DNA of 64,000 nt, from the NCBI GenBank assembly GCA_963771885.1, contig CAVYVF010000023.1, positions 32,001 through 96,000 on the forward strand, in the 5' to 3' direction. The position numbers and the translations under genes were made by a program. Of the stretch, positions 1-64,000 are shown piece by piece; positions within the stretch are counted from its first letter, which is position 1; each line of letters starts with the position of its first letter. Below the pieces are notes generated by a model. That model had not been told where the DNA came from. It saw only the letters and a list, made by a program, of their open reading frames with translations, and ran no database searches. This DNA comes from Candidatus Bathyarchaeota archaeon (GTDB lineage: Archaea > Thermoproteota > Bathyarchaeia > TCS64).

Positions 1-1
1 G

Positions 2-304
2 CAGAACCCCCACGGCGTAGAGTCCAAGAGTCTCTACAACACGGAGCACGCTACTGTCACACACTTGTCTCTAAAGCCGGGCGAGCAGTTGAAGAGGCAC
101 ATCACCCCGACGGACGTCTTCTTCTACGTCCTCGAGGGTAGGGGCTTCGTTGAGGTCGGGGATGAGACCAAGGAGGTCGGCACCGACACACTCATCGAGA
201 GCCCGAAGGGCATTCCCCACTGCTGGTACAATAGGGGTAGTAGCCTCCTACGCTTCCTCGTCGTCAAAGTACCACGTCAGGTGGAGCCGACGAAGCTTCT
301 CTAA
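2..304 (+). CDS. Cupin-domain protein (5' end outside the window)
   Basis: Frame is open from position 2 (QNPHGVESKSLY...); cupin motifs HITPTDVFFYVLEG and SPKGIPHCWYN. Confidence 0.8.
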   Translation, partial: QNPHGVESKSLYNTEHATVTHLSLKPGEQLKRHITPTDVFFYVLEGRGFVEVGDETKEVGTDTLIESPKGIPHCWYNRGSSLLRFLVVKVPRQVEPTKLL

Positions 305-341
305 TTAGTCAAGCCCCGTTCCCGCCATAGAAACGATAAGC

Positions 342-780
342 ATGGTTGATATTGCGGGGAGTAAGGCGGCGCCTGACTTCACTCTCCCAGATCAGGACGG
401 AAAACCGTTCACAGTATCCGAGCAAAGGGGCAGAGTCGTGTGCGCGCTACCCGAAGGACTTCACCTCGGGCTGCACCCAGGAAGCGCGCCATTATAGAGA
501 CGCCTACATGGACTTCACCGAGGCGGGCGCCGTTATCGTCGGAGTGAGCACCGATAGCCAAGTGGCTTATACAAAGTACAGTAATACATACCTGCTCACC
601 TTCAGCCTGCTCAGCGACAAGGGCGCGAGGTTAAGACCTACGGCGTAGGTAGAGGCACCATCCTAGGGCGTGTGACATTCGTTACCGATAAGGGAGGCGT
701 GGTCCGCAATGCCTTCAGTTCACGGATCTACATGAAAGCATATTTCGAATAGGCTTGATAAATCGTAGAGTCGATAGAAC
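342..780 (+). pseudogene. bcp: Degenerate peroxiredoxin (BCP/PrxQ family)
   Basis: Motifs are spread across shifted frames: APDFTLPDQDGK, YPKDFTSGCTQEA...GVSTDS, YGV...GRVTFVTDKGGVVR; at least 2 frameshifts plus stops near the 3' end. Confidence 0.8.
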
Positions 781-801
781 ATTAAAAAAGGTAAGATAAT
801 T

Positions 802-1152
802 TTAGAATCCGCCTAAGCTGATCCCTAGGATTGTACCGAGTACTATCGCGATTACGATGAAGATCACGACGGTGACGATCGCGACGGCAGCGGCCTTCCC
901 CCAACCACACTCGTAATAGTGTTTGATCAGGTAGAGCGTGACCAGTAGCTGGGCAATTGAGCCTATGATGCCTCCTAGGAACATCCCGATGACGCCGTTG
1001 ACTACGCTGGAGATCACGACGATCATAATAGCATCTGTGAACTTAGCGTTGGTTGAACCAACGAGCATCCTGCCCGCAATCCAGAGGACGGGTGCCATGA
1101 TGATGGCGCCGGCGACTATACTTATCAGAAGCGAAACTATGTCGAACTCCAA
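802..1152 (-). CDS. Small multi-pass membrane protein, unknown function
   Basis: 116 aa with about 4 hydrophobic segments. Confidence 0.7.
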   Translation of the reverse strand: MEFDIVSLLISIVAGAIIMAPVLWIAGRMLVGSTNAKFTDAIMIVVISSVVNGVIGMFLGGIIGSIAQLLVTLYLIKHYYECGWGKAAAVAIVTVVIFIVIAIVLGTILGISLGGF

Positions 1153-1213
1153 TCAGAACACCTGTTTTTAGTTTCGTCTCTAGGAATAAAAGCCATTACC
1201 CGTTTTACCGATT

Positions 1214-1639
1214 CTAAGTGTCGAAAACCACCTTGACCTTGTATCCCTCGGAGGTTTTCTCCACTTTCATCATATGGTATGTAACCGCTTTGACGGCGAT
1301 GCCAACTTTGTGGGTCGCGGCGTTAAAGCGCTCGCCTCGCCCAGTCGCCTTGGCCTTTAGGTTCTCCTCATCGATGTCAACAGCTAAGATCCGTGCCGTG
1401 AGACCCTCAGCGTCGTTTAGAAAGAGTATCTCGTCGAGAAGGTTGAGTATGAGTGACTGGAGGTCTGTGCCCTCGGCATTAGCTGTGTATGTCTCCTTCT
1501 CGGCTATGCCCTCGAGTGGTGTAATGGAGTTGAGCATTCCTAGAGCGACGTTTGCCACTGCCTCCCCTATGGTGCGGCCTGTGCCCTCAACCAACAGGTC
1601 TGCGGGTGGCCCCCCAGGCGGATAGCTGTAACCAGGCAT
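1214..1639 (-). CDS. Archease (RtcB cofactor)
   Basis: ADLLVEGTG...VKAVTYH...VVFDT pattern of the archease family. Confidence 0.85.
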   Translation of the reverse strand: MPGYSYPPGGPPADLLVEGTGRTIGEAVANVALGMLNSITPLEGIAEKETYTANAEGTDLQSLILNLLDEILFLNDAEGLTARILAVDIDEENLKAKATGRGERFNAATHKVGIAVKAVTYHMMKVEKTSEGYKVKVVFDT

Positions 1640-1640
1640 T

Positions 1641-3197
1641 TTACTCCCACTCTATTGTACTCGGAGGCTTATTTGTTACATCATAGACGACCCTCGTTAC
1701 CTCTGGAATGCCGTTTGTGATCCTTGTGCTTATACGTTCTAACAGGTCCCACGGGGCGCGCGTGAAGTTGGCGGTCATAGCGTCCACGCTCTCGACTATG
1801 CGTATCGCGATCGTCCACCCGTAGGCGCGCTCATCACCTTTGACGCCCGTGCTCTTCGTGTCTGTGAGTACGGCGAAGTACTGCCACGGGACGCCGGCTA
1901 TCTCCGACTTTTCGACTTCCTCAATTACGACGGCGTCAGCCTGCCTGAGAGCGTCGAGCTTCTCCTCGGTGACCTCACCGATTATCCTTACGGCGAGGCC
2001 TGGGCCAGGGAAGGGCTGACGCCAGACGAGTTCCTTGGGTAGTCCCAGCCTCTCGCCCAAGGCGCGGACCTCGTCCTTGTAGAGGTCTTTGAGTGGCTCG
2101 ACGACTCCCTTGAATTCCATATGGAGGGGGAGGCCACCGACGTTGTGGTGAGTCTTTATGGTGTCGGCGTGGCGAGTGATGCCTGACTCTATCCTGTCGG
2201 GGTAGATTGTTCCCTGAACAAGGTAATCGGCGCCGAAGCGGCGGGCTTCATCCTCGAAGACCCTGATGAATTCCTCCCCGATGATCTTCCTTTTGCTCTC
2301 CGGATCGGTGACGCTCTTGAGGCGTTTTAAGAACCGCTCCTTGGCGTCGACAACCTTGACGTTGACGCCGGTGCGTTCCATCGCCTCTTTGACCTGGTGA
2401 GATTCGTTCATTCTCATGAGCCCGTGGTCGACATGGACCGCGATGATCTTGTCACCGAGCGCCTTTCCAACGATGGCAGCTGCCACGCTCGAGTCCACGC
2501 CTCCGCTGAGGGCGATAACGGCTTTACCGTCTCCGACCTGCTTCTTGACGAACTCTATTCCCTCCTCAACGGCATCGACTGGGCGCCAGTTGGGTTTGCA
2601 CTTGCAGATCTCGAAGACGAAATTGCGGAGCATCAGGTCACCGTGAGTGGTATGTTTGACCTCGGGATGCCACTGTAGGCCGTAGACGCCTTTCTCAGGG
2701 TAGGCGAAGGCTGCGACTGGGGCAGAGTCGGTATGGGCGAGGACGTTGAAGCAGCGGGGCAGGCTGAAAACCGTGTCACCGTGGCTCATCCAGACTGGCT
2801 CCTTGACCTCCATGCCTTTTAGTATGCCCTCAGCCCTGTCGATGTAGGCGGTGCGCGAGCCATACTCCTTGACCGTGCCCTTCTTGACGTCTCCCTTGTG
2901 TATCTGAGCTAGGAGCTGGTGGCCGTAGCAGAGCCCAAGGACGGGGACGCCAAGATTTAGAATCTCCTCGTCGAGCCTAAGAGCGTTCTGAGCGTTAACG
3001 CTGCTCGGGCTCCCCGAGAGTATAACACCCCTCAGCCTCATGACCTTGCTCAGCACCTTAACCTCATCCACGGAAGCGTCGCTGGGTAGAATCTCGGAGT
3101 AGACCTTCATCTCACGCACGCGGCGGGCGATGAGGTGGCAGTATTGGCCTCCGAAGTCGAGGATTACGATCCCATCGGGAAGCTGATCCTTGGGCAT
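1641..3197 (-). CDS. guaA: GMP synthase (glutamine-hydrolysing), fused GATase + ATPPase
   Basis: ILDFGGQY, GLCYGHQ, QWHPEV, ALSGGVDS, IKTHHNVGG, PFPGPGLAVR, KPPSTIEWE; likely start ATG at 3197. Confidence 0.97.
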   Translation of the reverse strand: MPKDQLPDGIVILDFGGQYCHLIARRVREMKVYSEILPSDASVDEVKVLSKVMRLRGVILSGSPSSVNAQNALRLDEEILNLGVPVLGLCYGHQLLAQIHKGDVKKGTVKEYGSRTAYIDRAEGILKGMEVKEPVWMSHGDTVFSLPRCFNVLAHTDSAPVAAFAYPEKGVYGLQWHPEVKHTTHGDLMLRNFVFEICKCKPNWRPVDAVEEGIEFVKKQVGDGKAVIALSGGVDSSVAAAIVGKALGDKIIAVHVDHGLMRMNESHQVKEAMERTGVNVKVVDAKERFLKRLKSVTDPESKRKIIGEEFIRVFEDEARRFGADYLVQGTIYPDRIESGITRHADTIKTHHNVGGLPLHMEFKGVVEPLKDLYKDEVRALGERLGLPKELVWRQPFPGPGLAVRIIGEVTEEKLDALRQADAVVIEEVEKSEIAGVPWQYFAVLTDTKSTGVKGDERAYGWTIAIRIVESVDAMTANFTRAPWDLLERISTRITNGIPEVTRVVYDVTNKPPSTIEWE

Positions 3198-3255
3198 TGA
3201 TAGAGACAACTCGAATCTCTCTATATGGGTTTTGTTGCTCGGATATGCAACACGA

Positions 3256-4134
3256 CTATTTGGCGTATGCCTCAACAAGGTCGCGCGCCGTGATTATACC
3301 AACTAGCTCCTCTTCCTCGACCAAAGGTAGACGCCTGACGTGCTTGTCAGCCATGATGTAAGCGGCCTCGTAGACGCTTATCCAGGCGGGGGCAACTATG
3401 AGCGGCGTTGAGGCATGATCCTTCACTGGACAATCTAGGGATTTTCCCTCTGTGAGGAAGGTTGTGAGTAGGTCTCGCTCAGTGAATATGCCCTTCGGCT
3501 TGCCGTATGTGGTGACAATAACGCTCCCTATGCGCGCCTTTCCCATGGTGACGGCGATGTCTGCGACTGATGTGCCTTCGTCAACGGTCACGACCTCGGT
3601 AGTCATGTAGTCCTCAACCTTGACTACGGTCTCGGGGACGTCAGGGAGGCTTCTAATGAAGTCGGAGGCGGAGACAACACCCACGAGTTGTTCATTCTCC
3701 ATGACGGCGAGGCGCCCCTTCCTCTTCATCATAATCCGAGCGGCTTCCTTTATAGGGGCCTCCGGTGGTATCGTAACGAGGGGCCACGACATCGCGGAGC
3801 CTACACAGGTCTTCGCTGGGTCACGCTTTATAGCGAGTATCCCGCTGAGAAGGTCGCGTTCAGTCACTATACCCTTTGGTTTGGCATCGGCCACGACGAT
3901 GAGACTGCCGATGTGCTTTTTACCCATTAGCTTGGCAGCGTCCGCCATGGTCTTGTCGTCTGCGATTGTGACGACCTTGCGCGTCATGATGTCCTTAACT
4001 TGCTTGAACTGGCGCATCTGCTCATATGCGCGGTCGAATACCTTGGGGAACTCCCTTCTCAGGTCTTTCACAAACTCCAAGGAACACACCCATGAAATGA
4101 CTGCTGAATCTACGTTGATATCTGTAGCGGTCAC
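3256..4134 (-). CDS. CBS-domain protein (two CBS pairs)
   Basis: Repeated V-D-M-T / GIVTERDL / LVGIITARDL CBS motifs. Confidence 0.85.
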   Translation of the reverse strand: MTATDINVDSAVISWVCSLEFVKDLRREFPKVFDRAYEQMRQFKQVKDIMTRKVVTIADDKTMADAAKLMGKKHIGSLIVVADAKPKGIVTERDLLSGILAIKRDPAKTCVGSAMSWPLVTIPPEAPIKEAARIMMKRKGRLAVMENEQLVGVVSASDFIRSLPDVPETVVKVEDYMTTEVVTVDEGTSVADIAVTMGKARIGSVIVTTYGKPKGIFTERDLLTTFLTEGKSLDCPVKDHASTPLIVAPAWISVYEAAYIMADKHVRRLPLVEEEELVGIITARDLVEAYAK

Positions 4135-4182
4135 TAGTCCTCAGGTATTACGATTTAAGGGCGGGTAGAGCACGTCATACAC

Positions 4183-5415
4183 ATGAAATCCATCAGTGTA
4201 CCAGCTTGGGAGTGGTATGACTGGAAGCCCGAGACCATCACGTTCCCCGACTCATGGGACGTCCACGTCCAGAAAATGAAGGGACACAATACCAAGGCGC
4301 TGAAGCCAAGAGAGATCGATGATAAGGTACAGCACCCTATCGGCACCAAACAGCTTAGCGAAATCTCCAAGGGGCGTAGGAAGTGTGTCATAATTTTCGA
4401 CGACATGACCCGCCCCACCAAGACGACCCTAATCCTGCCATCTATAATGGACGAGCTACACAAGGGAGGCATAAGGGATGACCAGATAGTCTTTATGATG
4501 GCGTCCGGTGCACACACGGGTAGGATGCTCTTCGACTTCCAAAAGAAGCTCGGTGAGGACATCTGCGAAAAGTACAACGTCTTTAACCACAACCCCTACG
4601 AGAGCTTCGTCGACCTCGGCAAGACCAGCCGCGGCACCCCGATACTCATAAATAAGGAGGTCATGAGCTGCGACCTCAAGGTCACGGTGAGCAGCATCAT
4701 GCCCCACTTTGGCTACGGCTTCGGCGGGGGCAGCAAGATGATCCTCCCCGGAGTAGCCGCAGTCGAGTCGATAAGTTCCAACCACGCCATACGAAAGGGA
4801 ACAGACCCCGGAAAGGTAACCACGAACGAGCGCCGCCTCGACTCCGAGGAGGCGACGGAGAAGGTCGGAGTCGACTTCGTCGTACATGCTTTACTCAACG
4901 AGGCATCTGACCCCTGCGACCTCGTCGCCGGCGACTTCATCGCAGCGCATCGCGAGGGGGTCAAGAGGGCGCGCGCCCACTACCTCACAAAGGTCGTTCC
5001 CGACGCCGACATCAGCATAGGCAACACCTACCCAATGGCAAACGAGGGCTACAAGAGCTACCATATAATGCTCGAATCCGTCCGCAAGGGTGGCGATATG
5101 GTCTATCTCCTCTATACACCCGAGGGGTGCCGCGTCCACTTCTACAACGGCCGCTTCGGCACTGACTACGGAGGCGAGGGCTGGAAGCCCGACGTATACA
5201 CGAAGAAGCCTTGGAAGATGAGACGCGTCATCTGCGTCAGCCCGACCGGCCTCATGAAGGCGGACGAGCATTACTACGGCGAGGGCTCGACGTGGGTAAA
5301 GAAGTGGGATGATGCCCTCAAACTCCTCGAAGACGCCCACAGCTCCAATGCCAAGGTCGCCATTTACCCCTGTGCCTCCATGCAGATCAGCGAAACCAAC
5401 GCCGCTAACGAGTAG
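4183..5415 (+). CDS. LarA (lactate racemase)-superfamily, nickel-pincer-dependent enzyme
   Basis: DDMTRPT, GAH, PHFGYGFGGGSKMILPG and SNH motifs, including the His/Lys residues that bind the NPN cofactor. Confidence 0.8.
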   Translation: MKSISVPAWEWYDWKPETITFPDSWDVHVQKMKGHNTKALKPREIDDKVQHPIGTKQLSEISKGRRKCVIIFDDMTRPTKTTLILPSIMDELHKGGIRDDQIVFMMASGAHTGRMLFDFQKKLGEDICEKYNVFNHNPYESFVDLGKTSRGTPILINKEVMSCDLKVTVSSIMPHFGYGFGGGSKMILPGVAAVESISSNHAIRKGTDPGKVTTNERRLDSEEATEKVGVDFVVHALLNEASDPCDLVAGDFIAAHREGVKRARAHYLTKVVPDADISIGNTYPMANEGYKSYHIMLESVRKGGDMVYLLYTPEGCRVHFYNGRFGTDYGGEGWKPDVYTKKPWKMRRVICVSPTGLMKADEHYYGEGSTWVKKWDDALKLLEDAHSSNAKVAIYPCASMQISETNAANE

Positions 5416-5497
5416 ACACACAAGGGATTACCCATCCCCGCGGCTCAAACTTCAAATCCCACCGAGACAAGATCAACCTGCCCTTATGGGTGATTCT

Positions 5498-5917
5498 ATG
5501 AGCGGAATTATTCTCGTCCGAGACATCATGGCGAAAAACGTCAAAACCGTCCGCACCGACGACAGCGCACTCGACGCCGTCGTCAAAATGAACAAGTTCG
5601 ACGTGGGAAGCGTCCTCGTCGTAAACGGGAACCGCCCAGTCGGCATCATCACTAGCAAAAACATACTCAGCCGTGTAGTAGAGTCGCGCCTCGACGCTGG
5701 AACAATCCGGGCAAAGGACATTATGAGCGCCCCTCTAATCACAGTCGAGTCCGACACGTCAATTGAAGACGCGGCTAAGCTCATGGCGCAGAAAAAGATA
5801 AAACAACTTGTCATAATGGATAGGGATAAGATACACGGGATACTCAGCACGAGCGACCTAGTCAAGGCGAACCCCACACAACTCGGGATACTACAAGAGC
5901 TCCTCAAGATCAGCTAG
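5498..5917 (+). CDS. CBS-domain protein
   Basis: VRDIMAKNV, GIITSKNI, AKDIMSAPLITV; GGTGA SD before ATG 5498. Confidence 0.85.
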   Translation: MSGIILVRDIMAKNVKTVRTDDSALDAVVKMNKFDVGSVLVVNGNRPVGIITSKNILSRVVESRLDAGTIRAKDIMSAPLITVESDTSIEDAAKLMAQKKIKQLVIMDRDKIHGILSTSDLVKANPTQLGILQELLKIS

Positions 5918-6117
5918 CTGTCGCGCTCCCCATCGAGTCAACAAGTTACATATTCTTTATATCATTACTCACAAAACACGTGGAGGATAAATCTTCTAGA
6001 GGAAATCCTCCACCAACTTATATCTGATTACTATAACGAATCCATCTGATCCTCAGCGCGCTCTCTAGCCCTCCAAAGTTTTAACAATTCAACAACCCAA
6101 TATATTGATCGGTGTTT

Positions 6118-6660
6118 ATGGCAAGGACAAAGGACACGTGGGAACGCCCAGCGACGAAACCGACCGAGTATCACTGCGTAGAGGCGCACAGGGGACGAGA
6201 GTTCATAATCAGGATGACGACCGGAACCGACGTCTTCAAGGCACTCCAGCAGTTCGCCAAAGACAAGAAGATACGCTTCGGGAAGATACACGCAGCTTTC
6301 ATGGGCGGCTTTAGCCCCGCCAAGATGTTTATGTGGACGCCCGACACCCGTGACCGCGCCAACTGGCACAACGAGACCGCCGCTAGCTTTGAGAACCTCA
6401 GCATGCTCATCAGCATGAGCGGCATGATACACACACGCATCGTCGACGGTAAACCCGAGCCCTTCCCCGCCATCCACTACGCGATAGGTGGCGCCTGGGA
6501 CGTCCCCACAGTCGGCGGACACCTCACCGAGGGCACAATAGTCAGAGGCGTCGTGGAGGTCTTCGTCACCGAGATACTCGGGATCGATGAGCTCCTCCCA
6601 TCGAACTACGACCCCGCAAAGGACGGAGCTCCCGAGGAATGGTATAAGGAAACGAAGTGA
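6118..6660 (+). CDS. PPC/DUF296-domain protein
   Basis: RMTTGTDV...LISMSGMI...GGHLTEGTIVRGVVEVFVTE pattern. Confidence 0.7.
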   Translation: MARTKDTWERPATKPTEYHCVEAHRGREFIIRMTTGTDVFKALQQFAKDKKIRFGKIHAAFMGGFSPAKMFMWTPDTRDRANWHNETAASFENLSMLISMSGMIHTRIVDGKPEPFPAIHYAIGGAWDVPTVGGHLTEGTIVRGVVEVFVTEILGIDELLPSNYDPAKDGAPEEWYKETK

Positions 6661-6903
6661 CTTCCTCTTTTATTACCTAAAACAGCTATTTTATACTTTG
6701 GTTATCAAGCTTTATTAACAGCAATTTGGTAATGTTTTATATACTTAATCAATAAATTTCATATATTAAGCTCTTTAAATATATATATTAAATAATCCCG
6801 GTTTCTCATGTAAAAATTACGCGGATAAATTTAGGAATACCATTTCTCTAGGTTGCATATCGGTTTCAGTGCACGAGGAGAACCCTCGAAAAAAGGTGGA
6901 AAA

Positions 6904-7098
6904 ATGCCCGAATGCGAGATATGCGGTGAAGAATCTGACAAGCTCATAAAGTGCAAGTCATGCGGTGCCAAGTTCTGCGAGGACTGTGGCTCTCCCATAG
7001 AGAAGCTCTGCGAGTTCTGTGCCGAGGAAGACGAGGTCGACACGGAGGATCTCGAAGACGTCGACGAGGCAATAGGGGAAGAACCCGACGACGAGTAG
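6904..7098 (+). CDS. Small Cys8 zinc-finger protein with acidic tail
   Basis: Four CxxC pairs and an E/D-rich C-terminus; GGTGGA SD. Confidence 0.7.
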   Translation: MPECEICGEESDKLIKCKSCGAKFCEDCGSPIEKLCEFCAEEDEVDTEDLEDVDEAIGEEPDDE

Positions 7099-7172
7099 TC
7101 CTCTCCTTCTCAGCCTCACTTTAAACGCTAATCAAAAAGCCTATTCGATGGGACTCACGTCTTTTCTACAGC

Positions 7173-7529
7173 ATGTCCGAGGATAAGACGAAGTACTGCC
7201 CCTACTGCGGGTCGCAAATAGAGAAAAAGTACTCCGTCTGCCCAAACTGCGGAAAGCCACAACCAGACATACAGGGCACTGAACGACCGCGCATCCCCAG
7301 GCGGAAAAACCCGATGGTCGCCGCCTTCCTCTCACTGATAATTACGGGCGCCGGTCAGATATACTTAGGGAAAATCGCGAGGGGAGTAGTCTACCTCGGA
7401 GTCGTCCTGCTCATCAGCATAACACTCGAGGGTATACTGACATTCGAAGAGATGATGCTCCTAGGCATAGCTACCTCTATAATATCCGCGTGGGACGCCT
7501 ACAGCCTCGCGAAGGAAATGAATGAGTAG
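7173..7529 (+). CDS. Zinc-ribbon + TM2-like membrane protein
   Basis: CPYCG...CPNCG followed by KNPMVAAFLSLIITGAGQIYLG. Confidence 0.8.
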   Translation: MSEDKTKYCPYCGSQIEKKYSVCPNCGKPQPDIQGTERPRIPRRKNPMVAAFLSLIITGAGQIYLGKIARGVVYLGVVLLISITLEGILTFEEMMLLGIATSIISAWDAYSLAKEMNE

Positions 7530-7581
7530 TCGCCCGAACAGAGTTTTAAGACAGCAGCGCAGGATACAAGGGATACCGACA

Positions 7582-8706
7582 TTGGATAGGGTCGACGCCG
7601 TAGTCATAGGGGCGGGCGCCGTCGGGCTCGCCATCGCCTCGGAGATCGCGCGTAGGGACAGGGACACCTTCATACTAGAGAAAGAGTCCGCTATCGGACA
7701 GGGCGCCAGCAGCAGGAACAGCGAGGTCATACATGCGGGCATCTACTACGCGACGGGCACCCTCAAGGCGAAGGTCTGCGTCAAGGCGAACCCCTTGATC
7801 TACAAGATCTGCACCGAGAACAAGGTCCCTCATAAGCGCCTCGGCAAGATCATTGTCGGAAACGGCGAATCCGAGATCAAGCAGCTCGAGGGACTCATAA
7901 GGCAGGGCAAGGCGAACGGCGTCGACGACCTCACACTCATCGACTCCGACCAGATCCATAAACTCGAGCCACTCGTCAAGGGCGACGCCGCTGTCCTCAG
8001 CCCAAGCACAGGCATCATGGACGCCCACGGGCTCATGGACTGCTACCTACGCAAGGCACGCAAGCAGAGCGGCTCAGACCCCCTCGTTCTAGACACAGAG
8101 GTCAAGGCGATAAAGAAGATACGGGATGGCTACGAGGTACACACCGTCAGTGGCGGCGAGCCCTTCAGCGTCGAGTCGCGCGTCGTCGTCAATGCAGCGG
8201 GGCTCTTCTGCGATAGAGTAGCCGGAATGGTTGGCATTAATATTGACGGGGCGAAGTACCGCCTCCACTGGTGCAAGGGTGACTACTACAGCATGAGCGG
8301 GAAGCCACCTGCTACGATGCTCGTCTACCCGCCGCCGCTCAAGGACACACTTGGGCTCGGAATTCACACCGTCCCCGACCTCACGGGGCGCCTCAAGTTC
8401 GGTCCCAACGCTTACTATGTAGACAGCCTAGACTACAAAGTCGAGTCCTCCGTTGAGCCATTCTGGAGTGACATCGTCACATACCTCCCAAGCGTCAGGA
8501 AGGAAGACCTCCGCCCGGACATGGCGGGGATACGTGCCAAGCTGCAGGGACCCGGTGAGAAGGCACGTGACTTCGTGATCGAGCACGAGGAGAAGCGCGG
8601 TTACCCCGGCTTCATCGACCTAATAGGGATTGAATCCCCCGGGTTAACGTCGTCTCCGGCAATAGCCGAGATGGTTGCGGGGATAGTAAACGAGATCCTG
8701 GACTAG
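7582..8706 (+). CDS. FAD-dependent oxidoreductase, L-2-hydroxyglutarate oxidase (LhgO) family
   Basis: VVIGAGAVG, SSRNSEVIHAGIYY, KGDYY, LGIHT, GIESPGLTSSPAIA; likely TTG start at 7582. Confidence 0.85.
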   Translation: MDRVDAVVIGAGAVGLAIASEIARRDRDTFILEKESAIGQGASSRNSEVIHAGIYYATGTLKAKVCVKANPLIYKICTENKVPHKRLGKIIVGNGESEIKQLEGLIRQGKANGVDDLTLIDSDQIHKLEPLVKGDAAVLSPSTGIMDAHGLMDCYLRKARKQSGSDPLVLDTEVKAIKKIRDGYEVHTVSGGEPFSVESRVVVNAAGLFCDRVAGMVGINIDGAKYRLHWCKGDYYSMSGKPPATMLVYPPPLKDTLGLGIHTVPDLTGRLKFGPNAYYVDSLDYKVESSVEPFWSDIVTYLPSVRKEDLRPDMAGIRAKLQGPGEKARDFVIEHEEKRGYPGFIDLIGIESPGLTSSPAIAEMVAGIVNEILD

Positions 8707-8847
8707 CTCACCTACTGAAGTACGCGCATTTAGAAGCGGCAGTCCTTCACCAGGTCTCCCGGTGGACCCCCAATCCTTTAATATCCACGGTTAGCTAATC
8801 CTAAATGCACAGGTTCCATCCTTCAACGCCTCCCTAGGTGCTACACT

Positions 8848-9159
8848 ATGAAGTTTTGCGACAAATGCGGCTCCTTCATGGAGAATACACCCAGGGGATA
8901 CAGATGCCAGAAGTGCGGCTTTGAGTTTAACCCCGGCATAGTCGAGGTCTCGAGGGAGGATGAGCCGAAGGCGGAGCCCGTCTACGTCATAAAGGCGGAC
9001 GAGTCTACGAAGGTCAACCAGATCTGCCCACAGTGCGGGCATAGCGAGGCTTACCACCAGGTCAGGGTAGCCCTCGGGGAGCACGCCGGCGTCAACAGCG
9101 ACAGGTATGTTGAGAGGTTCAGGTGTGTAGCCTGCGGCTACACCTGGGTCACGAACTAA
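8848..9159 (+). CDS. Transcription factor S / RpoM-like double zinc-ribbon protein (atypical)
   Basis: MKFCDKCG...CQKCG and CPQCGHSEAY...RCVACGYTW; the RSADE motif is absent. Confidence 0.8.
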   Translation: MKFCDKCGSFMENTPRGYRCQKCGFEFNPGIVEVSREDEPKAEPVYVIKADESTKVNQICPQCGHSEAYHQVRVALGEHAGVNSDRYVERFRCVACGYTWVTN

Positions 9160-9586
9160 GCCAGTTTACCTTCACGTCGAACGGGATGCCCTGTTCCACG
9201 CTCTTTGATACCGTGCAGTAGTCCTCGTAGAGGGGGAGACACCTGTTTACTTGGTTCGTGTATTCGGGGTCAATGTCGGGAGTTATTTCTATCGAGATGC
9301 TAGTGATCCTCAGCCGCCCCTTTTCGTTTCTCGATGTCTTAGCTTGGACCCTCGTCCTCATGCCATTGACAGGAGTTCTCGTCTTCTGTAGACAGAAGAG
9401 GAGGCTCGCGCTGAGGCAGTTCCCCATCGCGGCGGCGAGCAGCATCGAGGCGTTCGGTCCTCCTCCCCCGCCGACGGGCGCGGGCTCGTCCGTTAAAAGC
9501 GTCTCGATGCCTTCCCCGAAGCTGATCTTGAAGGAATAGCCGTCGAGTTTCTCCAGCTCTACCCTCAGAGTCATCTCTTCGCTCAA
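9149..9586 (-). CDS. OsmC family protein
   Basis: DEP...GPNASMLLAAAMGNC...YCTVSKSV. Confidence 0.85.
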   Translation of the reverse strand: MSEEMTLRVELEKLDGYSFKISFGEGIETLLTDEPAPVGGGGGPNASMLLAAAMGNCLSASLLFCLQKTRTPVNGMRTRVQAKTSRNEKGRLRITSISIEITPDIDPEYTNQVNRCLPLYEDYCTVSKSVEQGIPFDVKVNWLSS

Positions 9587-9618
9587 ATTGTATCAGGATG
9601 GTTTGCGGTGACCTGGAA

Positions 9619-9864
9619 TTAAACCGCTTTCGCTCCGCCGGCACCCGGGGGTGTTTCCTCGTCCTCTGGCCGCTTGCTCTTTCCTTCGTATACGAAGCCG
9701 AAGCCGAAAAGGCAGAAGCCGACAACGACCGTCGCCCAGACGATCCACTCGTCTGAGGTGTCGCCGGTCGTCGTTATCTTGTAAACGATGGCGATGCAGA
9801 TGAGGGCGCAGAGGATGGCTCCGACGTACATGAGCTTCCACGTCATAGCCTTGTAATCCGGCAT
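9619..9864 (-). CDS. Small two-TM membrane protein
   Basis: 81 aa, two hydrophobic helices. Confidence 0.6.
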   Translation of the reverse strand: MPDYKAMTWKLMYVGAILCALICIAIVYKITTTGDTSDEWIVWATVVVGFCLFGFGFVYEGKSKRPEDEETPPGAGGAKAV

Positions 9865-9945
9865 CGGGGTCGAATAGTATCCCCCGGGTAGGGATTTAAT
9901 CTCTTCCCGATATCGTTAAAGGCACTCCCCCCATACTCTTGAGCC

Positions 9946-10431
9946 ATGTCAGGTATGCGCAGAAAGGAGAAGGAGATCACTGAGAAGGCGGTCATCGAGG
10001 AGGTTCTCATGGAGAACCAGGTCGGTAGGCTCGCGACGGCCGTTGACAATGAGCCCTACGTCGTACCTCTCAACTACGTCTACTACGATGGCAAGGTCAT
10101 CTTCCATAGCCACAAGGACGGCACGAAGATGAGGAACATCGCCAAGAATCCGCGGGTCTGCTTCGAGGTCGACTCCGGGGAGATCGTGACAGGTGAGAAG
10201 CCCTGCGACTTCACATGGAAGTACAGGAGCGTCATCGTCAAGGGGAAGGCGAACATAATTGCTGATCCGGAGAAGAGGCTCACCGCTTTAAAGAGACTGA
10301 GCGACAAATACTCGCCCGGGAAGGGTAAAATGCTCACGGCAAAGGACATGGAGAAGAACCCGCAACTCCTCCTAGTCGAGATCATCATCGACCAGATGAC
10401 TGGAAAGAAGAGCCCCGTCAAACCCGCGTAA
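9946..10431 (+). CDS. Pyridoxamine 5'-phosphate oxidase-like flavin-binding protein (NimA-like)
   Basis: MRRKEKEI, PYVVPLNY, NPRVCFEVD, YRSVIVKG, MTGKKS. Confidence 0.85.
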   Translation: MSGMRRKEKEITEKAVIEEVLMENQVGRLATAVDNEPYVVPLNYVYYDGKVIFHSHKDGTKMRNIAKNPRVCFEVDSGEIVTGEKPCDFTWKYRSVIVKGKANIIADPEKRLTALKRLSDKYSPGKGKMLTAKDMEKNPQLLLVEIIIDQMTGKKSPVKPA

Positions 10432-10487
10432 ACCGTTCTGACACTTTCAGGAACCTTTTTCAGGGCGCCCATGTGCAGGGTTCCCTA

Positions 10488-11594
10488 ATGGGTATACCCG
10501 AGAAGATCAAGCAGATAGAGGAGGAGATGGCCCGTACCCAGGTCAACAAGGCCACTGAGAGGCACCTCGGGTTACTCAGAGCGAAGAAAGCGAAGCTCCA
10601 GAGAGAGCTCGAAGAGCAGACGCTGAAGGCGGCGGGGAAGGCGAGCGGCGACGACGGGTACGCAGTCAAGAAGACTGGGGACGCCACAGTCGTCCTAATC
10701 GGGCTCCCCAGTGTCGGGAAATCCACCATCCTCAACCAGATCACAAACGCCAAGTCGAAGACGGGCGCCTACGACTTCACGACACTGACCGTTGTTCCTG
10801 GGTTAATGGAGTATCGAGGTGCTAAAATCCAGGTTCTGGACCTCCCCGGCATCATCGCCGGCGCTGCTCAGGGCAAGGGACTCGGGAAACGTGTCCTCAG
10901 CGTCGCGAGGGCGGCGGACCTAGTTCTAATCACTCTCGACGTCTTCCAGCCTGGCGTCAAGCCGCTACTCTTCAAGGAGCTCCGCGAGATCGGTATCCGC
11001 CCCGACGAGAAGCCGCCGAATATCTTAATCGAGAAGACGCACACGGGCGGGCTCTCTGTAATCTGCCAGGTCCCCTTGACGAGGATCAAGAAGGAGACGA
11101 TAAAGGACATACTCGCCGTCTATGGCATCCACAACGCCAGGGTCATGATCCGCGAGGATATAAACGACGAGCAGCTCCTAGACGTGATACTCGGCAACAG
11201 GCACTATGTGTCGACCTTCGCCGTCCTCAACAAGATAGACATGATAGACAAGGAGAGCCTCCGTAAGGTCAGGGAAGGTCTTGACTACTACGTACTCCCC
11301 ATAGCCGCCGAGTCGGGGATAAACATCGACGAGTTCAGGGAGCAGCTCTACCAGAAGCTCCAGTTCATCAGGATATACATGCGTCCGAAGGGCGGCGAGA
11401 CCGACTACAAGGAGCCACTGATCGCGCGTGTGGGGTACACTGTCGGGGACGTCTGCGACATGCTCCACAAGGCGCTGCGGTCCGACTTCAAGTACGCGCA
11501 GGTCTGGGGGAAGAGCGTCAGATTCGGCGGCCAGAAGGTAAGCCTCGCCCACAAGCTCGTCGACGAGGACGTGCTCACCTTCGTCACGAAGTGA
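10488..11594 (+). CDS. DRG/Rbg-family (OBG) GTPase with TGS domain
   Basis: NKATERHLG, GLPSVGKST, YDFTTL, DLPGII, NKID, HKLVDEDV. Confidence 0.93.
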   Translation: MGIPEKIKQIEEEMARTQVNKATERHLGLLRAKKAKLQRELEEQTLKAAGKASGDDGYAVKKTGDATVVLIGLPSVGKSTILNQITNAKSKTGAYDFTTLTVVPGLMEYRGAKIQVLDLPGIIAGAAQGKGLGKRVLSVARAADLVLITLDVFQPGVKPLLFKELREIGIRPDEKPPNILIEKTHTGGLSVICQVPLTRIKKETIKDILAVYGIHNARVMIREDINDEQLLDVILGNRHYVSTFAVLNKIDMIDKESLRKVREGLDYYVLPIAAESGINIDEFREQLYQKLQFIRIYMRPKGGETDYKEPLIARVGYTVGDVCDMLHKALRSDFKYAQVWGKSVRFGGQKVSLAHKLVDEDVLTFVTK

Positions 11595-11647
11595 CACGAT
11601 TCTGTCTATACGCCAACTTGCGCTACCATAGATAAGAGAAGAAAAAT

Positions 11648-13517
11648 TTAGACTTTTACCAGCTGCATCTCGGTCAGGCGCCGGTATAGCTCATTCTTCT
11701 TGACTAGCTGGTTGTGTGTCCCCTCAGTCTGTACCTCGCCGTTGTACAGGACGATTATACGGTCGGCGTCCCTTACTGTGCTGACGCGGTGGGTGACTAT
11801 TAGGATCGTGCGGTGCTCCATTTCGGCTTTGAGCGCGTTCTGGATTAGCTGCTCGGTGTAGGGGTCGACGCTGCTGGTTGCTTCGTCGAGTATGAGTATC
11901 TTTGGGTCGGAGATGAGTGCCCGCGCCAGGCAGACGAGCTGGCGCTGTCCGTAGCTGAGGTTGCTCCCGCGTTCCCTGACCCCTTCGTCGTAGCCCTTGG
12001 GGAAGGCGCATGATGAGGTCGTGTATGCCGACTAACTTTGCGACCCTGATCATCTCCTCCTCGGATGCGTCTGGACGCCCGAACTTGAGGTTGTAGCGGA
12101 GCGTTCCCTGGAAGAGGTAGGGTTCCTGGAGGACGATTCCCACCTTTCGGCGGAGCGCCTTGAGTTTCACCTTCCTGAGGTCCACGCCGTCGATGGTGAC
12201 CGTCCCCGAGTCGGGGTCATAGAATCGTCCGACGAGGTTTATGATGCTCGACTTACCCGAGCCGGTGGGGCCGAAGATAGCGAGGCGCTCCCCGGGGCGC
12301 GTCTCGATGTTTATCCCCTTGAGGACAGGCTGATCCTTCACGTAGCTGAAGCGCACGTCCTTCAGCTCGACGATGCCTTCTCCCTCGGGGAAGTCAACGG
12401 CGTCTGTTGCTTCCTTCACCTCGGGGTCGATGTCTAGGACGACGAAGATGCGTTCTGCGCCTGCCAATGCGCTCTGTATCTCTCCGTAGAAGGTGCTGAT
12501 GTTCTGGATCGGCTCGAGGTAGCTCGTGGTGTACTGAGTGAAGGCGACCAAGTCGCCGATGGCGAGGTACGCGCCGAGGACCTGCTGGCCTCCGAAGAAC
12601 CAGATGAGCGTGCTGATGAGGGCGGCGAATAAACCGACCGTCGCCTCGTAGATGTTGGCGGTGACCTCTGCCTTTATCTGCGCCTTCGCGTTGGCGACGT
12701 TGACCTTGTTAAAGTCGGCAAGGCTCTTCTCTTCCTGCGCCATCGCCTTAGTTACCTTGGCGCCGACCATGAGGTCCTGAACCTTACCCGTCATCGAGGC
12801 GATGTTCTGCCTCGCTACGCGCCAGTTGTTCCTGACGAACCTGTTCAGCGTGGTTGTGACCACGGCTATGATTGGTGCCATGACGACGGCGACGACGGCG
12901 AGCTGCCAGTTGAGCAAGAACATCGTCCCCAGTATCGCGACAGCAGTTATGAGGTCAGCGACGACGCCGATTATGCCCGAGGAGACGAGCTTTCTCAGCG
13001 CCTCCGCATCGTTAGTGACCCTTGAGACTAGCTTCCCCGTGTTGCCGTACTCGAAGAAGTTCTGGCTCAGCTTCTCGAGGTGGAGGAAGAAGTCGGTCCT
13101 GATGTCGGCAATGATGTTGAGCCCGAGCTTGTTCAGGTAGTATTCCTGCAGGCTCATCACGCCCCAGAGGGCGAAGCCTACGGCGATGTAGATCAAGCCT
13201 GCGGCGACTATGTCCAGCCACTGTGTGGAGGCGCCGCCCCCTAGCATTGTGGCGATCCCCCTGATTATGTTTGCGAGCCAGACCTCGTTGGGCTCGGGCG
13301 TGTCGCTGATGAAGGTGTCGAGCGTGACCTTGTAGATGTATGGTCCCGAGAGGACTAAGGCGGTCTTCGCCACGATTATCAGCGCCATCGCGGCGACGAG
13401 TGACCTGTGGTGCAGCATGTAGTCCCTGATTATCCTCTTGACGAGTTCCCAGTCGCTGTACTTGCGCTCTGTTGACTCTAGGGAACCGACGTCGTATCTG
13501 CCCGAGAACTCCGCCAT
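11648..13517 (-). CDS. ABC exporter, fused TMD-NBD (heterodimer subunit 2); +1 frameshift at about 12000
   Basis: GPTGSGKS; the signature LSYGQRQ and ILDEATSSVD continue in another frame after the G4 run at 11999-12002; stop at 11648. Confidence 0.88.
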
Positions 13518-15370
13518 CAGTCGTCAGCCTCCTTTTCGATGGTGAGGGTCTGTGACTCTATCAGCATCCTGTATTTTTCGCTCTCCTTCAGCAGTTTCTT
13601 GTGTTTTCCGACGGCGATTATTTGGCCCTGGTCGATGACGACGACCTTATCCGCCGACTCGCAGGTCGAGGCGCGTTGTGTGATTATCAGCGCTGTGCGC
13701 CCCTCTAGAAGGGCGTCAATCGCTCTCCTGATCAACACCTCTGTCTCGGCGTCGACGTTGCTCGTCGAGTCGTCGAGGATGAGTATGCTCGGGTTGGTGA
13801 TGAGGACCCTCGCGATGGCGATCCTCTGGCGTTGCCCGCCGCTCAGCGTGAGACCCCTCTCCCCGACGGGGGTGTCGTACCCCTTCGGCATCGAGGCGAT
13901 GTAGTCGTGAATCTGTGCGGCCTTCGCCGCAGCTATGACCTCTTTATCGGTCGCCTCCGGTTTGCCGAATCTGAGGTTCTCCTTGATTGTCTCGGAGAAT
14001 ATGTAGATGTCCTGAAGGACGATTCCTATCTGTCCCCTGAGGGACTTCAGCGAGGCCTCGCGGACATCGTGGCCGTCTACGGACACCTGCCCGACTGTTA
14101 CGTCGTAGAATCTGGGGACGAGCTCTGTCAGGGCGCTCTTCCCGCTTCCGACGAAGCCGATGATCGCCACCTTCTCCCCCGGGGAGACCTTGAGGTTGAT
14201 GTTTTGTAGAACCTCTGAGGTTCCGCCGTAGTTGAATGAGACGTCCTTGAACTCGATCTCACCCTTGAGGCGGGGAAGTTCAACGGGGTGTTCGGATTCG
14301 GGGACATCCCTCCCGACGTCTAGGACCTCGAAGACGCGCTTGGCGCTTACGACGCCGTCCTGGTAGAAGTCCATGAGTCGGGCGTACATCCTTACGGGGC
14401 CGACGATCTGGGTGAAGTATGTGCCAAAGAGGACAAGCTCGCCCAAGGTAAGGCTCCCCTCTAGGACCCTTATACCTCCGAAGACGAGGATGAGTGCTAC
14501 ACCTGTCGCGGCTATCACCGTGTTGGAGGGGGTGTAGAGTGACTGCAGCTTCGCCGTCTTGAGGCTCTTCTCGACGTATGAATGGTTCTCCTTGCTGAAC
14601 CACGCAGCGAATGACTCCTCCTGCCCGAAGCCCTTGATGAGCTTCTGAGCGGTGATCCCCTCGACGAGGACGCCGTTGAGGGAATCGAACTGGTTCTTGG
14701 CGGCGAGCATACGCCCCCTTACCCTGCTGAGGTATAGCCTCATGGTGACGAAGATGAAGGGGAGGGGGAGGAGCGTGATGAGAGCGAGCTGGCTATTTAT
14801 GCTGAGCAGGATGGCGATGGCAATGCCCAGTTGGAGGGTCATCCGGAAGAGTTCCCTGACCGTCTCCGAGTAGAAGAGGTCGATGGCGTTCATGTCGCTG
14901 GTGACCCTGCTTATTATCTGCCCCGTCCTGACTTGGCCGAGGTAGCTGAACGACTTGTTGATGAGCGCCTCGTAGAGCTGGCGGCGCATGTCGCGCAGTA
15001 TGTTCTGGCTCATGACGCCGCGGAAGTATCGGTGGACGACGAAGAAGGTGAACCTGACGAGGGCGAGGAGGAGTATGCAGCCGACGAGGATTACGAGGAG
15101 TCCACCACTGTCGGTGACGCCTGTCCACGACCTGATGAGGTCTATGAACCAGTTCTGGGCGCTGGGGGTGGGGATGAGGGCGAAGTCGATTATGAGCATG
15201 ACGACTAGGGGCGCGAGGAGGCTGTAGACACCCTCCCTCCCGAAGGCGGTGAGGTTGATGAGGAGATATGTCCCCATGTAGGGCTTTATGTAGCCGAGGA
15301 GCCTCTTCGTCAGTTCCCAGTTGCTCGGATTATACTCGCTCTTCATGTGCTGGTCCCACGTGTACGACAA
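13517..15370 (-). CDS. ABC exporter, fused TMD-NBD (heterodimer subunit 1)
   Basis: GFVGSGKS, LSGGQRQR, degenerate Walker B ILDDSTS. Confidence 0.92.
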   Translation of the reverse strand: MSYTWDQHMKSEYNPSNWELTKRLLGYIKPYMGTYLLINLTAFGREGVYSLLAPLVVMLIIDFALIPTPSAQNWFIDLIRSWTGVTDSGGLLVILVGCILLLALVRFTFFVVHRYFRGVMSQNILRDMRRQLYEALINKSFSYLGQVRTGQIISRVTSDMNAIDLFYSETVRELFRMTLQLGIAIAILLSINSQLALITLLPLPFIFVTMRLYLSRVRGRMLAAKNQFDSLNGVLVEGITAQKLIKGFGQEESFAAWFSKENHSYVEKSLKTAKLQSLYTPSNTVIAATGVALILVFGGIRVLEGSLTLGELVLFGTYFTQIVGPVRMYARLMDFYQDGVVSAKRVFEVLDVGRDVPESEHPVELPRLKGEIEFKDVSFNYGGTSEVLQNINLKVSPGEKVAIIGFVGSGKSALTELVPRFYDVTVGQVSVDGHDVREASLKSLRGQIGIVLQDIYIFSETIKENLRFGKPEATDKEVIAAAKAAQIHDYIASMPKGYDTPVGERGLTLSGGQRQRIAIARVLITNPSILILDDSTSNVDAETEVLIRRAIDALLEGRTALIITQRASTCESADKVVVIDQGQIIAVGKHKKLLKESEKYRMLIESQTLTIEKEADD

Positions 15371-15378
15371 GGCATATT

Positions 15379-15412
15379 ATGTAGATTATCTATATACGTA
15401 GATCGGTTACAT
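15379..15412. promoter_or_regulatory. Candidate PadR operator in the divergent promoter
   Basis: Tandem imperfect palindromes ATGTAGAT-T-ATCTATAT and ACGTAGAT-C-GGTTACAT in a 44-bp intergenic gap. Confidence 0.45.
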
Positions 15413-15414
15413 AG

Positions 15415-15978
15415 ATGCAGCCCATTCTCCCGCGGGAACAGAGCGTGAGCCCCGTCCAGATGTGGATACTTCTCATCCTCAGCGAGGGCCCCAACTACGG
15501 CTACAATGTGATCCAGCGTCTGGACGAGATGTTCTCGGGCTTCTGGAAGCCCAAGGCGGGGACGGTCTATCCCGCGATCGAGAAGCTGATGGATGGTGGT
15601 CTGATATCGGGTCGTGTGGAGCACAGGGAGGACGCCCCGGACAGGCACTATTACACGATCACCATCGTCGGTGAGGGCGCCCTCCGGCGTGGTATGGACA
15701 GGTGGGGCACTATGATGGAGTACATCGAGGAATACGGCGAGCGTCACCGCGCCATACGGAAGGGGAGCGCCGAGATGACACGCGAGGAACTAGGGGGCCT
15801 ACTTGTTAACTTCGGGGAATCCCTCAAGAGGGGCGAGGTTGAGGTGTCCGAGCACCTCACCGAGATGATGTCCGAGAAGATTAGGTTCCCCGAGCGCCTT
15901 GTCTACAAGTTCCTCTACGCCTATATCGAGGGCGGGCGCGAGATAGAGATCGAGATAGAGTGGGCACAGAGCGACTAG
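15415..15978 (+). CDS. PadR-family transcriptional regulator
   Basis: ILLILSEGPNYGY, WKPKAGTVYP, RHYYTIT. Confidence 0.9.
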   Translation: MQPILPREQSVSPVQMWILLILSEGPNYGYNVIQRLDEMFSGFWKPKAGTVYPAIEKLMDGGLISGRVEHREDAPDRHYYTITIVGEGALRRGMDRWGTMMEYIEEYGERHRAIRKGSAEMTREELGGLLVNFGESLKRGEVEVSEHLTEMMSEKIRFPERLVYKFLYAYIEGGREIEIEIEWAQSD

Positions 15979-16673
15979 CCCCTCTTCAGGACCCGCTTTT
16001 CCATCGGCAGCTTCTCCGAGGCATAGTGGAGGACCAAGGCGGAGGTCCTCGGCCTCCACTTTATAAGATATGCACGGACCTCGTCAGGGTGCCTCTTCGA
16101 CACCTCCTTGAGGAGCCAACCGACGCCCTTCTGCACCATATCGTCGCGGTCCTCCATGAGCTTATCCGCGACCCTGAAGGCGTCTTCGAGCAAGTCTCCC
16201 CTCCTCGCAATCGGGACGAGGGACACCGCGGCGGCTCGGCGCCTCCACCTGTTCTCCGAGCCCGTCCACTCGATGAGCCTTTCGACCAGGCGGGGGTCCT
16301 TCCTCACCGTCTCGTAGATGATGCCGGTGCAGAGGGTATCGGTTGTAGCCCAGTTCGTCAGGAAGTCGATCCAGGTATCAAAGGTGTCGAAGTGCTCGGG
16401 TGTTAGGCGTCCCTTCATCCGCTTGAGCATATTGTCGCCTATTATGGGCAACTCGATTACGCGCTGAGTATGCAGCTCCCCCGCAACCTCGATAGCCAGC
16501 GGGAGGTTTCCCTTGACTCTCGGGTAGAACCTGTCGGCGATCTCCTTGCACGTGGGCATGGGGAGGCCCCAGGCCTCGATTGGTTCCCTGAAGTAGCGCT
16601 TCGATGCCTCGGCCCTCTCGGGGTCGTAGTAGCGGCGCGTCTCCGCGACGATCTCCGCGGTGAGAGGGTTCAT
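15975..16673 (-). CDS. DNA alkylation repair protein (AlkD-like)
   Basis: NWATTD, SENRWRRRAA, DDMVQKGVGWLLKE. Confidence 0.88.
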   Translation of the reverse strand: MNPLTAEIVAETRRYYDPERAEASKRYFREPIEAWGLPMPTCKEIADRFYPRVKGNLPLAIEVAGELHTQRVIELPIIGDNMLKRMKGRLTPEHFDTFDTWIDFLTNWATTDTLCTGIIYETVRKDPRLVERLIEWTGSENRWRRRAAAVSLVPIARRGDLLEDAFRVADKLMEDRDDMVQKGVGWLLKEVSKRHPDEVRAYLIKWRPRTSALVLHYASEKLPMEKRVLKRG

Positions 16674-16677
16674 GGGG

Positions 16678-18261
16678 TCACGCCTTGAACCTGAGGGCGC
16701 CGGTCTTCGAGAGGCTCACGACGATCGGTTTGAGCCACGAGGGATCCTCGCGCGGGTAGTCCGTCCTGTAGTGGGCTCCGCGGCTCTCCTTTCTTTCCAT
16801 GGCTGCGCGTATTATCATCTCGGCGACCTCAAGCGCCATAGGCACCTCGAGTGCGACGAGCATGTCCCGCCCGTTCTTCGCAGTCATCCTATCCGCCATG
16901 AGCTTGAGGTCGAAGACCTCCTCGAAGGCCTCGGAAAGGCTCGCACTATCACGGATGATGCCCGCCTTCGCCCACATGGCCTCCCTGAGCCTGACCATGA
17001 TCTCGTAGGCGCCGTAGCCCTGATCCCTCCCAAGCAGGGTCTCGTATCGTTCTAACTCGGGCCTGGCGAGGTCCGTGACCTTCTCTTTCCTAGGGGCGTA
17101 TCCGGCTGCGGCTGCGCCCGCCCTCTGCCCGAAGACGAGTATGTCGGTGAGCGCGTTTCCACCGTGCCTGTTGGCGCCGTGTACGCCGCCGACGACCTCA
17201 CCTGCGGCGTAGAGGCCGGGGACACCGGTGTATCCCTGTTCGTCGATTATGACCCCGCCCATGTTGAAGTGGCAGATTGGGGCGACCCTGAATGGCTTCT
17301 CTGCCGCCTTGAGCTTGTCGACGAGGAGCTGATGCACGCCTTCGCCGGTGATCTGCCTATCGCTTCGATTCTTGAAGACCTCGCGGGCGTCGATCAGGAC
17401 GGAGCCGTCGACGCGTCCGCTCTGTGTGATCTCGGTCATGAGCGCCCTGCTCAGGAGGTCCCTACTCTTAAGGACAAGTGGGCGCGCCGTGAGCCCGTAC
17501 TTCTTGGGAATGTCCTCCCCGAGGCTGTTCATTATCTTCCCCTCCTCCGTGAGGGGTCCGCCGAGCAGGTAGGGTGGTTGACCCGGCTCAGCGAGTGCGA
17601 GCGGGAAGAACTGGACGAACTCCATGTCGCGCAGGCTCACCCCCGCGTGGAGCCCAAGGCTGTAGCCGTCCCCAGTCGTGCGTATCGGGCAGTCAGTCCT
17701 CTTGTATAGAGCACCTGCCCCACCGGATGCGAGAACGACCGCCCGAGCGGAGAAGACGACGGGCGTCTCATTCTTCACGTCGTAGCCAACAGCGCCGACC
17801 ACCACCTCACTCCTCTTGAGGAGTCTCGTCGTGACGATGTTGTCTAAGAACTCGACACCCTTGGACTGAGCATACTCGACCATGGGCTTCGTCATGCCGA
17901 GCCCCATAAGGTTGGGTATCGAGCCGACGGCTGCACCGTTCTTGTGGACGCGTACCTCGACGCCATAGTCCCTCATCTCGAGGATACGCTCAGGGCCCTC
18001 CCTTGTGAAGACCTCTACGAGGCGCCTGTCGTTCAGCCCCTTCCCCACCTCCATGGTGTCCCTCGCATGCTCCTCGGAGGTCATACCCTCGAGGGCTGCG
18101 CGGAAGCCGCCGCCAGCGACTACAGTACAGTTGTTCATCCCGGCGGGTGCCTTTGAGACGACTATCGTCTTCTTCCTGAGCCTGTTGACCTCGATGGCGG
18201 CTCGCAGCCCGGCCCCACCGGAACCGATTACGAGTACATCCGCGTCTACGGCGCTGACCAT
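16678..18261 (-). CDS. Fumarate reductase/succinate dehydrogenase flavoprotein-family oxidoreductase
   Basis: VIGSGGAG, TGDG, DMEFVQF, HFNMGG, HGANRHGGNAL, RKESRGAHYR. Confidence 0.85.
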   Translation of the reverse strand: MVSAVDADVLVIGSGGAGLRAAIEVNRLRKKTIVVSKAPAGMNNCTVVAGGGFRAALEGMTSEEHARDTMEVGKGLNDRRLVEVFTREGPERILEMRDYGVEVRVHKNGAAVGSIPNLMGLGMTKPMVEYAQSKGVEFLDNIVTTRLLKRSEVVVGAVGYDVKNETPVVFSARAVVLASGGAGALYKRTDCPIRTTGDGYSLGLHAGVSLRDMEFVQFFPLALAEPGQPPYLLGGPLTEEGKIMNSLGEDIPKKYGLTARPLVLKSRDLLSRALMTEITQSGRVDGSVLIDAREVFKNRSDRQITGEGVHQLLVDKLKAAEKPFRVAPICHFNMGGVIIDEQGYTGVPGLYAAGEVVGGVHGANRHGGNALTDILVFGQRAGAAAAGYAPRKEKVTDLARPELERYETLLGRDQGYGAYEIMVRLREAMWAKAGIIRDSASLSEAFEEVFDLKLMADRMTAKNGRDMLVALEVPMALEVAEMIIRAAMERKESRGAHYRTDYPREDPSWLKPIVVSLSKTGALRFKA

Positions 18262-18294
18262 GGGATAGACGGGGCGCGAGGTTGGATAAAACGA

Positions 18295-18768
18295 CTACCC
18301 GGCGAAGGTGACGCGCTCTAGGCAGACCTCCTCAGCCGACTGACGCGCTATGACGTTCTCGACTCCTAGACGGGTGTCAAACTCCTTCAACGTCGCCTGT
18401 ATGGCGGGTAGGGTGAGGTTACTGCATAGACCCTTGAGAAAGATGTCACAATCGACGCCGACCTCGAGGAAGGCTTCGTGGAAGGGGCACCTGCGGACGA
18501 CGAAGGTTACGCTCCTGTCGTCCCTCTTGTGGATAGCGACATCCGCCCCGGCGTCCCTCATGAAGCGCATGTAGACCTCTGTACCCATCTCCAGTGGGGT
18601 GAGACCCACGGTCATCTGCCTTCTCATCTCCTTAGCAATGAGGGGACCCTGCTTCTCCGCCGATTCCATCAACTTGTCGAGGCTCGGCTGTGTGCCGAGG
18701 TCCTTGATGACCTCAATGATGTAGAGTGTCAATAACGTATACCCGCGGCGGACCCCCTCGGCAGACAT
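18295..18768 (-). CDS. Hypothetical protein, V4R/ATC-hydrolase/methanogen output domain-like
   Basis: RRCPFHEA...C...LC...C pattern. Confidence 0.55.
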   Translation of the reverse strand: MSAEGVRRGYTLLTLYIIEVIKDLGTQPSLDKLMESAEKQGPLIAKEMRRQMTVGLTPLEMGTEVYMRFMRDAGADVAIHKRDDRSVTFVVRRCPFHEAFLEVGVDCDIFLKGLCSNLTLPAIQATLKEFDTRLGVENVIARQSAEEVCLERVTFAG

Positions 18769-18815
18769 ACGGGTGGGCTTCTATGCCGCCGCGGGATAAA
18801 TGTTAACCCGCGTGA

Positions 18816-18992
18816 CTAGAGGGGAACCGGGTCGCAGAGGTTTTTCGCCTCTCCTGCGGCTCGCCCGCATATCCGGCAGAGGAACTTAGGGTTCCTCACG
18901 AGCTCCTTGTACTCGGGGAGCTCCATCCCCTCGGCGACGAGGCTGCAGAGGTGCTGGTCGTGTCCGACGTGTGGCTTCTCGTAGAGAGGCAT
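18816..18992 (-). CDS. 58-aa Cys/His-rich putative metal-binding protein (not in ORF track)
   Basis: MPLYEKPHVGHDQHLCSLVAEGMELPEYKELVRNPKFLCRICGRAAGEAKNLCDPVPL; GGTGA SD. Confidence 0.75.
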   Translation of the reverse strand: MPLYEKPHVGHDQHLCSLVAEGMELPEYKELVRNPKFLCRICGRAAGEAKNLCDPVPL

Positions 18993-19037
18993 CCGTTCAC
19001 CGGGTCGAGGTGTGGAATGGTAGCGGATAAACGTTGA

Positions 19038-19847
19038 TCAGCTTAGCCTTCGCCACGCAGCGGTGGCGAGGAAGAAGGCGACGAGCGTGAAAACGATGAC
19101 GCCACTAGTCGCCACGTTGAAGAGGGCGGAGGCGAAGACGCCGACGAGGACGCTCGTAACCCCGAGCAGTATCGCCGTTATCGAAGTATCCCTGAAGTTC
19201 ATGCCTAATTGGAGCGCAGTGAGCCCGGGTATAACGAGGAGCGCTGCTACGAGTATCATGCCTACCACCTTTATACTGAGCACGATGGTAAAGGCGACGA
19301 GTACGTTGAGGATCGTGGAGAGCAGCCCGACGGGAACCCCCATAAGGCGTGAAGACTCCTCGTCGAAGGTGATGCTGAGCAACTCCTTATAGAAGACGCC
19401 TATGACGGCGATACTGACGAGCCCGAGCCCCGTCACGATGATGAGGTCGTTGAGCCCGATTGTGAGGATGGAGCCAAAGAGGTAACTGAATAGGTCGACG
19501 TTGAAGCCCCCGGCAAGGCTGATGAGTATGAGGCCGGTGCTGAATCCCACGGAGAGCATGACGGCTATCGCCGAGTCGCTCTGGGCGAGCCCGTGGCGGC
19601 GCATGTAGCCTATAGCTAGGACGCCGAGTACGGAAACTATGAGTGCTGTGTATAGGGGGTTGACCCCGAGGAAAAGTCCCAGGGCGATGCCCCCAAAGCT
19701 GATGTGGGCGACTCCGTCGCCTATCATCGACTCCTTGCGGAGAATCACGAAGACGCCGACGAGGGCGCAGACAAGCGCCGCCACCGAGCCCCCCAGCAGC
19801 GCATACTGGAAGAACCGGTAACCCAGAAGGCTAATCGGGTCCGTCAT
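19038..19847 (-). CDS. znuB: Metal (Zn/Mn-type) ABC transporter permease
   Basis: GDGVAHISFGG, SYLFGSIL, ITFDEE, VVGMILVAALLVIP. Confidence 0.9.
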   Translation of the reverse strand: MTDPISLLGYRFFQYALLGGSVAALVCALVGVFVILRKESMIGDGVAHISFGGIALGLFLGVNPLYTALIVSVLGVLAIGYMRRHGLAQSDSAIAVMLSVGFSTGLILISLAGGFNVDLFSYLFGSILTIGLNDLIIVTGLGLVSIAVIGVFYKELLSITFDEESSRLMGVPVGLLSTILNVLVAFTIVLSIKVVGMILVAALLVIPGLTALQLGMNFRDTSITAILLGVTSVLVGVFASALFNVATSGVIVFTLVAFFLATAAWRRLS

Positions 19848-20617
19848 CGTCGAATAGTCCCTCGCACATGTGCTCGTGGAACACGAAGTGGAAGTGTTCC
19901 CCGTACACCTTCTTTAAGGCCGTTGTGAAGGCAGCCTCGTCTCCTATGTCGGCGACGTTTACCTCCCTATTTACGCAGATTACCTTGCCCATCCTGCAGA
20001 ATACGGCGCTCAGGTCGTGGCTAACATCGATTATTGTAGTCCCCTTCAACCGGTTGAGGTTGCTAAGCTTCATGAAGAAGCGCTCCTGTGTCTCAGGGTC
20101 GACGCCGGCGACGGGCTCGTCGAGGAAGAGAACGTCTGGATCGCGGGCCATCGCCTTGGCGACGAAGACGCGCTGCTTCTGGCCTCCACTCAGCTGCCCT
20201 ATGCGCCTGTCGGCTAGGTCGGTGATGCCCATGAACTTGATCATCTCGTCGACGTGTCTCCAGTCCTCGGTTCCGAGGCGGCGCCCTATGTTGTTCCTAG
20301 TTATCCTACCGAGGCTAACGAGCTCACGGACGCTGAGTGGGAAGCTCTGGTCGAAGTTTGTAGCGTCCTGCCCCACGTAGGCGACTCGTTCCCAGTCTGC
20401 GGAACTGCTCCACAGGTGTCCCAAATAGCCTTATTGAGCCGGCGTCCCGTTGAAGGAGGCCCAGCGTCGCCTTGATTAGGGTCGTCTTCCCGCTGCCGTT
20501 TGGGCCGACGACACCGACGAAGTCGCCCCTGGATACGGTGAACGTGGCGTCCTTGATGACGGGTGCGACGCCCCTACTTATGGTGACGCCATCGACCTCT
20601 ATTACCGGCTGATCCAT
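19831..20617 (-). CDS. znuC: Metal ABC transporter ATP-binding protein; +1 frameshift at about 20402
   Basis: GPNGSGKTT in one frame; LSGGQKQR, LDEP, SHDL and a His-rich tail in the next. Confidence 0.85.
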
Positions 20618-21565
20618 CATTGATTCGAGTCCCATCCGCAGGTTTTCTAGGTTGTTTCCCATTTGGGCTAGGTAGTCGAGGCCGTCCTGATCGCCGTTCA
20701 TGTGGTAGAGGTTAAGAACCTCGACATGCTTCCCGGTCTGTGCCTGTAGCTCCACTTTTACTGTCTGGACATAGGCGTCGCTGTACCCCGGCTCAATGTA
20801 GATCGTATATGTGTCGGTCTGCTGCATCTGCTGGATTATCTGTATAAGGGCCTCAGTACCCGGCTGGGCGTCAGCGGAGATGCCGACTATGCTCTTCTGC
20901 TCGAAGCCGTAGCGGCGCGCGATGTAGCCGAAGGCGTCGTGTGTGACGAAGATGGAGGTTTTTGTTCTAGTAGAGAGCTGCGCTGAATAGGACGAGTCGA
21001 GCGTCGTGAGTGCCTCATTCAGGGTGTTCCACCTTTCTGTGTAGCCGTCGGCGTTGGCTGGGTCGTGTCGCATGAGTGCATCGTAGATCGCCTCCGCCTG
21101 TAGACGTGCCTCGTATGGGCTAACCCACGTGTGTGGGTCGTATGCGCCGTGCTCCTGTATCTCCGCCTGCTCGACGTTCCTGTACAGAGTGATGTTGGCT
21201 GTCGTATCGACTATAGCCTTACCCGACGCGTCTATCGAGGGCAGTATGTCGTCCCTGAGCCAGCCGTCGAGCCCCGCGCCATTGTAGACGATGATGTCCG
21301 CATCGCTGCAGGCGACGAGATCGCCGGAGGAGGGTTGCCAGCTGTGCGGCTCAAGGCCTGGGGGGATGAGGGTAGTGACCTCTACATCACTTCCCCCTAT
21401 CGCCTCGGTCATGTAGGCGAGTGGGTAGAAGGAGGCGACGATCCGGACCTTGCCGCTGCTCTGGGGCTGCGGCCGGGCTATGTATGCGGCGCCCATCGCA
21501 GTGACCGCTAGGGCGGCGAGCATGAGGGCGGCAGCGAGGCGTCTGTCCATCGTCAGGGTAGACAT
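20617..21565 (-). CDS. znuA: Metal ABC transporter substrate-binding protein (reads through into znuC in this sequence)
   Basis: ASFYPL, EPHSWQP, YNGAGLD, DPHTWVSP, VTHDAFGY. Confidence 0.88.
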
Positions 21566-21575
21566 CAGAGGCCGA

Positions 21576-21639
21576 GTTAATAAACTATCTAGTAAATTCT
21601 TAATAACATATATTACTTACGGAGCCATTTTTTATTAAC
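21576..21639. promoter_or_regulatory. AT-rich divergent promoter with inverted repeat, candidate operator
   Basis: GTTAATAAA (21576-21584) ... TTTATTAAC (21631-21639), plus inner TAATA/TATTA boxes. Confidence 0.45.
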
Positions 21640-21646
21640 GATTGAT

Positions 21647-22030
21647 ATGCCTGTAGTGAGTCTTTCGCTAAACGACCAACTCCTAGACGAACTCGACGGG
21701 ATACAGGGTGAATTAGGCTATTCGGGGCGTAGCGAGGCTGTACGTGCCGCCATACGCCTCTTCCTTGTTGACGGCAGGGAGAAGCAGAGGCTGGAGGGAA
21801 ACGTTAGCGGGCTGCTACTCGCCCTCCACAGCCACGGAGCAGAGCACCACGTGACCCAGATCAAGGGGCAATACCAGGACATCATAAACATGCAGCTCCA
21901 CAACAGGTTCCACGAGGGTAAGTGCATGGAGCTATTCCTCCTAGAGGGGGACGCGGCAAGGGTTAGAGAGCTCTCAGCGCAGCTGCAGAGGAACGAGGAG
22001 AACGAGTACGTCAAGCTGCTCATAATCTGA
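21647..22030 (+). CDS. NikR-fold (RHH + ACT-like) metalloregulator
   Basis: VVSLSL...GYSGRSEAVRAAIR; C-terminal LHxx...CME...GD. Confidence 0.85.
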   Translation: MPVVSLSLNDQLLDELDGIQGELGYSGRSEAVRAAIRLFLVDGREKQRLEGNVSGLLLALHSHGAEHHVTQIKGQYQDIINMQLHNRFHEGKCMELFLLEGDAARVRELSAQLQRNEENEYVKLLII

Positions 22031-22081
22031 TTACCGGGACAAGCACGTTTTAACTAGTCCCGTGGTGCGTCTTCCCCTGTT

Positions 22082-22441
22082 ATGATCGAGAAAGTCAATT
22101 TTGGCGACGTGCCTAAAAAGGCGTTGAACGAGATTCATGGGGAGAAGGTTCTCTACCAAATTGTGTGGCGTTTCACGCCAAAGGCTGAGGTTCTCAAGGT
22201 GTTCAGGGGCGTCGCGCGGCTCACCGTGCCGCCAGGGGAAACAAACCTGATGCACAACCACGCGAAGGAAGAGCAGATCTACATAGTCCTGAGCGGGTCC
22301 GGGGAGATACAGGTCGGCGAGGAGAGAGCACCCGCTACCCCAGGTGACGTGATCTACCTCCCCGCGAACGTGTCACACGGCTTCTTCAACACTGGCGACA
22401 AGCCCGCTGTGATCCTTAACATCGGCGCCGGTGTCGCCTAG
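22082..22441 (+). CDS. Cupin-domain protein
   Basis: HNHAKEEQIYIVLSG, PGDVIYLPANVSHGFFN. Confidence 0.85.
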   Translation: MIEKVNFGDVPKKALNEIHGEKVLYQIVWRFTPKAEVLKVFRGVARLTVPPGETNLMHNHAKEEQIYIVLSGSGEIQVGEERAPATPGDVIYLPANVSHGFFNTGDKPAVILNIGAGVA

Positions 22442-22478
22442 CGTCTTCTTTAAATCGGCTCCCCCGCTGGTTCAAGGC

Positions 22479-23090
22479 ATGAGATTCCTCGAGGCAAACG
22501 ACGAGGCGATAAAGGCGGCGGGTTATATGATGAGGGAGGGTGGGGTCGTCGTCTACCCCACCGAGACGGTCTACGGCATCGGCTGTCTACCCTCTGATCC
22601 CGACGCGACGCAGAGGATATGCGAGATCAAGCAGAGGGCGGACAAGCCATTGCCCCTGATCTGCGCCGACGTCGATGCGGCGAGGAAGATAGTCGAGATG
22701 ACATCTGAGGCGGAGAAACTCGCGGCAAAATTCTGGCCTGGGCCGCTTACCCTCGTGCTGAAATCGAAGGTGAAGTACGGCATGTGGGTGACCCACGGCG
22801 CGTCGACTCTCGGCGTGCGTGTCTCGCCCCACACCGTCGCCCAGAAACTCGCGAAGGCAGCTGGAGGAGTAATCGTCAGCACGAGTGCTAACGTATCGGG
22901 CGACCCACCGGCAAAGTCGGCGGAGGAGGCGAGAAAGATATTCGACGGTAAGGTAGACATTATCCTCGACGGCGGTCCCTCGCAGGGGGGCGAGTCATCG
23001 ACTGTTGTGGACCTGAGCAGCGAGGAGATATGGCTCCTGCGAAGGGGCCCGGTGACCGGCGAGGAGATAATGGCTGCTCTACGAGGCTAG
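22479..23090 (+). CDS. tsaC: L-threonylcarbamoyladenylate synthase (single-domain TsaC/YrdC type)
   Basis: YPTETVYG, KQR, FWPGPLT, STSANVSG, SSTVVD. Confidence 0.92.
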   Translation: MRFLEANDEAIKAAGYMMREGGVVVYPTETVYGIGCLPSDPDATQRICEIKQRADKPLPLICADVDAARKIVEMTSEAEKLAAKFWPGPLTLVLKSKVKYGMWVTHGASTLGVRVSPHTVAQKLAKAAGGVIVSTSANVSGDPPAKSAEEARKIFDGKVDIILDGGPSQGGESSTVVDLSSEEIWLLRRGPVTGEEIMAALRG

Positions 23091-23971
23091 AGCTTCCAGC
23101 CTTTTGGCACAAGCTTCGCGATGTTGACGTTGAGCGGAGCCGCCACCGTGCGTGCGACGGGCTCGCATTTCGTGCGGAAGATGTACATGAGCGGACAGGG
23201 GGCGGGGACTTCGGTGAGGGTCTCCCAGTTCGCCATCCCCTTGGCGATGATGATGTCCGAGCCGTAGAAGCGCGAGTTGAACTCGCCACTCGTCTCCTCG
23301 AGGTTGACGCCTATCGCGTCGGCGCCCGTCGTGATGACCTCGTTGGCTTCCTTCGTCATGCCCACGGCTTCTGCATCCTCCATGAGTGCGTCATTAAGGC
23401 TCGGCCCCGCCTTGACGGCAACAGTCACGACTGCGCCAAGTCTGCGCAGCTCGCGGACGATGAGCGTGTCGAAGGCGATCTCCCCCGCGTTGTCGGTGAG
23501 GAGCAGGACATTCGCGCCCCTCTTGATGAGCTTTCTGAGCTTCTCGGAGTCGTCGATAGCGAAGCCCTCCTCGAGGCCCTTTAGTGCCTCCTGTATGTCG
23601 GCGTTGTGCCCGGGGACATCGAACTCGATGACATTTCCGATGCAGGCGACCATAAGCGCCGCGTAGAGGCGCTTTGCAGGTGGGTGTTTGTCGACGTACT
23701 CCCTCATCTTGGGGAGTATCTCAACGGCGAGGGTGTTGGACTTCGTCTTGAGGTCGGCGTATGGGTCCGTGCATCCGGTGATGGTCTTGAGGACCCTGCA
23801 GCGCTCGGCGCCAATGTAGCTTGGCACGGCGTCTGGGTGATAGCGCTCACCGAGCATCTCTAATAAGGCGGACATGGCTTTGACTCGCCTCTTCTCGTCC
23901 TTTGTGCTGCGCTGAATGATCTTGTGTCCGCGATGTAATATGCAGTAGCCGCACTCTGAGCCGACCTTCAT
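23087..23971 (-). CDS. DUF89/ARMT1-like damage-control phosphatase
   Basis: CxxC N-terminus, DPY..K, GNVIEF, DNAGEIAFD, NDA, KGMANWE, KC. Confidence 0.88.
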   Translation of the reverse strand: MKVGSECGYCILHRGHKIIQRSTKDEKRRVKAMSALLEMLGERYHPDAVPSYIGAERCRVLKTITGCTDPYADLKTKSNTLAVEILPKMREYVDKHPPAKRLYAALMVACIGNVIEFDVPGHNADIQEALKGLEEGFAIDDSEKLRKLIKRGANVLLLTDNAGEIAFDTLIVRELRRLGAVVTVAVKAGPSLNDALMEDAEAVGMTKEANEVITTGADAIGVNLEETSGEFNSRFYGSDIIIAKGMANWETLTEVPAPCPLMYIFRTKCEPVARTVAAPLNVNIAKLVPKGWKL

Positions 23972-24104
23972 CTGGATCACGGGGGTGGGTGTGCGGCGGG
24001 ATTTATGGTTTGGGTGTATAGCGGATACTTTCGGTGTTCGATGCCCGCCCCTCAATCAACCTTCTTCTCTAAGAGATGTTCTGAGGCTTTCCCCTAAAAG
24101 GGGG

Positions 24105-24130
24105 AACCCGAAGCGACCTCTTTTCGGGTT
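24105..24130. terminator. Hairpin downstream of the small ORF
   Basis: AACCCGAA...TTCGGGTT inverted repeat. Confidence 0.4.
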
Positions 24131-24237
24131 TATGTCTTCGTCATGAAGTTGTAGAGGACCTTCATCACGAGTCCGAAAACGGCCCACTCGACGATGACGA
24201 TTACTGGGGTCCACATGGTGTAAATGTTTTCCAGCAC
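24130..24237 (-). CDS. 35-aa single-TM peptide (not in ORF track)
   Basis: GTG-LENIYTMWTPVIVIVEWAVFGLVMKVLYNFMTKT; GGTGA SD, AT-rich upstream region, downstream hairpin. Confidence 0.55.
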   Translation of the reverse strand: MLENIYTMWTPVIVIVEWAVFGLVMKVLYNFMTKT

Positions 24238-24711
24238 TTGTTCACCATATATTTTCACCGACCGGGGTATATAGGTCGTCCTACGAGTTTATGTAAATTT
24301 ATGCGGATATGAATATATTTTTTTAACATGAACATTGAAAAAATGAGGGTTTCGGATCGACCCCGGATTGATAAATCATAGGAAAACAGGTAAAACACCA
24401 TGGCTTCTGCTCTTCGTCTATGTCATTCATTCTTTCTAAAGGCTTAGACTCCGGATAGGTTCATGCGATTTTTCAAAGACCACCTACCCGAGTCGTATAC
24501 ACTGATCCTGAAGGCGGACTGAAGGGCTCAAACCGTGACCTTGGTACGCTCTACTGCGTGGTCAACGCGGCGAGTGGGGAGGGTGATCGTCCTGGAGTGC
24601 ACAAGATCCATCTATGTGACTGGTTCCCCACGCCCGTCAACAAGACGTGAGACTGTTTCAGGGATATACTTTTCAGCGTCGCCCCGTGTAACCTCCCCAG
24701 CGGTGTGGTGT

Positions 24712-25284
24712 TTGGCGAGGCAGTACAACATCCTAGCGACAACTGAGAGGATAAACGAGGACAGGGCGGGTAGCGAACTCTGGATGCTTCTGCGCGCCGC
24801 GGGCGACGATACGCCCAAGGTGGAGCGGATGGGTATCTGGGGCATACTAGTCGCCAAGACTAACCTCGACCCCCCTGAGGCTGTCGCCAAGATCCGCGAG
24901 GAGTTCATAAAGAAGCCAGACGGGGTGCAAGCGCTTTTCCGCGTCATCCCAATTCAGCGCCTCGTTCCCACGACGCTTGACGAAATAGTCAAAGCTGCTA
25001 CTGAGCTCGGCACCGTAATCCCCTCCGACGCGAGCTATCGCATAACCGTGGAGAAGCGCCGCGTCAAACTCGGCAGTCATGAGATAATCGACGCCGTCGC
25101 CGACAAGTTCACCCAGAAAGTTAACCTCGATAACCCAGACTGGGTCATACTCATCGAAACTGCGGGCAAGCAGACGGGCGTCTCAGTCGTCCGCCCCTCC
25201 AGCACTTTGAACGTCCAAAAGGAGCGTGTCCGACTAGCGGCGGAGGCTAAGAAGCGCACCGCGCTCGACGATAAGACCGCCTAA
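24712..25284 (+). CDS. THUMP-domain protein (Tan1-like)
   Basis: YRITVEKRR, IIDAVA, KVNLDNPDWVILIE; likely TTG start at 24712. Confidence 0.85.
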   Translation: MARQYNILATTERINEDRAGSELWMLLRAAGDDTPKVERMGIWGILVAKTNLDPPEAVAKIREEFIKKPDGVQALFRVIPIQRLVPTTLDEIVKAATELGTVIPSDASYRITVEKRRVKLGSHEIIDAVADKFTQKVNLDNPDWVILIETAGKQTGVSVVRPSSTLNVQKERVRLAAEAKKRTALDDKTA

Positions 25285-25794
25285 GGCCTTATCTCCACCC
25301 GCGGCGTCCAACTCGGCGTCGGATATCCCGTATGCCTTCTTTAGTATGGTTGCCTTTTCGTCATTCAGTTCAAGAACGCCATCGTCCTCCTCCCCTAGAA
25401 GCTTCGACACCTTCCTATAGGCGCTCTTTGCCTCTGCCTGGCTCGGGGAAAACACCATCAGTGCGATCAACTTTGTCTTCGCCGAGACGCCGAGCATGTC
25501 AAGCGCCTTCGTGATCTGGTCCTGCGCCGACGCGTATAGGAGCGCCTCGATGGTGATGTTCTTCGATAAGGCTAGCCCAGTCTCGGTGGAACGTGCTGCG
25601 TTGACCGCCGCCAGCCAGAGGTGGTCTCGTCCGGCGACGCGTCCGGCATCCACTATTTGCGCCGCGTGGGGAGAAGCGATTTCACCCACCAGCTTAACGA
25701 GCGTTTTCGGGTCAGAAACCTGTAACCTGAATCCGCCTATGGCGACGAAGAAACGCGAATCCTTGACACCCGAAATCCACATGACTGAACCCAA
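25234..25794 (-). CDS. cgi121: KEOPS complex subunit Cgi121
   Basis: QIVDAGRVAGRDHL, EALLYASAQDQITKAL...GV, VERGALL. Confidence 0.85.
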   Translation of the reverse strand: MGSVMWISGVKDSRFFVAIGGFRLQVSDPKTLVKLVGEIASPHAAQIVDAGRVAGRDHLWLAAVNAARSTETGLALSKNITIEALLYASAQDQITKALDMLGVSAKTKLIALMVFSPSQAEAKSAYRKVSKLLGEEDDGVLELNDEKATILKKAYGISDAELDAAGGDKALGGLIVERGALLSLRR

Positions 25795-25824
25795 GCAGAC
25801 AAACCGTAGACCGGGTTATAGCCG

Positions 25825-26929
25825 TTATTCCCGAGAGAGGACGGAGAGGAGTCTATCCACCTCCTCCTCTGTGTTGTAGAAGTCGACGGCACAGCGTATC
25901 CCAGTGGGGCGCAGGCTCAGGTAGAAGTTATCAGCTCTTAGCTTCTTGAAGGTAGTATCAGTGTCCTTGGTCGAGAAGCTGACGACACCTGAACGCATCT
26001 CCTTCTCCTTCGGCGAGGCGATGCTAACGCCGAGGTGGTCGAGACCGTCGTAGAGGCGCTGCGCCAGCTTCAGCACGCGCCCCTCGATCGCCGTCGGCCC
26101 GATGTCCAGAATCATCTTCACCGCAGCCATCGTGCCCACGGTGCTCAGGTAGCTCGGCTCACCAAGCTCGTACTTCTTGGCGCTCGCCTTGAGCCGGGGC
26201 CGCTCCATGTCGTGCTCCTCCACAGAGCGGTACCCGATCTGCACCGGCTCCAACTCGTTGATCAGAATCCTTCTTGACGTAGAGGAAGCCTGCGCCGCTG
26301 CAGCCGACGAGCCACTTGTAGCCCCCACAGGCGTAAAAGTCGACGCCGAGCTTCTTCACGTCCACCTTGACAGCACCCGCCGCCTGTATCCCGTCGACGA
26401 CGAAGTACGCTCCGTGCGCGTGCGCCACCTCTGCGAATGCTCGGAGGTCATGGCGGGCACCCGTAAGCCATTCCACGTGGCTCATCGAGATTGCCTTCGT
26501 CTTATCGTCCACAGCCTTCTCGAGGTCGTCTAGGCGCACGGCTCCCCCCCGACCCTTGACGACGCGCACCTCGACCCCCCTCTGCCTCTGCGATATCCAT
26601 GGGTAGAGGTTCGCCGGGTTCTCGAGGTCGTTGACGACGACGTTGTCCCCCTCCTTGAAGCGAAGCGCCTCAGCGACTGTCGCGAGCCCCTGCGAGGTGT
26701 TGGGCTGGCTGCACGCCTCCTCCGGCGTCGCACCGACGAGTTTTGCCCAAGTCGCCACCGCCTCCTCCGTCCGGGCGTCCCCTCTCCTGTCCAGCCTGTC
26801 CCAGTCGAGGAGGTAACCCCTGATCGCCTCCTGCACGGGCACGCAGGGGGGGCTGTGGTTCGCAATATCGAAGAAGGTTGTATTCTTCGTCACGGGGAAG
26901 AGATTTTCCCTGATCTTCTCGACGTTCAT
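25825..26929 (-). CDS. Class V PLP-dependent aminotransferase / cysteine desulfurase-like; +1 frameshift at about 26267
   Basis: NTSQG, VVDGIQAAG, GGYKWL..GAGFLYV; the C-terminal RSGVVSF...FYNTEEEV is in the shifted frame. Confidence 0.85.
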
Positions 26930-26962
26930 GGTGCTAAGAGAGGGTCATGCCCGGTTAAAGGG

Positions 26963-27721
26963 TTAGCCCGCGACAAGCGCCGTGTACTCGGCGACGCGGT
27001 TGAGGCCAAGCCTCTCCGCAGTCTCGACTGAGGCCAAGTTGTCCGCCCAGCAGTGCCAGCCGACTCGCCTGATTCCCACACCCGCGGCGTGTCTGAACAT
27101 CGCCGAGGCGACAAGTGTCGCCAGTCCCCTACGCCTGTACTCAGGCGCAGTCTCTATACCAACCTCACATCTGTCCCCGAGGTTGTACTCGCTCATGCAC
27201 CAGCAGGCAAATCCCCCGTCGTGGATCGTGGCGAAACCGAATCCCTTAGCGAGGAACTCCTCTACAGAGGTCCTCTCGGAGCATATCTCCTCCCTAACCC
27301 AGTCGGTGTGCACGAGATCCCTGCCGAGTAGCTCTTCCGTTATGCGCTCCACGGCGTACCCGTCGGGGGGGTTGATGACATAGCTACGCGTCGTCGGGTC
27401 GTCCTCGTAGTAGAGCCTCCCCCTATGCTTCACCCCGTAACCGGAGAGTAGCTTTTCTGCTCCCTCGAGCGCCTCGGGGCTCGGGTAGGTAACGAATCGT
27501 TTGTGGGTCTTTGCGAACTCAGCGAGTGGCTCAGCGAAGCCTCTGCCGATATCCCCGGCGAGGTAGAGCCTGTGTCCCGCCCACGTCATGGCGGCTCGTC
27601 GCTCCTCGGAGTCAACGAACATCCTCGCCGCCGTGGCGCCTGCGAGTATCGACTCAACGGCGAGATGTATGCCCATGCCATCCCAGAGGCGCCCAGCGCG
27701 CCGGGGCTCTATCTCGTTCAA
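26963..27721 (-). CDS. GNAT-family acetyltransferase
   Basis: EVGIETAPEYRRRGLAT, WHCWADNLASVETAERLG; start uncertain. Confidence 0.85.
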   Translation of the reverse strand: MNEIEPRRAGRLWDGMGIHLAVESILAGATAARMFVDSEERRAAMTWAGHRLYLAGDIGRGFAEPLAEFAKTHKRFVTYPSPEALEGAEKLLSGYGVKHRGRLYYEDDPTTRSYVINPPDGYAVERITEELLGRDLVHTDWVREEICSERTSVEEFLAKGFGFATIHDGGFACWCMSEYNLGDRCEVGIETAPEYRRRGLATLVASAMFRHAAGVGIRRVGWHCWADNLASVETAERLGLNRVAEYTALVAG

Positions 27722-27826
27722 CGTGGACAGAACTGGACCGGCCACGGATTTAAGTGGGTCACCCACTCCCAGCCCCCGCGATACCCTTTTACAGGGCGCC
27801 ACCCCAAAAGCCAAGGGAGTGAGAGA

Positions 27827-28249
27827 ATGTCAGCATTCGACGTAGACGAGGAGGCCGGCCCAATGAAGATCGCCGACCTCAACCAGTACAGTAGAGAGAT
27901 CAACGTAGTAGTCAAGGTCATCAGCAAGACGGATATACGCGCCGTCACAACGAAGATGGACGAGACCCAGCACAGGGTCTGCGAGGCGCTAGTAGCCGAT
28001 GACACCGGCGCCATCTACCTCACCCTCTGGGACGAGGCAATCGACAAGATACAGGAGGACATGGTCATCGCAATAAGCAACGCATACATGAACACCTTCA
28101 AGGGTAGCATGAGGCTCAACATCGGCAGGTACGGCAGCTACGAGCCCGTCGAGACGCCGTGGCCCGACGTCAACCTTGACAACAACCTGTCCGCGAAGCG
28201 CGTCGAGTCGGACGCACCCCCGCGCGGCTTCGGTAGGGGCAGGTACTGA
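27827..28249 (+). CDS. ssb: Single-stranded DNA-binding protein, crenarchaeal single-OB type
   Basis: KIADL...VKVISK, VADDTGAIYLTLWD, NAY...FKGSMRLNIGRYG; R/G-rich tail. Confidence 0.88.
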   Translation: MSAFDVDEEAGPMKIADLNQYSREINVVVKVISKTDIRAVTTKMDETQHRVCEALVADDTGAIYLTLWDEAIDKIQEDMVIAISNAYMNTFKGSMRLNIGRYGSYEPVETPWPDVNLDNNLSAKRVESDAPPRGFGRGRY

Positions 28250-28279
28250 TTTTAACCCCCCGCAATAACTAATCAGTCT

Positions 28280-28777
28280 ATGTCCGAGATAGCAGTATTC
28301 GAAACAAGCAAGGGCAGCTTTGAGATCACTCTCGACAGGGCTAAGGCCCCCGTCACGGTGGACAACTTCGTGAAGTACGTCAAGGAGGGCTTCTTCGACG
28401 GCACGATCTTCCACCGCGTCATCCCCGGATTCATGATACAGGGAGGCGGCTTCACCCCCGATGGCAACCAGAAGAGGACTCGCCAGGCGATACGCCTCGA
28501 GTCAAAGAACGGGCTAAAGAACGCGAAGGGCACCATCGCCATGGCTAGGACGAACGACCCCGACTCCGCCACAAGCCAGTTCTTCATAAACCTCATAGAC
28601 AACAGTTTCCTCAATGCGTCCCCGGGCAACCAGGGCTACGCTGTCTTCGGCAAGGTCACAGCCGGCATGGAGGTCGTGGATGAGATAGCAAAGGTGCGCA
28701 CAGGCCCTCACCCGCCTCACAGCGACTGGCCTCGCGAGGACGTCGTCATAAAGCGTGCCTCGATGAAGGCCGCGTAA
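28280..28777 (+). CDS. Cyclophilin-type peptidyl-prolyl isomerase
   Basis: FHRVIPGFMIQGGG, AMART, SATSQFFIN, YAVFGKV. Confidence 0.95.
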   Translation: MSEIAVFETSKGSFEITLDRAKAPVTVDNFVKYVKEGFFDGTIFHRVIPGFMIQGGGFTPDGNQKRTRQAIRLESKNGLKNAKGTIAMARTNDPDSATSQFFINLIDNSFLNASPGNQGYAVFGKVTAGMEVVDEIAKVRTGPHPPHSDWPREDVVIKRASMKAA

Positions 28778-28821
28778 ACCATTTTTTAAGCACACCCCGA
28801 CACCCTTCTACCCGATACAAG

Positions 28822-29727
28822 TTGGTCGAGAACTTACGAGTCGCCCTTGACAAGTTCCCATACAGCGGCCAATACGGCCTCAAAGAGGTAGGCATACAGG
28901 CCGACGCCCTCGAACAGGGCGGACTACCCGAACTACTCAAGAAGAACAACTGCACCGTCGAGGAGGTATTCGCGACAAAGCTCACCGCTGACGAGGAGAA
29001 GCAGTACGGAGAGATCAACCACCTCGGCCTCGCCAACAGACACCTCGCCGACGCCGTCTCCGCCCAGCTCAAGAAGGGCGTCCTCCCCCTCGGACTCCTC
29101 CAGAACTGCAACGGCCTCATGGGTATGCTCGCCGGCGTTCAGCGCAGCGGCGGCTGGAAGCCCCTCAAAGTGGGACTCGTCTGGATAGACGCCCACGGCG
29201 ACTTCAACACCCCTGAGACGACGTACAGCGGCATGCTCGGCGGGATGCCAGTGGCGATAAGCTGCGGTCTATGCTACGATCGCCTCCGCCGCCAATGCGG
29301 CCTTGACCCCGCGCTGCCCCCCAAGTACGTCACCATGGTCGCCGTCAGGGACACGGACCCCTACGAGCAGGACGCCATCGACCGCCACGACATCGCCCAG
29401 ATCACCGTCGACGACCTCAAGGGCGACAGCCCTGCAGTCGATATGGAGATGGAGCGCCTCAGCACCCTCTGTGACAAGATATATGTCCACGTCGATGCCG
29501 ACGTCCTTGACCCAGCGGACATACCCGGCGCGGGGCTGCCTGTCGCCAACGGGCCGACCGCCAAGGAACTCGCTGACACCATCCAGGTCATGTTCGAGTA
29601 CCCCAAGGCAGCCGCCTTCGGCGTCGCCAGCTACCCAGCAGCACGTGACCCAGACAAGAAGGCGCTTAAATCTGTCTACATGCTATACGAGGCGGCGGTA
29701 AAAGGGGCGCAGAGCCGGGTGGACTAG
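28822..29727 (+). CDS. Arginase/ureohydrolase-family protein
   Basis: WIDAHGDFNTPET, HVDADVLDP. Confidence 0.85.
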   Translation: MVENLRVALDKFPYSGQYGLKEVGIQADALEQGGLPELLKKNNCTVEEVFATKLTADEEKQYGEINHLGLANRHLADAVSAQLKKGVLPLGLLQNCNGLMGMLAGVQRSGGWKPLKVGLVWIDAHGDFNTPETTYSGMLGGMPVAISCGLCYDRLRRQCGLDPALPPKYVTMVAVRDTDPYEQDAIDRHDIAQITVDDLKGDSPAVDMEMERLSTLCDKIYVHVDADVLDPADIPGAGLPVANGPTAKELADTIQVMFEYPKAAAFGVASYPAARDPDKKALKSVYMLYEAAVKGAQSRVD

Positions 29728-31004
29728 ACGACCAGCGTCTCCCGCTCGACCCGCCTCTTAGCAACGCTCAGGTCGCTGCACTTGAAACCGCGGCCCCCGT
29801 AGAGCGTCGCGTACTCCTTATCCTCGTTGACCGCGTCGACTATGCGGCCCAACGCGTCACTCTTCATTATGCCACTCCCACTCGCGGCGCCGACGTAGAT
29901 GATGCCGGACCCCGCCTCGACTACGGGCGTCTGGTCGAAGCCGTTTATGGCGTACTGGCCAGCCCAGCTGTTCGCGGGGCGGACGTCCTCAAAGCAGGGC
30001 AGATACTGGACGAGGGCGTGGTAGATGTTGTTTGAGTAGTAATCGTCTTCTGGCTGCGGGTCATCCTCAAGCTCGAACTTGCGCCCAAGGTTGTCGGCGC
30101 AGGCGAGCCAGATGCTCTCCTCGCTCACCTCCCCCTTGAGGAGTATACCCGCCGTGGGGAGGATGGTGACTGGTAGCTTGTTGTCGTCGTTGAAGTCCTT
30201 CGTGTTGAGTAGCCTGCCAAGCTTGGGGTCCTTGAAGGCGAATATCTGCCTCTTCTTCGGCCTCATGAGACAGTCAAAGCCTATGGGGTCGAGGACCTTG
30301 CCCGCCCAGACTCCGCATGCGACGACGGTCGTCTCCGCGAGTATGCGCCCCTTCGACGTGTCGGCGCCGGCTATGCGGCTCTCCTGCCAGACGAAGGGCT
30401 CACCGGGGATGCCCAGCGGCTCCACGGGATCGTGGAGGAGTTTCGTCGCCTCCGTGTTGTAGTGTATCTCGCCCCCGATCTTCAGGAACTCCGCTTCGTA
30501 TGCCTTGACGAGCCTGTCGACATCGACGCTACCGCACTTGGGGCCAAAGACTCCCATCTCGACATCCTCGAGCGCCATCATTTGGGACTCCTCGCTGTCG
30601 TCGAACTCAGTTACGAGGTCGGGAATCATCGCCTTCAGCTCCTCGCTGCTGTACTCGAGGATGCGTGCCCCCCTCCTCTTGGCGACGTCGAAGGGGGCGC
30701 GGCGCTCCCTGTACTCGTCCTCGGGGAGGAGCCAGAGGTAGCCGAGCTCGTGCAGCCCCACGTCGTACTCCATGTCCTCCTTCAGGTGGTGGAACCAGTC
30801 TATTGTCGAGTCCGCGAGGAGGTAGTTCGTCTCGCTCGCGAAGAGGTTCCTGTACCCCCCCTCACTCTTTGCGCTGTTACCCTGCCCGGGGCCGCTCAGC
30901 TTCTCGACCACGACCACCTTCCTTGAGGGGTCGCGCTTCTTCAGGTAATACGCAGAGCTGAGCCCGAGGACTCCTGCGCCGACGACGAGGACGTCAGTCT
31001 CCAA
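29724..31004 (-). CDS. FAD-dependent oxidoreductase (DAO/sarcosine oxidase beta-like)
   Basis: VVGAGVLG, SWAGQY, SGSGIMK; likely TTG start at 31004. Confidence 0.8.
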   Translation of the reverse strand: METDVLVVGAGVLGLSSAYYLKKRDPSRKVVVVEKLSGPGQGNSAKSEGGYRNLFASETNYLLADSTIDWFHHLKEDMEYDVGLHELGYLWLLPEDEYRERRAPFDVAKRRGARILEYSSEELKAMIPDLVTEFDDSEESQMMALEDVEMGVFGPKCGSVDVDRLVKAYEAEFLKIGGEIHYNTEATKLLHDPVEPLGIPGEPFVWQESRIAGADTSKGRILAETTVVACGVWAGKVLDPIGFDCLMRPKKRQIFAFKDPKLGRLLNTKDFNDDNKLPVTILPTAGILLKGEVSEESIWLACADNLGRKFELEDDPQPEDDYYSNNIYHALVQYLPCFEDVRPANSWAGQYAINGFDQTPVVEAGSGIIYVGAASGSGIMKSDALGRIVDAVNEDKEYATLYGGRGFKCSDLSVAKRRVERETLVV

Positions 31005-31134
31005 AGTTGCAGTCGATATGCGTGTCGGTATCTTGGTTAATAGATTATCCCCAACGATGCGGGGCAGATTCGTTGATTGCCGTTTCACCTGGCGCGATAG
31101 TATAATATCTTGCCCCCGTTGAGTACACCCCGAC

Positions 31135-32058
31135 ATGTCCGCCAAGGCATCAAAAGAAGAGAATGTGATAGTCCCGAAGGGTTGGTGGGAGAGCCTCCCC
31201 CGAAAAGTCTACTCGACGCTGGAACGCGTCAAGACGAGCCAGCCCTGGTTCGAGGTCTACAAGCTGAACGAGAAGACGTGGGCCATCTACGAGCCCTACC
31301 AGTTCGAGGAGACCCTGAGCTACCTCGTCGAGGGAGATAAGAAGGCGATACTCATCGACACAGGCGACGGCATCGGCGACATAAAAAAGCTCTGCGAAGA
31401 GCTGACGAAGCTGCCCTTCTGGGTCGTGAACACGCACACCCACGTCGACCATGTGGCGCAGAACTACATGTTCAAGGATGTCTGGTGCTACGACGGCCCA
31501 ATGGCACACGAGGTCGCGGAGACGGGTTACCCGAACAGCAAGACGGCACCCATGGTAGGCCCCGGCATGACGTGGAAGCCGCTCCCCAAGGGCTTCAACG
31601 TGAAGAAGTGGGTTGTGCCCCCCTACAAGGTGACTCACTGGATGAAGGACGGCGAGGTCATCGACTTGGGCGGTAGGAAGCTCGAGGTCATCTACACGCC
31701 GGGCCATAGCAATGACCATGCCTGCCTCCTTGACAGAAAGAACAGGTGGCTCTGGACTGGAGACATCTTTTACACAGGAGGCGTCTACACGTACCTCCCC
31801 GGCGGCGACCTCGACCAGTTCATCGAGAGCTACGAGAAGATGGTCAAACTCATGCCCGAGTTCGACTACCTAATGCCCAGCCATAACGAGCCGATGGTGC
31901 CAAAGGCGGTGCTCAAGACCGTACTCGATAAGGCGAAGCTAATCCGCGCTGGGAAGGAGAAGAAGTACACAGAGGGAGTCGACGGTGGAGAGAAGATAAG
32001 GCGCCACCAGTACGACACCTTCGCTATCATTACATTCGAGAAGCAGATCAAGAAGTAA
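31135..32058 (+). CDS. MBL-fold metallo-hydrolase (paralog 1)
   Basis: IDTG, NTHTHVDH, TPGH, TGD, PSHNEP. Confidence 0.9.
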   Translation: MSAKASKEENVIVPKGWWESLPRKVYSTLERVKTSQPWFEVYKLNEKTWAIYEPYQFEETLSYLVEGDKKAILIDTGDGIGDIKKLCEELTKLPFWVVNTHTHVDHVAQNYMFKDVWCYDGPMAHEVAETGYPNSKTAPMVGPGMTWKPLPKGFNVKKWVVPPYKVTHWMKDGEVIDLGGRKLEVIYTPGHSNDHACLLDRKNRWLWTGDIFYTGGVYTYLPGGDLDQFIESYEKMVKLMPEFDYLMPSHNEPMVPKAVLKTVLDKAKLIRAGKEKKYTEGVDGGEKIRRHQYDTFAIITFEKQIKK

Positions 32059-32285
32059 GGCAGTCGCGAGCGCACGGTTTTATTGTAGTTGCCTTCACAG
32101 ACATCCAGGTAAAAAGCCCGTTGAGATTATCCGACTCCTTCATGGAGATTCTCGCCACGTTTAGCCCCGTCTTCATCTCGGATACCAGATCAGCGATCCC
32201 AACCGTCTTTCCCTTCATCGCGCCGCTTGCGTCCTCGCTCGTACCGTTTGCCGAAGCCAGCCCTTTGCCGAGACTGACCTCCGGT

Positions 32286-32827
32286 ATCGCGCGTTTATTC
32301 GACAAGTTTGGTAACACTGAGAAAGAGATCGCGACTATTTCCGTCAAGAGTCGGGCATACATCGCTAACAGGCTAAGGCTGCTCCACATGGACTACAACC
32401 AAGCCCAAAGTGTTTTGGCCAAAACACAACCCCCCCTCGGGCAGCCCTAAAGATCCAGACCACACCAATCACCGAAAAATACCGACTAGCAGACCTCATG
32501 ATAAACTGGAACCTCAGCTTCGAGGAACTGAGATCCGCCACCCAAACAATACGCGCCAACGGGGATACCATCCGGTTCAACCGAAGCGTCCCCGTCAAAG
32601 GCCTCATCACCGATCCAAGGTACCAAGACGCGGATGCGTCCCACCCCGAGAAATACCCGGCGAGAGGCGTGCAACTGTACCCCATATCCGTTTAGGTGGA
32701 TGGCGTCGTCCGCTGGGGAGACTTGATGGTGGTGGCGGCTCGAAGCCGGGGAGTGGATACGCTTGATGTTGAGATCGTTGTGAGCTCCTCAGAGGAAGGG
32801 AGGGGAGTGCCCGCTGCTGGTAGTTGA
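32286..32827 (+). pseudogene. Degenerate ParB/Spo0J-like protein
   Basis: RLFDKFGNTEKEIA...KSRAYIANRLRLL (ParB HTH-like), then a frameshift, then PISV*VDGVVRWGDLMVVAARSRGVDTLDVEIV (ParBc-like) with an internal stop. Confidence 0.55.
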
Positions 32828-33494
32828 GCCCCTCGCCGCCGTGGGCGACGTTGAAGCCGCGGAGCTGCCCTCTACGGGCGAACCTCCTCATGCTTGATAA
32901 TGACGCGTGCTCGGATTCCCCGGTAACGTGCACTTGGTTAATTTGCCGGGGTGAATCCTCGGAGGGTTATGCTTCCGCGAAGCGGCGCCTTAGTATCTCC
33001 CTCCTCAATTTGGTTGGAGGCGTTTTATGTAAAACGTTGACGGCTTTTACGGCGCCTCGATGCTTGGCTGGTGCCCGGCTCCTATCGGCTCGTGGGGCTG
33101 GCTCTTTGTGGCTTGGTGGTTGGCTGTGTTGTGTGTCGGCGGTAGAGGTGGCTTTAGCTGCTGGTGTGTTCGGGGGCTGCGGCGGCTGGTGTGGCTTCAG
33201 CTGGGTAGACAGGGGCTGTGTTGGCTCTTAAGCGGTTGTTTTGGATGCGGCTTTTCTTCGTGGTTGGTGTGGTGGCTTCGCGGCTGCGTGCTTGGTTAGT
33301 TTGTTGTAGTGTCCTCTATGGGAGGCTTTGTAGATGGGAAGAAAATGTGTAACTAATTCTGCTAACCTAAGCCGCGGCGTGCTGCCGTGTGCCGCAGCGT
33401 GCCGCTGCAGCCATTCAGCCGAACGAGCCGAGGAGTTGAGGTATCTGCCTTGCATCTATACCCCCTTCAGTGACTGGTGGATGAAAACTGATTT

Positions 33495-33885
33495 GTTCCG
33501 CAGCAAGCGGTGTGAACCCGGTAGCCGAGGATGAAGCTCTTCTTCCACGCCCCACCCTCGCATCCGGGTCGCTTCTCCCCGTCCGGTTATCCATGGCCCT
33601 GAAGTGGGTGAAGAGCCCGTGGCTCGGCGTCTGTCTTTGGAAGCCGCACGCTGTGGCGTTCTTATGGTCGTCCTCGAGTGAGTGCGAGTCTTCGGTCGCT
33701 GGGGATTCGGAGGAGGTGTTTTGTATGCTGGGTTTTGAGTATAGCTAGGGGGTTGAGTGGGGTTCTTCCTAGGCTGTCGGTGTGGTATTGTGTCGCCAGG
33801 TCAGTTTTGATCTGGTCTAGGTTGAGTGAGTTAAGTACGTGCTTAACATTCAGCCCGTACTCAATGGGTGGGTGTGGATCTATTT
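33495..33885 (-). mobile_element. Decayed IS transposase remnant (IS1182/IS5-like, DUF772-type N-terminus)
   Basis: GRTPLNPLAILK...LLRIPSDRRLA / ACGFQRQTPSHGLFTHFR / SDPDARVGRG / FILGYRVHTACC across frameshifts and an internal deletion. Confidence 0.75.
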
Positions 33886-33967
33886 ATTCTAAACAGCCAA
33901 GCGCGCTAATTTTAAACACAGTCGGTCTACTCGATGAACCTAAAAGCCCGACGGATTTCCTTAACCC

Positions 33968-34870
33968 ATGTCGTCACCCCCGGAGGACCGGAGCGTCCTA
34001 GTCGCTGACAAGTGGTGGAGCAAGCTCCCCCGCCCAGCCTACAAGAACCTGAAGCGTATTCCCGTAACGAGTGAGTGGTTCGAGGTCTACCTCGTCGGCA
34101 AAGACACGTATGTGATCTATGAGCCAGGGCAGTATGAGGAGGCGATTAGCACACTCGTCATCGGCGGCGCCAGAGCTGCCCTCATAGACACCGGTTGTGG
34201 CATAGGCAACATCACAAAGGTTATCGACGAAATAACGGACCTCCCCGTCTTCGTTGTCAACACACACGCCCACAACGACCACATCGCCGACAACCACAGA
34301 TTCAAGGAGATATGGATGCTCGATCACCCCTGGAGTGTCGAGGCACAGAAGGGACTGCCGAACAGCGAGATGGCGCACCTAGTCGCCAAGGGGATGGTAT
34401 GGAAGCCCCTCCCAAAGGGCTTCGACCCAAAGAGGTACATCGTACCTCCCTTCAAGGTAGCGCACTTCTTCAAGGATGGCGAGGAGATCGACCTCGGAGG
34501 CAGGATGCTAGAGGTTATACATACACCCGGGCATACACCCGACTCGTGCTGTATCCTCGACCGTGACCACCGCTTCCTCTTCACCGGCGACATGTTCTAC
34601 ACTGGCGGCATCTACACCTACCTCAACGGCGGGGACATACCTACATTCATCAAAAGCTACGCGAAGATGCTCACGTTTTACGATGATTTTGACCACCTTA
34701 TGCCGAGCCATAACGAGCCATACGTCGAGAAGGAACTTCTCAAGCAGGTTTTGAAGGCGGTTGAGGATGTGGCAGCGGGGAAGGGAAAGTACGTAGAGGG
34801 GAAGGACTTGGGCATCCCCATCAGGAAGTATGACTTCGGCCGCTTCAGCATAGTCTCCCGCGCCCCCTAG
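33968..34870 (+). CDS. MBL-fold metallo-hydrolase (paralog 2)
   Basis: NTHAHNDH, TPGHTPD, PSHNEP. Confidence 0.9.
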   Translation: MSSPPEDRSVLVADKWWSKLPRPAYKNLKRIPVTSEWFEVYLVGKDTYVIYEPGQYEEAISTLVIGGARAALIDTGCGIGNITKVIDEITDLPVFVVNTHAHNDHIADNHRFKEIWMLDHPWSVEAQKGLPNSEMAHLVAKGMVWKPLPKGFDPKRYIVPPFKVAHFFKDGEEIDLGGRMLEVIHTPGHTPDSCCILDRDHRFLFTGDMFYTGGIYTYLNGGDIPTFIKSYAKMLTFYDDFDHLMPSHNEPYVEKELLKQVLKAVEDVAAGKGKYVEGKDLGIPIRKYDFGRFSIVSRAP

Positions 34871-34912
34871 AGCCCGATAGGGTAATATTCGCGTCGCGCC
34901 TCGTATCGCGCT

Positions 34913-35821
34913 ATGGCATACTCGAACAAGACGGACCCCGGGCTCATCGTTCCGAAGAAGTGGTACGAGTCCCTCCCACGCAAGAGCTGGAGCAGATTCG
35001 ACAAGGTCGAGACCAGCCAGCCCTGGTTCAGCGTCTACGAGACCACCCCTGACACCTACGCCCTCTACGAGGACGGTCAGTTCGAGGAGGTGATCAGCTA
35101 CCTTGTCATCGGCGAGGACACCGCCGCCCTAATCGACACAGGCAACGGTATCGGCGACATAAAGGCACTTTGCGAGGAGCTCACCGACCTGCCAATGATG
35201 GTCGTCAACACCCACGCCCACCTCGACCACACCGGCGGCAACTCGGCTTTCGAGGAAATAGCCCTCTTCGACCACCCCTGGTCTAGGGAGAGGACGAAGG
35301 GCAGGCCAAAGGAGGGCATAGACGTCGGCAACTATGTAAGTGGCGAAATGGTATGGAAGCCGCTCCCTCGCGACGTGGACCCGAAGACGTGGCACACCGA
35401 CCCCTTCACCGTCACGCGGTGGATGAAGGAGGGTGACGAGATAGACCTCGGTGGCAAGAAGCTGGAGGTCATACACACCCCCGGGCACACGCCCGACAGC
35501 GTCTGCCTACTCGAGCGCAACGAGCGCCTCCTCTTCACCGGCGACATCTTCTACCCCGCCCCCATCTACATCTACTCTCCCGACTCCGATATTGACGAGT
35601 TCATCAGCAGCTTCCGTAAAATGGTCAGGGCTGACTACGATTACGCGATGCCCGCACACAACGAGGCGATGGTCGAGAAGAAGGTCGTCGAGGACGTGCT
35701 CAACGCCATCGAGGCGATAAAGGCAGGGAAGGCCGGCACGTTCAAGCCCGGAGTAGCCAACGGAATCAAGGTCCGCCGCTACGACTACGCCCGATTCGCA
35801 CTTATCGTCCGCGACGAGTAG
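34913..35821 (+). CDS. MBL-fold metallo-hydrolase (paralog 3)
   Basis: NTHAHLDH, TPGHTPD, PAHNE. Confidence 0.9.
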   Translation: MAYSNKTDPGLIVPKKWYESLPRKSWSRFDKVETSQPWFSVYETTPDTYALYEDGQFEEVISYLVIGEDTAALIDTGNGIGDIKALCEELTDLPMMVVNTHAHLDHTGGNSAFEEIALFDHPWSRERTKGRPKEGIDVGNYVSGEMVWKPLPRDVDPKTWHTDPFTVTRWMKEGDEIDLGGKKLEVIHTPGHTPDSVCLLERNERLLFTGDIFYPAPIYIYSPDSDIDEFISSFRKMVRADYDYAMPAHNEAMVEKKVVEDVLNAIEAIKAGKAGTFKPGVANGIKVRRYDYARFALIVRDE

Positions 35822-35856
35822 CCCACCTTTTTAAATACAAAAACCCCTCCTCAACC

Positions 35857-36480
35857 GTGGCCGAAACGCGGATACACGTCGTCGAGCACCGCCTGGCGGG
35901 GCTATTCCCCGTAGTCAACTCATACATAGCCGAAGGGCAGGACCTCATGCTCATAGACACGGGGCTCAACAACGGCTCCGCCAATACAATCACCAAGAAG
36001 CTCGAGTCCCTCGAACACAAGCTCTCCGACGTCGACCTCTGCATAATAACCCATGCCCACAGGGACCACCTCGGCGGCCTCAAGACACTCAAGGGGAGGC
36101 TTCCACCCCTCCTCGTCGCAGCTCACGACTCCGAGGCTGACGAGGTCGAGAGGGCGACTGGCGTCGAGGTAGACCTCCGCCTCATTGACGGCCAGAACAT
36201 CGGCGGGTTCACGGTAGCCTACCTCCCCGGCCACACTCTCGGCAGCATAGCACTTCTCGGCGCCGGCACGCTCATCGCCGGAGACGCCCTCAACGGCGGT
36301 GGTGCCGAACTAAAGGGGCCGAACCCCATGTTCACGAAGGACAGAGACGCTGCCGCGGCGAGTGTCAGGAGCCTTGCCGACCTCGACTTCGAGAGGGTTC
36401 TAGTCGGCCACGGGTCAGGAGTCGAGAAGGGGGGCAAGGAGGTACTCCTCCGCCTCATCGAGAGCATGGGCGAGCCTTGA
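35857..36480 (+). CDS. MBL-fold hydrolase (different subfamily)
   Basis: THAHRDHLGG, PGHTLG, AGDAL, VGHG. Confidence 0.88.
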   Translation: MAETRIHVVEHRLAGLFPVVNSYIAEGQDLMLIDTGLNNGSANTITKKLESLEHKLSDVDLCIITHAHRDHLGGLKTLKGRLPPLLVAAHDSEADEVERATGVEVDLRLIDGQNIGGFTVAYLPGHTLGSIALLGAGTLIAGDALNGGGAELKGPNPMFTKDRDAAAASVRSLADLDFERVLVGHGSGVEKGGKEVLLRLIESMGEP

Positions 36481-36526
36481 CGGCCCAGATACGTTGAAAT
36501 GGGCGGCGATTCGGCTCCTATACGGT

Positions 36527-37690
36527 ATGTCCCAGTCTAGGAGCCGTCTGCTGAACTTTCTGATGGTCTTCCAGATGACTGGCTCCTTCAAGATGGGCAT
36601 TGTCGCACCCATCCTCGCCCTTCTCATCAGGCGGCAGGGAGTTTCCATCGTCGATATAGGCGTCCTCGGCGTCGCGGGGATGCTGGGGTGGCTCATCTTC
36701 GAGCCGCTCAGCGGCGCCATCGCGGACAGGGTGAACAGGCGGCTCATGATCGCATTCGCCTCGGTCTCCACCGCCGCCATATACGTCCTCTACCCCCTCG
36801 CGACCGAGTTCATCCACTTCCTCGTCCTCGCATTCGCTATGAGCAGCCTCTCCTCCGCCTCCAGCGTCCCGACCCGGGCGCTCCTCACTGACCTCATACC
36901 CGCCTCTGGCCGGGGCCATACCTACGGCAGATACATGATGATGGTGAGCGGAAGCTCGGTAATAGCACCCTTCCTCGGTGGCTACTTCTCTGAGACGCTC
37001 GGCTACGCCTTCCCATTCTACACCGCCGCCGGAGTCGGCGTGATAGGCCTCGCCGCAATCGTACTCATGGGGCCACTACCCCAGACCGAGAAACGGGAGC
37101 AGATTAAAATGAAGATATCTGACGTCCTGAGTAACGATCTAGTCAACCTCTACGTCGTCCGAGGGCTATACTTCTTCACGTTCCCGTTCAGGAGCGGCTT
37201 CCTCCCCATACTGCTGAACGAGAGCGCCCTACACGCCTCGGAGACCGAGATCGGCACATACATGACACTCGTGAGCCTGATGGCCGCAACCTCGCAGGCG
37301 TTCCTCGGCGATTTCATCGACCGTGTCGGAGGCAGGAGGATAATAGTTGGGACGATCAGCCTGCTCGCAGTCACATATCTGGGATTGCTAGCAGTTACTT
37401 GGGTACCGATTCTCTTCATCATAGGCGCCGTTCAGGGCGTGCTGCAGGCGGGTGCCGACACGAGCATGATGATCCACCTGATGAGCCTCCCTAACAAGGG
37501 GAAAAGCGGCTTGGTGATGGGCCTCTTCGCCGAGTCGGAGAACATCGGCGGCATCATCGCCAACCCTGCTTTAGGCTACACGTATACCGTCTTCGGCCCC
37601 CTTTCATCGCTGGTCCTGATCTCAGGCATCCTAATAGTGACCGCCGGCTTTTCAGCCGTCAGATTGAAGCCGAAGCCAACAGAATCATAA
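36527..37690 (+). CDS. MFS transporter
   Basis: About 12 TM segments; GAIADRVNRR and GDFIDRVGGRR motif A. Confidence 0.9.
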   Translation: MSQSRSRLLNFLMVFQMTGSFKMGIVAPILALLIRRQGVSIVDIGVLGVAGMLGWLIFEPLSGAIADRVNRRLMIAFASVSTAAIYVLYPLATEFIHFLVLAFAMSSLSSASSVPTRALLTDLIPASGRGHTYGRYMMMVSGSSVIAPFLGGYFSETLGYAFPFYTAAGVGVIGLAAIVLMGPLPQTEKREQIKMKISDVLSNDLVNLYVVRGLYFFTFPFRSGFLPILLNESALHASETEIGTYMTLVSLMAATSQAFLGDFIDRVGGRRIIVGTISLLAVTYLGLLAVTWVPILFIIGAVQGVLQAGADTSMMIHLMSLPNKGKSGLVMGLFAESENIGGIIANPALGYTYTVFGPLSSLVLISGILIVTAGFSAVRLKPKPTES

Positions 37691-37715
37691 ACACCAGGGG
37701 GCTCCACTACGATCA

Positions 37716-38648
37716 ATGTTGAAGCAGGTTATCGAGACAATGGAGCTGCTCGACTCCGCGAAGGTGTCAGGGAAGGACGTAGCAGCACTCCTCAAGGCAA
37801 GGGGGCTCGAAGACGTCACAGTGAAGACCCTGCGGGGTGAGAAGGGGAAGACCGACTTCGTCAGAGCGAAGATACCCGGCACGAGGGGAAAGACAGCCAA
37901 GGGAGACGCCCCGACGCTCGGTGTCCTCGGCCGCCTCGGAGGGGTCGGAGCCCGCCCGGAGATGATCGGGCTCGTCTCCGACGCCGACGGCGCCATCACG
38001 GCGGTCGCAACAGCTCTAAAGCTCGCCGACATGAAGGCAAATGGGGATCCGCTCCCCGGCGACGTGGTCATCGGGACACACATCTGTCCTGACTCGCCTA
38101 CGATACCCCACAAACCCGTGCCCTTCATGGGTTCCCCCGTCGCATTCGCCGACATTGCCGGGCAGGAGGTTACCTTCGACATGGACGCGATCCTTAGCGT
38201 CGACACGACCAAGGGCAATAGGATAGCCAAGTGGAGAGGCTTCGCCATAACCCCAACCGCAAAGCAGGGCTGGCTACTCAAGGTCAGCGACGACCTACTC
38301 ACAATTATGGAGATAGTCACCGGCAGGATAGCAAGGGTCTGCCCACTATCCACCCAAGATATAACCCCTTACGGCAACGGCATCGACCACATTAACAGCA
38401 TAATGCAGCCCTGCACCGTCACCGATAAGCCAGTCGTCGGTATCGCAATCACAACCGAATCCGTCGTCCCCGGTTGCGCCACGGGTGCCAGCCACCCAGA
38501 GGATATTGAGGAGGCGACGCGGTTCTGCGTCGAGGTCGCTAAGGCGTATGGAAAAGGGCTCTGCAGCTTCTACAATGAGGACGAATGGCGAATAATAGAA
38601 AGGAAATACGGCCCACTCAAGCTCCTGCAGACACCCGGGAAAAGTTAA
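37716..38648 (+). CDS. DUF1177-family protein
   Basis: GRLGGVGARP, VSDADGA, PHKPVPFM, DTTKGNR, HINSIMQP, VPGCATGASH. Confidence 0.85.
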   Translation: MLKQVIETMELLDSAKVSGKDVAALLKARGLEDVTVKTLRGEKGKTDFVRAKIPGTRGKTAKGDAPTLGVLGRLGGVGARPEMIGLVSDADGAITAVATALKLADMKANGDPLPGDVVIGTHICPDSPTIPHKPVPFMGSPVAFADIAGQEVTFDMDAILSVDTTKGNRIAKWRGFAITPTAKQGWLLKVSDDLLTIMEIVTGRIARVCPLSTQDITPYGNGIDHINSIMQPCTVTDKPVVGIAITTESVVPGCATGASHPEDIEEATRFCVEVAKAYGKGLCSFYNEDEWRIIERKYGPLKLLQTPGKS

Positions 38649-38697
38649 AATTAGCGCATTTTATAAAACCCGATTCCCTTCAGAGCACCCGAGCAAG

Positions 38698-39162
38698 ATG
38701 TTATTCAAGAAGATACTCGTGGCATTCGACGGGTCCGAGCCGTCGAAGCGAGCTATAGATTACGCCGCTGACATGGCACACTCATGCAAGGGCAGCCTTG
38801 TGATACTCACCGTTGTCCCCAAGGTAACCATACCGATATTCCCCGACGAGGGCTTCGGCACGGTCCCAGTCACCACATCACCCGACTGGGCCGAGTACCA
38901 GGAGAAGATGAACGAGACATACAGGAAGAGCCAGGACGACGCCGTCAAGGACCTCAAGGAGCACTACCCCAAGCTTTCCGTCGAGGCCCTCCTCCTCGAG
39001 GGGCGCCCCAGTGCCACGATCGTAGAGCAGGCTGAGAAGAATCAGACCGACCTCATAGTGATCGGTAGCAGAGGCCTCGGAGGCATCAGTGGCTGGATAC
39101 TCGGCTCTACAAGCAGGCGCGTCGTAGAGTCCTGTACGAAGCCTGTACTCGTCATAAAGTAG
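38698..39162 (+). CDS. Universal stress protein
   Basis: KILVAFDGS, DLIVIGSRGLG...LGSTSRRVV...PVLVIK. Confidence 0.93.
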   Translation: MLFKKILVAFDGSEPSKRAIDYAADMAHSCKGSLVILTVVPKVTIPIFPDEGFGTVPVTTSPDWAEYQEKMNETYRKSQDDAVKDLKEHYPKLSVEALLLEGRPSATIVEQAEKNQTDLIVIGSRGLGGISGWILGSTSRRVVESCTKPVLVIK

Positions 39163-39381
39163 CAGAGGCGAGTCCGAGCCCACCCTGGACTATTTCTCGT
39201 CGCGAACGCACACATTTTTTTTAACAAGTTAAAGTATTTTTAAGATAACAATAATTTTTCAATTTTTTTCAAGGCAAATAAGGAAATTTACCACGTAATG
39301 ATATCGATAGAGGAGAAGGGGTTGGTATGTTCCTTAAGTAACCCTTTTCCTCATGGCACGCGATCAGATAACAGACCAGCT

Positions 39382-40272
39382 TTGGAGGTCGAGGAGCAGT
39401 ACATCGAGGCCGGGAAGATCGCTGCCAAGGTCCGTGAGCAGATACGCGGTGAGGTCAAACCAGGCGTGAAGGCCATTGACATCTGTGAACGCGTCGAGTC
39501 ACTGACTAGACAGCTTGGCGGCCAGCCAGCGTTCCCATGCAACGTCGACATCAATCAGGTCGCAGCTCACTACGCTTCGCCGGTCGGCGACCAGACCATA
39601 ATCCAGCAGGGCCAGGTCGTCAAAGTCGACATAGGGACGCACATTGATGGCTATATAGCCGACACGGCGGTAACTATCTGCCTCGACCCCGCTTTGACGC
39701 AGATGGTCAAAGCCGCTGAGGAGGCGCTCGCCGTCGCAATATCCGTTGTGAAGGCGGGCGTCAGGGCATCTGACGTCGGCGCCACAATCGAGCACACGAT
39801 AAAGAACCGCGGCTTCAAACCCATCAGGAACCTCACCGGCCACAAGCTCAGCCGATATATAGTACATGCGGGACGCAGCATCCCTAACGTTGCCGGCTAC
39901 GAGCTCCACAGGCTCGAGGAGGGCGAGGTTTACGCCATCGAGCCCTTCAGCGTCCTCAACAACGCCGTCGGCGAGGTTCGCGACGGGCCGCCTAGCCACA
40001 TATACCGCTTCGAGAAGAAGCGAAACCTTGAGGGGGTGACCAAGCAGATGCTCGCATTTATTCAGCAGGAGTATAGGACTCTGCCTTTCTGCAGCCGCTG
40101 GATTATGAAGAGGTTCCCGGGCCCCGAGGGACAGAAAGCCTTCAGCGACCTCCTTGCAAGCCGATGTATAATGGGCTACCCGCAGTTACTGGAAAAATCG
40201 GGTGGCCCCGTCGCACAGGCGGAGCACACAGTCGTCGTTCAGAAGGATGGCTGCCTAGTCACAACCCGCTGA
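39382..40272 (+). CDS. map: Methionine aminopeptidase type II
   Basis: PAFPCN, AAHY, KVDIGTHIDGYIADTA, LTGH, AIEPF, AQAEHT; start uncertain. Confidence 0.95.
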   Translation: MEVEEQYIEAGKIAAKVREQIRGEVKPGVKAIDICERVESLTRQLGGQPAFPCNVDINQVAAHYASPVGDQTIIQQGQVVKVDIGTHIDGYIADTAVTICLDPALTQMVKAAEEALAVAISVVKAGVRASDVGATIEHTIKNRGFKPIRNLTGHKLSRYIVHAGRSIPNVAGYELHRLEEGEVYAIEPFSVLNNAVGEVRDGPPSHIYRFEKKRNLEGVTKQMLAFIQQEYRTLPFCSRWIMKRFPGPEGQKAFSDLLASRCIMGYPQLLEKSGGPVAQAEHTVVVQKDGCLVTTR

Positions 40273-40714
40273 GATCGTCCTTCTTCTTATCCTTCTCGTC
40301 TTCCTTCTTCCTTGCTATCTTCGTCACCATCATCATACCGTCGCAGCGCGTGCATGGCTCGTCGTCCTTGAAGACGAAGTCGCCACGCTTGAAGTCGCGG
40401 ACGCGCTTCTGCTGGCACTTGGGACACTCGAGGGTCGTGTAGACCTCAACCTTCTTTATCTCAAGTGGTTCATGCTTCGCCTCCCCGACCGGGGCTTTGC
40501 CCCTGAAGAGGAGGTAGCCTATCGCTGCGAACCCGGCGGCGCCTAGGAAGAGGAATATGAGGGCGATGTCGGGATTGTCCCCGTAGTTGATGAAGCCCAT
40601 GTAAAGGCTGAGCAGGCTAAGGAAGCCGACTATAAGTATGGCGGCGTATGCGACCCAGCTGGCGGTCATGCCCGCTGCTGGTGCTGTGCTGCTGCCCTGA
40701 TCTCCCGCCATCAT
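40259..40714 (-). CDS. Membrane protein with C-terminal zinc ribbon
   Basis: 2 TM helices, then ECPKC...RDFKRGDFVFK...CTRC. Confidence 0.75.
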   Translation of the reverse strand: MMAGDQGSSTAPAAGMTASWVAYAAILIVGFLSLLSLYMGFINYGDNPDIALIFLFLGAAGFAAIGYLLFRGKAPVGEAKHEPLEIKKVEVYTTLECPKCQQKRVRDFKRGDFVFKDDEPCTRCDGMMMVTKIARKKEDEKDKKKDDLSGL

Positions 40715-41832
40715 TGACCAACTCCTATGGTGTTGCCGATCCCGGCAACCACGACCACGTCTCCTGGCTCCGTGTAGTCCATGATTATGCGCTTGACCGA
40801 CTCTATAGCCTTGTCCGTGGCGTCGAAGAGCGGCTCAACTAGTGGGGCGACGACGTGCTCCATTCCCTGCTTTATTGCGATGGCGTGCATGGGTATCTTG
40901 TACTTCACGGCGACCTCCTCCATCCTGAACTTCTCCTTACCCGTGCCTCCGATGGCAGCGCCTATGCCCTCGCTAACCTGGCCTACGGGCTCGCCCTCGA
41001 GTTTGCCCGCGGCGTCGACAGTGATGATTATTTTTACCTTCCCCTTGCGGGCCTTGAGGATGTTTATCAGACCCTCGTCTGGGTTGCCGACGCTTCCGCC
41101 GGGTCCTTTTGCCTTGAAGACAACGAGCGTCCTTCCCTCGTAGGGCACCTCCGCCGCCACTATCTCCTCGGCGATGTCTGTCTGCGGGTAGCCGTGCATC
41201 ATCTTGGCGGCGACTATCGGGCCGACGCCGTCGCCTATGGGCATGCCCTCCTGGAACGCCTGTATGCCCGAGGCGTATGCCTCGACCATCTGGACGAGCT
41301 GGGGTAGGATCATGTGGACTTGCATTATGACGTAGATGTTCATCGTCTTCTTGCCGAGGATGTAGAAGTGGCGGATCACCTTGTAGTAGAGGTTGAGCGC
41401 TTGGCTTACCTCGACGAGGTTCTCGAGGTTGTTCCTCTCGACGGGCGTCGCGTTGGGGGCGAGTGCCTTGACCTCAGCCTCATATATGCGCTTGTTTACC
41501 TTGAGGAAGTGGTCCAGCTTGTCAACAATGCCTCCCGGGTCCATGTTCTCTAGGCCGATGCTGAAGAAGTCGATGAAGCGGTCGACACGTGGGGAAATAT
41601 CCCCCGTGGGTTTACCGATCTCTGTGATCGTCTTTATTGTCTGATTACGCGCCTCATCCTTGACGTGTTTAACCTTCCTCAGAGTCACCTCGATCTGCCT
41701 GAGCATCTGGAGCGTCTGGATCTTCTGTGCGTAGAATAGGTAGACAATGAACGCTAAGCTGTATAACATCTGAAGTATGACGTTCAGGTCCGTCTCCTGT
41801 GCTGCCAAGACCTGGGTTAGAAGCAATAACAT
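40711..41832 (-). CDS. DUF1512-family protein
   Basis: PIGDGVGPIVA, KAKGPGG, TVDAAGKLEGE, GIGNTIGVGQ. Confidence 0.8.
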   Translation of the reverse strand: MLLLLTQVLAAQETDLNVILQMLYSLAFIVYLFYAQKIQTLQMLRQIEVTLRKVKHVKDEARNQTIKTITEIGKPTGDISPRVDRFIDFFSIGLENMDPGGIVDKLDHFLKVNKRIYEAEVKALAPNATPVERNNLENLVEVSQALNLYYKVIRHFYILGKKTMNIYVIMQVHMILPQLVQMVEAYASGIQAFQEGMPIGDGVGPIVAAKMMHGYPQTDIAEEIVAAEVPYEGRTLVVFKAKGPGGSVGNPDEGLINILKARKGKVKIIITVDAAGKLEGEPVGQVSEGIGAAIGGTGKEKFRMEEVAVKYKIPMHAIAIKQGMEHVVAPLVEPLFDATDKAIESVKRIIMDYTEPGDVVVVAGIGNTIGVGQ

Positions 41833-41982
41833 GCGGATCAGTGCTGTTGAAGACTAGCATAAGGTTATAAACCTTAGTCTAAGTCCCCAAGCACTAAAAA
41901 AGGGGGCTTTTCGATTCGTCAACGAATAGGGAGCAATCCTGCAAAAGTCTTTTAGGTTCCTCGTCACGGAAGCCTTGAAGAG

Positions 41983-44784
41983 ATGTTCAGCTACGCGTCG
42001 AAGAGGATAATCCGGGGGAGGGGCCTCTCCCTTGCTCTTTTCCTGAGCGTGGTGCTCGCCGCCACCCTCTTCTCCGGCATCCTCCAGGGGGCTGACGCAG
42101 TCGGTGGCTCCGCGCTCGACAACATGCTGGGTAAGTCGGATTGGGACGTCATCGACACAAACATCTACAACAAGAACACGACGGAGACACACATCTACGA
42201 CATCGACGACTTCTTCCTGAGCCTCGACGGCGTAGAGTCCGTCGACCACTTCATCAGACAGGGCATCGAGCTGAACTCGACGAAGATAAATGGGACAGTG
42301 CCCGTCACGATTATAGCCCTTCCCTCAAATGGTGAGCTGTCCGCAGGCATTACGGCGCCTAGCGGCCTAGAGGACGGTAAGCTCTACATCGACGTGGGCT
42401 CCGTCAACGCGACGCGCTTCACAGCGGGGGAGACTGTCGACCTCGGATTGCTCACCTACAGGCCCCTAAGTGGATCCGCTGACTTCAGGAGACTCTACTT
42501 CCCCATCGAGGTTGGCGAACCCGTCAGCATAGACGACCAGACTTGGTCGATATTCCTTTCAAACGACGACGGTGTCACGTATTATAACAGGTGGATGAGT
42601 GTCACGCTCGGCGGTTACGACACGTTCGGCGGCAGACCGCAGTACAACATCGTCGTCGTCACCGAGAACACCTACCGTGAGATACTTGACAGCATCTACG
42701 CGGTCAGGAGGGCGCCAACGATCATTCATAGTGTCGCCACAATTCGCTACGACCGCCCCGCCCTCCTCACTCAGTGGGATATAACGGGTTCGCAAACGAG
42801 GGTCAGGAACCTCAACGAGCAGGTCAACGGCATGGGCGGGGTCTACGACTACATCCCCGTAAACTACCTCGACCTCGCTCTGAGCCAGATCGGGTCAACG
42901 GCCTCCGAAACTAAGCTGAACACGATAGTCGTCACGATCCCAGTCTTCTTCACCGCCTGGTACCTCGGCATGACCGTGTCCGACGTCGCCCTCAGCCTCA
43001 GGCGCAAGGAGATTGGGCTCCTTCTCACACGTGGGATGAGCCACCGCCAAGTATTCGCCTCGCTGCTGACAGAGGCAGCGCTGAGCGGTGTGGTCGCGGG
43101 CATCCTAGGCGTCGCGCTTGGCGCAGTTATAATGCCTCTCGTCGTGAGTCGCGCGGGCTTCGACACACTCTTCAGGTTCGTCTCGCCCGTCACGCTGGCC
43201 GCGACCCTCGGGTTTAGCTTCGCCATCTCCGCTCTGGCCGCCATAAGCCCAGTGAGGAAGGCGACGAGTATGGAGATCGTGGAGGCTCTCCGCGAATACA
43301 GGGAGGAGGAGGAGAGCCTCGGCCACTGGGCCGTGCCGCTCATTGCCCTCATCCTCGGCCTCTACAAGCTCGCCATGCTCATCCTCAACGTCGACATAAC
43401 CACATTCAACCCCACGTCGGGGGACTTTATCAGCTTCCTCGCCTACTCAGTTTGGTACGGGATGGATTCCATCCTCGGCTACATCTGGACGATACTCCTC
43501 TTCTGGGGATTCACCAAGCTCTTCCTAATGTACGCCCCCCAGTTCCAGGGCGTGCTCAGCGGCGTTGCCGCGGGCATAACCGGCGAAGCGGCGAGGTTCA
43601 CGAGTATAAGCAGCAGGAGGAGCCTCAAGCGTGCTGGCTCCTACACTTTCATGTGCGCCCTGGTGATAAGTTACAGCTTCGTAGTATTTGGGAACGTGGC
43701 GATCACAAACGACTTCACGACTAGATACATAGGGGCGCAGCAGGGCGCGGACGTCGTGATACTCGCCTTCGGCGCAGACGGCGTAAACGAGATGGCGGAC
43801 AAGGTGCGCGCCATGCCGGGCGTCCAAACCGCCGCAGTCGAGATAGCCTTCGAGGCGGAGACGAGCGCCGGAACCATACAAGCAAGGGCCATAGAGGAGA
43901 GGTGGTGGAACGTCACTGCCTACACCGAAGATTTGTTCCTCGACCCGGCCTCATATGCGACCTTCGCCGCTGAGGATAACGTCTTCAGGAGCCAGCTCGG
44001 CATCCTGCAGGGGGCGAACGCCCTGCTCGATAGAGGCGCTGCCGACTTCTTCGGAATCCGCGACGACGGCACAGGCTTCCTCAACCTCGACGTCCAGAGG
44101 AGGGTCTACTCACTGAAGATTGTGGGGCTCTTCGGCAGGGACCTCGGCACCAACTGGGTCCCCCAGAACCCGATGGTCTATGTCCCAATGAACTTCACTT
44201 ACAACTGGGACCCCTCCTGGATAAGCGGGGCCCGGATACTCGTCAAGCTCGCCCCCGGCGCGGACACCGAGGCGCTGAAGACGCAGGTTGAGGCTCTCGG
44301 TATGAACATACAGAGAATAGATGTCACATCGGAGGTCGTCGCCCGGGCGCAGTCGTCCCCGCTCCTCGGGGGCTCGCAGCAGGTCAACCAGCTCGGCGTC
44401 ATATTCGCCGCCGCCGTCGCTTCCATCGGTATGGGACTAATAGTGTACACCCTGCTCAAGAGCAGGTCGACGGAGCTCAACCTCATGTCGATAAAGGGCT
44501 ACAGCGCTCGCCAGCTCGCCGTGAGTCTGGCCATAGAGAATATTGGGCTGGCAACCCTCGCAACGCTCCTAGGCGTCGGCAGCGGCATAATCAACCTAAT
44601 GGGTCAGGTCCAGCTATTCAACAAGTACATAATATCCTACACGGCGTGGAGGGTCATATTCCCGGTGACGGCCCAACTGCAGCTGATCCTCCTCTACGCG
44701 ATAATCGTCGCGGCGACACTCCTACCGATTGTGATGGTCGTCCGCAGGATAACGGAGAAACCGAACATCAAGGGTGAGGCGTGA
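41983..44784 (+). CDS. FtsX/MacB-type ABC transporter permease
   Basis: Two FtsX-like segments (RRKEIGLLLTRGMS, RSTELNLMSIKGYS) and large extracellular domains. Confidence 0.85.
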   Translation: MFSYASKRIIRGRGLSLALFLSVVLAATLFSGILQGADAVGGSALDNMLGKSDWDVIDTNIYNKNTTETHIYDIDDFFLSLDGVESVDHFIRQGIELNSTKINGTVPVTIIALPSNGELSAGITAPSGLEDGKLYIDVGSVNATRFTAGETVDLGLLTYRPLSGSADFRRLYFPIEVGEPVSIDDQTWSIFLSNDDGVTYYNRWMSVTLGGYDTFGGRPQYNIVVVTENTYREILDSIYAVRRAPTIIHSVATIRYDRPALLTQWDITGSQTRVRNLNEQVNGMGGVYDYIPVNYLDLALSQIGSTASETKLNTIVVTIPVFFTAWYLGMTVSDVALSLRRKEIGLLLTRGMSHRQVFASLLTEAALSGVVAGILGVALGAVIMPLVVSRAGFDTLFRFVSPVTLAATLGFSFAISALAAISPVRKATSMEIVEALREYREEEESLGHWAVPLIALILGLYKLAMLILNVDITTFNPTSGDFISFLAYSVWYGMDSILGYIWTILLFWGFTKLFLMYAPQFQGVLSGVAAGITGEAARFTSISSRRSLKRAGSYTFMCALVISYSFVVFGNVAITNDFTTRYIGAQQGADVVILAFGADGVNEMADKVRAMPGVQTAAVEIAFEAETSAGTIQARAIEERWWNVTAYTEDLFLDPASYATFAAEDNVFRSQLGILQGANALLDRGAADFFGIRDDGTGFLNLDVQRRVYSLKIVGLFGRDLGTNWVPQNPMVYVPMNFTYNWDPSWISGARILVKLAPGADTEALKTQVEALGMNIQRIDVTSEVVARAQSSPLLGGSQQVNQLGVIFAAAVASIGMGLIVYTLLKSRSTELNLMSIKGYSARQLAVSLAIENIGLATLATLLGVGSGIINLMGQVQLFNKYIISYTAWRVIFPVTAQLQLILLYAIIVAATLLPIVMVVRRITEKPNIKGEA

Positions 44785-45680
44785 TGAGCGAAAGGATAGC
44801 AGTCGAAGCGAAGAATTTGATAAGGGTATACAAGACGGGAGACTTGGAGGTACAAGCCCTCAGGGGCCTAAGCGTAACGGTCGGCGTTGGGGAGTTGGTA
44901 GCCCTCATAGGACCATCCGGCTCGGGCAAGAGTACGCTGCTAAACATCATCGGTGGCCTCGACCGCGCCACCGCGGGCTACATCGGTGTAATGGGCAGCG
45001 ACCTCACGCAGCTAAGCGCCTCCCAGCTAGTCGAGTTCAGGAGGAGAACCGTCGGCCACGTCTTCCAGAACATGAACCTAATTCCCACCCTCACGGCGGC
45101 GGAGAACATCGAGCTCCCCATGGCTGCGCTTGGCATGAAGAAGGACGCGCGCCGTAAGCGCGTCGAGGAGCTCATCGGCGTCGTCGGGCTAAAAGAGCGC
45201 ATGGACCACAAGCCCGGCGAGCTCAGTGGGGGTGAGCAGCAGCGAATAGCGTTAGCTGCTGCACTCGCGAACGACCCGCCACTCGTCCTCGCAGATGAGC
45301 CGACAGGCGAACTCGACACAGAGAACGCCATGATAGTCGTCAACTACCTCGCCAAGGTCAATCGAGAGCTCGGGAAGACCATCATAATGGTCACCCACGA
45401 TCCGCGCGTCGCCCGCTCTGCGAGCCGCCTGCTACGCATACAAGATGGCGTACTCGCAACCGACGAGGCCCCAAGCGAGGAGGCGGCGCCGACCCAGACT
45501 AACTACACGGACATGCTGAAGACGCGCCTCACAAGTATCGACTCACAGCTCGCGGAGCTCGACGCAGAGTTCAGGAGGGGCGTCATCACGAGCGACCAGT
45601 TCGTCGAGAGGCAGACAAGACTCAAGAGGACGAGGGATGTCCTAGGCGAGGAGCTCCACCGCCTCGGCGTCGTCCATTAA
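44784..45680 (+). CDS. LolD/MacB-type ABC ATP-binding protein
   Basis: GPSGSGKST, LSGGEQQR, ADEPTGELD, VTHD. Confidence 0.93.
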   Translation: MSERIAVEAKNLIRVYKTGDLEVQALRGLSVTVGVGELVALIGPSGSGKSTLLNIIGGLDRATAGYIGVMGSDLTQLSASQLVEFRRRTVGHVFQNMNLIPTLTAAENIELPMAALGMKKDARRKRVEELIGVVGLKERMDHKPGELSGGEQQRIALAAALANDPPLVLADEPTGELDTENAMIVVNYLAKVNRELGKTIIMVTHDPRVARSASRLLRIQDGVLATDEAPSEEAAPTQTNYTDMLKTRLTSIDSQLAELDAEFRRGVITSDQFVERQTRLKRTRDVLGEELHRLGVVH

Positions 45681-45711
45681 CTTTAATCAATTTTTAATTA
45701 AGAGAAGAGGC

Positions 45712-45834
45712 GGGCCACCAGCTTCCCCGGCTTCGCGTCGCCGAAGACAACACTACCGCCGCGAACGGAGCGTGGTTTAACTTCCGAGTTCGGAATGGGT
45801 TCGGGTGGTTCCCACGCCCTATGGCCGGTAACCC
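45712..45834 (-). rRNA. rrf: 5S rRNA (stand-alone)
   Basis: GGCCATAG...CACCCGAACCCATTCCGAACTCGGAAGTTAA; ends pair as helix I (GGGTTACCGGC/GCTGGTGGCCC); TTTAAA box 30 nt upstream. Confidence 0.95.
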
Positions 45835-45986
45835 AAACCAATGGCTATGGGTGTCAATTTTAAACCTTTTGGTGTCCTAAAAAGTAGGTTACGGGGAAAA
45901 TTACGTACGGTAGTCATTGGGAGGTGCTGATACCAAGACATTATACAAATAATGCGAATCGAACAACGGCATGTTCTGGTGGTTAG

Positions 45987-46309
45987 TCAACCATTGCTTA
46001 GTTCGACGTGAAACTCGGCAACCCAGACAACCGCTTCGGGGTCCCATGCGCCAGTGAGAGTTCGCCACTCCTCGATGAAACCTCTGAGGTTCTTGACTCC
46101 CTCTCGGCGAGCGTCCGTCTCGGTCATGTCGCCGAGCCTCTGTTGGTAGAGGCGGTCGACCCTGATCTTCTCTTCAAGTGTTCGAAGAAGCCAGTGCGTA
46201 TGTTGTAGGAACTCCCCTCCTTCACCATGGGTTTCCTCGTTCGCCGGGTCGTCGTCTTTGCCCTGGACAGGATCAGGGGGGTATATTGCTTCATCCAGAG
46301 TAGAGCCAC
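45987..46309 (-). CDS. ASCH-domain protein with a 1-nt deletion at about 46174
   Basis: ILSRAKTTTRR in one frame; RLGDMTETDARREG...W...VWVAEF in the next. Confidence 0.75.
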
Positions 46310-46394
46310 GACATGGATTAGGTGTCTCTGCGTTTAGTGATTGTGTGGTTCCCCGCCAGATTTATTAGGTGAAACCCTGTATGCGATTTGCACG

Positions 46395-46527
46395 GGGGTC
46401 GTGGTCTAGACAGGTATGACGTTGGGCTCCAGAAATCCATTAAGGACTTAACTGACCCGTGAGGGGATGACGAGTTTTTGGAGCAGAAACCCAAATGCCG
46501 GGGGTTCAAATCCTCCCGACCCCACCA
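46395..46527 (+). tRNA. trnW: tRNA-Trp(CCA) with a 56-nt intron at 37/38 (46433-46488); CCA encoded
   Basis: Acceptor GGGGTCG/CGACCCC; anticodon stem TTGGG/CCCAA with loop CT-CCA-G|A; T-loop GTTCAAATC. Confidence 0.93.
46433..46488 (+). ncRNA. Intron-encoded box C/D-like sRNA
   Basis: CTGA (46452-46455), CCC-GTGA-GGG stem, ATGACGA (46467-46473); segment TTTTTGGAG antisense to the anticodon loop. Confidence 0.65.
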
Positions 46528-46539
46528 TTGCTAATTACG

Positions 46540-47013
46540 TTACTTGCCTTTGGGGAGGCGGTCCGCCACTAGGTTTAGCTGTATACCATGTTCTAGCCAT
46601 GCCTTTGCCCCAGCAAGGCACCAAGTGAAGCCCCCGGTTGAGCCAAGGGCTGAGTTCATGATTGTGTCGCCGTCGCCGTGGAAACCACTCTCAGTGACGT
46701 CGACGAACGTAGCCTCCTTACCATACGGGGTGAACTTCCACTCCACCTTAGTGGGGTCGCCATAGCTTTGCCACTCTATGAGTATACTCTTATTCTCCTC
46801 AATCTCCTTGACGACTACCTCGGCGGAGACGTTGTACATCTCCCACGCCCACGTGACCTTCTGGCCCTCAGTTAGTTTGCCGCTGCCCTTGGTGAACCAG
46901 AACTTCGTCGTGACCTCGGGGTCGATGAAGGCGTTGAAGACTTCGGTGATTGGTCGGCGTATGAGCATCGCCGTGTTAGCGACAGGCTCCATTGTTAGCT
47001 GGAGCGTTTTCAT
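46540..47013 (-). CDS. SRPBCC/AHSA1-family protein
   Basis: MLIRRPITEVFNAFIDP...KFWFTKGSG...STGGFT. Confidence 0.88.
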   Translation of the reverse strand: MKTLQLTMEPVANTAMLIRRPITEVFNAFIDPEVTTKFWFTKGSGKLTEGQKVTWAWEMYNVSAEVVVKEIEENKSILIEWQSYGDPTKVEWKFTPYGKEATFVDVTESGFHGDGDTIMNSALGSTGGFTWCLAGAKAWLEHGIQLNLVADRLPKGK

Positions 47014-47111
47014 AAGTTAATTTCGGTCGATGAAATATAATAACTTCGTCAATGCTTGCGAGTTTTCCACGTGTTCTCCTGAACCCGTTGCATTTGGTAA
47101 AAGCTCGTGAC

Positions 47112-47921
47112 CTAGCGAATCCGGGAGAGTATCTCTTCCCTCTCGAACATGCCGAGCCCGATCCTGAGAATTATCAGATCAATTATCACGAAGATAAAGA
47201 ATAGTATGATTATGACCTCGGGGACAAGGAGTAGTACTCCGAGCGCCTGACCCACAACCAGCCCCATTATCGGGACGATGATGAGGACGCTGAGCTGCTG
47301 TGCCTCCCTGAAGCCCTTGACGCGTGCCGATACGATGACGGTCACTGCTATGCCCGCCATGGCCACGGCCGGGGCGAGTAGGAAGATTGAGAGCATCCAA
47401 TTGATGTTCGGAAGCACGAAGCGGTTGAATAGAGGGAATCCGAGGAAGTCGACGATCGCTGTGTAGGCGGCAAATGAGGCGAATGTCACGAACATGGAGG
47501 GGACGAAGGCGACGAGCATCTTTCCCACCATCAGCTCCGCATCGGTGAGCGGAGTGGCGAGGAGCCCCTCGATGGTCTTCCTCTCCTTCTCCCCCGCGAA
47601 GCTGTCGCTGGCGATCACGCTGGACGCCATCGCGGGTATGAGGAGGAAGAACGGCATGAAGACGAATGTCAGCATGAGGTAGGCGATAGTTTGGTTTGCG
47701 TTGAAGCCCGCGATCTCAGCGCGTACCACCTCAGGGAGTATGCCGAGCAGCCCCCCAAGGTCACCGGCGTCCGATGAGGACTCTGGTATGAGGAGTATAA
47801 TAGACGGTAGTAGTATGCAGAATATCATCGGTACAAGTAGAATGGGGAAAAGGATCTGCCAGTTGCGCCTCACCTCGAGCCAATCCTTCCTGAAGACCAG
47901 TAGAACCTTGTCGAATCTCAT
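47112..47921 (-). CDS. ABC-2 type transporter permease
   Basis: SFAGEKERKTIEGLLATP, REAQQL. Confidence 0.9.
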   Translation of the reverse strand: MRFDKVLLVFRKDWLEVRRNWQILFPILLVPMIFCILLPSIILLIPESSSDAGDLGGLLGILPEVVRAEIAGFNANQTIAYLMLTFVFMPFFLLIPAMASSVIASDSFAGEKERKTIEGLLATPLTDAELMVGKMLVAFVPSMFVTFASFAAYTAIVDFLGFPLFNRFVLPNINWMLSIFLLAPAVAMAGIAVTVIVSARVKGFREAQQLSVLIIVPIMGLVVGQALGVLLLVPEVIIILFFIFVIIDLIILRIGLGMFEREEILSRIR

Positions 47922-48859
47922 GCTTGTTCCTCCTTTGTGAGTTCGAGGTACGTGTCCTCAAGGGTAGGGCGCATGATATTGACGGACTTCACTCGTGCAC
48001 CTGCTTTGACGAGACTCGACACTATATCGGGTGTTCCAGCTTCAGGGTCGTCGAGGTCAAATAGGAGGATATCTACACCACTCATGGAGACGTTTTTCAC
48101 TCCTTCCAGTTTAGAGGCCTTTTTTAGAAGGACATCGTCCGCATGCTCTACCGTCACCTCGAGGGCTGGCGCGCCGTGCATCTTCCTGCGCAGGTCCTCG
48201 ACGCTCCCCGTCGCGAGTGGCGCGCCCTTCCTGATTATCATGACGCGGCTGCAGAGTCTCTCCGCCTCCTCAAGGTTGTGTGTGCAGAGAACGATTGTGC
48301 GCTTCTCGTGGCGGCTCATGTCCCACATGAGGTCACGTATATCCTTGGCTGTCTTTGGATCGAGCCCTGAAGAAGGCTCGTCGAGGAAGAGGACGCCGGG
48401 GTTGTGGACGACCGCTTTGGCTATTGCTAGCTTTTGTCTCATACCCTTCGACCATGTCCCCACCTTGTCGCCCCTGCGGTCCCAGAGGTCGAAGAACTCG
48501 AGAAGCTCACGTAGCCTCGCGTCCCTCTCGGTCCTGTCGGTGAGCCCGTATGCCTCGGCGAAGAACTCCATGTTTTCAAGCGCCGAGAGTCGGTCGTAGA
48601 TGCCTGGGTTCTCTGTGAGGACGCCGACTGCCTCCCTAACCTTGAGGGGCTCACTCACTATGTCGAAGCCTGCGACCTTCGCTGAGCCGGCGCTGGGGGC
48701 GATGAGGCAGGAGAGGAGCCGGACGGTGGTGGTCTTTCCTGAGCCGTTTGGGCCGAGGAGCCCGAATATCTCACCGGCATCTGCCTTGAAGCTGATCCCG
48801 TCGACGGCAGTCAGGGGGCCGAAGCGCTTGATGAGCCCCGTCGCCTCTATGCCCGACAT
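47918..48859 (-). CDS. ABC-2 type transporter ATP-binding protein
   Basis: GPNGSGKTT, SKGMRQK, LDEPSSGLDP, THNLEEAE. Confidence 0.93.
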   Translation of the reverse strand: MSGIEATGLIKRFGPLTAVDGISFKADAGEIFGLLGPNGSGKTTTVRLLSCLIAPSAGSAKVAGFDIVSEPLKVREAVGVLTENPGIYDRLSALENMEFFAEAYGLTDRTERDARLRELLEFFDLWDRRGDKVGTWSKGMRQKLAIAKAVVHNPGVLFLDEPSSGLDPKTAKDIRDLMWDMSRHEKRTIVLCTHNLEEAERLCSRVMIIRKGAPLATGSVEDLRRKMHGAPALEVTVEHADDVLLKKASKLEGVKNVSMSGVDILLFDLDDPEAGTPDIVSSLVKAGARVKSVNIMRPTLEDTYLELTKEEQA

Positions 48860-48936
48860 ATTGTTCAGCTAGTAGGCGTCTGGCCGGATTTAGGGAGTTC
48901 GATGTGGCTCTAGGGTGAGCGTAAGGGATGGAAACT

Positions 48937-49287
48937 TCACTTCTTCAGGGTTATCGTGTACCTTGCGCTGAGTGGCTTTAAGGCATCGTCCACTTTTCTT
49001 ATCGTCTCATTGATGTATTCTCTCGTTGGCTCGACCATCCATAGGAAGACGAAGTCGTGTCCCTCCAGCTCCTCGGCGGGGGCGAGGATGTGTCCGCAGC
49101 GCTCGTAGTCGATATTACCACGTCCCTTGAAGTAGTTGTAGACCCAGTCGACGGCGCGTGTGTAGGGGTCGGAGTGTAGGAGGAGGGGGTTCATGAGGCA
49201 GATGTGAGGGCTCTCAACAGCTATTTTCTCAAGTGCCTCGATGGATTCGAGGTAGGGTGGCGCGTAGATTCTGATCAATGCCTTCAT
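48937..49287 (-). CDS. Hypothetical protein
   Basis: Globular-looking ORF filling the intergenic gap. Confidence 0.6.
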   Translation of the reverse strand: MKALIRIYAPPYLESIEALEKIAVESPHICLMNPLLLHSDPYTRAVDWVYNYFKGRGNIDYERCGHILAPAEELEGHDFVFLWMVEPTREYINETIRKVDDALKPLSARYTITLKK

Positions 49288-49338
49288 AATTGACTCTATC
49301 ACTCGTTTGGAAGAGTGGGCTATAATCCTTGACTAGGT

Positions 49339-50376
49339 CTACTTGGATATCTTCTCGAGGAAGGCCTTGACGAGTAGTATGGTGTTCTCTATGTCCTCGG
49401 TTGAGGTTATCGCGGCGGGACCGTGTATGTACCTGCAGGGAACAGCTATGGTGCCGCTGGGGACGCCACCCTTGGTCAGGTGGATGCTCCCCGCGTCGGT
49501 GCCGCCGCTAGGTATCTTCTTGAACTGGTAGGGGATCTTCCCCGCCTCGGCGGCGTCCACGATGGTCTTGAGGACCTTGGGGTGGACGATGACGCTGGAG
49601 TCGGCTATCGTGACGACGGGGCCCTTCTTGAGGGAGGCGGGTATCATGTGTGGCGCCATACCCGGCATGTCTACGGCGAATGTGCCCTCGAGGGCGAGGC
49701 CATAGTCGGGGTCCACCTGGTACGCGGCGGTCTTGGAGCCGCGGAGCCCGACCTCCTCCTGCACGGTGCCGACGGCGACGACATTGAGTTGGGAGCCCTT
49801 GAGCCACTTGAAGACCTCCGCTAGGACATAGCAGCCGGCGCGGTCGTCGAGCGCCTTTCCCCGGATGTAGCCCTCTCCGAGGTCGATGAACTCGACGTCG
49901 AAGACGCCGGTCATACCGACGTAGGCTCCCCGTTTCTCCGCCTCCTCTCGCGTACAGGTGCCTATGTCGACGAACAGGTCGTCGAGGACGACGGGCTTCT
50001 TCCTCTCCTCCTCGCTCATGATGTGGGGCGGCTTCGTGCCGACGACGCCCTTGAGGTCGGCTTTCTTGCCCCGGAATACTAGCCTCTGCCCGGGGAGTAG
50101 GTTAGGGACGACGCCCCATGAGTGGAGGCGGAGGTATCCCTGATCCTCTATGTGGCGGACGAGGAAGCCGACCTCGTCCATGTGGGCCGCGAGCATGATG
50201 AGTGGTTTCCCCTCCTTACACCTGTGGGTGAAGAGGATGTTGCCCAGCTTGTCGATCTGGGTCTCATCCGCGTAGCCCTCAAGCTCCGCCTTGAGTATCT
50301 CCCTCACCTCGTCCTCCGAGCCTGGAGGACCGTAGGCGTTCGACAGTCTCTCAAGAAGCGCCGTGTCCATACGCAT
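49339..50376 (-). CDS. M42-family (TET) aminopeptidase
   Basis: AAHMDEVG, KALDDRAG, QEEVGLRG, GGTDAG, RYIH. Confidence 0.93.
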   Translation of the reverse strand: MRMDTALLERLSNAYGPPGSEDEVREILKAELEGYADETQIDKLGNILFTHRCKEGKPLIMLAAHMDEVGFLVRHIEDQGYLRLHSWGVVPNLLPGQRLVFRGKKADLKGVVGTKPPHIMSEEERKKPVVLDDLFVDIGTCTREEAEKRGAYVGMTGVFDVEFIDLGEGYIRGKALDDRAGCYVLAEVFKWLKGSQLNVVAVGTVQEEVGLRGSKTAAYQVDPDYGLALEGTFAVDMPGMAPHMIPASLKKGPVVTIADSSVIVHPKVLKTIVDAAEAGKIPYQFKKIPSGGTDAGSIHLTKGGVPSGTIAVPCRYIHGPAAITSTEDIENTILLVKAFLEKISK

Positions 50377-50469
50377 CGATTCCGATGACGCTGATGGGTG
50401 ATATAATACTTGAGAAAACCCGGCTAGAGCCTGGAATATTCTCTGGACGGCCTCGACGCTGCACGCGCT

Positions 50470-50667
50470 CAACAAGAGGGGTTAAAGCCCGTCACCCACG
50501 AGTTGTCGACAAGCATCTCCGCGCTCTTCACCGCAGGCGACGTAACAGATAGGAAGGAGCAGACCGCAATCGCAGTCGGGTAAGGCGCCTAAGCAACCCT
50601 AGCTGCTTATGAGTATCTCTACTTGAAGGGGCTAACAAAGAAGCTGACGCGCGAAATCTGGCAGTAG
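50470..50667 (+). pseudogene. trxB: C-terminal remnant of thioredoxin reductase
   Basis: TSISALFTAGDVTDRKEQTAIAVG*GA*ATLAAYEYL with in-frame TAA at 50581 and 50590. Confidence 0.75.
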
Positions 50668-50669
50668 GG

Positions 50670-51317
50670 CTAGACTTCGTACTTCGTCGGGTCGGGTATC
50701 CCCGCCTCTGCGAATGCCCTCTTCCTGTTGTTGCAGGACTCGCACTCTCCACAATGGGTAGGCCCCTGAAGGTAGCAGGACCACGTCTTCTCAAGAGGGA
50801 CTCCGAGTCTCACAGCTTCCCGGAGGACTCCGGATTTACGTAAATGGCTGAGGGGGGAAGTTATCGTGATGTCATTCGCTGTGCCGAGGCGCGCAGCCTT
50901 CTCGAACGCCTCGTAGAACTCTCTTCGGCAATCAGGGTAGAACTCCTCGTCCCCCGCATGGGCACCATATATGACGAGGTCGGCACCGATCCCGTCGGCG
51001 AACGCGACAGCTACGGATAGGAAAATTCCATTGCGGAAGGGCACGATGATCGGGTCGGTGAACGTGCCCGTGACCTCCATCTCCGCATCGACAAGACTCG
51101 TGACACCTTCATAGATGCCACTCAAGTTCCTGAGGTCGATGATCTTGTGGGGTATCTTCAGTATCCTAGTGATCTCGGTAGCATGCTCTATCTCGACCTG
51201 CGCCTTCTGGCTGTAGTTGAACGTGAGGGCGTGGACCTCGTAGTTCTTCTCCCTCGCCCAGTAGGCGGCGGTTACTGAGTCTGGTCCCCCGCTGAGTATG
51301 ATGACACATTTCCTCAT
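50670..51317 (-). CDS. queC: 7-cyano-7-deazaguanine (preQ0) synthase
   Basis: LSGGPDS, VPFRNGIFLS, YPDCR, TWSCY...HCGECESC..RK. Confidence 0.95.
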   Translation of the reverse strand: MRKCVIILSGGPDSVTAAYWAREKNYEVHALTFNYSQKAQVEIEHATEITRILKIPHKIIDLRNLSGIYEGVTSLVDAEMEVTGTFTDPIIVPFRNGIFLSVAVAFADGIGADLVIYGAHAGDEEFYPDCRREFYEAFEKAARLGTANDITITSPLSHLRKSGVLREAVRLGVPLEKTWSCYLQGPTHCGECESCNNRKRAFAEAGIPDPTKYEV

Positions 51318-51319
51318 TT

Positions 51320-51787
51320 CTACCACTTCATCCTCCGCTCAAGCACCGTAAATATTCCCGCTCCCAGGACGTTGATTATGAGCTCGCTTGCCAGTAACCC
51401 AGGAAGAGTCAACCCGACAGGTAGACTGAACAGCTGCAACAGCATCCACGAAACGCATACCGGGATGATGATGGCAATGATCAGCCCGCAGGTCCAGTAG
51501 CTTCCCCCGAAGCGCTTCGCTACCTCGTAGCCGATGAGCCCCGCGGCGAGGCTCGCAACAGGCATGAAGAGGAGCTCGTAGATACCCGCGAAGGGGCTCA
51601 TGAGGTTACCAACGACGACGCCGATGGCGTAGCCTACTGCTAGCACCCTCATCCGGGCTATCCCGGGCCTGACGACGCCGGCGAGCCTGAACTGAAGTAC
51701 ACCGAAGCTTATCGGCGAGAAGACGATGACGAGCGACGCGTAGAGCGCCGCATAAACAGCTACTAGGGATAGTTCTCTCGTGTTCAA
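51320..51787 (-). CDS. queT: QueT-family 7-deazaguanine precursor transporter
   Basis: AVYAALYA.L...PISFGVLQFR; TTG start at 51787 with GGAGG SD; directly upstream of queC. Confidence 0.8.
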   Translation of the reverse strand: MNTRELSLVAVYAALYASLVIVFSPISFGVLQFRLAGVVRPGIARMRVLAVGYAIGVVVGNLMSPFAGIYELLFMPVASLAAGLIGYEVAKRFGGSYWTCGLIIAIIIPVCVSWMLLQLFSLPVGLTLPGLLASELIINVLGAGIFTVLERRMKW

Positions 51788-51796
51788 CGCTTTTTT

Positions 51797-51854
51797 GCCT
51801 CCCTCCACCGGGATTTCTAAGGCGGAGTCGGGTGGGAGGCCCCACTCACCCGCC
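51797..51854 (-). promoter_or_regulatory. Candidate riboswitch (SD-sequestering pseudoknot) in the queT-queC leader
   Basis: Three mutually compatible helices: CGGGUG/CACCCG, CUCCGCC/GGUGGAG and GCCUCC/GGAGGC (covering the SD); TTATAT box at 51884-51879. Confidence 0.6.
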
Positions 51855-51972
51855 GACAGGAGCCAACATGCACCTGAGATATAACCTTTCCCAGAGGAGG
51901 CACCCAAAGCCCGAATGGGACAGTATTTAACTCACCCGATGTTAGAGAAGGGAGAAAGTATCGGGATCCGCC

Positions 51973-53094
51973 ATGAAGTTCAGCAAGCTCGCCATCAGTA
52001 AGGAGCTTAAGAAGGGGCTCAAGGAGATCGGCTTTGACGACATGTTCCCCATACAGGAGAAGGCGATCCCGCCCATGCTCGAGGGAAAAGATGTAATAGG
52101 TCAAGCGAAGACGGGCACCGGCAAGACCGCCGCCTTCGGCGTCCCCATGATACAACTCCTCGAACCCGAGAAGCATCTCGTCCAAGGACTCGTTCTCGCT
52201 CCCACCCGTGAACTTGCGCAGCAGATAACCGAGGACATAAACGACTTCGCCAAGTATACGCAGGTCCGCGCTACAGCTGTCTACGGCGGAGTCTCAATCG
52301 ACAAGCAGTTTATTGAGCTCAAGAGGGGTCCCGCCATCGTCGTCGGCACCCCGGGGAGGATCATCGACCACCTCAACCGCGGCACCCTCAGCCTCCACAA
52401 CATCAAGATGCTCGTACTCGACGAGGCAGACAACATGCTCGACATGGGCTTCGTCGAAGACATCGAGTACATCCTCAAACGCACACCGAAAACCAAGCAG
52501 GTAAGCCTCTGGAGCGCCACAATCGACGACCGCACCATGAACATAAGCAGCCGATACATGCACGACGCTGAATTCGTCAACGTAAGCCGCGACGAGATAG
52601 GCGTCTCCAACATCAAGCAGCACTACATACTCTGCAACGAGCATGAGAAGGAGGAGACTCTTAAGCGCATCATCGACTTCTACAAGATTGAACGCTGCAT
52701 CATCTTCTGTAGGATGAAGATAGGCGTCGACGATTTATACGCTATGCTTAGTAGATCCGGATACAGCGCCGAGGCGATACACGGTAACTTCACCCAGGCG
52801 CGGCGCCAGCAGGTGCTCGACGGCTTCAAGCAGGGGAAGTTCAGTATAATGATAGCCACCGAGCTCGCGGCGAGGGGACTCGACATCGAGGACGTGCCGT
52901 GGATAATCAACTACGACATCCCGATGGATCCGAATATGTACTTCCACCGCGTAGGCAGGACGGCGCGCGCCGGGAAAGCGGGGAACGCGATAACGCTCGT
53001 CACGCCCGAGGAGGAGATCGAGCTTGAGAGGATCAAAGCGATGACCAAGATCCCCATATACAAGCTGACGCTGCCCCCCAGTTTCCTCTTCTAA
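51973..53094 (+). CDS. DEAD-box RNA helicase
   Basis: AKTGTGKT, PTRELA, TPGR, DEAD, SAT, ARGLD, HRVGRTAR. Confidence 0.96.
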   Translation: MKFSKLAISKELKKGLKEIGFDDMFPIQEKAIPPMLEGKDVIGQAKTGTGKTAAFGVPMIQLLEPEKHLVQGLVLAPTRELAQQITEDINDFAKYTQVRATAVYGGVSIDKQFIELKRGPAIVVGTPGRIIDHLNRGTLSLHNIKMLVLDEADNMLDMGFVEDIEYILKRTPKTKQVSLWSATIDDRTMNISSRYMHDAEFVNVSRDEIGVSNIKQHYILCNEHEKEETLKRIIDFYKIERCIIFCRMKIGVDDLYAMLSRSGYSAEAIHGNFTQARRQQVLDGFKQGKFSIMIATELAARGLDIEDVPWIINYDIPMDPNMYFHRVGRTARAGKAGNAITLVTPEEEIELERIKAMTKIPIYKLTLPPSFLF

Positions 53095-53286
53095 ATCTGT
53101 CCTATTTCTCGTGGAACTTTGTTATCTTGTACTAGATCATTAGGTCGTCGATGCCGAGCATCAACTGGCGACGTCGGTAGCATATGCACCACTGCCTTCT
53201 TCACCTTAAGCACATTCAGGCAGACGCCATCCGGGCATTCACGCAAGCCGACTGCCCTGAGATCGGGGTGGAAAAAGACCCTTTTC

Positions 53287-54123
53287 CTAGATTGGGACGA
53301 GTCCGAAAAGGTTGAAGCTGAAGACGATGTTCCCGACGATTAGGGCTAGGAACGCGTATGTCGCTAAGTTCTGGAGCAACTTACCAAAGGGCGAGTGTTC
53401 GGTGATCGCCCTCCACATCTGCCCACCGTCCAACGGCCCTATGGGCAGCATGTTCATGATGGCGAGGTTGATAGAGACGAAGTAGAGCCAGCTAAAAAAG
53501 ATCCCCAGGGTGTCGGGCATGACACCATCGAATACGATCATGATTGGGATGACGGCGAGGCCCGTGATCAGGTTGACTATGCTGCCTGAGGCGAATATTC
53601 TCATCCTCGTGAGAAGGCTCGCCTTGTTCATCTCCTCCTCCTCGGGCTCGACGGCTGCGCCGAAGGTTATCACGGCAACCATGAGTGCCGCCGACTTGAC
53701 TCTGACACCCTCGATCATACACTGGATACCGTGGCTAAGCTCGTGTACCAGTATAGCGAAGCCCGCCGCAAGGAAGAACCAAGGGAGGCTCGACATGCCG
53801 ATGGTGACGCCTGGTATCAATGGCTGGACGGGTGTCGCCGTGTCGGGGCTGAAGAAGAACTTTAGGAGGTTGTTGAGAAGGAGCCATGAGGCGAACGTCG
53901 CCTGCCCTATTGCTCCGACGATTCCTACGTTGCCGAGGACCCTCCACATCTTTGGGTGCCAAGCCGCGAGGCGGGCAATGAAGCCGTTGAGCCTCGTCGA
54001 TTTGTAGAGGGCGTATAAGGGGCTCACCTCGAGGTCGTCGCGCTGTATCTTGAAGATCTTGATGGCAGCGTAGAAGGTGAACCAGACGCCGACGATTATG
54101 GCGAGTGTGGTAAGCGAGTCCAT
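53287..54123 (-). CDS. Site-2 protease (M50 family)
   Basis: HELSH and NMLPIGPLDG. Confidence 0.92.
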   Translation of the reverse strand: MDSLTTLAIIVGVWFTFYAAIKIFKIQRDDLEVSPLYALYKSTRLNGFIARLAAWHPKMWRVLGNVGIVGAIGQATFASWLLLNNLLKFFFSPDTATPVQPLIPGVTIGMSSLPWFFLAAGFAILVHELSHGIQCMIEGVRVKSAALMVAVITFGAAVEPEEEEMNKASLLTRMRIFASGSIVNLITGLAVIPIMIVFDGVMPDTLGIFFSWLYFVSINLAIMNMLPIGPLDGGQMWRAITEHSPFGKLLQNLATYAFLALIVGNIVFSFNLFGLVPI

Positions 54124-54193
54124 GCTTGTCCTCTTTTTCACGTGGATGCTGCAGATATAAGGAGACCGCTGCTTATAGGTTGGTAGATCGGCG

Positions 54194-54874
54194 GTGTCTG
54201 AGCGGGTCGAGGTAGTCTACGACGAGGCTCATTGGGTGCGCCTGCACTCTCTGCGTGGCGAGGCGTCGATTCTCATGCGACCGCTCGCATCTGTCCACAT
54301 TGAATGCATCGCTTACGGTAGCCTCGCGCGGGGCGACGTGAAGTCGACGAGCGACGTCGACATATTCATACCGAGTCCCCCCGCCCCGGAGCTGGTAGAG
54401 GTGGCGCTCGAGAGAGAAGGAATATGCGCCTCTGAGAGGGTGATCGTTCAGGCTACCCCAGGATACGCGGCGAAGGGCTACATCTATACGGGGGAGAAGA
54501 GGGGCTACAGTTTTCCGCTTGTCCAACTGCTTCCGTCGGAGCGCGACTTCTACGGCTTCGCCGGGTCGGTCACAGTCCAACAGCTCGACGCCGGCGTTCG
54601 CGTGCCCGGAGTGGATAAGAGACTGATGCTCATCGAGCCGACCTCTCGGGGGCACGTCGAGTCACAGGTGGCGGGGATAGAAGGGGAGGTAGCGCGTCTG
54701 CTTGGCGTGGACACACGGATAGTCGCTGAAAGGGTTAGGACCCTTGAGCGCCGCCGCTTGGTCGGGCGCACCGGCGTCTACCTGAAGCACACGCTGGAGC
54801 CCGATGAGGGATTCGGCGAGGCGCTCCATAGGCTAAGCCTTAGGAGGCCCGCCGTGAGAAAACGGCTGGGGTAA
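54194..54874 (+). CDS. Archaeal Pol-beta-like nucleotidyltransferase (COG2413-like)
   Basis: YGSLARGDVKSTSDVDIF, QATP, RVPGVDKRL, GRTGVY. Confidence 0.85.
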   Translation: MSERVEVVYDEAHWVRLHSLRGEASILMRPLASVHIECIAYGSLARGDVKSTSDVDIFIPSPPAPELVEVALEREGICASERVIVQATPGYAAKGYIYTGEKRGYSFPLVQLLPSERDFYGFAGSVTVQQLDAGVRVPGVDKRLMLIEPTSRGHVESQVAGIEGEVARLLGVDTRIVAERVRTLERRRLVGRTGVYLKHTLEPDEGFGEALHRLSLRRPAVRKRLG

Positions 54875-54881
54875 AAAAAAC

Positions 54882-56198
54882 TTAGGATAGGTCCTTGAAG
54901 GCCTTGATCTCCATCCCCTGCGGGATGCGTATGCCCTCGGCGACCCTGTCGCCGACGACCACCTTGACGCCCTTTGACGCTGCTGCGTCGATGAGGCGCC
55001 CCGTCACGATCCCGTCGAATACGACCGCCTTGACGTTCTCGGCGGCTTTGAGCTTCTCGACGAGCTCGGCGACAGGGAACCGCGGCGACTCTGCGTCGTC
55101 GGTTCCTATGAGGGTCGCTTCGAGTGTGCCCCTGAAGCCCTCAACGAGGCCCGCGTATTGCTTCGCAAGGCTGGGTGGGGGCGGGGGTGCTGCGACCTCG
55201 GGTGGTCTCTGACGCTGCGGGCGCGGTCCCCTCCGCGGGGGTGGTCCGCGCTCCATACGCTCTGGTGCACGCTCGGGAATACGTTCGGGTACACGCTCTG
55301 GCACACGTTCGGGCACCGCCTCGGGCTGGCGCTCCTCGACCTCGGGCTGCGCCTCGACCCCGCTCTGGAGTGCTGCCCAGGCCTCCTCGAAGGTGACCTT
55401 GGCTTCCAACGCTGCCTTTATTTGGTATGGGTCGAGCTCCTCAACCTCAGAGCCTCTGGGGGCACGTGCAACGTACCTAGGTCTTGCGACCTGCGCGAGC
55501 TCCCTGAGTATGAGGTCGCCTCCGCGGTCACCGTCGAGGAAGGCTGTGATCTCCTTCTTCCTGGCGAGCTCGCGGATTGTCTTGGGTACCTTTGCACCCT
55601 CGACGGCGATGGATCCACTGATTCCCGCCCTAAGGAGGTTGATGACATCTGCCCTGCCCTCGACGAGGATTATGTCGTTGCGGGTGCTGATGTCGGGTGT
55701 GGCGGTGAGTCTCTCGCGCCCGTAGTGTACAGGCTCGATCTTCTTACTCTCCAGCCCAACCTGCTCAAGCATGACCTCGATGTCGTGGTGCTCCTTGACG
55801 TGCCAGTCGCGCATGAGCTCCTTAGCGCGCTCCTGTATGCGCTTGAGCTTGTCTGCGCGCATGTCCTTGATCGCCTCGACGGCGATCTTGGACTCACACG
55901 GGCCGACCCTGTCGACGGTCTCCATAGCCGCCGCGATTATGGCGGTCTCAGGCCTGTCTAGGCTAGAAGGTACCACGAGTGTGCCTGTGGTCTTGTCGTT
56001 CGCGGACTTGAGGTCGATGTCGATTCTGCCGATCTTGCCTGTGCGCTGTAGCTCGCGTAGCTCAAAGTCCTTGGGGAAGAGCCCCTCGGTCTGGCCGAAG
56101 ATCGCCCCGATCACGTCGTGACGCTCGACGACTCCCTCGATTATGAAGCGTGCATGTATCGTATACTTGACGCCTGTGTAGCTGTCCTTATCTCCCAT
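54882..56198 (-). CDS. dnaG: Archaeal DnaG (primase-like, exosome-associated)
   Basis: DVIGAIFGQTEGL, ETVDRVGPC, VEGRADV, DGDRGG, FDGIVTGRLID. Confidence 0.95.
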   Translation of the reverse strand: MGDKDSYTGVKYTIHARFIIEGVVERHDVIGAIFGQTEGLFPKDFELRELQRTGKIGRIDIDLKSANDKTTGTLVVPSSLDRPETAIIAAAMETVDRVGPCESKIAVEAIKDMRADKLKRIQERAKELMRDWHVKEHHDIEVMLEQVGLESKKIEPVHYGRERLTATPDISTRNDIILVEGRADVINLLRAGISGSIAVEGAKVPKTIRELARKKEITAFLDGDRGGDLILRELAQVARPRYVARAPRGSEVEELDPYQIKAALEAKVTFEEAWAALQSGVEAQPEVEERQPEAVPERVPERVPERIPERAPERMERGPPPRRGPRPQRQRPPEVAAPPPPPSLAKQYAGLVEGFRGTLEATLIGTDDAESPRFPVAELVEKLKAAENVKAVVFDGIVTGRLIDAAASKGVKVVVGDRVAEGIRIPQGMEIKAFKDLS

Positions 56199-56398
56199 TG
56201 CTATATGCAACTCTGTTCGTTGTTGTCCTGATTCACACTAGCCGCGGCGCGGTCCCCTCCTATCTCCCTCTGGGGTTTCGCCCGGGTACTAAAACCCGTC
56301 CTGCTATGCTTCCATCCGGTGACTTGCGGGTACCAAGGGCGCTGTCGCGTCCTTTTCTACCCGCGGTGAGTGGGAATCACGCCTTCTCGGCGCGCTAC
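56199..56398 (-). ncRNA. Candidate structured leader RNA upstream of dnaG
   Basis: About 200-nt non-coding stretch after a TTTTTATT box (56423-56416), with several hairpins and a 7-bp long-range complementarity. Confidence 0.5.
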
Positions 56399-56500
56399 TG
56401 AGTCTTTCACCTAGGAATAAAAACCTTGTCGATCAAGCCTCCAGCCCACCGAACAAGGTTTTAAGAGGGTTTCACGGACCCTTATCTGAGGTACGTCCTC

Positions 56501-57502
56501 ATGGTTAAAGTCGCGATAAATGGATTCGGTAGGACGGGCCGCCTCGCTCTGCGGGCGGCGCTTGAGAGGGGCTCCAAGCTCGAGTTCGTCGCGGTTAATC
56601 GCGGCGACGCGAAGCTCCTGGGGCACCTGCTAAAGTACGACAGTGTTCACGGTAGGGCACCCTTCCCCGTCGAGGTGGAGGGGGACACGATAATTGCCGC
56701 CGGGAAACGCATCAAGGTGCTCAACGAATCGGATGCCGAGAAACTCCCGTGGAGGGACCTCGGGGTTTGGCTCGTCATCGACTCCTCCGATAAGTTCAGA
56801 GACAGGGACGGCGCTGGCAAGCATCTGAAAGCGGGGGCAAGCAAAGTTCTCGTCGGCGCACCGGGGAAGAAGCTTGATGCAACCATCGTCCTCGGTTGCA
56901 ACGATGGCATCTACGAACCGGCGAAGCACCATCTGGTGAGTAACGCGAGCTGCACTACGAACTGCGTAGCTCCAGTAGTCAAGGTGCTCAACGACCGCTT
57001 CGGGCTTGAATCCGCGATGGTCTCGACAATCCACGCCTACACTGGGAGCCAGATGCTCCTAGACAGGGCGGACAAAGACCTGCGCAGGGCACGCGCCGCA
57101 GCGATGAGTATAATCCCCACGACGACGGGGATGACGAGCGCTATAGGCGAAGTGTTACCTGAACTAAAGGGGAAAGTCGACGGGACCGCCTTCCGCGTCC
57201 CGACGCCCGACGTTAGCCTCATCGACGTCTCCGCAGTCCTCAAGGCAAAGCCTAATGCAGATGAGATAAACGCCGCCTTCAAGGAGGCCGCTGCGGGGAA
57301 GATGAAGGGCATACTCGGCTTCGACACGGAGCCCCTCGTCTCAGTCGACTATGTGCACAGCCCCTACAGCGCAGTTGTGGACGGCTCATCGACGGTGAGT
57401 AACGGCACGATGGTCAAGGTCGTGGCGTGGTACGATAACGAGTTCGGGTATAGCTGCAGGACGATTGAGTTGGCCGAGAAGATGGCCAGCTATGCAAAGT
57501 AG
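56501..57502 (+). CDS. gap: Type I (bacterial-type) glyceraldehyde-3-phosphate dehydrogenase
   Basis: INGFGRTGR, KYDSVHG, NASCTTNC, FRVPT, WYDNEFGYS. Confidence 0.9.
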   Translation: MVKVAINGFGRTGRLALRAALERGSKLEFVAVNRGDAKLLGHLLKYDSVHGRAPFPVEVEGDTIIAAGKRIKVLNESDAEKLPWRDLGVWLVIDSSDKFRDRDGAGKHLKAGASKVLVGAPGKKLDATIVLGCNDGIYEPAKHHLVSNASCTTNCVAPVVKVLNDRFGLESAMVSTIHAYTGSQMLLDRADKDLRRARAAAMSIIPTTTGMTSAIGEVLPELKGKVDGTAFRVPTPDVSLIDVSAVLKAKPNADEINAAFKEAAAGKMKGILGFDTEPLVSVDYVHSPYSAVVDGSSTVSNGTMVKVVAWYDNEFGYSCRTIELAEKMASYAK

Positions 57503-57513
57503 AGCCTGTTTTT

Positions 57514-58596
57514 TTACCGGGTAACCCGGAGCTTCTTCATCTTCTCTAGGTTCTCGGGCTTCGTCTCGAAGTACTTGCGGACTGGTTCGAGGAGCTTGAC
57601 CATGGCTTCAGCCGTCGCCGTTTTTAGGTCCATGGGGTGGAGCTTGCCGTCGGCGTACGTTTTGGCTAGCTCTTCGTAGCTCTCGAAGCTGATGTTGCCC
57701 CCGAACTTGGCTGGGCGCTCGACGTCGAGCCTGGCGAGCTGGGGGAAGATGATCATGCGGGCGTGCTCGAGCACTGGGTTGCCCTCAACGACCTTCTGGG
57801 GGCAGAATGCCTCCTTGTACTTGGCTCTGATGTCAGCGGGCTCGTCGTTGACCCAGATGGCCCCCTTGGCGACGCTCTTGCTCATCTTAGTCGAGATGAC
57901 CTTATTGATCTCCTCGTTCTCATCGAAGTTGCCCTGTATTGTGGAGTCCTGGAGGCCGGGGAGGAGTGGGTTGTGTAGGCAGACGGGTGTCTTGAAGCCG
58001 AGCTTCGGCGCGACCTCCCTAGCAAGCATGTGTACCTTTCTCTGATCCATGCCCGAGCAGGCGGCGTCTAGGTCCATCTGGAAGATGTCCGAGGTCTGGA
58101 GTGCGGGGTAGAGTACCCAGCTAGACTCTACGTCCTCGGCGTCGGCGCTGCGCCCCATGATGGGCATCGCCCTTAGCGCTCTCTTCATGGTGGTTGCCTT
58201 CATGACGCGTACGACCTTCTCCCAGTAGTCCTTGTGACTAACAATGTCGCTTGCCCAGAGGTATTGGACCTTCCCCTCGGGGAGGCCGAGGGCGGTGAAG
58301 CAGTCCTTGAAGTACTCGGCACCGGCTCGTATGTTGTCGAGGTCTCCGCCGAGCTTGTTGTTGATCCAACCGTGCCATTCTGCGAGGTAGATTATGAAGT
58401 GGAACCCAGCGTCAGCGTAGTCCTTCATCTTCTTGCCAACGATGAGGCCGGTGCCGGCGTGCATCATGCCGCTGGGCTCGAAGCCGACGTATCCGCGTGG
58501 GTGATCGTTAGTCTCTAGTAGCGTCCTAACCTCGGAGGGGGTGATTATCTCTTGGAGGTCCTGCGTGACTAGTCTGAAGCGGGTCTCGGTGTCCAT
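57514..58596 (-). CDS. tyrS: Tyrosine--tRNA ligase (archaeal type)
   Basis: YVGFEPSG..HAG, YPALQ..D, GMDQRKVH, KMSKS, LHPMDLK. Confidence 0.95.
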   Translation of the reverse strand: MDTETRFRLVTQDLQEIITPSEVRTLLETNDHPRGYVGFEPSGMMHAGTGLIVGKKMKDYADAGFHFIIYLAEWHGWINNKLGGDLDNIRAGAEYFKDCFTALGLPEGKVQYLWASDIVSHKDYWEKVVRVMKATTMKRALRAMPIMGRSADAEDVESSWVLYPALQTSDIFQMDLDAACSGMDQRKVHMLAREVAPKLGFKTPVCLHNPLLPGLQDSTIQGNFDENEEINKVISTKMSKSVAKGAIWVNDEPADIRAKYKEAFCPQKVVEGNPVLEHARMIIFPQLARLDVERPAKFGGNISFESYEELAKTYADGKLHPMDLKTATAEAMVKLLEPVRKYFETKPENLEKMKKLRVTR

Positions 58597-58707
58597 TCTC
58601 CTCGCCTTTGGATTCTTTCAGAGGCTCCGCTATTAAGGTTTGAGGGCGGGTGGGGCTGCCCTCGGTGGTTAACGGTATAAGGGGATAAGCCCCCCATTCT
58701 CTATGAG

Positions 58708-60183
58708 TTGTCCCCTAGGAAGGTTACCGCCGCATCGCTGGCGTTCGCCTCCGCCTCAGCGGCTGCTAAGGCGGTCTCCCGCGGCGACGTGACGTCCCTC
58801 GACCTCACGAGGGCAATCCTTGACCGGGTCGAGGCGTATAACCCCAAGCTACATGCATTCGCCACACTAACCGCCATGGAGGCGATAGCCGCCGCGAGGA
58901 GGGCGGATGAGGAATCGAAGGGGGGTGAAGAACTCGGTCCTCTTCATGGTGTCCCAGTTACGGTGAAGGATTGCTTTGAGATCAAGGGTGTACGCACGAC
59001 GGCGGGTTCCAAGACGCTTGCTAGTCACGTGCCCGCACGCGACTCAGCGCCCGTTGAGCGCCTCAGAGAGGCCGGGGCAATCATCATCGGGCACACGAAC
59101 ACTTCGGAGCTGGCGTTCGACTGGCAGAGCTACAATGATCTCTACGGCACGTCGAATAATCCTTGGAATCTCGGGCTCACTCCCGGGGGGTCCACGGGGG
59201 GTGGGGCGGCGGCGCTCGTTGCGGGTTTGAGCTTCCTCGAGGTCGGGAGCGACGTTGGCGGTTCCATACGCGTTCCCTCACACTTCTGCGGTCTCTACGG
59301 GCATAAGCCAAGCCTAGGCACTGTCTCAGCGCGGGGCCACATCCCGCCTATACCCGGTGTACCCGTGGGGGAACCCAACTTCAGCGTCGCTGGCCCCATG
59401 GCGAGGAGCGCCGACGACATAATGCTCGCAATGAAGATACTCGGCGGGCCTGACGGCGAGGAGGTAAAAGCATACACATGGGAGATGCCGGAGCCGAGGA
59501 AGAAGAAGCTCGATTACTACAGTATCGGCTACGTCATCGATGACCCGGCGTGCCGCGTCACCTCCGAGATCAGGGCGCTGCTGGAGAAGATGGTAGAGAC
59601 TCTCAAGAAAGCGGGAGTTGAGATCGCTGAGGGATGGCCAAAGGGAATCGATCCGAGGAGGCTCTTCGATGACTACAGGTACATTCGCTTTGCTTCGTCG
59701 GCGGCCTCACGTAGCGTGGCTCAGATATTCGATCTGCTCAAGGCAGAGAAGGTGAACGACGGCTCCGACGAGTACGCGGCGGCGCACGCCTACGCCTCCT
59801 CGGTCAAGGATTTCGAGGATGCCCTCTGGCGGAGGGAGCTGGCAAGGGAGGCGTGGCGCGACTACTTCGGTGCCTTCGATGCCTTTCTCATTCCACCCGC
59901 CTTCGTCCCGGCGTTCCCTCACGACCATAGGATGCCCCTGAAGGCTAGAGTGCTAAGCACACCCGAGGGGCTGAGAAGATACAATGAGCTGCGCTTCTGG
60001 ATCAGCTTTGCAACCCTCTGCGGGCTCCCTGCGACCGTCGCCCCCGTCGGCTTGACGGCGGGCGGTCTCCCTGTCGGCGTACAGGTCGTCGGTCCCTACC
60101 TTGAGGATGCCACTACAATCGACCTAGCCGGGTGTATCGGCGCACAGATGGGCGGCTTCAGGGCTCCGCCGGGCTATCAGTAG
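58708..60183 (+). CDS. Amidase-signature family protein
   Basis: GPLHGVPVTVKD, PGGSTGG, GSDVGGSIRVPSHFCG. Confidence 0.92.
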   Translation: MSPRKVTAASLAFASASAAAKAVSRGDVTSLDLTRAILDRVEAYNPKLHAFATLTAMEAIAAARRADEESKGGEELGPLHGVPVTVKDCFEIKGVRTTAGSKTLASHVPARDSAPVERLREAGAIIIGHTNTSELAFDWQSYNDLYGTSNNPWNLGLTPGGSTGGGAAALVAGLSFLEVGSDVGGSIRVPSHFCGLYGHKPSLGTVSARGHIPPIPGVPVGEPNFSVAGPMARSADDIMLAMKILGGPDGEEVKAYTWEMPEPRKKKLDYYSIGYVIDDPACRVTSEIRALLEKMVETLKKAGVEIAEGWPKGIDPRRLFDDYRYIRFASSAASRSVAQIFDLLKAEKVNDGSDEYAAAHAYASSVKDFEDALWRRELAREAWRDYFGAFDAFLIPPAFVPAFPHDHRMPLKARVLSTPEGLRRYNELRFWISFATLCGLPATVAPVGLTAGGLPVGVQVVGPYLEDATTIDLAGCIGAQMGGFRAPPGYQ

Positions 60184-60222
60184 ACGAGGGCAGCTCATTA
60201 TTGTTTACTGCGGGAAAAGTGA

Positions 60223-60309
60223 TGGTGGGCGGGGCGTCCCTGTGCCTCGCGACAAACACACAGCATCACGGTTTGGAGCCAACGCTCTACTCAGCTGAGC
60301 TCTCTCAAA
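60223..60309 (-). pseudogene. Degenerate tRNA-like element (CCA anticodon loop)
   Basis: D-arm AGCTCAGCTGAGTAGAGCG, loop CTCCAAA, 3' end CCCGCCCACCA; T-loop and 5' acceptor strand are lost. Confidence 0.45.
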
Positions 60310-60557
60310 TCGCGAGGAGTCCGACGCCCTTGCCCTGCCCGCCTGTTCCATGACTGGGTAACCCCGTCCTCACAGGTGATCCTCCGCGGAGTCCGTCTGC
60401 ATGGCGCGTCGTCTTGGCGGGCGTAGACTACTCTGTTTCGGGGCTTATATCCTAAGCGGAGCGTGCGCGGCGTGATTGTCCTGGTGTGGCTCATCAACGC
60501 AGTGAGGACGGCGCCCGAGTATGTAAAGAGGCTCGAGGGAAGGCTCGTCGTGACCCA

Positions 60558-62507
60558 CTAGAGGTACTTCTTCATCCACCTGACGAGGTGGCGGAGCCTC
60601 TCCTCCCTGTGCTTGGGCTTGCCGCTACGGCTAAGCTCGTGGTTCTCCCCGGGAAAGCGTATGAACTCCGTTTCAACTCCCCTGAGCTTTAAGGCGGTGA
60701 ACCACTGCTCCCCCTGCTCGATGGGGCAACGTAGGTCCTCCTCGCTGTGGACGATGAGGGTCGGCGTCTTTACGCGATCGACGTAGTATAAGGGACTGCG
60801 TCTCATCTGCTCCAGAGTGTCCCCGCCCCAGTAGGTCTTGCCGCCGCTGATACTCTCCGGCTGCATGTAACCTATGTCGGATGTGCCGAACTTACTGACC
60901 CAGTTGCAGATACTGCGGAATGTGACCGCCGCCTTGAAGCGGGTGGTCTGTGTTATCATCCAATTCGTCATATAGCCACCGTAACTGCCGCCACAGACGC
61001 CAAGGTGCCCCGGGTCGATCCATGGGAACCTCTTCAACGCCTCATCAAGGCACGCATTGAGGTCCTCGTAGTCTCCCACACCGTAGCTACGCATGACGCC
61101 CTGCGTGAAGCACTCCTCGTACCCCGCGCTGCCCCGGGGGTTCGTGTAGACGACGGCGATCCCCTCACCGGTGAGTACCTGGAACTCGTGGAAGACACCG
61201 TCGCCGAAGAGGGCGCGAGGCCCACCGTGTATCTCGAGGATAGCGGGGCACCTCTCCCCCTCCCTCAAGGAGGGCGGCTTGATGACCCACGCCTCGACGT
61301 CCCTGCCCATGCTGCTCGTGAAGCTGAACCTGATCGGCTCGGCCATCTGGAGCTTCTTGAGGAGGTCGTCGTTGAAGTGGGTCAGGCGGCGGTCGCCCTT
61401 CACGTCCCTGACGTAGAGCTCGTTGGGGTGCGTAGCATCCATCGCCACGTAGGCGAAGGTGTCACCCATGAGGCTGAACCCGTCGACGCTGGGCTTCCCG
61501 ATCAAGACCTCCGTCGTACCGTCGGTTAGGCGTGTCCTGTAGAGGCTGCTCTTCGGCGTGTTGGAGGTGTAGAAGTAGATGCTTTCACCGTCTGGGCTCC
61601 AGACCGGCGCGGTGTCGGGTGAGGCGACACGCAGGTCGCTACCGACGCCGTAGCCGAGGCTTCTGTCGAAGGATGGGTCGGCCCTCCTCGGTGTGCCTCC
61701 TCCGGAGGGCATAACCCAGAGGCTCTCATCGACTGCGAGCTCCTCGGGCTTGTCGTTGCCGATGAAGGCGATCCTACCGCTGTCGGGGGAGTAGGAGATG
61801 CAGGCAATTGAGAAGTGGCTATCCGTGAGTTTCCGAGGTTCGCCGCCGGATGATGGGATGGTGTAGATGTCGGTGACCTCGCTCGTATCGGCGTCGGGCG
61901 CCATGTTTGTGACGAAGGCGACCGTCTTACCGTCGGGGCTCCACGCGGCGGCACCCACATCGTACTCGCCCTTTGTGAGCTGCTTCGGAGTCGCCCTAGG
62001 CTTCACGACGAAGAGGTGGTTACGCCTCCCCTCGAACGTGCCCTGTCCGTTGAGCTTGTACCTAATCCGCTTGATGTATTTGACATCGGTCTCTGGCTTC
62101 TTCTCCATCCAGACCTTGGAGGCGAAGAGTATGTGTTTGGAGTCTGGTGCCCAGGAAGGCGCGGCTACGCCGAGCTCGGTGTCGGCTACGAGCCTCGCCT
62201 CACCCCCCTCCACGTCGATAGCGTAGAGCTGAGTCTTCCTCCCCGGCTGCCTACCGTTGGAGAGGAATAGGAGCCTCCGCCCGTCGGGGGACCAGCGGGG
62301 ATACGTGTCGCTGCCTTCACCGTAGGTAAACTGAGCGTGCTTCCCCGTCGCCGCATCGGCGAGCCAGATGTGGCGGTCGTAGCCGTCCTTCTCGATGTTC
62401 ACATCGGAGAGCACGAAAGCGACCCTCTTACCGTCTGGGGATAGTTGGGGATCGGAGACGAACCTGAACCTACGGAGGTCCTCTATGACAACAGGGCGCG
62501 CCTGCAT
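60558..62507 (-). CDS. S9 family peptidase (acylaminoacyl-peptidase-like) with beta-propeller
   Basis: WSPDG repeats, IHGGP, GGSYGG, DLRCP, ENHELSR. Confidence 0.95.
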   Translation of the reverse strand: MQARPVVIEDLRRFRFVSDPQLSPDGKRVAFVLSDVNIEKDGYDRHIWLADAATGKHAQFTYGEGSDTYPRWSPDGRRLLFLSNGRQPGRKTQLYAIDVEGGEARLVADTELGVAAPSWAPDSKHILFASKVWMEKKPETDVKYIKRIRYKLNGQGTFEGRRNHLFVVKPRATPKQLTKGEYDVGAAAWSPDGKTVAFVTNMAPDADTSEVTDIYTIPSSGGEPRKLTDSHFSIACISYSPDSGRIAFIGNDKPEELAVDESLWVMPSGGGTPRRADPSFDRSLGYGVGSDLRVASPDTAPVWSPDGESIYFYTSNTPKSSLYRTRLTDGTTEVLIGKPSVDGFSLMGDTFAYVAMDATHPNELYVRDVKGDRRLTHFNDDLLKKLQMAEPIRFSFTSSMGRDVEAWVIKPPSLREGERCPAILEIHGGPRALFGDGVFHEFQVLTGEGIAVVYTNPRGSAGYEECFTQGVMRSYGVGDYEDLNACLDEALKRFPWIDPGHLGVCGGSYGGYMTNWMITQTTRFKAAVTFRSICNWVSKFGTSDIGYMQPESISGGKTYWGGDTLEQMRRSPLYYVDRVKTPTLIVHSEEDLRCPIEQGEQWFTALKLRGVETEFIRFPGENHELSRSGKPKHREERLRHLVRWMKKYL

Positions 62508-62660
62508 CGCGTATCTTTCTGGATCAACGCTACGACGCTTAACACTTTTCGGGTCGAGACACGTTCTTCGAATGGGTTAAAACGAATTTTTCCCCAATTA
62601 GCCTTATAATTTAGGGGCTCTAATGGATGGTTTTTAATAGGGTAACGGGGTTTTCAAACC

Positions 62661-64000
62661 ATGTCCAACAATATCCCCTCCCCGGAGGCATTTTTCGGCC
62701 ATAAAATGGGCGAGGACCGGAAGTTAGAACGCTGGGACCGCGTTGTCGAGTACTTCAATGAGTTGGCGAAGTTGCCATGCGTCAAGGTAACAGAGCTTGG
62801 TAAGTCGACGGAGGGCAACCCTCTCCTTCTCGCCGTTATCACGGCACCCGAGAACATGAAGAGACTCGACAGGATCAAGGAGATGAGCCAGAGGATCGCT
62901 CATCCGAGAGGGGCGACCCAGAAGGAGATCGAGGGCATCATCGCCGAGGGTAAGGCGGTCGTATCGATGACGATGAGCATACACGCCACAGAGGTCGGCG
63001 GCACCCAGATGAGCCCCGAACTCGTCTACGAGATCGCGACAAAGCCCGAGTACGAGGAGATCAGGAGGAACGTCGTCCTCCTGCTCTTCCCCTGCTTCAA
63101 TCCAGACGGCCAGATAATGGTAACGGACTGGTACAACAAGTACCTCGGCACAGAGTACGAGGGCACGAGCCCGCCGTGGCTCTACCACAAGTACACGGGT
63201 CATGACAACAACCGTGACGCAATCAATCTCAGCATGGTTGAGAGCCAGATGGTAGCTCGCGTGATGTACTGGTGAGTGGTTCCCCCAAGCATACATCGAC
63301 TACCACCACATGGGCAGCTACGGTGCCCGCTTCTACGTGCCCCCCTTCAGCAACCCAGTCGACGACCAGGTCGACCCCCTCATCTGGACGGAACAGGAGC
63401 TCTACGGCGGCCTCATGCACGTGATGCTCGAAGCCGCAGGGAAGACGGGCGTCGAGTCCGCTGCTACCTACCCTGGGGAGTTTATGCCCACGTTCAACTA
63501 CGTGCCATGCTGGCACAACATCTGCGGGATGCTCACCGAGTCGGCGAGCGCCGGCATCGCCACCCCGATCTGGATCCACTATCACCAGCTGAAGCCCAGC
63601 AGCAGGGGGCGACCCGAGTACAGGACGCAGATGGGCTTCCCCCACCCTTGGCCCGGGGGCTGGTGGAGACTCCGCGACGTCGTTGAACAGCAGAAGATAA
63701 GCGCCATTGCTACCCTCACGGTTGCGGCAAGCTTCAGGGAGACGCTCCTCAGGAACATGTACCTCAAGGCAACCCGCTCGATTGAGAGAGGCGAGAGGGA
63801 GGCGCCATTCGCCTTCGTCGTCAAGCCGGAGCAGCACGACGAGCTTACCGCCTACAAGCTCCTCAAGACGCTGATGGACATGGGTGTCGAGGTGCAGAGG
63901 AGCCAGCGCGAGTTCACAGCTGATGGGGTCACCTACCCTCGTGGCACACACGTCGTCTTCTCTTCCCAGCCTTGCAGGCCATACATCGTCTCGCTCCTCA
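62661..64000 (+). CDS. M14 zinc carboxypeptidase-family protein (runs off the window); +1 frameshift at 63273
   Basis: IHATE, NPDG, DNNRD; continues as EWFPQAYIDYHHMG after an extra T. Confidence 0.85.

Follow-up and report, generated by a model that had tools for sequence, protein, structure and literature searches.

A conserved leader of archaeal queT genes is a candidate 7-deazaguanine riboswitch of an undescribed class

In bacteria, queT, the product of which has been described as a preQ1 transporter, and queCDEF are under the control of preQ1 riboswitches, some of which bury the Shine-Dalgarno (SD) sequence (PMC11625349). The preQ1-I riboswitches (types 1-3) are H-type pseudoknots: the loop of their hairpin is paired to the 3′ tail, with an A-rich linker separating the stem from the tail strand; they control que biosynthesis and transporter genes, bind preQ0 besides preQ1, and in type 3 fully occlude the SD (PMC11625349). 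The preQ1-II riboswitch is located directly upstream of queT, pairs the SD into a pseudoknot helix, regulates translation only, folds as an HLout pseudoknot, in which an inserted hairpin is one of four paired regions (P1-P4), and is given as limited to Bacillota (PMC11625349). The preQ1-III riboswitch, likewise an HLout pseudoknot, measures about 100 nt; it controls queT-type genes by SD/anti-SD pairing that creates a nested H-type pseudoknot, and its expression platform is far from the pocket (PMC11625349).

The leader described here is located on the minus strand of contig CAVYVF010000023.1 of Candidatus Bathyarchaeota archaeon, of which a stretch of 64,000 nt (positions 32,001 to 96,000; the window) was analysed. 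With a probability of roughly 0.6, the region from 51854 to 51788 is a cis-acting translational OFF riboswitch of an undescribed class, which would respond to a 7-deazaguanine, most likely preQ0. Sequence, coordinates and the gene order queT-queC were found as described in the original prediction (Table 1). The product of queT, the sole QueT match in the genome, is by its domain match an ECF-type S component with a predicted role in 7-deazaguanine uptake, and queC shares the last 7 nt of queT. The conserved element, GGCGGGUGAG...GGGAGGC, extends from 51854 to 51797 and is followed by A6, GCG and the TTG start codon, 10 nt past the last G of GGAGG. A coding leader, as offered by a longer ORF that runs from 51907 through the element, was rejected; because an in-frame stop is present in 108 of 157 related leaders and the leader lengths vary by single bases, the leader is regarded as noncoding.

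Table 1. Features of the queT-queC locus and of its leader (positions in the window; nt, position in the element)
Feature	Position	Strand	Basis
BRE/TATA-like element GAAAGG TTATAT	51879..51890	-	sequence read; putative promoter
P1 5′ strand GGCGG, nt 1-5	51850..51854	-	covariation with 51821-51825
Basal P2 strand GUGA, nt 6-9	51846..51849	-	pair counts 8-43, 9-40, 10-39
P2 5′ strand GUGGG, nt 10-14	51841..51845	-	pairs with CCCAC at 51832-51836
Pseudoknot 5′ strand (anti-SD) GCCUCCC, nt 15-21	51834..51840	-	pairs with 51797-51803
P2 3′ strand and junction ACCCGACU, nt 22-29	51826..51833	-	
P1 3′ strand CCGCC, nt 30-34	51821..51825	-	covariation
Linker UU-AGAAAUCCCGG, nt 35-47, holds AnAAAYCCCGG	51808..51820	-	near-invariance
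Pseudoknot 3′ strand GGGAGGC, nt 52-58, includes SD GGAGG	51797..51803	-	covariation
queT CDS, 155 aa, from TTG at 51787-51785	51320..51787	-	PF06177, E 1.1e-15, residues 9-151
queC CDS, 218 aa, second operon gene	50670..51326	-	PF06508, E 8.6e-62

The first base of P1 lies 30 nt downstream of the start of the TATA hexamer. Across 176 leaders the A+T content reaches 0.77-0.86 at -35 to -28 compared with about 0.55 elsewhere, and a TATA-like hexamer starts at -35 to -29 in 86 of the 100 leaders having one. The BRE/TATA placement proposed earlier, which would start the transcript at about where the element begins, agrees with this A+T peak; judged by the TATA distance, transcription is predicted to start at 51854 or a few bases upstream. 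The same spacing would place the element in the 5′-UTR, in cis to genes of one pathway.

Covariation supports a fold of about 58 nt that consists of the 5-bp helix P1 (GGCGG/CCGCC), P2 stacked on P1 with 12-13 pairs in P1 and P2 together, and a loop-to-SD pseudoknot of 7 bp. The fifth pair of P1 changes from G-C to C-G in 21 of 177 leaders, and the first is G-C in 138, A-U in 22, G-U in 6, U-A in 3 and C-G in 3. The base of P2 is formed by the pairs G6-U, U7-G and G8-C, followed by a conserved A/C mismatch of A9 opposite C24; nucleotides 6-9 read GUGA in 152, GUGG in 16 and GUAG in 9 of 177 leaders, and the GUAG variants shift the mismatch by one position. Variant P2 stems are GGGGG/CCCCC, GGAGG/CCUCC and GGUGG/CCACC, with U11-A22 replaced by C-G in 3 sequences. 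The anti-SD strand comprises the hairpin loop and the top of the P2 3′ strand, so that the upper three P2 pairs compete with the pseudoknot. Among the 177 leaders the pseudoknot has at least 5 contiguous pairs in 173, with 76 duplex types. Both sides have changed at 6 of its 7 pairs, a count to be read in view of the SD requirement on the core and of register shifts of both strands by one base, which make up about 20 of the doubly changed cells at two pairs. Paired cells amount to 96.3% versus 88.3 ± 0.4 in shuffles (reached by 0 of 500), and the covariation score is 0.265 versus 0.123, and versus at most 0.055 for slid partners, although the shuffle controls overstate the significance, given that the leaders share ancestry and that the pseudoknot guided the alignment (A5). 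An unguided mutual-information scan of the leader alignment ranked P1 and pseudoknot pairs at the top, and yielded neither a further helix nor a partner strand for the linker motif AnAAAYCCCGG.

Three coexisting helices had been proposed originally, and of these the pseudoknot GCCUCC(C)/(G)GGAGGC over the SD is present, conserved and covarying in relatives, while the other two found no support. In the helix CGGGUG/CACCCG no pair changes in a compensatory way, and of 90 sequences 16 break the pair at G5, the very ones in which P1 compensates; the hairpin CUCCGCC/GGUGGAG is only 61.8% paired, with two pairs broken in 57 and 59 sequences. GGCGG/CCGCC, which had been named as an alternative pairing, is instead the covarying closing helix. 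The topology that had been likened to preQ1-II with its inserted hairpin is replaced by one long stem-loop (P1 and P2), the loop of which pairs with the 3′ tail.

Five leaders carry pseudoknot strands that do not resemble an SD (CCGAC/GUCGG, UUCCGA/UCGGAA, CCACC/GGUGG), and the pairing of each leader's loop with its own tail scores 17.83 on average versus 16.29 ± 0.20 with tails swapped between leaders. Since the five non-SD leaders keep the pairing and own pairing exceeds swapped pairing, the pseudoknot appears to be selected for itself. In these five leaders the QueT domain starts 39-52 residues into the called ORF, which makes their true start, and hence their expression platform, uncertain. 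The minimum free energy of the single sequence (-28.9 kcal/mol, z = -0.19) was no better than that of shuffles, a value that is uninformative because pseudoknots are not modelled; the evidence is thus comparative and not thermodynamic. RNAalifold gave no covariation for 20 close leaders because these are too alike, and wider sampling was required. The competing folds are close by a rough estimate, at about -10.8 kcal/mol for the P2 top and about -13.7 kcal/mol for the 7-bp duplex. The P2 top of the presumed ON state can form in most sequences and scarcely covaries; it is missing, for example, in three leaders (L109, L121, L122).

About 20 unpaired bases of the leader are near-invariant, and simple masking of the SD has no need of them. 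The motif A.AAA[ACU]CCC occurs in 177 of 180 unique leaders, with GG next in 172 of 177. The last six bases of the stem interior are CCCGUU in 133 of 177 leaders, and CCGACU or CCGAUU in the present genus. The linker that holds AnAAAYCCCGG is presumed to be a ligand pocket or a tertiary-contact strand. Three candidate partners for its CCCGG, namely C24-C25-G26, the GGG of P2 and the GGG of the SD, the last as in the alifold output, were rejected, as by eye they are not kept across variants and they are absent from the top mutual-information pairs.

A scan of 51300-52300 with Rfam 15 gave no match of any family to the leader at E up to 10, and eight divergent homologues had no match to Rfam families at E up to 1. 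The covariance models of preQ1-II (RF01054, also known as the COG4708/queT motif; gathering score 47 bits) and preQ1-III (RF02680; 63 bits) gave no match, and that of preQ1-I (RF00522; gathering score 39) gave none at the leader, its best matches genome-wide being 21 and 18.8 bits on other contigs. The dissimilarity to preQ1-I, -II and -III assumed at the outset was thus borne out by the scan. In the tract 45500-47000 of the window a tRNA match was present with Rfam, where ARAGORN finds none. A search of open-access PMC papers and bioRxiv, in which a paper in a subscription journal could be missed, returned no description of the element.

With preQ1-II the leader shares the position directly upstream of queT, the SD paired into a pseudoknot helix and a presumed ligand of the same chemical family; it differs in having one stem-loop with a loop-to-tail helix, in that the proposed inserted hairpin fails, and in its occurrence in Bathyarchaeia, Methanomethylicus and other Thermoproteota. 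With preQ1-I it has an H-type pseudoknot and an A-rich linker (AnAAA) in common, which is a likeness of topology only: preQ1-I has a 5-bp stem and an Rfam model of 45 positions compared with about 58 nt, the composite stem and the 7-bp pseudoknot of the archaeal leader, and it has no counterpart of the CCCGG-bearing linker and no sequence likeness. In contrast to preQ1-III, the SD strand of the archaeal leader is inside the core fold. In SAM-II and similar small H-type pseudoknot riboswitches that bury the SD, ligand binding fixes the loop-to-tail pairing while the linker occupies a helix groove; the archaeal leader shares this general design, while the ligands, genes and hosts of such riboswitches differ. 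The leader has the general features of riboswitches: its structure is conserved, its helices covary and unpaired bases are conserved as well.

The leader was detected in 90 of 151 sampled Bathyarchaeia genomes (52 of 79 genera), nearly always as one copy, as in the present genome; one genome (G119) has a second copy at 38.5 bits. Beyond Bathyarchaeia it occurs in 16 of 131 Thermoproteota genomes, concentrated in three families, and it spans at least two classes. Such a distribution is typical of riboswitches. The record titles of leader-bearing sequences name Bathyarchaeia and Methanomethylicus, with hot springs, soils and sediments as sources. Weak covariance-model matches in the present genome (E 0.24 and 0.54), at the class level in two genomes (G075 and G030, about 21-22 bits) and at a locus without QueT (L268, 22.7 bits) were treated as noise. 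The gene after the leader encodes QueT in 87/93 and 20/23 called ORFs; the others are QueE-like genes with Radical_SAM and Fer4_12 domains (2) and genes for a membrane protein of 230 aa with six helices and no assigned name (4). The order queT-queC recurs in 32 of 100 related loci, past which the neighbours vary from locus to locus, and near-identical 58-nt leaders precede QueT proteins of only 30-40% identity. The proposed link of a conserved RNA to 7-deazaguanine genes is hence upheld, mostly through queT, with queC as second gene and a QueE-like gene twice, and the leaders of relatives confirm the original remark that similar strings stand upstream of que genes in other archaea.

In archaea, the tRNA-guanine transglycosylase (TGT) inserts preQ0. 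The present genome (92% complete) contains TGT, one QueC and one QueT; in it no QueD or QueF was found, and the QueE model gave weak radical-SAM matches only. A QueD match is absent in 138 of the 151 sampled Bathyarchaeia. No QueD match was obtained in 86 of the 90 motif-bearing genomes and no QueC match in 58, so these genomes must import preQ0 or a precursor, which makes feedback by preQ0 the logical control. QueC without QueD or QueE may point to import of 7-carboxy-7-deazaguanine (CDG) too. That the same architecture responds to a ligand other than preQ0, such as CDG as the QueC substrate, preQ1 or queuine from bacteria, the archaeosine base, guanine or another purine, is unlikely, even though structure and gene association are identical under both readings. 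The import of the QueC substrate is suggested by a genome that has QueC without QueD or a clear QueE, and preQ1 by the function described for bacterial QueT (PMC11625349), yet the many motif-bearing genomes without a QueC match would need preQ0 itself, and the present genome, in which no QueF was found, has no route to preQ1. Moreover, a substrate that acted as the ligand of an SD-burying fold would cut off its own import while the product pool was still unfilled, which is less logical than end-product feedback.

It is improbable that the leader is instead the binding site of a protein, either a translational repressor or a moonlighting tRNA-modification enzyme, without direct sensing of a metabolite. 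The near-invariant single-stranded AnAAAYCCCGG together with GUGA could equally be a recognition site for such a protein, and validated riboswitch classes are few in archaea; however, no conserved candidate protein gene stands alongside the leader, a compact pseudoknot with an A-rich linker is the design of known small riboswitches, and the element is found in at least two classes, as one copy per genome, in cis to que genes. An element that is constitutive or answers to a physical signal (RNA thermometer, mRNA-stabilising 5′ structure or fixed translational attenuator) is very improbable, since it would have no need for the invariant unpaired bases and would leave the single copy per genome and the exclusive linkage to one pathway across hot-spring, soil and sediment records unexplained, although SD-masking structures can act as thermometers and the single-sequence folding energy is unremarkable.

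For the favoured reading, a preQ0-responsive translational OFF switch, we infer which ligand binds, that binding turns translation off, what the linker does and where the transcript begins. Transcription would start at P1 or just before it, and nucleotides 1-34 would form the long stem of P1, the G-U, U-G and G-C pairs, the A/C mismatch and P2. Pairing of the loop and upper 3′ strand, GCCUCCC, with the SD-containing GGGAGGC would then give an H-type pseudoknot, in which the linker along the stem and the conserved junction bases might form the pocket for a 7-deazaguanine, most likely preQ0. Plentiful ligand would lock the pseudoknot, bury the ribosome-binding site and lower the translation of QueT and, through coupling to it, of QueC. 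With scarce ligand, the anti-SD would reside in the P2 top (GUGGG/CCCAC) or the tail would be undocked, and the ribosome-binding site would be free. The switch may therefore operate by a choice of register of the anti-SD between its own stem top and the SD.

Validated riboswitch classes are very few in archaea, and known examples such as TPP and fluoride are shared with bacteria. We give even odds to the broader claim that with this leader a riboswitch class which is native to Archaea, and for the most part restricted to them (Bathyarchaeia, Methanomethylicia and kin), is seen for the first time, and that it is the fourth 7-deazaguanine sensor, without structural relation to the other three and tuned to preQ0 over preQ1. 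As such it would gate the only uptake route for archaeosine precursors in lineages in which de novo synthesis has mostly been lost. If true, the class would be abundant in an uncultured, globally common archaeal lineage, meaning that archaea evolved metabolite-sensing RNAs of their own, and would set a new fold that recognises 7-deazaguanines beside preQ1-I, -II and -III for comparison. It would likewise offer archaeal genetics a small (<60 nt) ligand-controlled translational switch, and genomics a marker for preQ0 salvage and auxotrophy in Bathyarchaeia, in which presence of the leader would mark community cross-feeding of preQ0 or CDG.

Evidence at the RNA level was drawn from contigs of four out of six RNA-library runs with small shares, and such contigs cannot show start, strand or level of a transcript. 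They are sparse over the locus and cover parts of queC and queT, with one contig spanning 51670-51815. The match of one RNA contig from a relative spans precisely 51796-51854, and the contig is divergent on either side.

The sequence read and the Pfam matches at the locus (PF06177, PF06508) agree with the leader sequence and gene order of the original prediction, in which the leader was proposed to be a preQ0/preQ1 riboswitch made of three helices. Upstream regions were compared for 176 related leaders. Their A+T content is 0.77-0.86 at positions -35 to -28 relative to the closing helix P1 vs. about 0.55 elsewhere, and a TATA-like hexamer is present in 100 leaders and in 86 of these begins between -35 and -29; in the window it starts at -30. 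The usual archaeal distance from TATA box to transcript start is about 26-27 nt, counted from the box centre. RNA-library contigs are sparse over the locus; from the TATA spacing, transcription is predicted to start at P1 or a few bases before it, in which case the element would make up the entire 5′-UTR. Coding of an N-terminal QueT extension by the leader was ruled out, since among 157 leaders 108 carry an in-frame stop codon and lengths vary by single bases between 45 and 85 nt.

Features of the window and of related loci (positions after a colon are within the related locus)
Feature	Position	Strand	Remark
BRE/TATA-like GAAAGG-TTATAT	51890-51879	minus	sequence read
Leader GGCGGGUGAGUGGGGCCUCCCACCCGACUCCGCCUUAGAAAUCCCGGUGGAGGGAGGC	51854-51797	minus	begins 24 nt past GAAAGG-TTATAT; sequence read
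A6, GCG, then TTG start codon	TTG 51787-51785	minus	directly 3′ of leader
queT	start TTG 51787-51785	minus	PF06177, E 1.1e-15, HMM alignment from residue 9
queC	50670-51326	minus	PF06508, E 8.6e-62; 7-nt overlap with queT
DEAD-box helicase gene	from 51973		divergent from queT-queC
5S rRNA gene	45713-45832	minus	70.7 bits
121-aa ORF	48937-49302	minus	between M42 peptidase and ABC ATPase genes
Start of 550-aa ORF	ca. 2319-2525 (genome C23:34319-34525)	minus	weak QueC PP-loop match, 30.8 bits, positions 1-66
Non-QueT putative membrane protein	L055:1565-2260		GGCGCG-type leader upstream
Non-QueT putative membrane protein	L062:813-1499	minus	GGCGCG-type leader upstream
Non-QueT putative membrane protein	L071:2068-2769		GGCGCG-type leader upstream
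Non-QueT putative membrane protein	L072:2068-2769		GGCGCG-type leader upstream

A search with the QueT protein gave matches in 32 of 41 related genomes, and a nearly identical 58-nt string was found directly 5′ of the start codon in 20 of the 30 QueT loci returned. Most QueT proteins behind these 20 leaders are only 30-40% identical to that of the window; conservation of the leader reaches far beyond that of the protein. Searched with a covariance model built on the 20 leaders (R1), the window's own genome has a single real copy (89 bits; next matches at E 0.24 and 0.54). In an even sample of the class Bathyarchaeia the model matches 90 of 151 genomes, two of them weakly (21-22 bits) and taken as noise; among high-quality genomes the count is 70 of 94, and 52 of 79 genera are represented. 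Two copies are present in four of the 90 and one in the others. Outside the class, a second model built on 100 hits (R2) was run on 131 sampled genomes of the phylum and found the element in 16, in families f38 (9/15), f50 (3/3), f54 (2/2) and f58 (one), with one weak match in f39 and none in f32 (0/19), f36 (0/13) and f41 (0/13). An exact-pattern scan over one genome per prokaryotic species gave at least 119 stretches. Among the 80 matches listed, almost all record titles name Bathyarchaeia or Bathyarchaeota and a few name Methanomethylicus/Methanomethylicota, Nitrososphaeria/Nitrososphaerota or plain 'archaeon', while two are labelled Promethearchaeota or Promethearchaeati and one lies in a Methylomirabilota-labelled bin. 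The contigs of these last bins carry leader and QueT loci (L128, L190, L199), which reflect either mis-binned contigs or a wider range of the motif.

The 196 hits were merged to 180 unique leaders, of which 177 parse as P1 / interior / P1′ / linker / A.AAA[ACU]CCC / tail. P1 is the pairing GGCGG/CCGCC, which the original prediction had offered as an alternative. Its pair 5 is G-C in 155 leaders, C-G in 21 and C-C in one (a parsing slip), and pair 1 is G-C in 138, A-U in 22, G-U in 6, U-A in 3, C-G in 3 and non-standard in 5. The stem carries on inside P1 with G6-U, U7-G and G8-C, followed by an A/C mismatch that moves by one position in GUAG variants. The stacked stem P2 continues above the mismatch with G10-C23 and U11-A22, the latter replaced by C-G in three sequences, and has two or three further G-C pairs on top in most leaders; short variants have an uninterrupted hairpin of other sequence, e.g. 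GGGGG/CCCCC or GGAGG/CCUCC.

The Shine-Dalgarno (SD) region pairs with the loop and the upper 3′ strand of the stem. This pseudoknot comprises at least five contiguous pairs in 173 and at least six in 163 of 177 leaders, in 76 different duplexes, and its flanks covary (G-C, A-U, U-A and G-U at nt 15-58; C-G to U-A at nt 21-52). In five leaders the helix is retained with strands unlike an SD (CCGAC/GUCGG, UUCCGA/UCGGAA, CCACC/GGUGG), so the pairing is not explained by any SD that happens to face a CCUCC string. The loop-tail pairing score is 17.83 within leaders vs. 16.29 ± 0.20 when tails are swapped between leaders (maximum 16.93 in 300 permutations). Covariation was assessed on 93 leaders less than 93% alike in a pseudoknot-fitted alignment (A5), which is biased towards the pseudoknot. 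With the present model 96.3% of cells are paired vs. 88.3 ± 0.4 after shuffling, and the covariation score is 0.265 vs. 0.123 ± 0.006 shuffled and at most 0.055 with partners slid; neither value was reached in 500 shuffles, a control that overstates significance because the sequences are related. Both sides change at six of the seven pseudoknot pairs, with about 20 double changes at two pairs being one-base register shifts of both strands. An unguided mutual-information ranking, on an alignment whose model did not include P1, is topped by P1 pairs (alignment columns 7-44 and 3-54) and five pseudoknot pairs.

Among the three helices of the original prediction, covariation over related leaders thus bears out the pseudoknot and neither of the others. 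CGGGUG/CACCCG has no compensatory change and is broken at G5 in 16 of 90 sequences, exactly those with the compensating C30 in P1. CUCCGCC/GGUGGAG reaches only 61.8% pairing, and two of its pairs fail in 57 and 59 sequences. As preQ1-II has an inserted hairpin and the leader has none, the predicted topology is that of a simple long-stemmed H-type pseudoknot rather than the preQ1-II-like fold first suggested.

In L121 and L262-L265 the pseudoknot 3′ strand is not SD-like and the QueT domain begins 39-52 residues into the called ORF; start codon and mode of expression control may differ there. C23 and G49 (window 51832 and 51806; A5 columns 37 and 89) change together to U and A (C-G 60, U-A 5). 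This may point to an extra contact, although all five could belong to one clade.

The most conserved part of the leader consists of bases that do not pair: GUGA in 152 and CCCGUU in 133 of 177 leaders, and AnAAAYCCC in 177 of 180, with GG next in 172 of 177. No partner strand for CCCGG appeared in the mutual-information ranking. Such bases would be needed for a ligand pocket or a protein site, not for masking of the SD. The linker base before CCC (nt 42, window 51813) is A mainly where the anti-SD departs from GCCUCC to UCUCC, CUCC or GCUUCC: of the 30 leaders with A42, 19 have a UCU loop, and of the 147 with C or U at this position, 132 have CCU. This association of nt 16 with nt 42 (window 51839 and 51813; A5 columns 27 and 80), seen in Bathyarchaeia and Methanomethylicus-type leaders, could reflect a tertiary contact or simply common ancestry.

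ORF families were counted for 93 + 23 ORFs, 68 further loci lying outside the count. An ORF of at least 60 aa starts within a few bases of the SD in 93 of the first 100 hits, and 87 of these match QueT, 86 above the Pfam cut-off. Two of the other six (L041, L074) are probably wrong start calls, and four (L055, L062, L071, L072) encode proteins of 229-234 aa with a six-helix membrane look by eye and no Pfam family; they are candidates for a new family of 7-deazaguanine transporters controlled by the putative switch. Among the 23 further ORFs, mostly outside the class, 20 are QueT and one belongs to a noise hit. The remaining two (L137, L189) are Radical_SAM + Fer4_12 proteins of QueE-like size. 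Of 100 loci, 32 have queC as the second gene, after queT and on its strand. Among the loci examined, the element is linked to 7-deazaguanine uptake and synthesis and to nothing else.

Against Rfam 15 the leader has no match at E ≤ 10, and eight divergent homologues have none at E ≤ 1 save one noise hit elsewhere in a locus. RF00522, RF01054 and RF02680, run over the whole genome, gave nothing or sub-threshold noise away from the leader. The absence of a preQ1-family match is in line with the original prediction, which claimed no resemblance. No description of the motif was found in the open-access full-text literature, and passages of a 2024 preQ1-family review name three classes without the word archaea (PMC11625349).

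In the window's genome, which is 92% complete, single QueT and QueC genes and an archaeal-type TGT were found, but no match to PTPS/QueD or QueF; one QueE model gave weak radical-SAM matches only (≤29.6 bits). Without QueF, preQ1 is not an intermediate, and preQ0 is the base inserted by ArcTGT according to published abstracts. Only 13 of the 151 genomes in the class sample have QueD, among them 4 of the 90 motif bearers; QueC is present in 40 of the 151, and 32 of these carry the motif. Hence most motif bearers cannot make preQ0 and must import either preQ0 itself or, where QueC is present, 7-carboxy-7-deazaguanine (CDG). This suggests a widespread dependence of Bathyarchaeia on external preQ0 or CDG.

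Bacterial preQ1 riboswitches are described in the review as burying the SD in end-product feedback on queT (PMC11625349). By analogous feedback, bound preQ0 would cause the SD to be buried and the importer QueT to be repressed. The top of P2 and the 7-bp pseudoknot duplex compete for the same cytosines. Their energies are estimated roughly at -10.8 kcal/mol and, without loop costs, -13.7 kcal/mol, respectively; as these values are close, a bound ligand could tip the balance. Some leaders have no competing stem, which makes plain docking of the tail on ligand binding a candidate for the general mechanism. We consider it nearly certain that the leader is a conserved, structured, cis-acting element, and put the probability that it is a riboswitch at roughly three in four; preQ0 or a close 7-deazaguanine is moderately favoured as the OFF ligand. 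If true, the element would add a new class to a known kind of regulator, in a domain that has few RNAs of this type.

Elsewhere in the window, Rfam places a tRNA at 46395-46524 on the plus strand (50.3 bits, model positions 1-71), whose 130-nt span points to an intron of some 59 nt; no tRNA is reported there by ARAGORN. The 121-aa ORF has no Pfam family at E up to 0.01. For the 550-aa ORF, an asparagine-synthase-type PP-loop enzyme is a likelier identity than a second QueC.

Follow-up and report, generated by a model that had tools for sequence, protein, structure and literature searches.

At this locus, the minus strand of the window (by which we mean the whole stretch of 64,000 nucleotides that was analysed) carries a gene for archaeal DnaG, an exosome-associated RNA-binding protein, preceded by a structured leader. 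The start codon of dnaG, as read from the letters, is the ATG at 56198, and a T run follows the gene. On the plus strand, a type I GAPDH gene diverges from dnaG and has a TATA-like box of its own (56459-56467) and a short leader. The features of the locus are as follows.

54882..56198, minus strand: dnaG, archaeal DnaG (NCBIfam NF003108, 443 bits, cut-off 300)
56199..56231, minus strand: A-rich single-stranded spacer with the weak Shine-Dalgarno sequence GAGUUG (56213-56208), from the leader alignment
56232..56247, minus strand: P1 3' arm, ending in a Shine-Dalgarno-like GUGA; pairing conserved in alignments
56254..56275, minus strand: P4 hairpin (CCCC/GGGG), from the fold; 85% of cells paired
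56283..56298, minus strand: P3 hairpin, shortened in the window's lineage; 90.5% of cells paired, with a U-A/C-G exchange
56319..56332, minus strand: middle element, CCYGC followed by an AA-UCAC-like linker; alternative partner of the inner 5' arm
56335..56354, minus strand: P2, a variable hairpin, from the fold; 24% sequence identity between genus groups
56361..56376, minus strand: P1 5' arm of the long-range helix; 78% identity between genus groups
56378..56394, minus strand: P0, a 5' hairpin (GCGCC/GGCGU), from the fold; most homologs have a hairpin of changing sequence here
56416..56434, minus strand: dnaG promoter, BRE-like box and TATA (GATCGACAAGG TTTTTATT); TTTTTA box in the same position in 71/71 leaders
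56501..57502, plus strand: type I GAPDH gene (TIGR01534, over cut-off), outside the leader element

A KY motif close to the N-terminus of DnaG was unchanged in 5/5 aligned proteins. The protein also possesses a long repetitive linker rich in Pro, Arg and Glu (PERV/PERI repeats) ahead of its C-terminal domain (55150-55350 in the window). The exosome core genes (two RNase PH genes, Rrp41/Rrp42) and Csl4 are present in the genome, the latter having been missed by the Pfam Csl4 model, as it was in one exosome-bearing control. In most genomes of the window's order, dnaG has a bacterial-type (type I) GAPDH gene as its divergent neighbour; in L019, the dnaG leader is retained though other sequence replaces the GAPDH gene.

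Structure of the dnaG leader

From archaeal promoter spacing, we infer that dnaG transcription starts near 56398, downstream of the TATA box TTTTTATT at 56423-56416. From this point, the RNA comprises P0, followed by P1, a 16-bp long-range helix (56376-56361 with 56247-56232) with a 2x2 internal loop, which closes a domain made up of P2, a linker, P3 and P4. The UCA within the P1 5' arm (56369-56367), at the internal loop, was invariant in 65/65 aligned leaders and in 6/6 short variants, and its C-A faces a dinucleotide that varies freely. In the long form of the leader, P1 ends 24-37 nt 5' of the start codon. The spacer from P1 to the start has a mean A fraction of 0.46, compared with 0.29 in whole leaders, and that of the window ranks at the 94th percentile for A content in a comparison with crudely called genes. 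The Shine-Dalgarno sequence was called with the anti-Shine-Dalgarno sequence of this genome's own 16S rRNA.

The leader of the window folded better than its shuffles (z -2.9, with 1/200 shuffles equally good), and the homologous leaders did so with a median z of -3.7, 62/65 being below -2. The first-pass annotation, made from the sequence alone, had proposed a structured leader in front of dnaG, and with a fold better than 199/200 shuffles and conservation in 71 genomes, this leader is real. The letters and coordinates that it quoted were also correct (TTTTTATT at 56423-56416, ATG at 56198, GCGGGUA at 56364-56358 and UACCCGC at 56332-56326). Amongst the hairpins that it listed, GCGCC/GGCGU corresponds to P0, which is conserved but weak or absent in L030, and CGGGU/ACCCG stands as a shortened form of the conserved P3, whereas CUUG/CAAG and GGG-CGAAA-CCC were unconserved, the CCCC pairing instead with a later GGGG as P4. 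The 7-bp complementarity GCGGGUA/UACCCGC, put forward as a pseudoknot or an alternative fold, is a real alternative pairing; it is a conserved, nested competitor of P1 and not a pseudoknot. P1 itself, the main feature of the leader, had gone unlisted.

Conservation of the fold

P1 was recovered unaided by RNAalifold. In a MAFFT alignment of 35 leaders, its positions were paired in 87% of cells, compared with 33-47% with slid partners; in an alignment of 60 fitted to the model, with a bias towards the structure, outer P1 was 89% and inner P1 96% paired. One inner pair was kept in 65/65 leaders (A-U 44, G-C 15, G-U 6), and this best case amounts to approximately three coincident changes on a tree built from dnaG coding DNA. 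P1 exhibits few independent changes on both sides of a pair, because most other pairs are invariant or vary by wobble, with some compensatory changes. Between genus groups, the P1 arms were 76-78% identical, compared with 24% for the P2 interior. Taken together with the 89-96% pairing, these values indicate that P1 is conserved beyond the needs of pairing, and thus resembles a recognition site. The covariance model gave sense matches of up to 130 bits, versus at most 24 bits for antisense matches.

The possibility that a conserved small ORF explains the region, raised in the first-pass annotation, was not borne out, as none was found in 65 leaders; a leader peptide or uORF attenuator was rejected on the same ground. 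The lengths of the P1 domain are spread over all three frames (14, 26 and 25 of 65), and 29/65 leaders have no AUG from P1 to the start codon. Nor did the alignment from P1 to the start codon contain a U-run terminator.

Distribution and linkage to dnaG

Within a sample of 79 genomes from the window's Bathyarchaeia order, 71 possess a leader of 150-230 nt between the conserved TTTTTA box and the dnaG start; the box was placed 153-230 nt ahead of the start codon. The other eight consist of five without a dnaG match, one with a partial gene, one with dnaG 139 nt from the contig end and a single leaderless genome (L033, family f3), in which dnaG lies 38 nt behind another gene. The dnaG start codons of the 71 leader-bearing genomes include GTG (25), TTG (3) and ACG (3). 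Sixty-five leaders are of the long form; the six shorter ones, all from family f4 (L023, L025-L028, L039), measure 153-161 nt from the TATA box. In the f4 form, P2-P4 are replaced and P1/UCA is kept, and in 4/4 predicted folds P1 or an extension of it pairs into the Shine-Dalgarno region. Common to all forms is therefore a P1 with UCA near the ribosome-binding site. The Shine-Dalgarno sequence of these f4 leaders lies next to P1 or is paired with it, and a pairing that involves P0 would compete.

To search more widely, covariance model 1 was built from 35 leaders with genus g8 left out. It recovered all 28 held-out g8 leaders (20-64 bits), found a single copy of the element in the window's genome, and had no match in the out-of-order loci tested with it or in 59 further loci, including four Methanocaldococcaceae and seven other Thermoproteota. 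Of 150 genomes of the class, 37 were matched, all from this order except for two weak hits in one genome; in 150 genomes of the phylum, the model matched the window's genome and gave two hits at E ~0.006, one of them on a contig that differs from that genome's dnaG contig. Weak model hits away from dnaG (G028, G291) were taken as chance because they lie inside long reading frames. Covariance model 2, built from 60 leaders, matched 30 of the 150 class genomes, every one in the window's order, and when run without filters it found 6/6 f4 leaders, weakly (11-16 bits) and at the correct place and strand, and 0/48 other loci. The exact pattern of the two P1 arms was present in 20 stretches in GTDB genomes and 41 in metagenomes, with 0 matches in viral contigs; of these 61 matches, 60 sit 25-57 nt 5' of a DnaG match, the flank of the remaining one being only 34 nt long.

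From these model and pattern searches, it follows that the element is tied to dnaG, with none found beyond one order among the searched genomes. Phyla beyond Thermoproteota were sampled by the exact pattern and four loci only; they are barely covered, since the alignment-based locus search returned mostly the same order and just 12 outside loci. A similar pattern upstream of dnaG in other archaea, which the first-pass annotation mentioned, fails as a pan-archaeal signature because these searches turned up no copy of the element in other orders; the wording GTAGCGCGCC...GCAAGT occurs, among the loci read, only in the closest relatives (L040, L194, L227).

A second copy of the leader (G004:C31:4741-4904, L166) precedes a dnaG fragment located on that contig next to an N run, and is probably an assembly artefact. 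L170 (Patescibacteria group) and L307 (Krumholzibacteriaceae) carry bacterial titles, are probably mislabelled, and encode an archaeal DnaG at 67-68% identity; L170 bears the leader too.

RNA evidence

Four metatranscriptome runs from four studies were chosen among 23 listed. In two of these runs (two studies), one contig each joins the leader to dnaG (56360-56017 and 56362-56137); in the other two, the contigs cover coding sequence and extend no more than 4 nt into the leader. No RNA contig covers 56377-56862. The contigs, which are of depth 3-6 and come from libraries that may hold DNA, show presence, and neither ends nor levels. Both bridging contigs stop at the inner end of the P1 5' arm, approximately 35 nt short of the inferred start, which is a weak hint of processing within the helix. 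A discrete abundant RNA, suggested by many runs with about one tenth of the stretch, was dropped as a candidate: of three such runs, one bridged leader and gene and two contained coding sequence.

Comparison with known RNA families

A scan against Rfam 15 gave no match in the leader at E values up to 10, and two weak matches in dnaG on the opposite strand. The RNase P and SRP RNAs of the genome were both detected over cut-off at other positions, in agreement with the earlier view that the leader is neither of them. Bulge-helix-bulge introns and box C/D and H/ACA RNAs have in common with the leader a long closing helix with an internal loop, whereas their register and C box are lacking here. 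A bulge-helix-bulge intron, requiring a 4-bp helix and two 3-nt bulges, was rejected: its central pairs are formed in 45, 9, 61 and 59 of 62 leaders, the genus g8 bulge is 4 nt long and the RNA contigs contain no splice joints. A guide RNA was likewise rejected, with a C-box-like word in 3/65 leaders, CUGA in 22/65 and unconserved K-turn boxes. Mimicry of 16S rRNA helix 45 comes down to approximately 5 bp in this genome, with the top two pairs differing, and was not used as support. At the top of its helix 45 stem, this genome's 16S rRNA (G000:C23, near 482800) has C-G pairs; in many archaea these are G-C pairs. The dnaG leader is thus an uncatalogued structured leader, restricted to one order.

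To our knowledge, few cis-regulatory RNAs have been described in archaea. We found no paper on an archaeal dnaG leader or an ACG dnaG start, nor on an exosome subunit controlled by its own leader; supplements of motif catalogues (e.g., PMC5737381, PMC8040213) may bear on novelty. The main text of PMC3124441 mentions neither dnaG nor primase, and PMC5499594 has dnaG/primase in a reference only.

Feedback control of dnaG as the preferred reading

In one order of the Bathyarchaeia, a group of uncultured sediment archaea, the leader probably controls the amount of DnaG. The proposal of a cis-acting leader, made in the first-pass annotation, is upheld by the linkage to dnaG, the single copy, the promoter, the lack of a conserved ORF and the bridging contigs; its suggestion of DnaG/exosome autoregulation is the most likely function, reached by analogy. 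To the full reading, in which the leader would let DnaG or the exosome, as presumed ligand, hold dnaG under feedback control in the manner of pnp and rne, we give slightly less than an even chance. Surplus DnaG, alone or on the Csl4-exosome, would recognise P1 together with the neighbouring A-rich spacer; once bound, it would block 30S loading or commit the dnaG mRNA to decay. When DnaG is engaged on other RNA substrates, the dnaG mRNA would be translated.

Feedback is most likely because DnaG binds A-rich RNA and works with the exosome, and because PNPase controls itself via a 5'-UTR helix. Passages of PMC4227792 describe S. solfataricus DnaG as binding RNA with a preference for poly(rA) via K6/Y7, as enabling rRNA tailing and as needed for the tailing of structured RNA, and its work with the archaeal exosome is covered in parts of PMC4227792 and PMC7667871. 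The latter, in part, also describes E. coli PNPase as structurally resembling the exosome core, and autoregulation of PNPase via its 5'-UTR helix appears in a portion of PMC8836086. Further support for feedback comes from the strict dnaG linkage, the single copy and the presence of Rrp41/Rrp42 and Csl4 in the genome, from the f4 variant, which keeps P1/UCA and is predicted to pair P1 or its extension into the Shine-Dalgarno region, and from the weak dnaG starts (GTG, TTG and ACG, with ACG in 29/30 members of family f11, see below). Weighing against feedback, the long-form P1 does not itself cover the Shine-Dalgarno sequence (24-37 nt away), the leader, found in one order only and lacking in its family f3 (L033), has a much narrower distribution than DnaG and its KY motif, DnaG is reported to prefer A-rich single strands and not a UCA loop, the spacer reaches only the 94th percentile for A, and two-sided changes in P1 are few (approximately three at the best pair).

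The E. coli rne 5'-UTR (Rfam RF00040) is a multi-hairpin leader of an RNA-decay gene; the dnaG leader is likewise multi-hairpin and sits on a decay gene, yet has no Rfam match (E up to 10). With the E. coli pnp leader it shares a long 5'-UTR helix on a gene of the 3'-5' phosphorolytic decay machinery (PMC8836086, in part). However, dnaG encodes an RNA-binding subunit and not the catalytic core, no sequence relation is expected, RNase III, on which the pnp loop depends, has no identified counterpart here, and feedback in dnaG is presumed. Ribosomal-protein leaders of bacteria and archaea are lineage-restricted, structured and bound by the encoded protein (PMC7247131), whereas dnaG is non-ribosomal and the helix 45 mimicry extends over approximately 5 bp only. 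A location 5' of a decay gene (given the inferred start site) and a conserved secondary structure are found here as in pnp and rne. By analogy with bacterial RNA-decay genes, the dnaG leader most likely works as their autoregulatory leaders do, and it belongs to no catalogued family. It offers a defined natural RNA for testing DnaG recognition and bacteria-like feedback on archaeal RNA decay.

Alternative readings

The point at which both bridging contigs stop could reflect processing of the pnp type, in which endonucleolytic cleavage of the 5' arm at its UCA loop would leave a 5' fragment of approximately 35 nt paired with the 3' arm; the DnaG-exosome would later tail and remove this fragment and thereby expose the mRNA to decay. 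Contigs of two studies ending at 56360 and 56362, approximately 35 nt short of the inferred start, would fit, as would the need for DnaG in the tailing of structured RNA (passages of PMC4227792). We nevertheless consider such processing quite unlikely: contigs of depth 3-6 cannot show ends, 5' ends are often lost, the leaders do not fit the bulge-helix-bulge register that the splicing endonuclease would require (second pair formed in 9/62), and no other nuclease can be named. Similarly improbable is a two-state switch driven by another signal (a metabolite, temperature or another protein), whereby the inner 5' arm would either pair with the 3' arm, leaving the site open, or with the middle CCYGC, freeing the UCAC-rich arm for the Shine-Dalgarno sequence. 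Folding predictions are compatible with it: the alternative fold lies a median of 2.4 kcal/mol above P1 (40/65 within 3) and uses the middle element in 58/65; the mean predicted accessibility of the Shine-Dalgarno sequence falls from 0.57 to 0.46-0.38 in that fold; and the predicted gap is below that of shuffled interiors in 51/65 leaders (median 3.8 vs 6.2, among kin that are not independent). However, the alternative helices are 69-75% paired, compared with 93% for inner P1 in the same alignment, no Rfam riboswitch matched, and there is no conserved aptamer core, since the interior is variable (24% identical) and replaced in f4, where the middle element is absent.

Both arms of P1 are conserved and the invariant UCA stands beside variable partners, which are left unexplained if P0 and P1 simply shield the 5' end or reduce translation to a constant degree, free of feedback. 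The stable fold suits such a constitutive role, and a weak Shine-Dalgarno sequence and frequent non-AUG starts would also cut output without a ligand; we assign it a low probability. The first-pass annotation had offered, as its other suggestion, a co-transcribed ncRNA partner of DnaG, which proved less likely given the lack of a U-run terminator and contigs that run into the gene. An RNA cut out of the dnaG transcript, and serving as a trans-acting RNA or DnaG partner, could account for the closed multi-branched domain of approximately 145 nt and its own promoter; it was never met away from dnaG (one copy per genome, 60/61 pattern matches at dnaG), contigs join leader and gene in 2/4 runs while those of the other two lie in coding sequence and reach no more than 4 nt into the leader, and C-box-like words occur in 3/65 only, leaving it very improbable.

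A different dnaG upstream region in family f11

Family f11, from another Bathyarchaeia order, was studied in the best-scoring 30 of its 61 genomes (L229-L258). Within these 30, ACG stands at the aligned dnaG start in 29 and ATG in the remaining one, and in 18/30 no ATG, GTG or TTG lies between the in-frame upstream stop and the KY motif. Most members have a different, irregular hairpin approximately 30-40 nt before a strong GGAGG site. This hairpin, located approximately 40-90 nt upstream of dnaG, exhibits paired exchanges (CGUGA/UCACG vs CAUGA/UCAUG), follows a conserved AT-rich block that resembles a promoter, and matched neither leader model. The conserved ACG start points in the same direction as the leader, and would make gene callers misplace the dnaG start in many Bathyarchaeia. 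A wider proposal, that archaea control DnaG by RNA-based feedback with unrelated leaders evolved repeatedly (P1/UCA, and the f11 hairpin-plus-ACG), P1/UCA being cut at its loop as in pnp and then losing the 5' fragment in a DnaG-dependent manner, appears to us unlikely.

An apparent ACG dnaG start behind a well-spaced GGAGG/GAGGTG was also seen in L017, L021, L106, L216, L217 and L061, scattered over other families, and L043 has CTG at this position.
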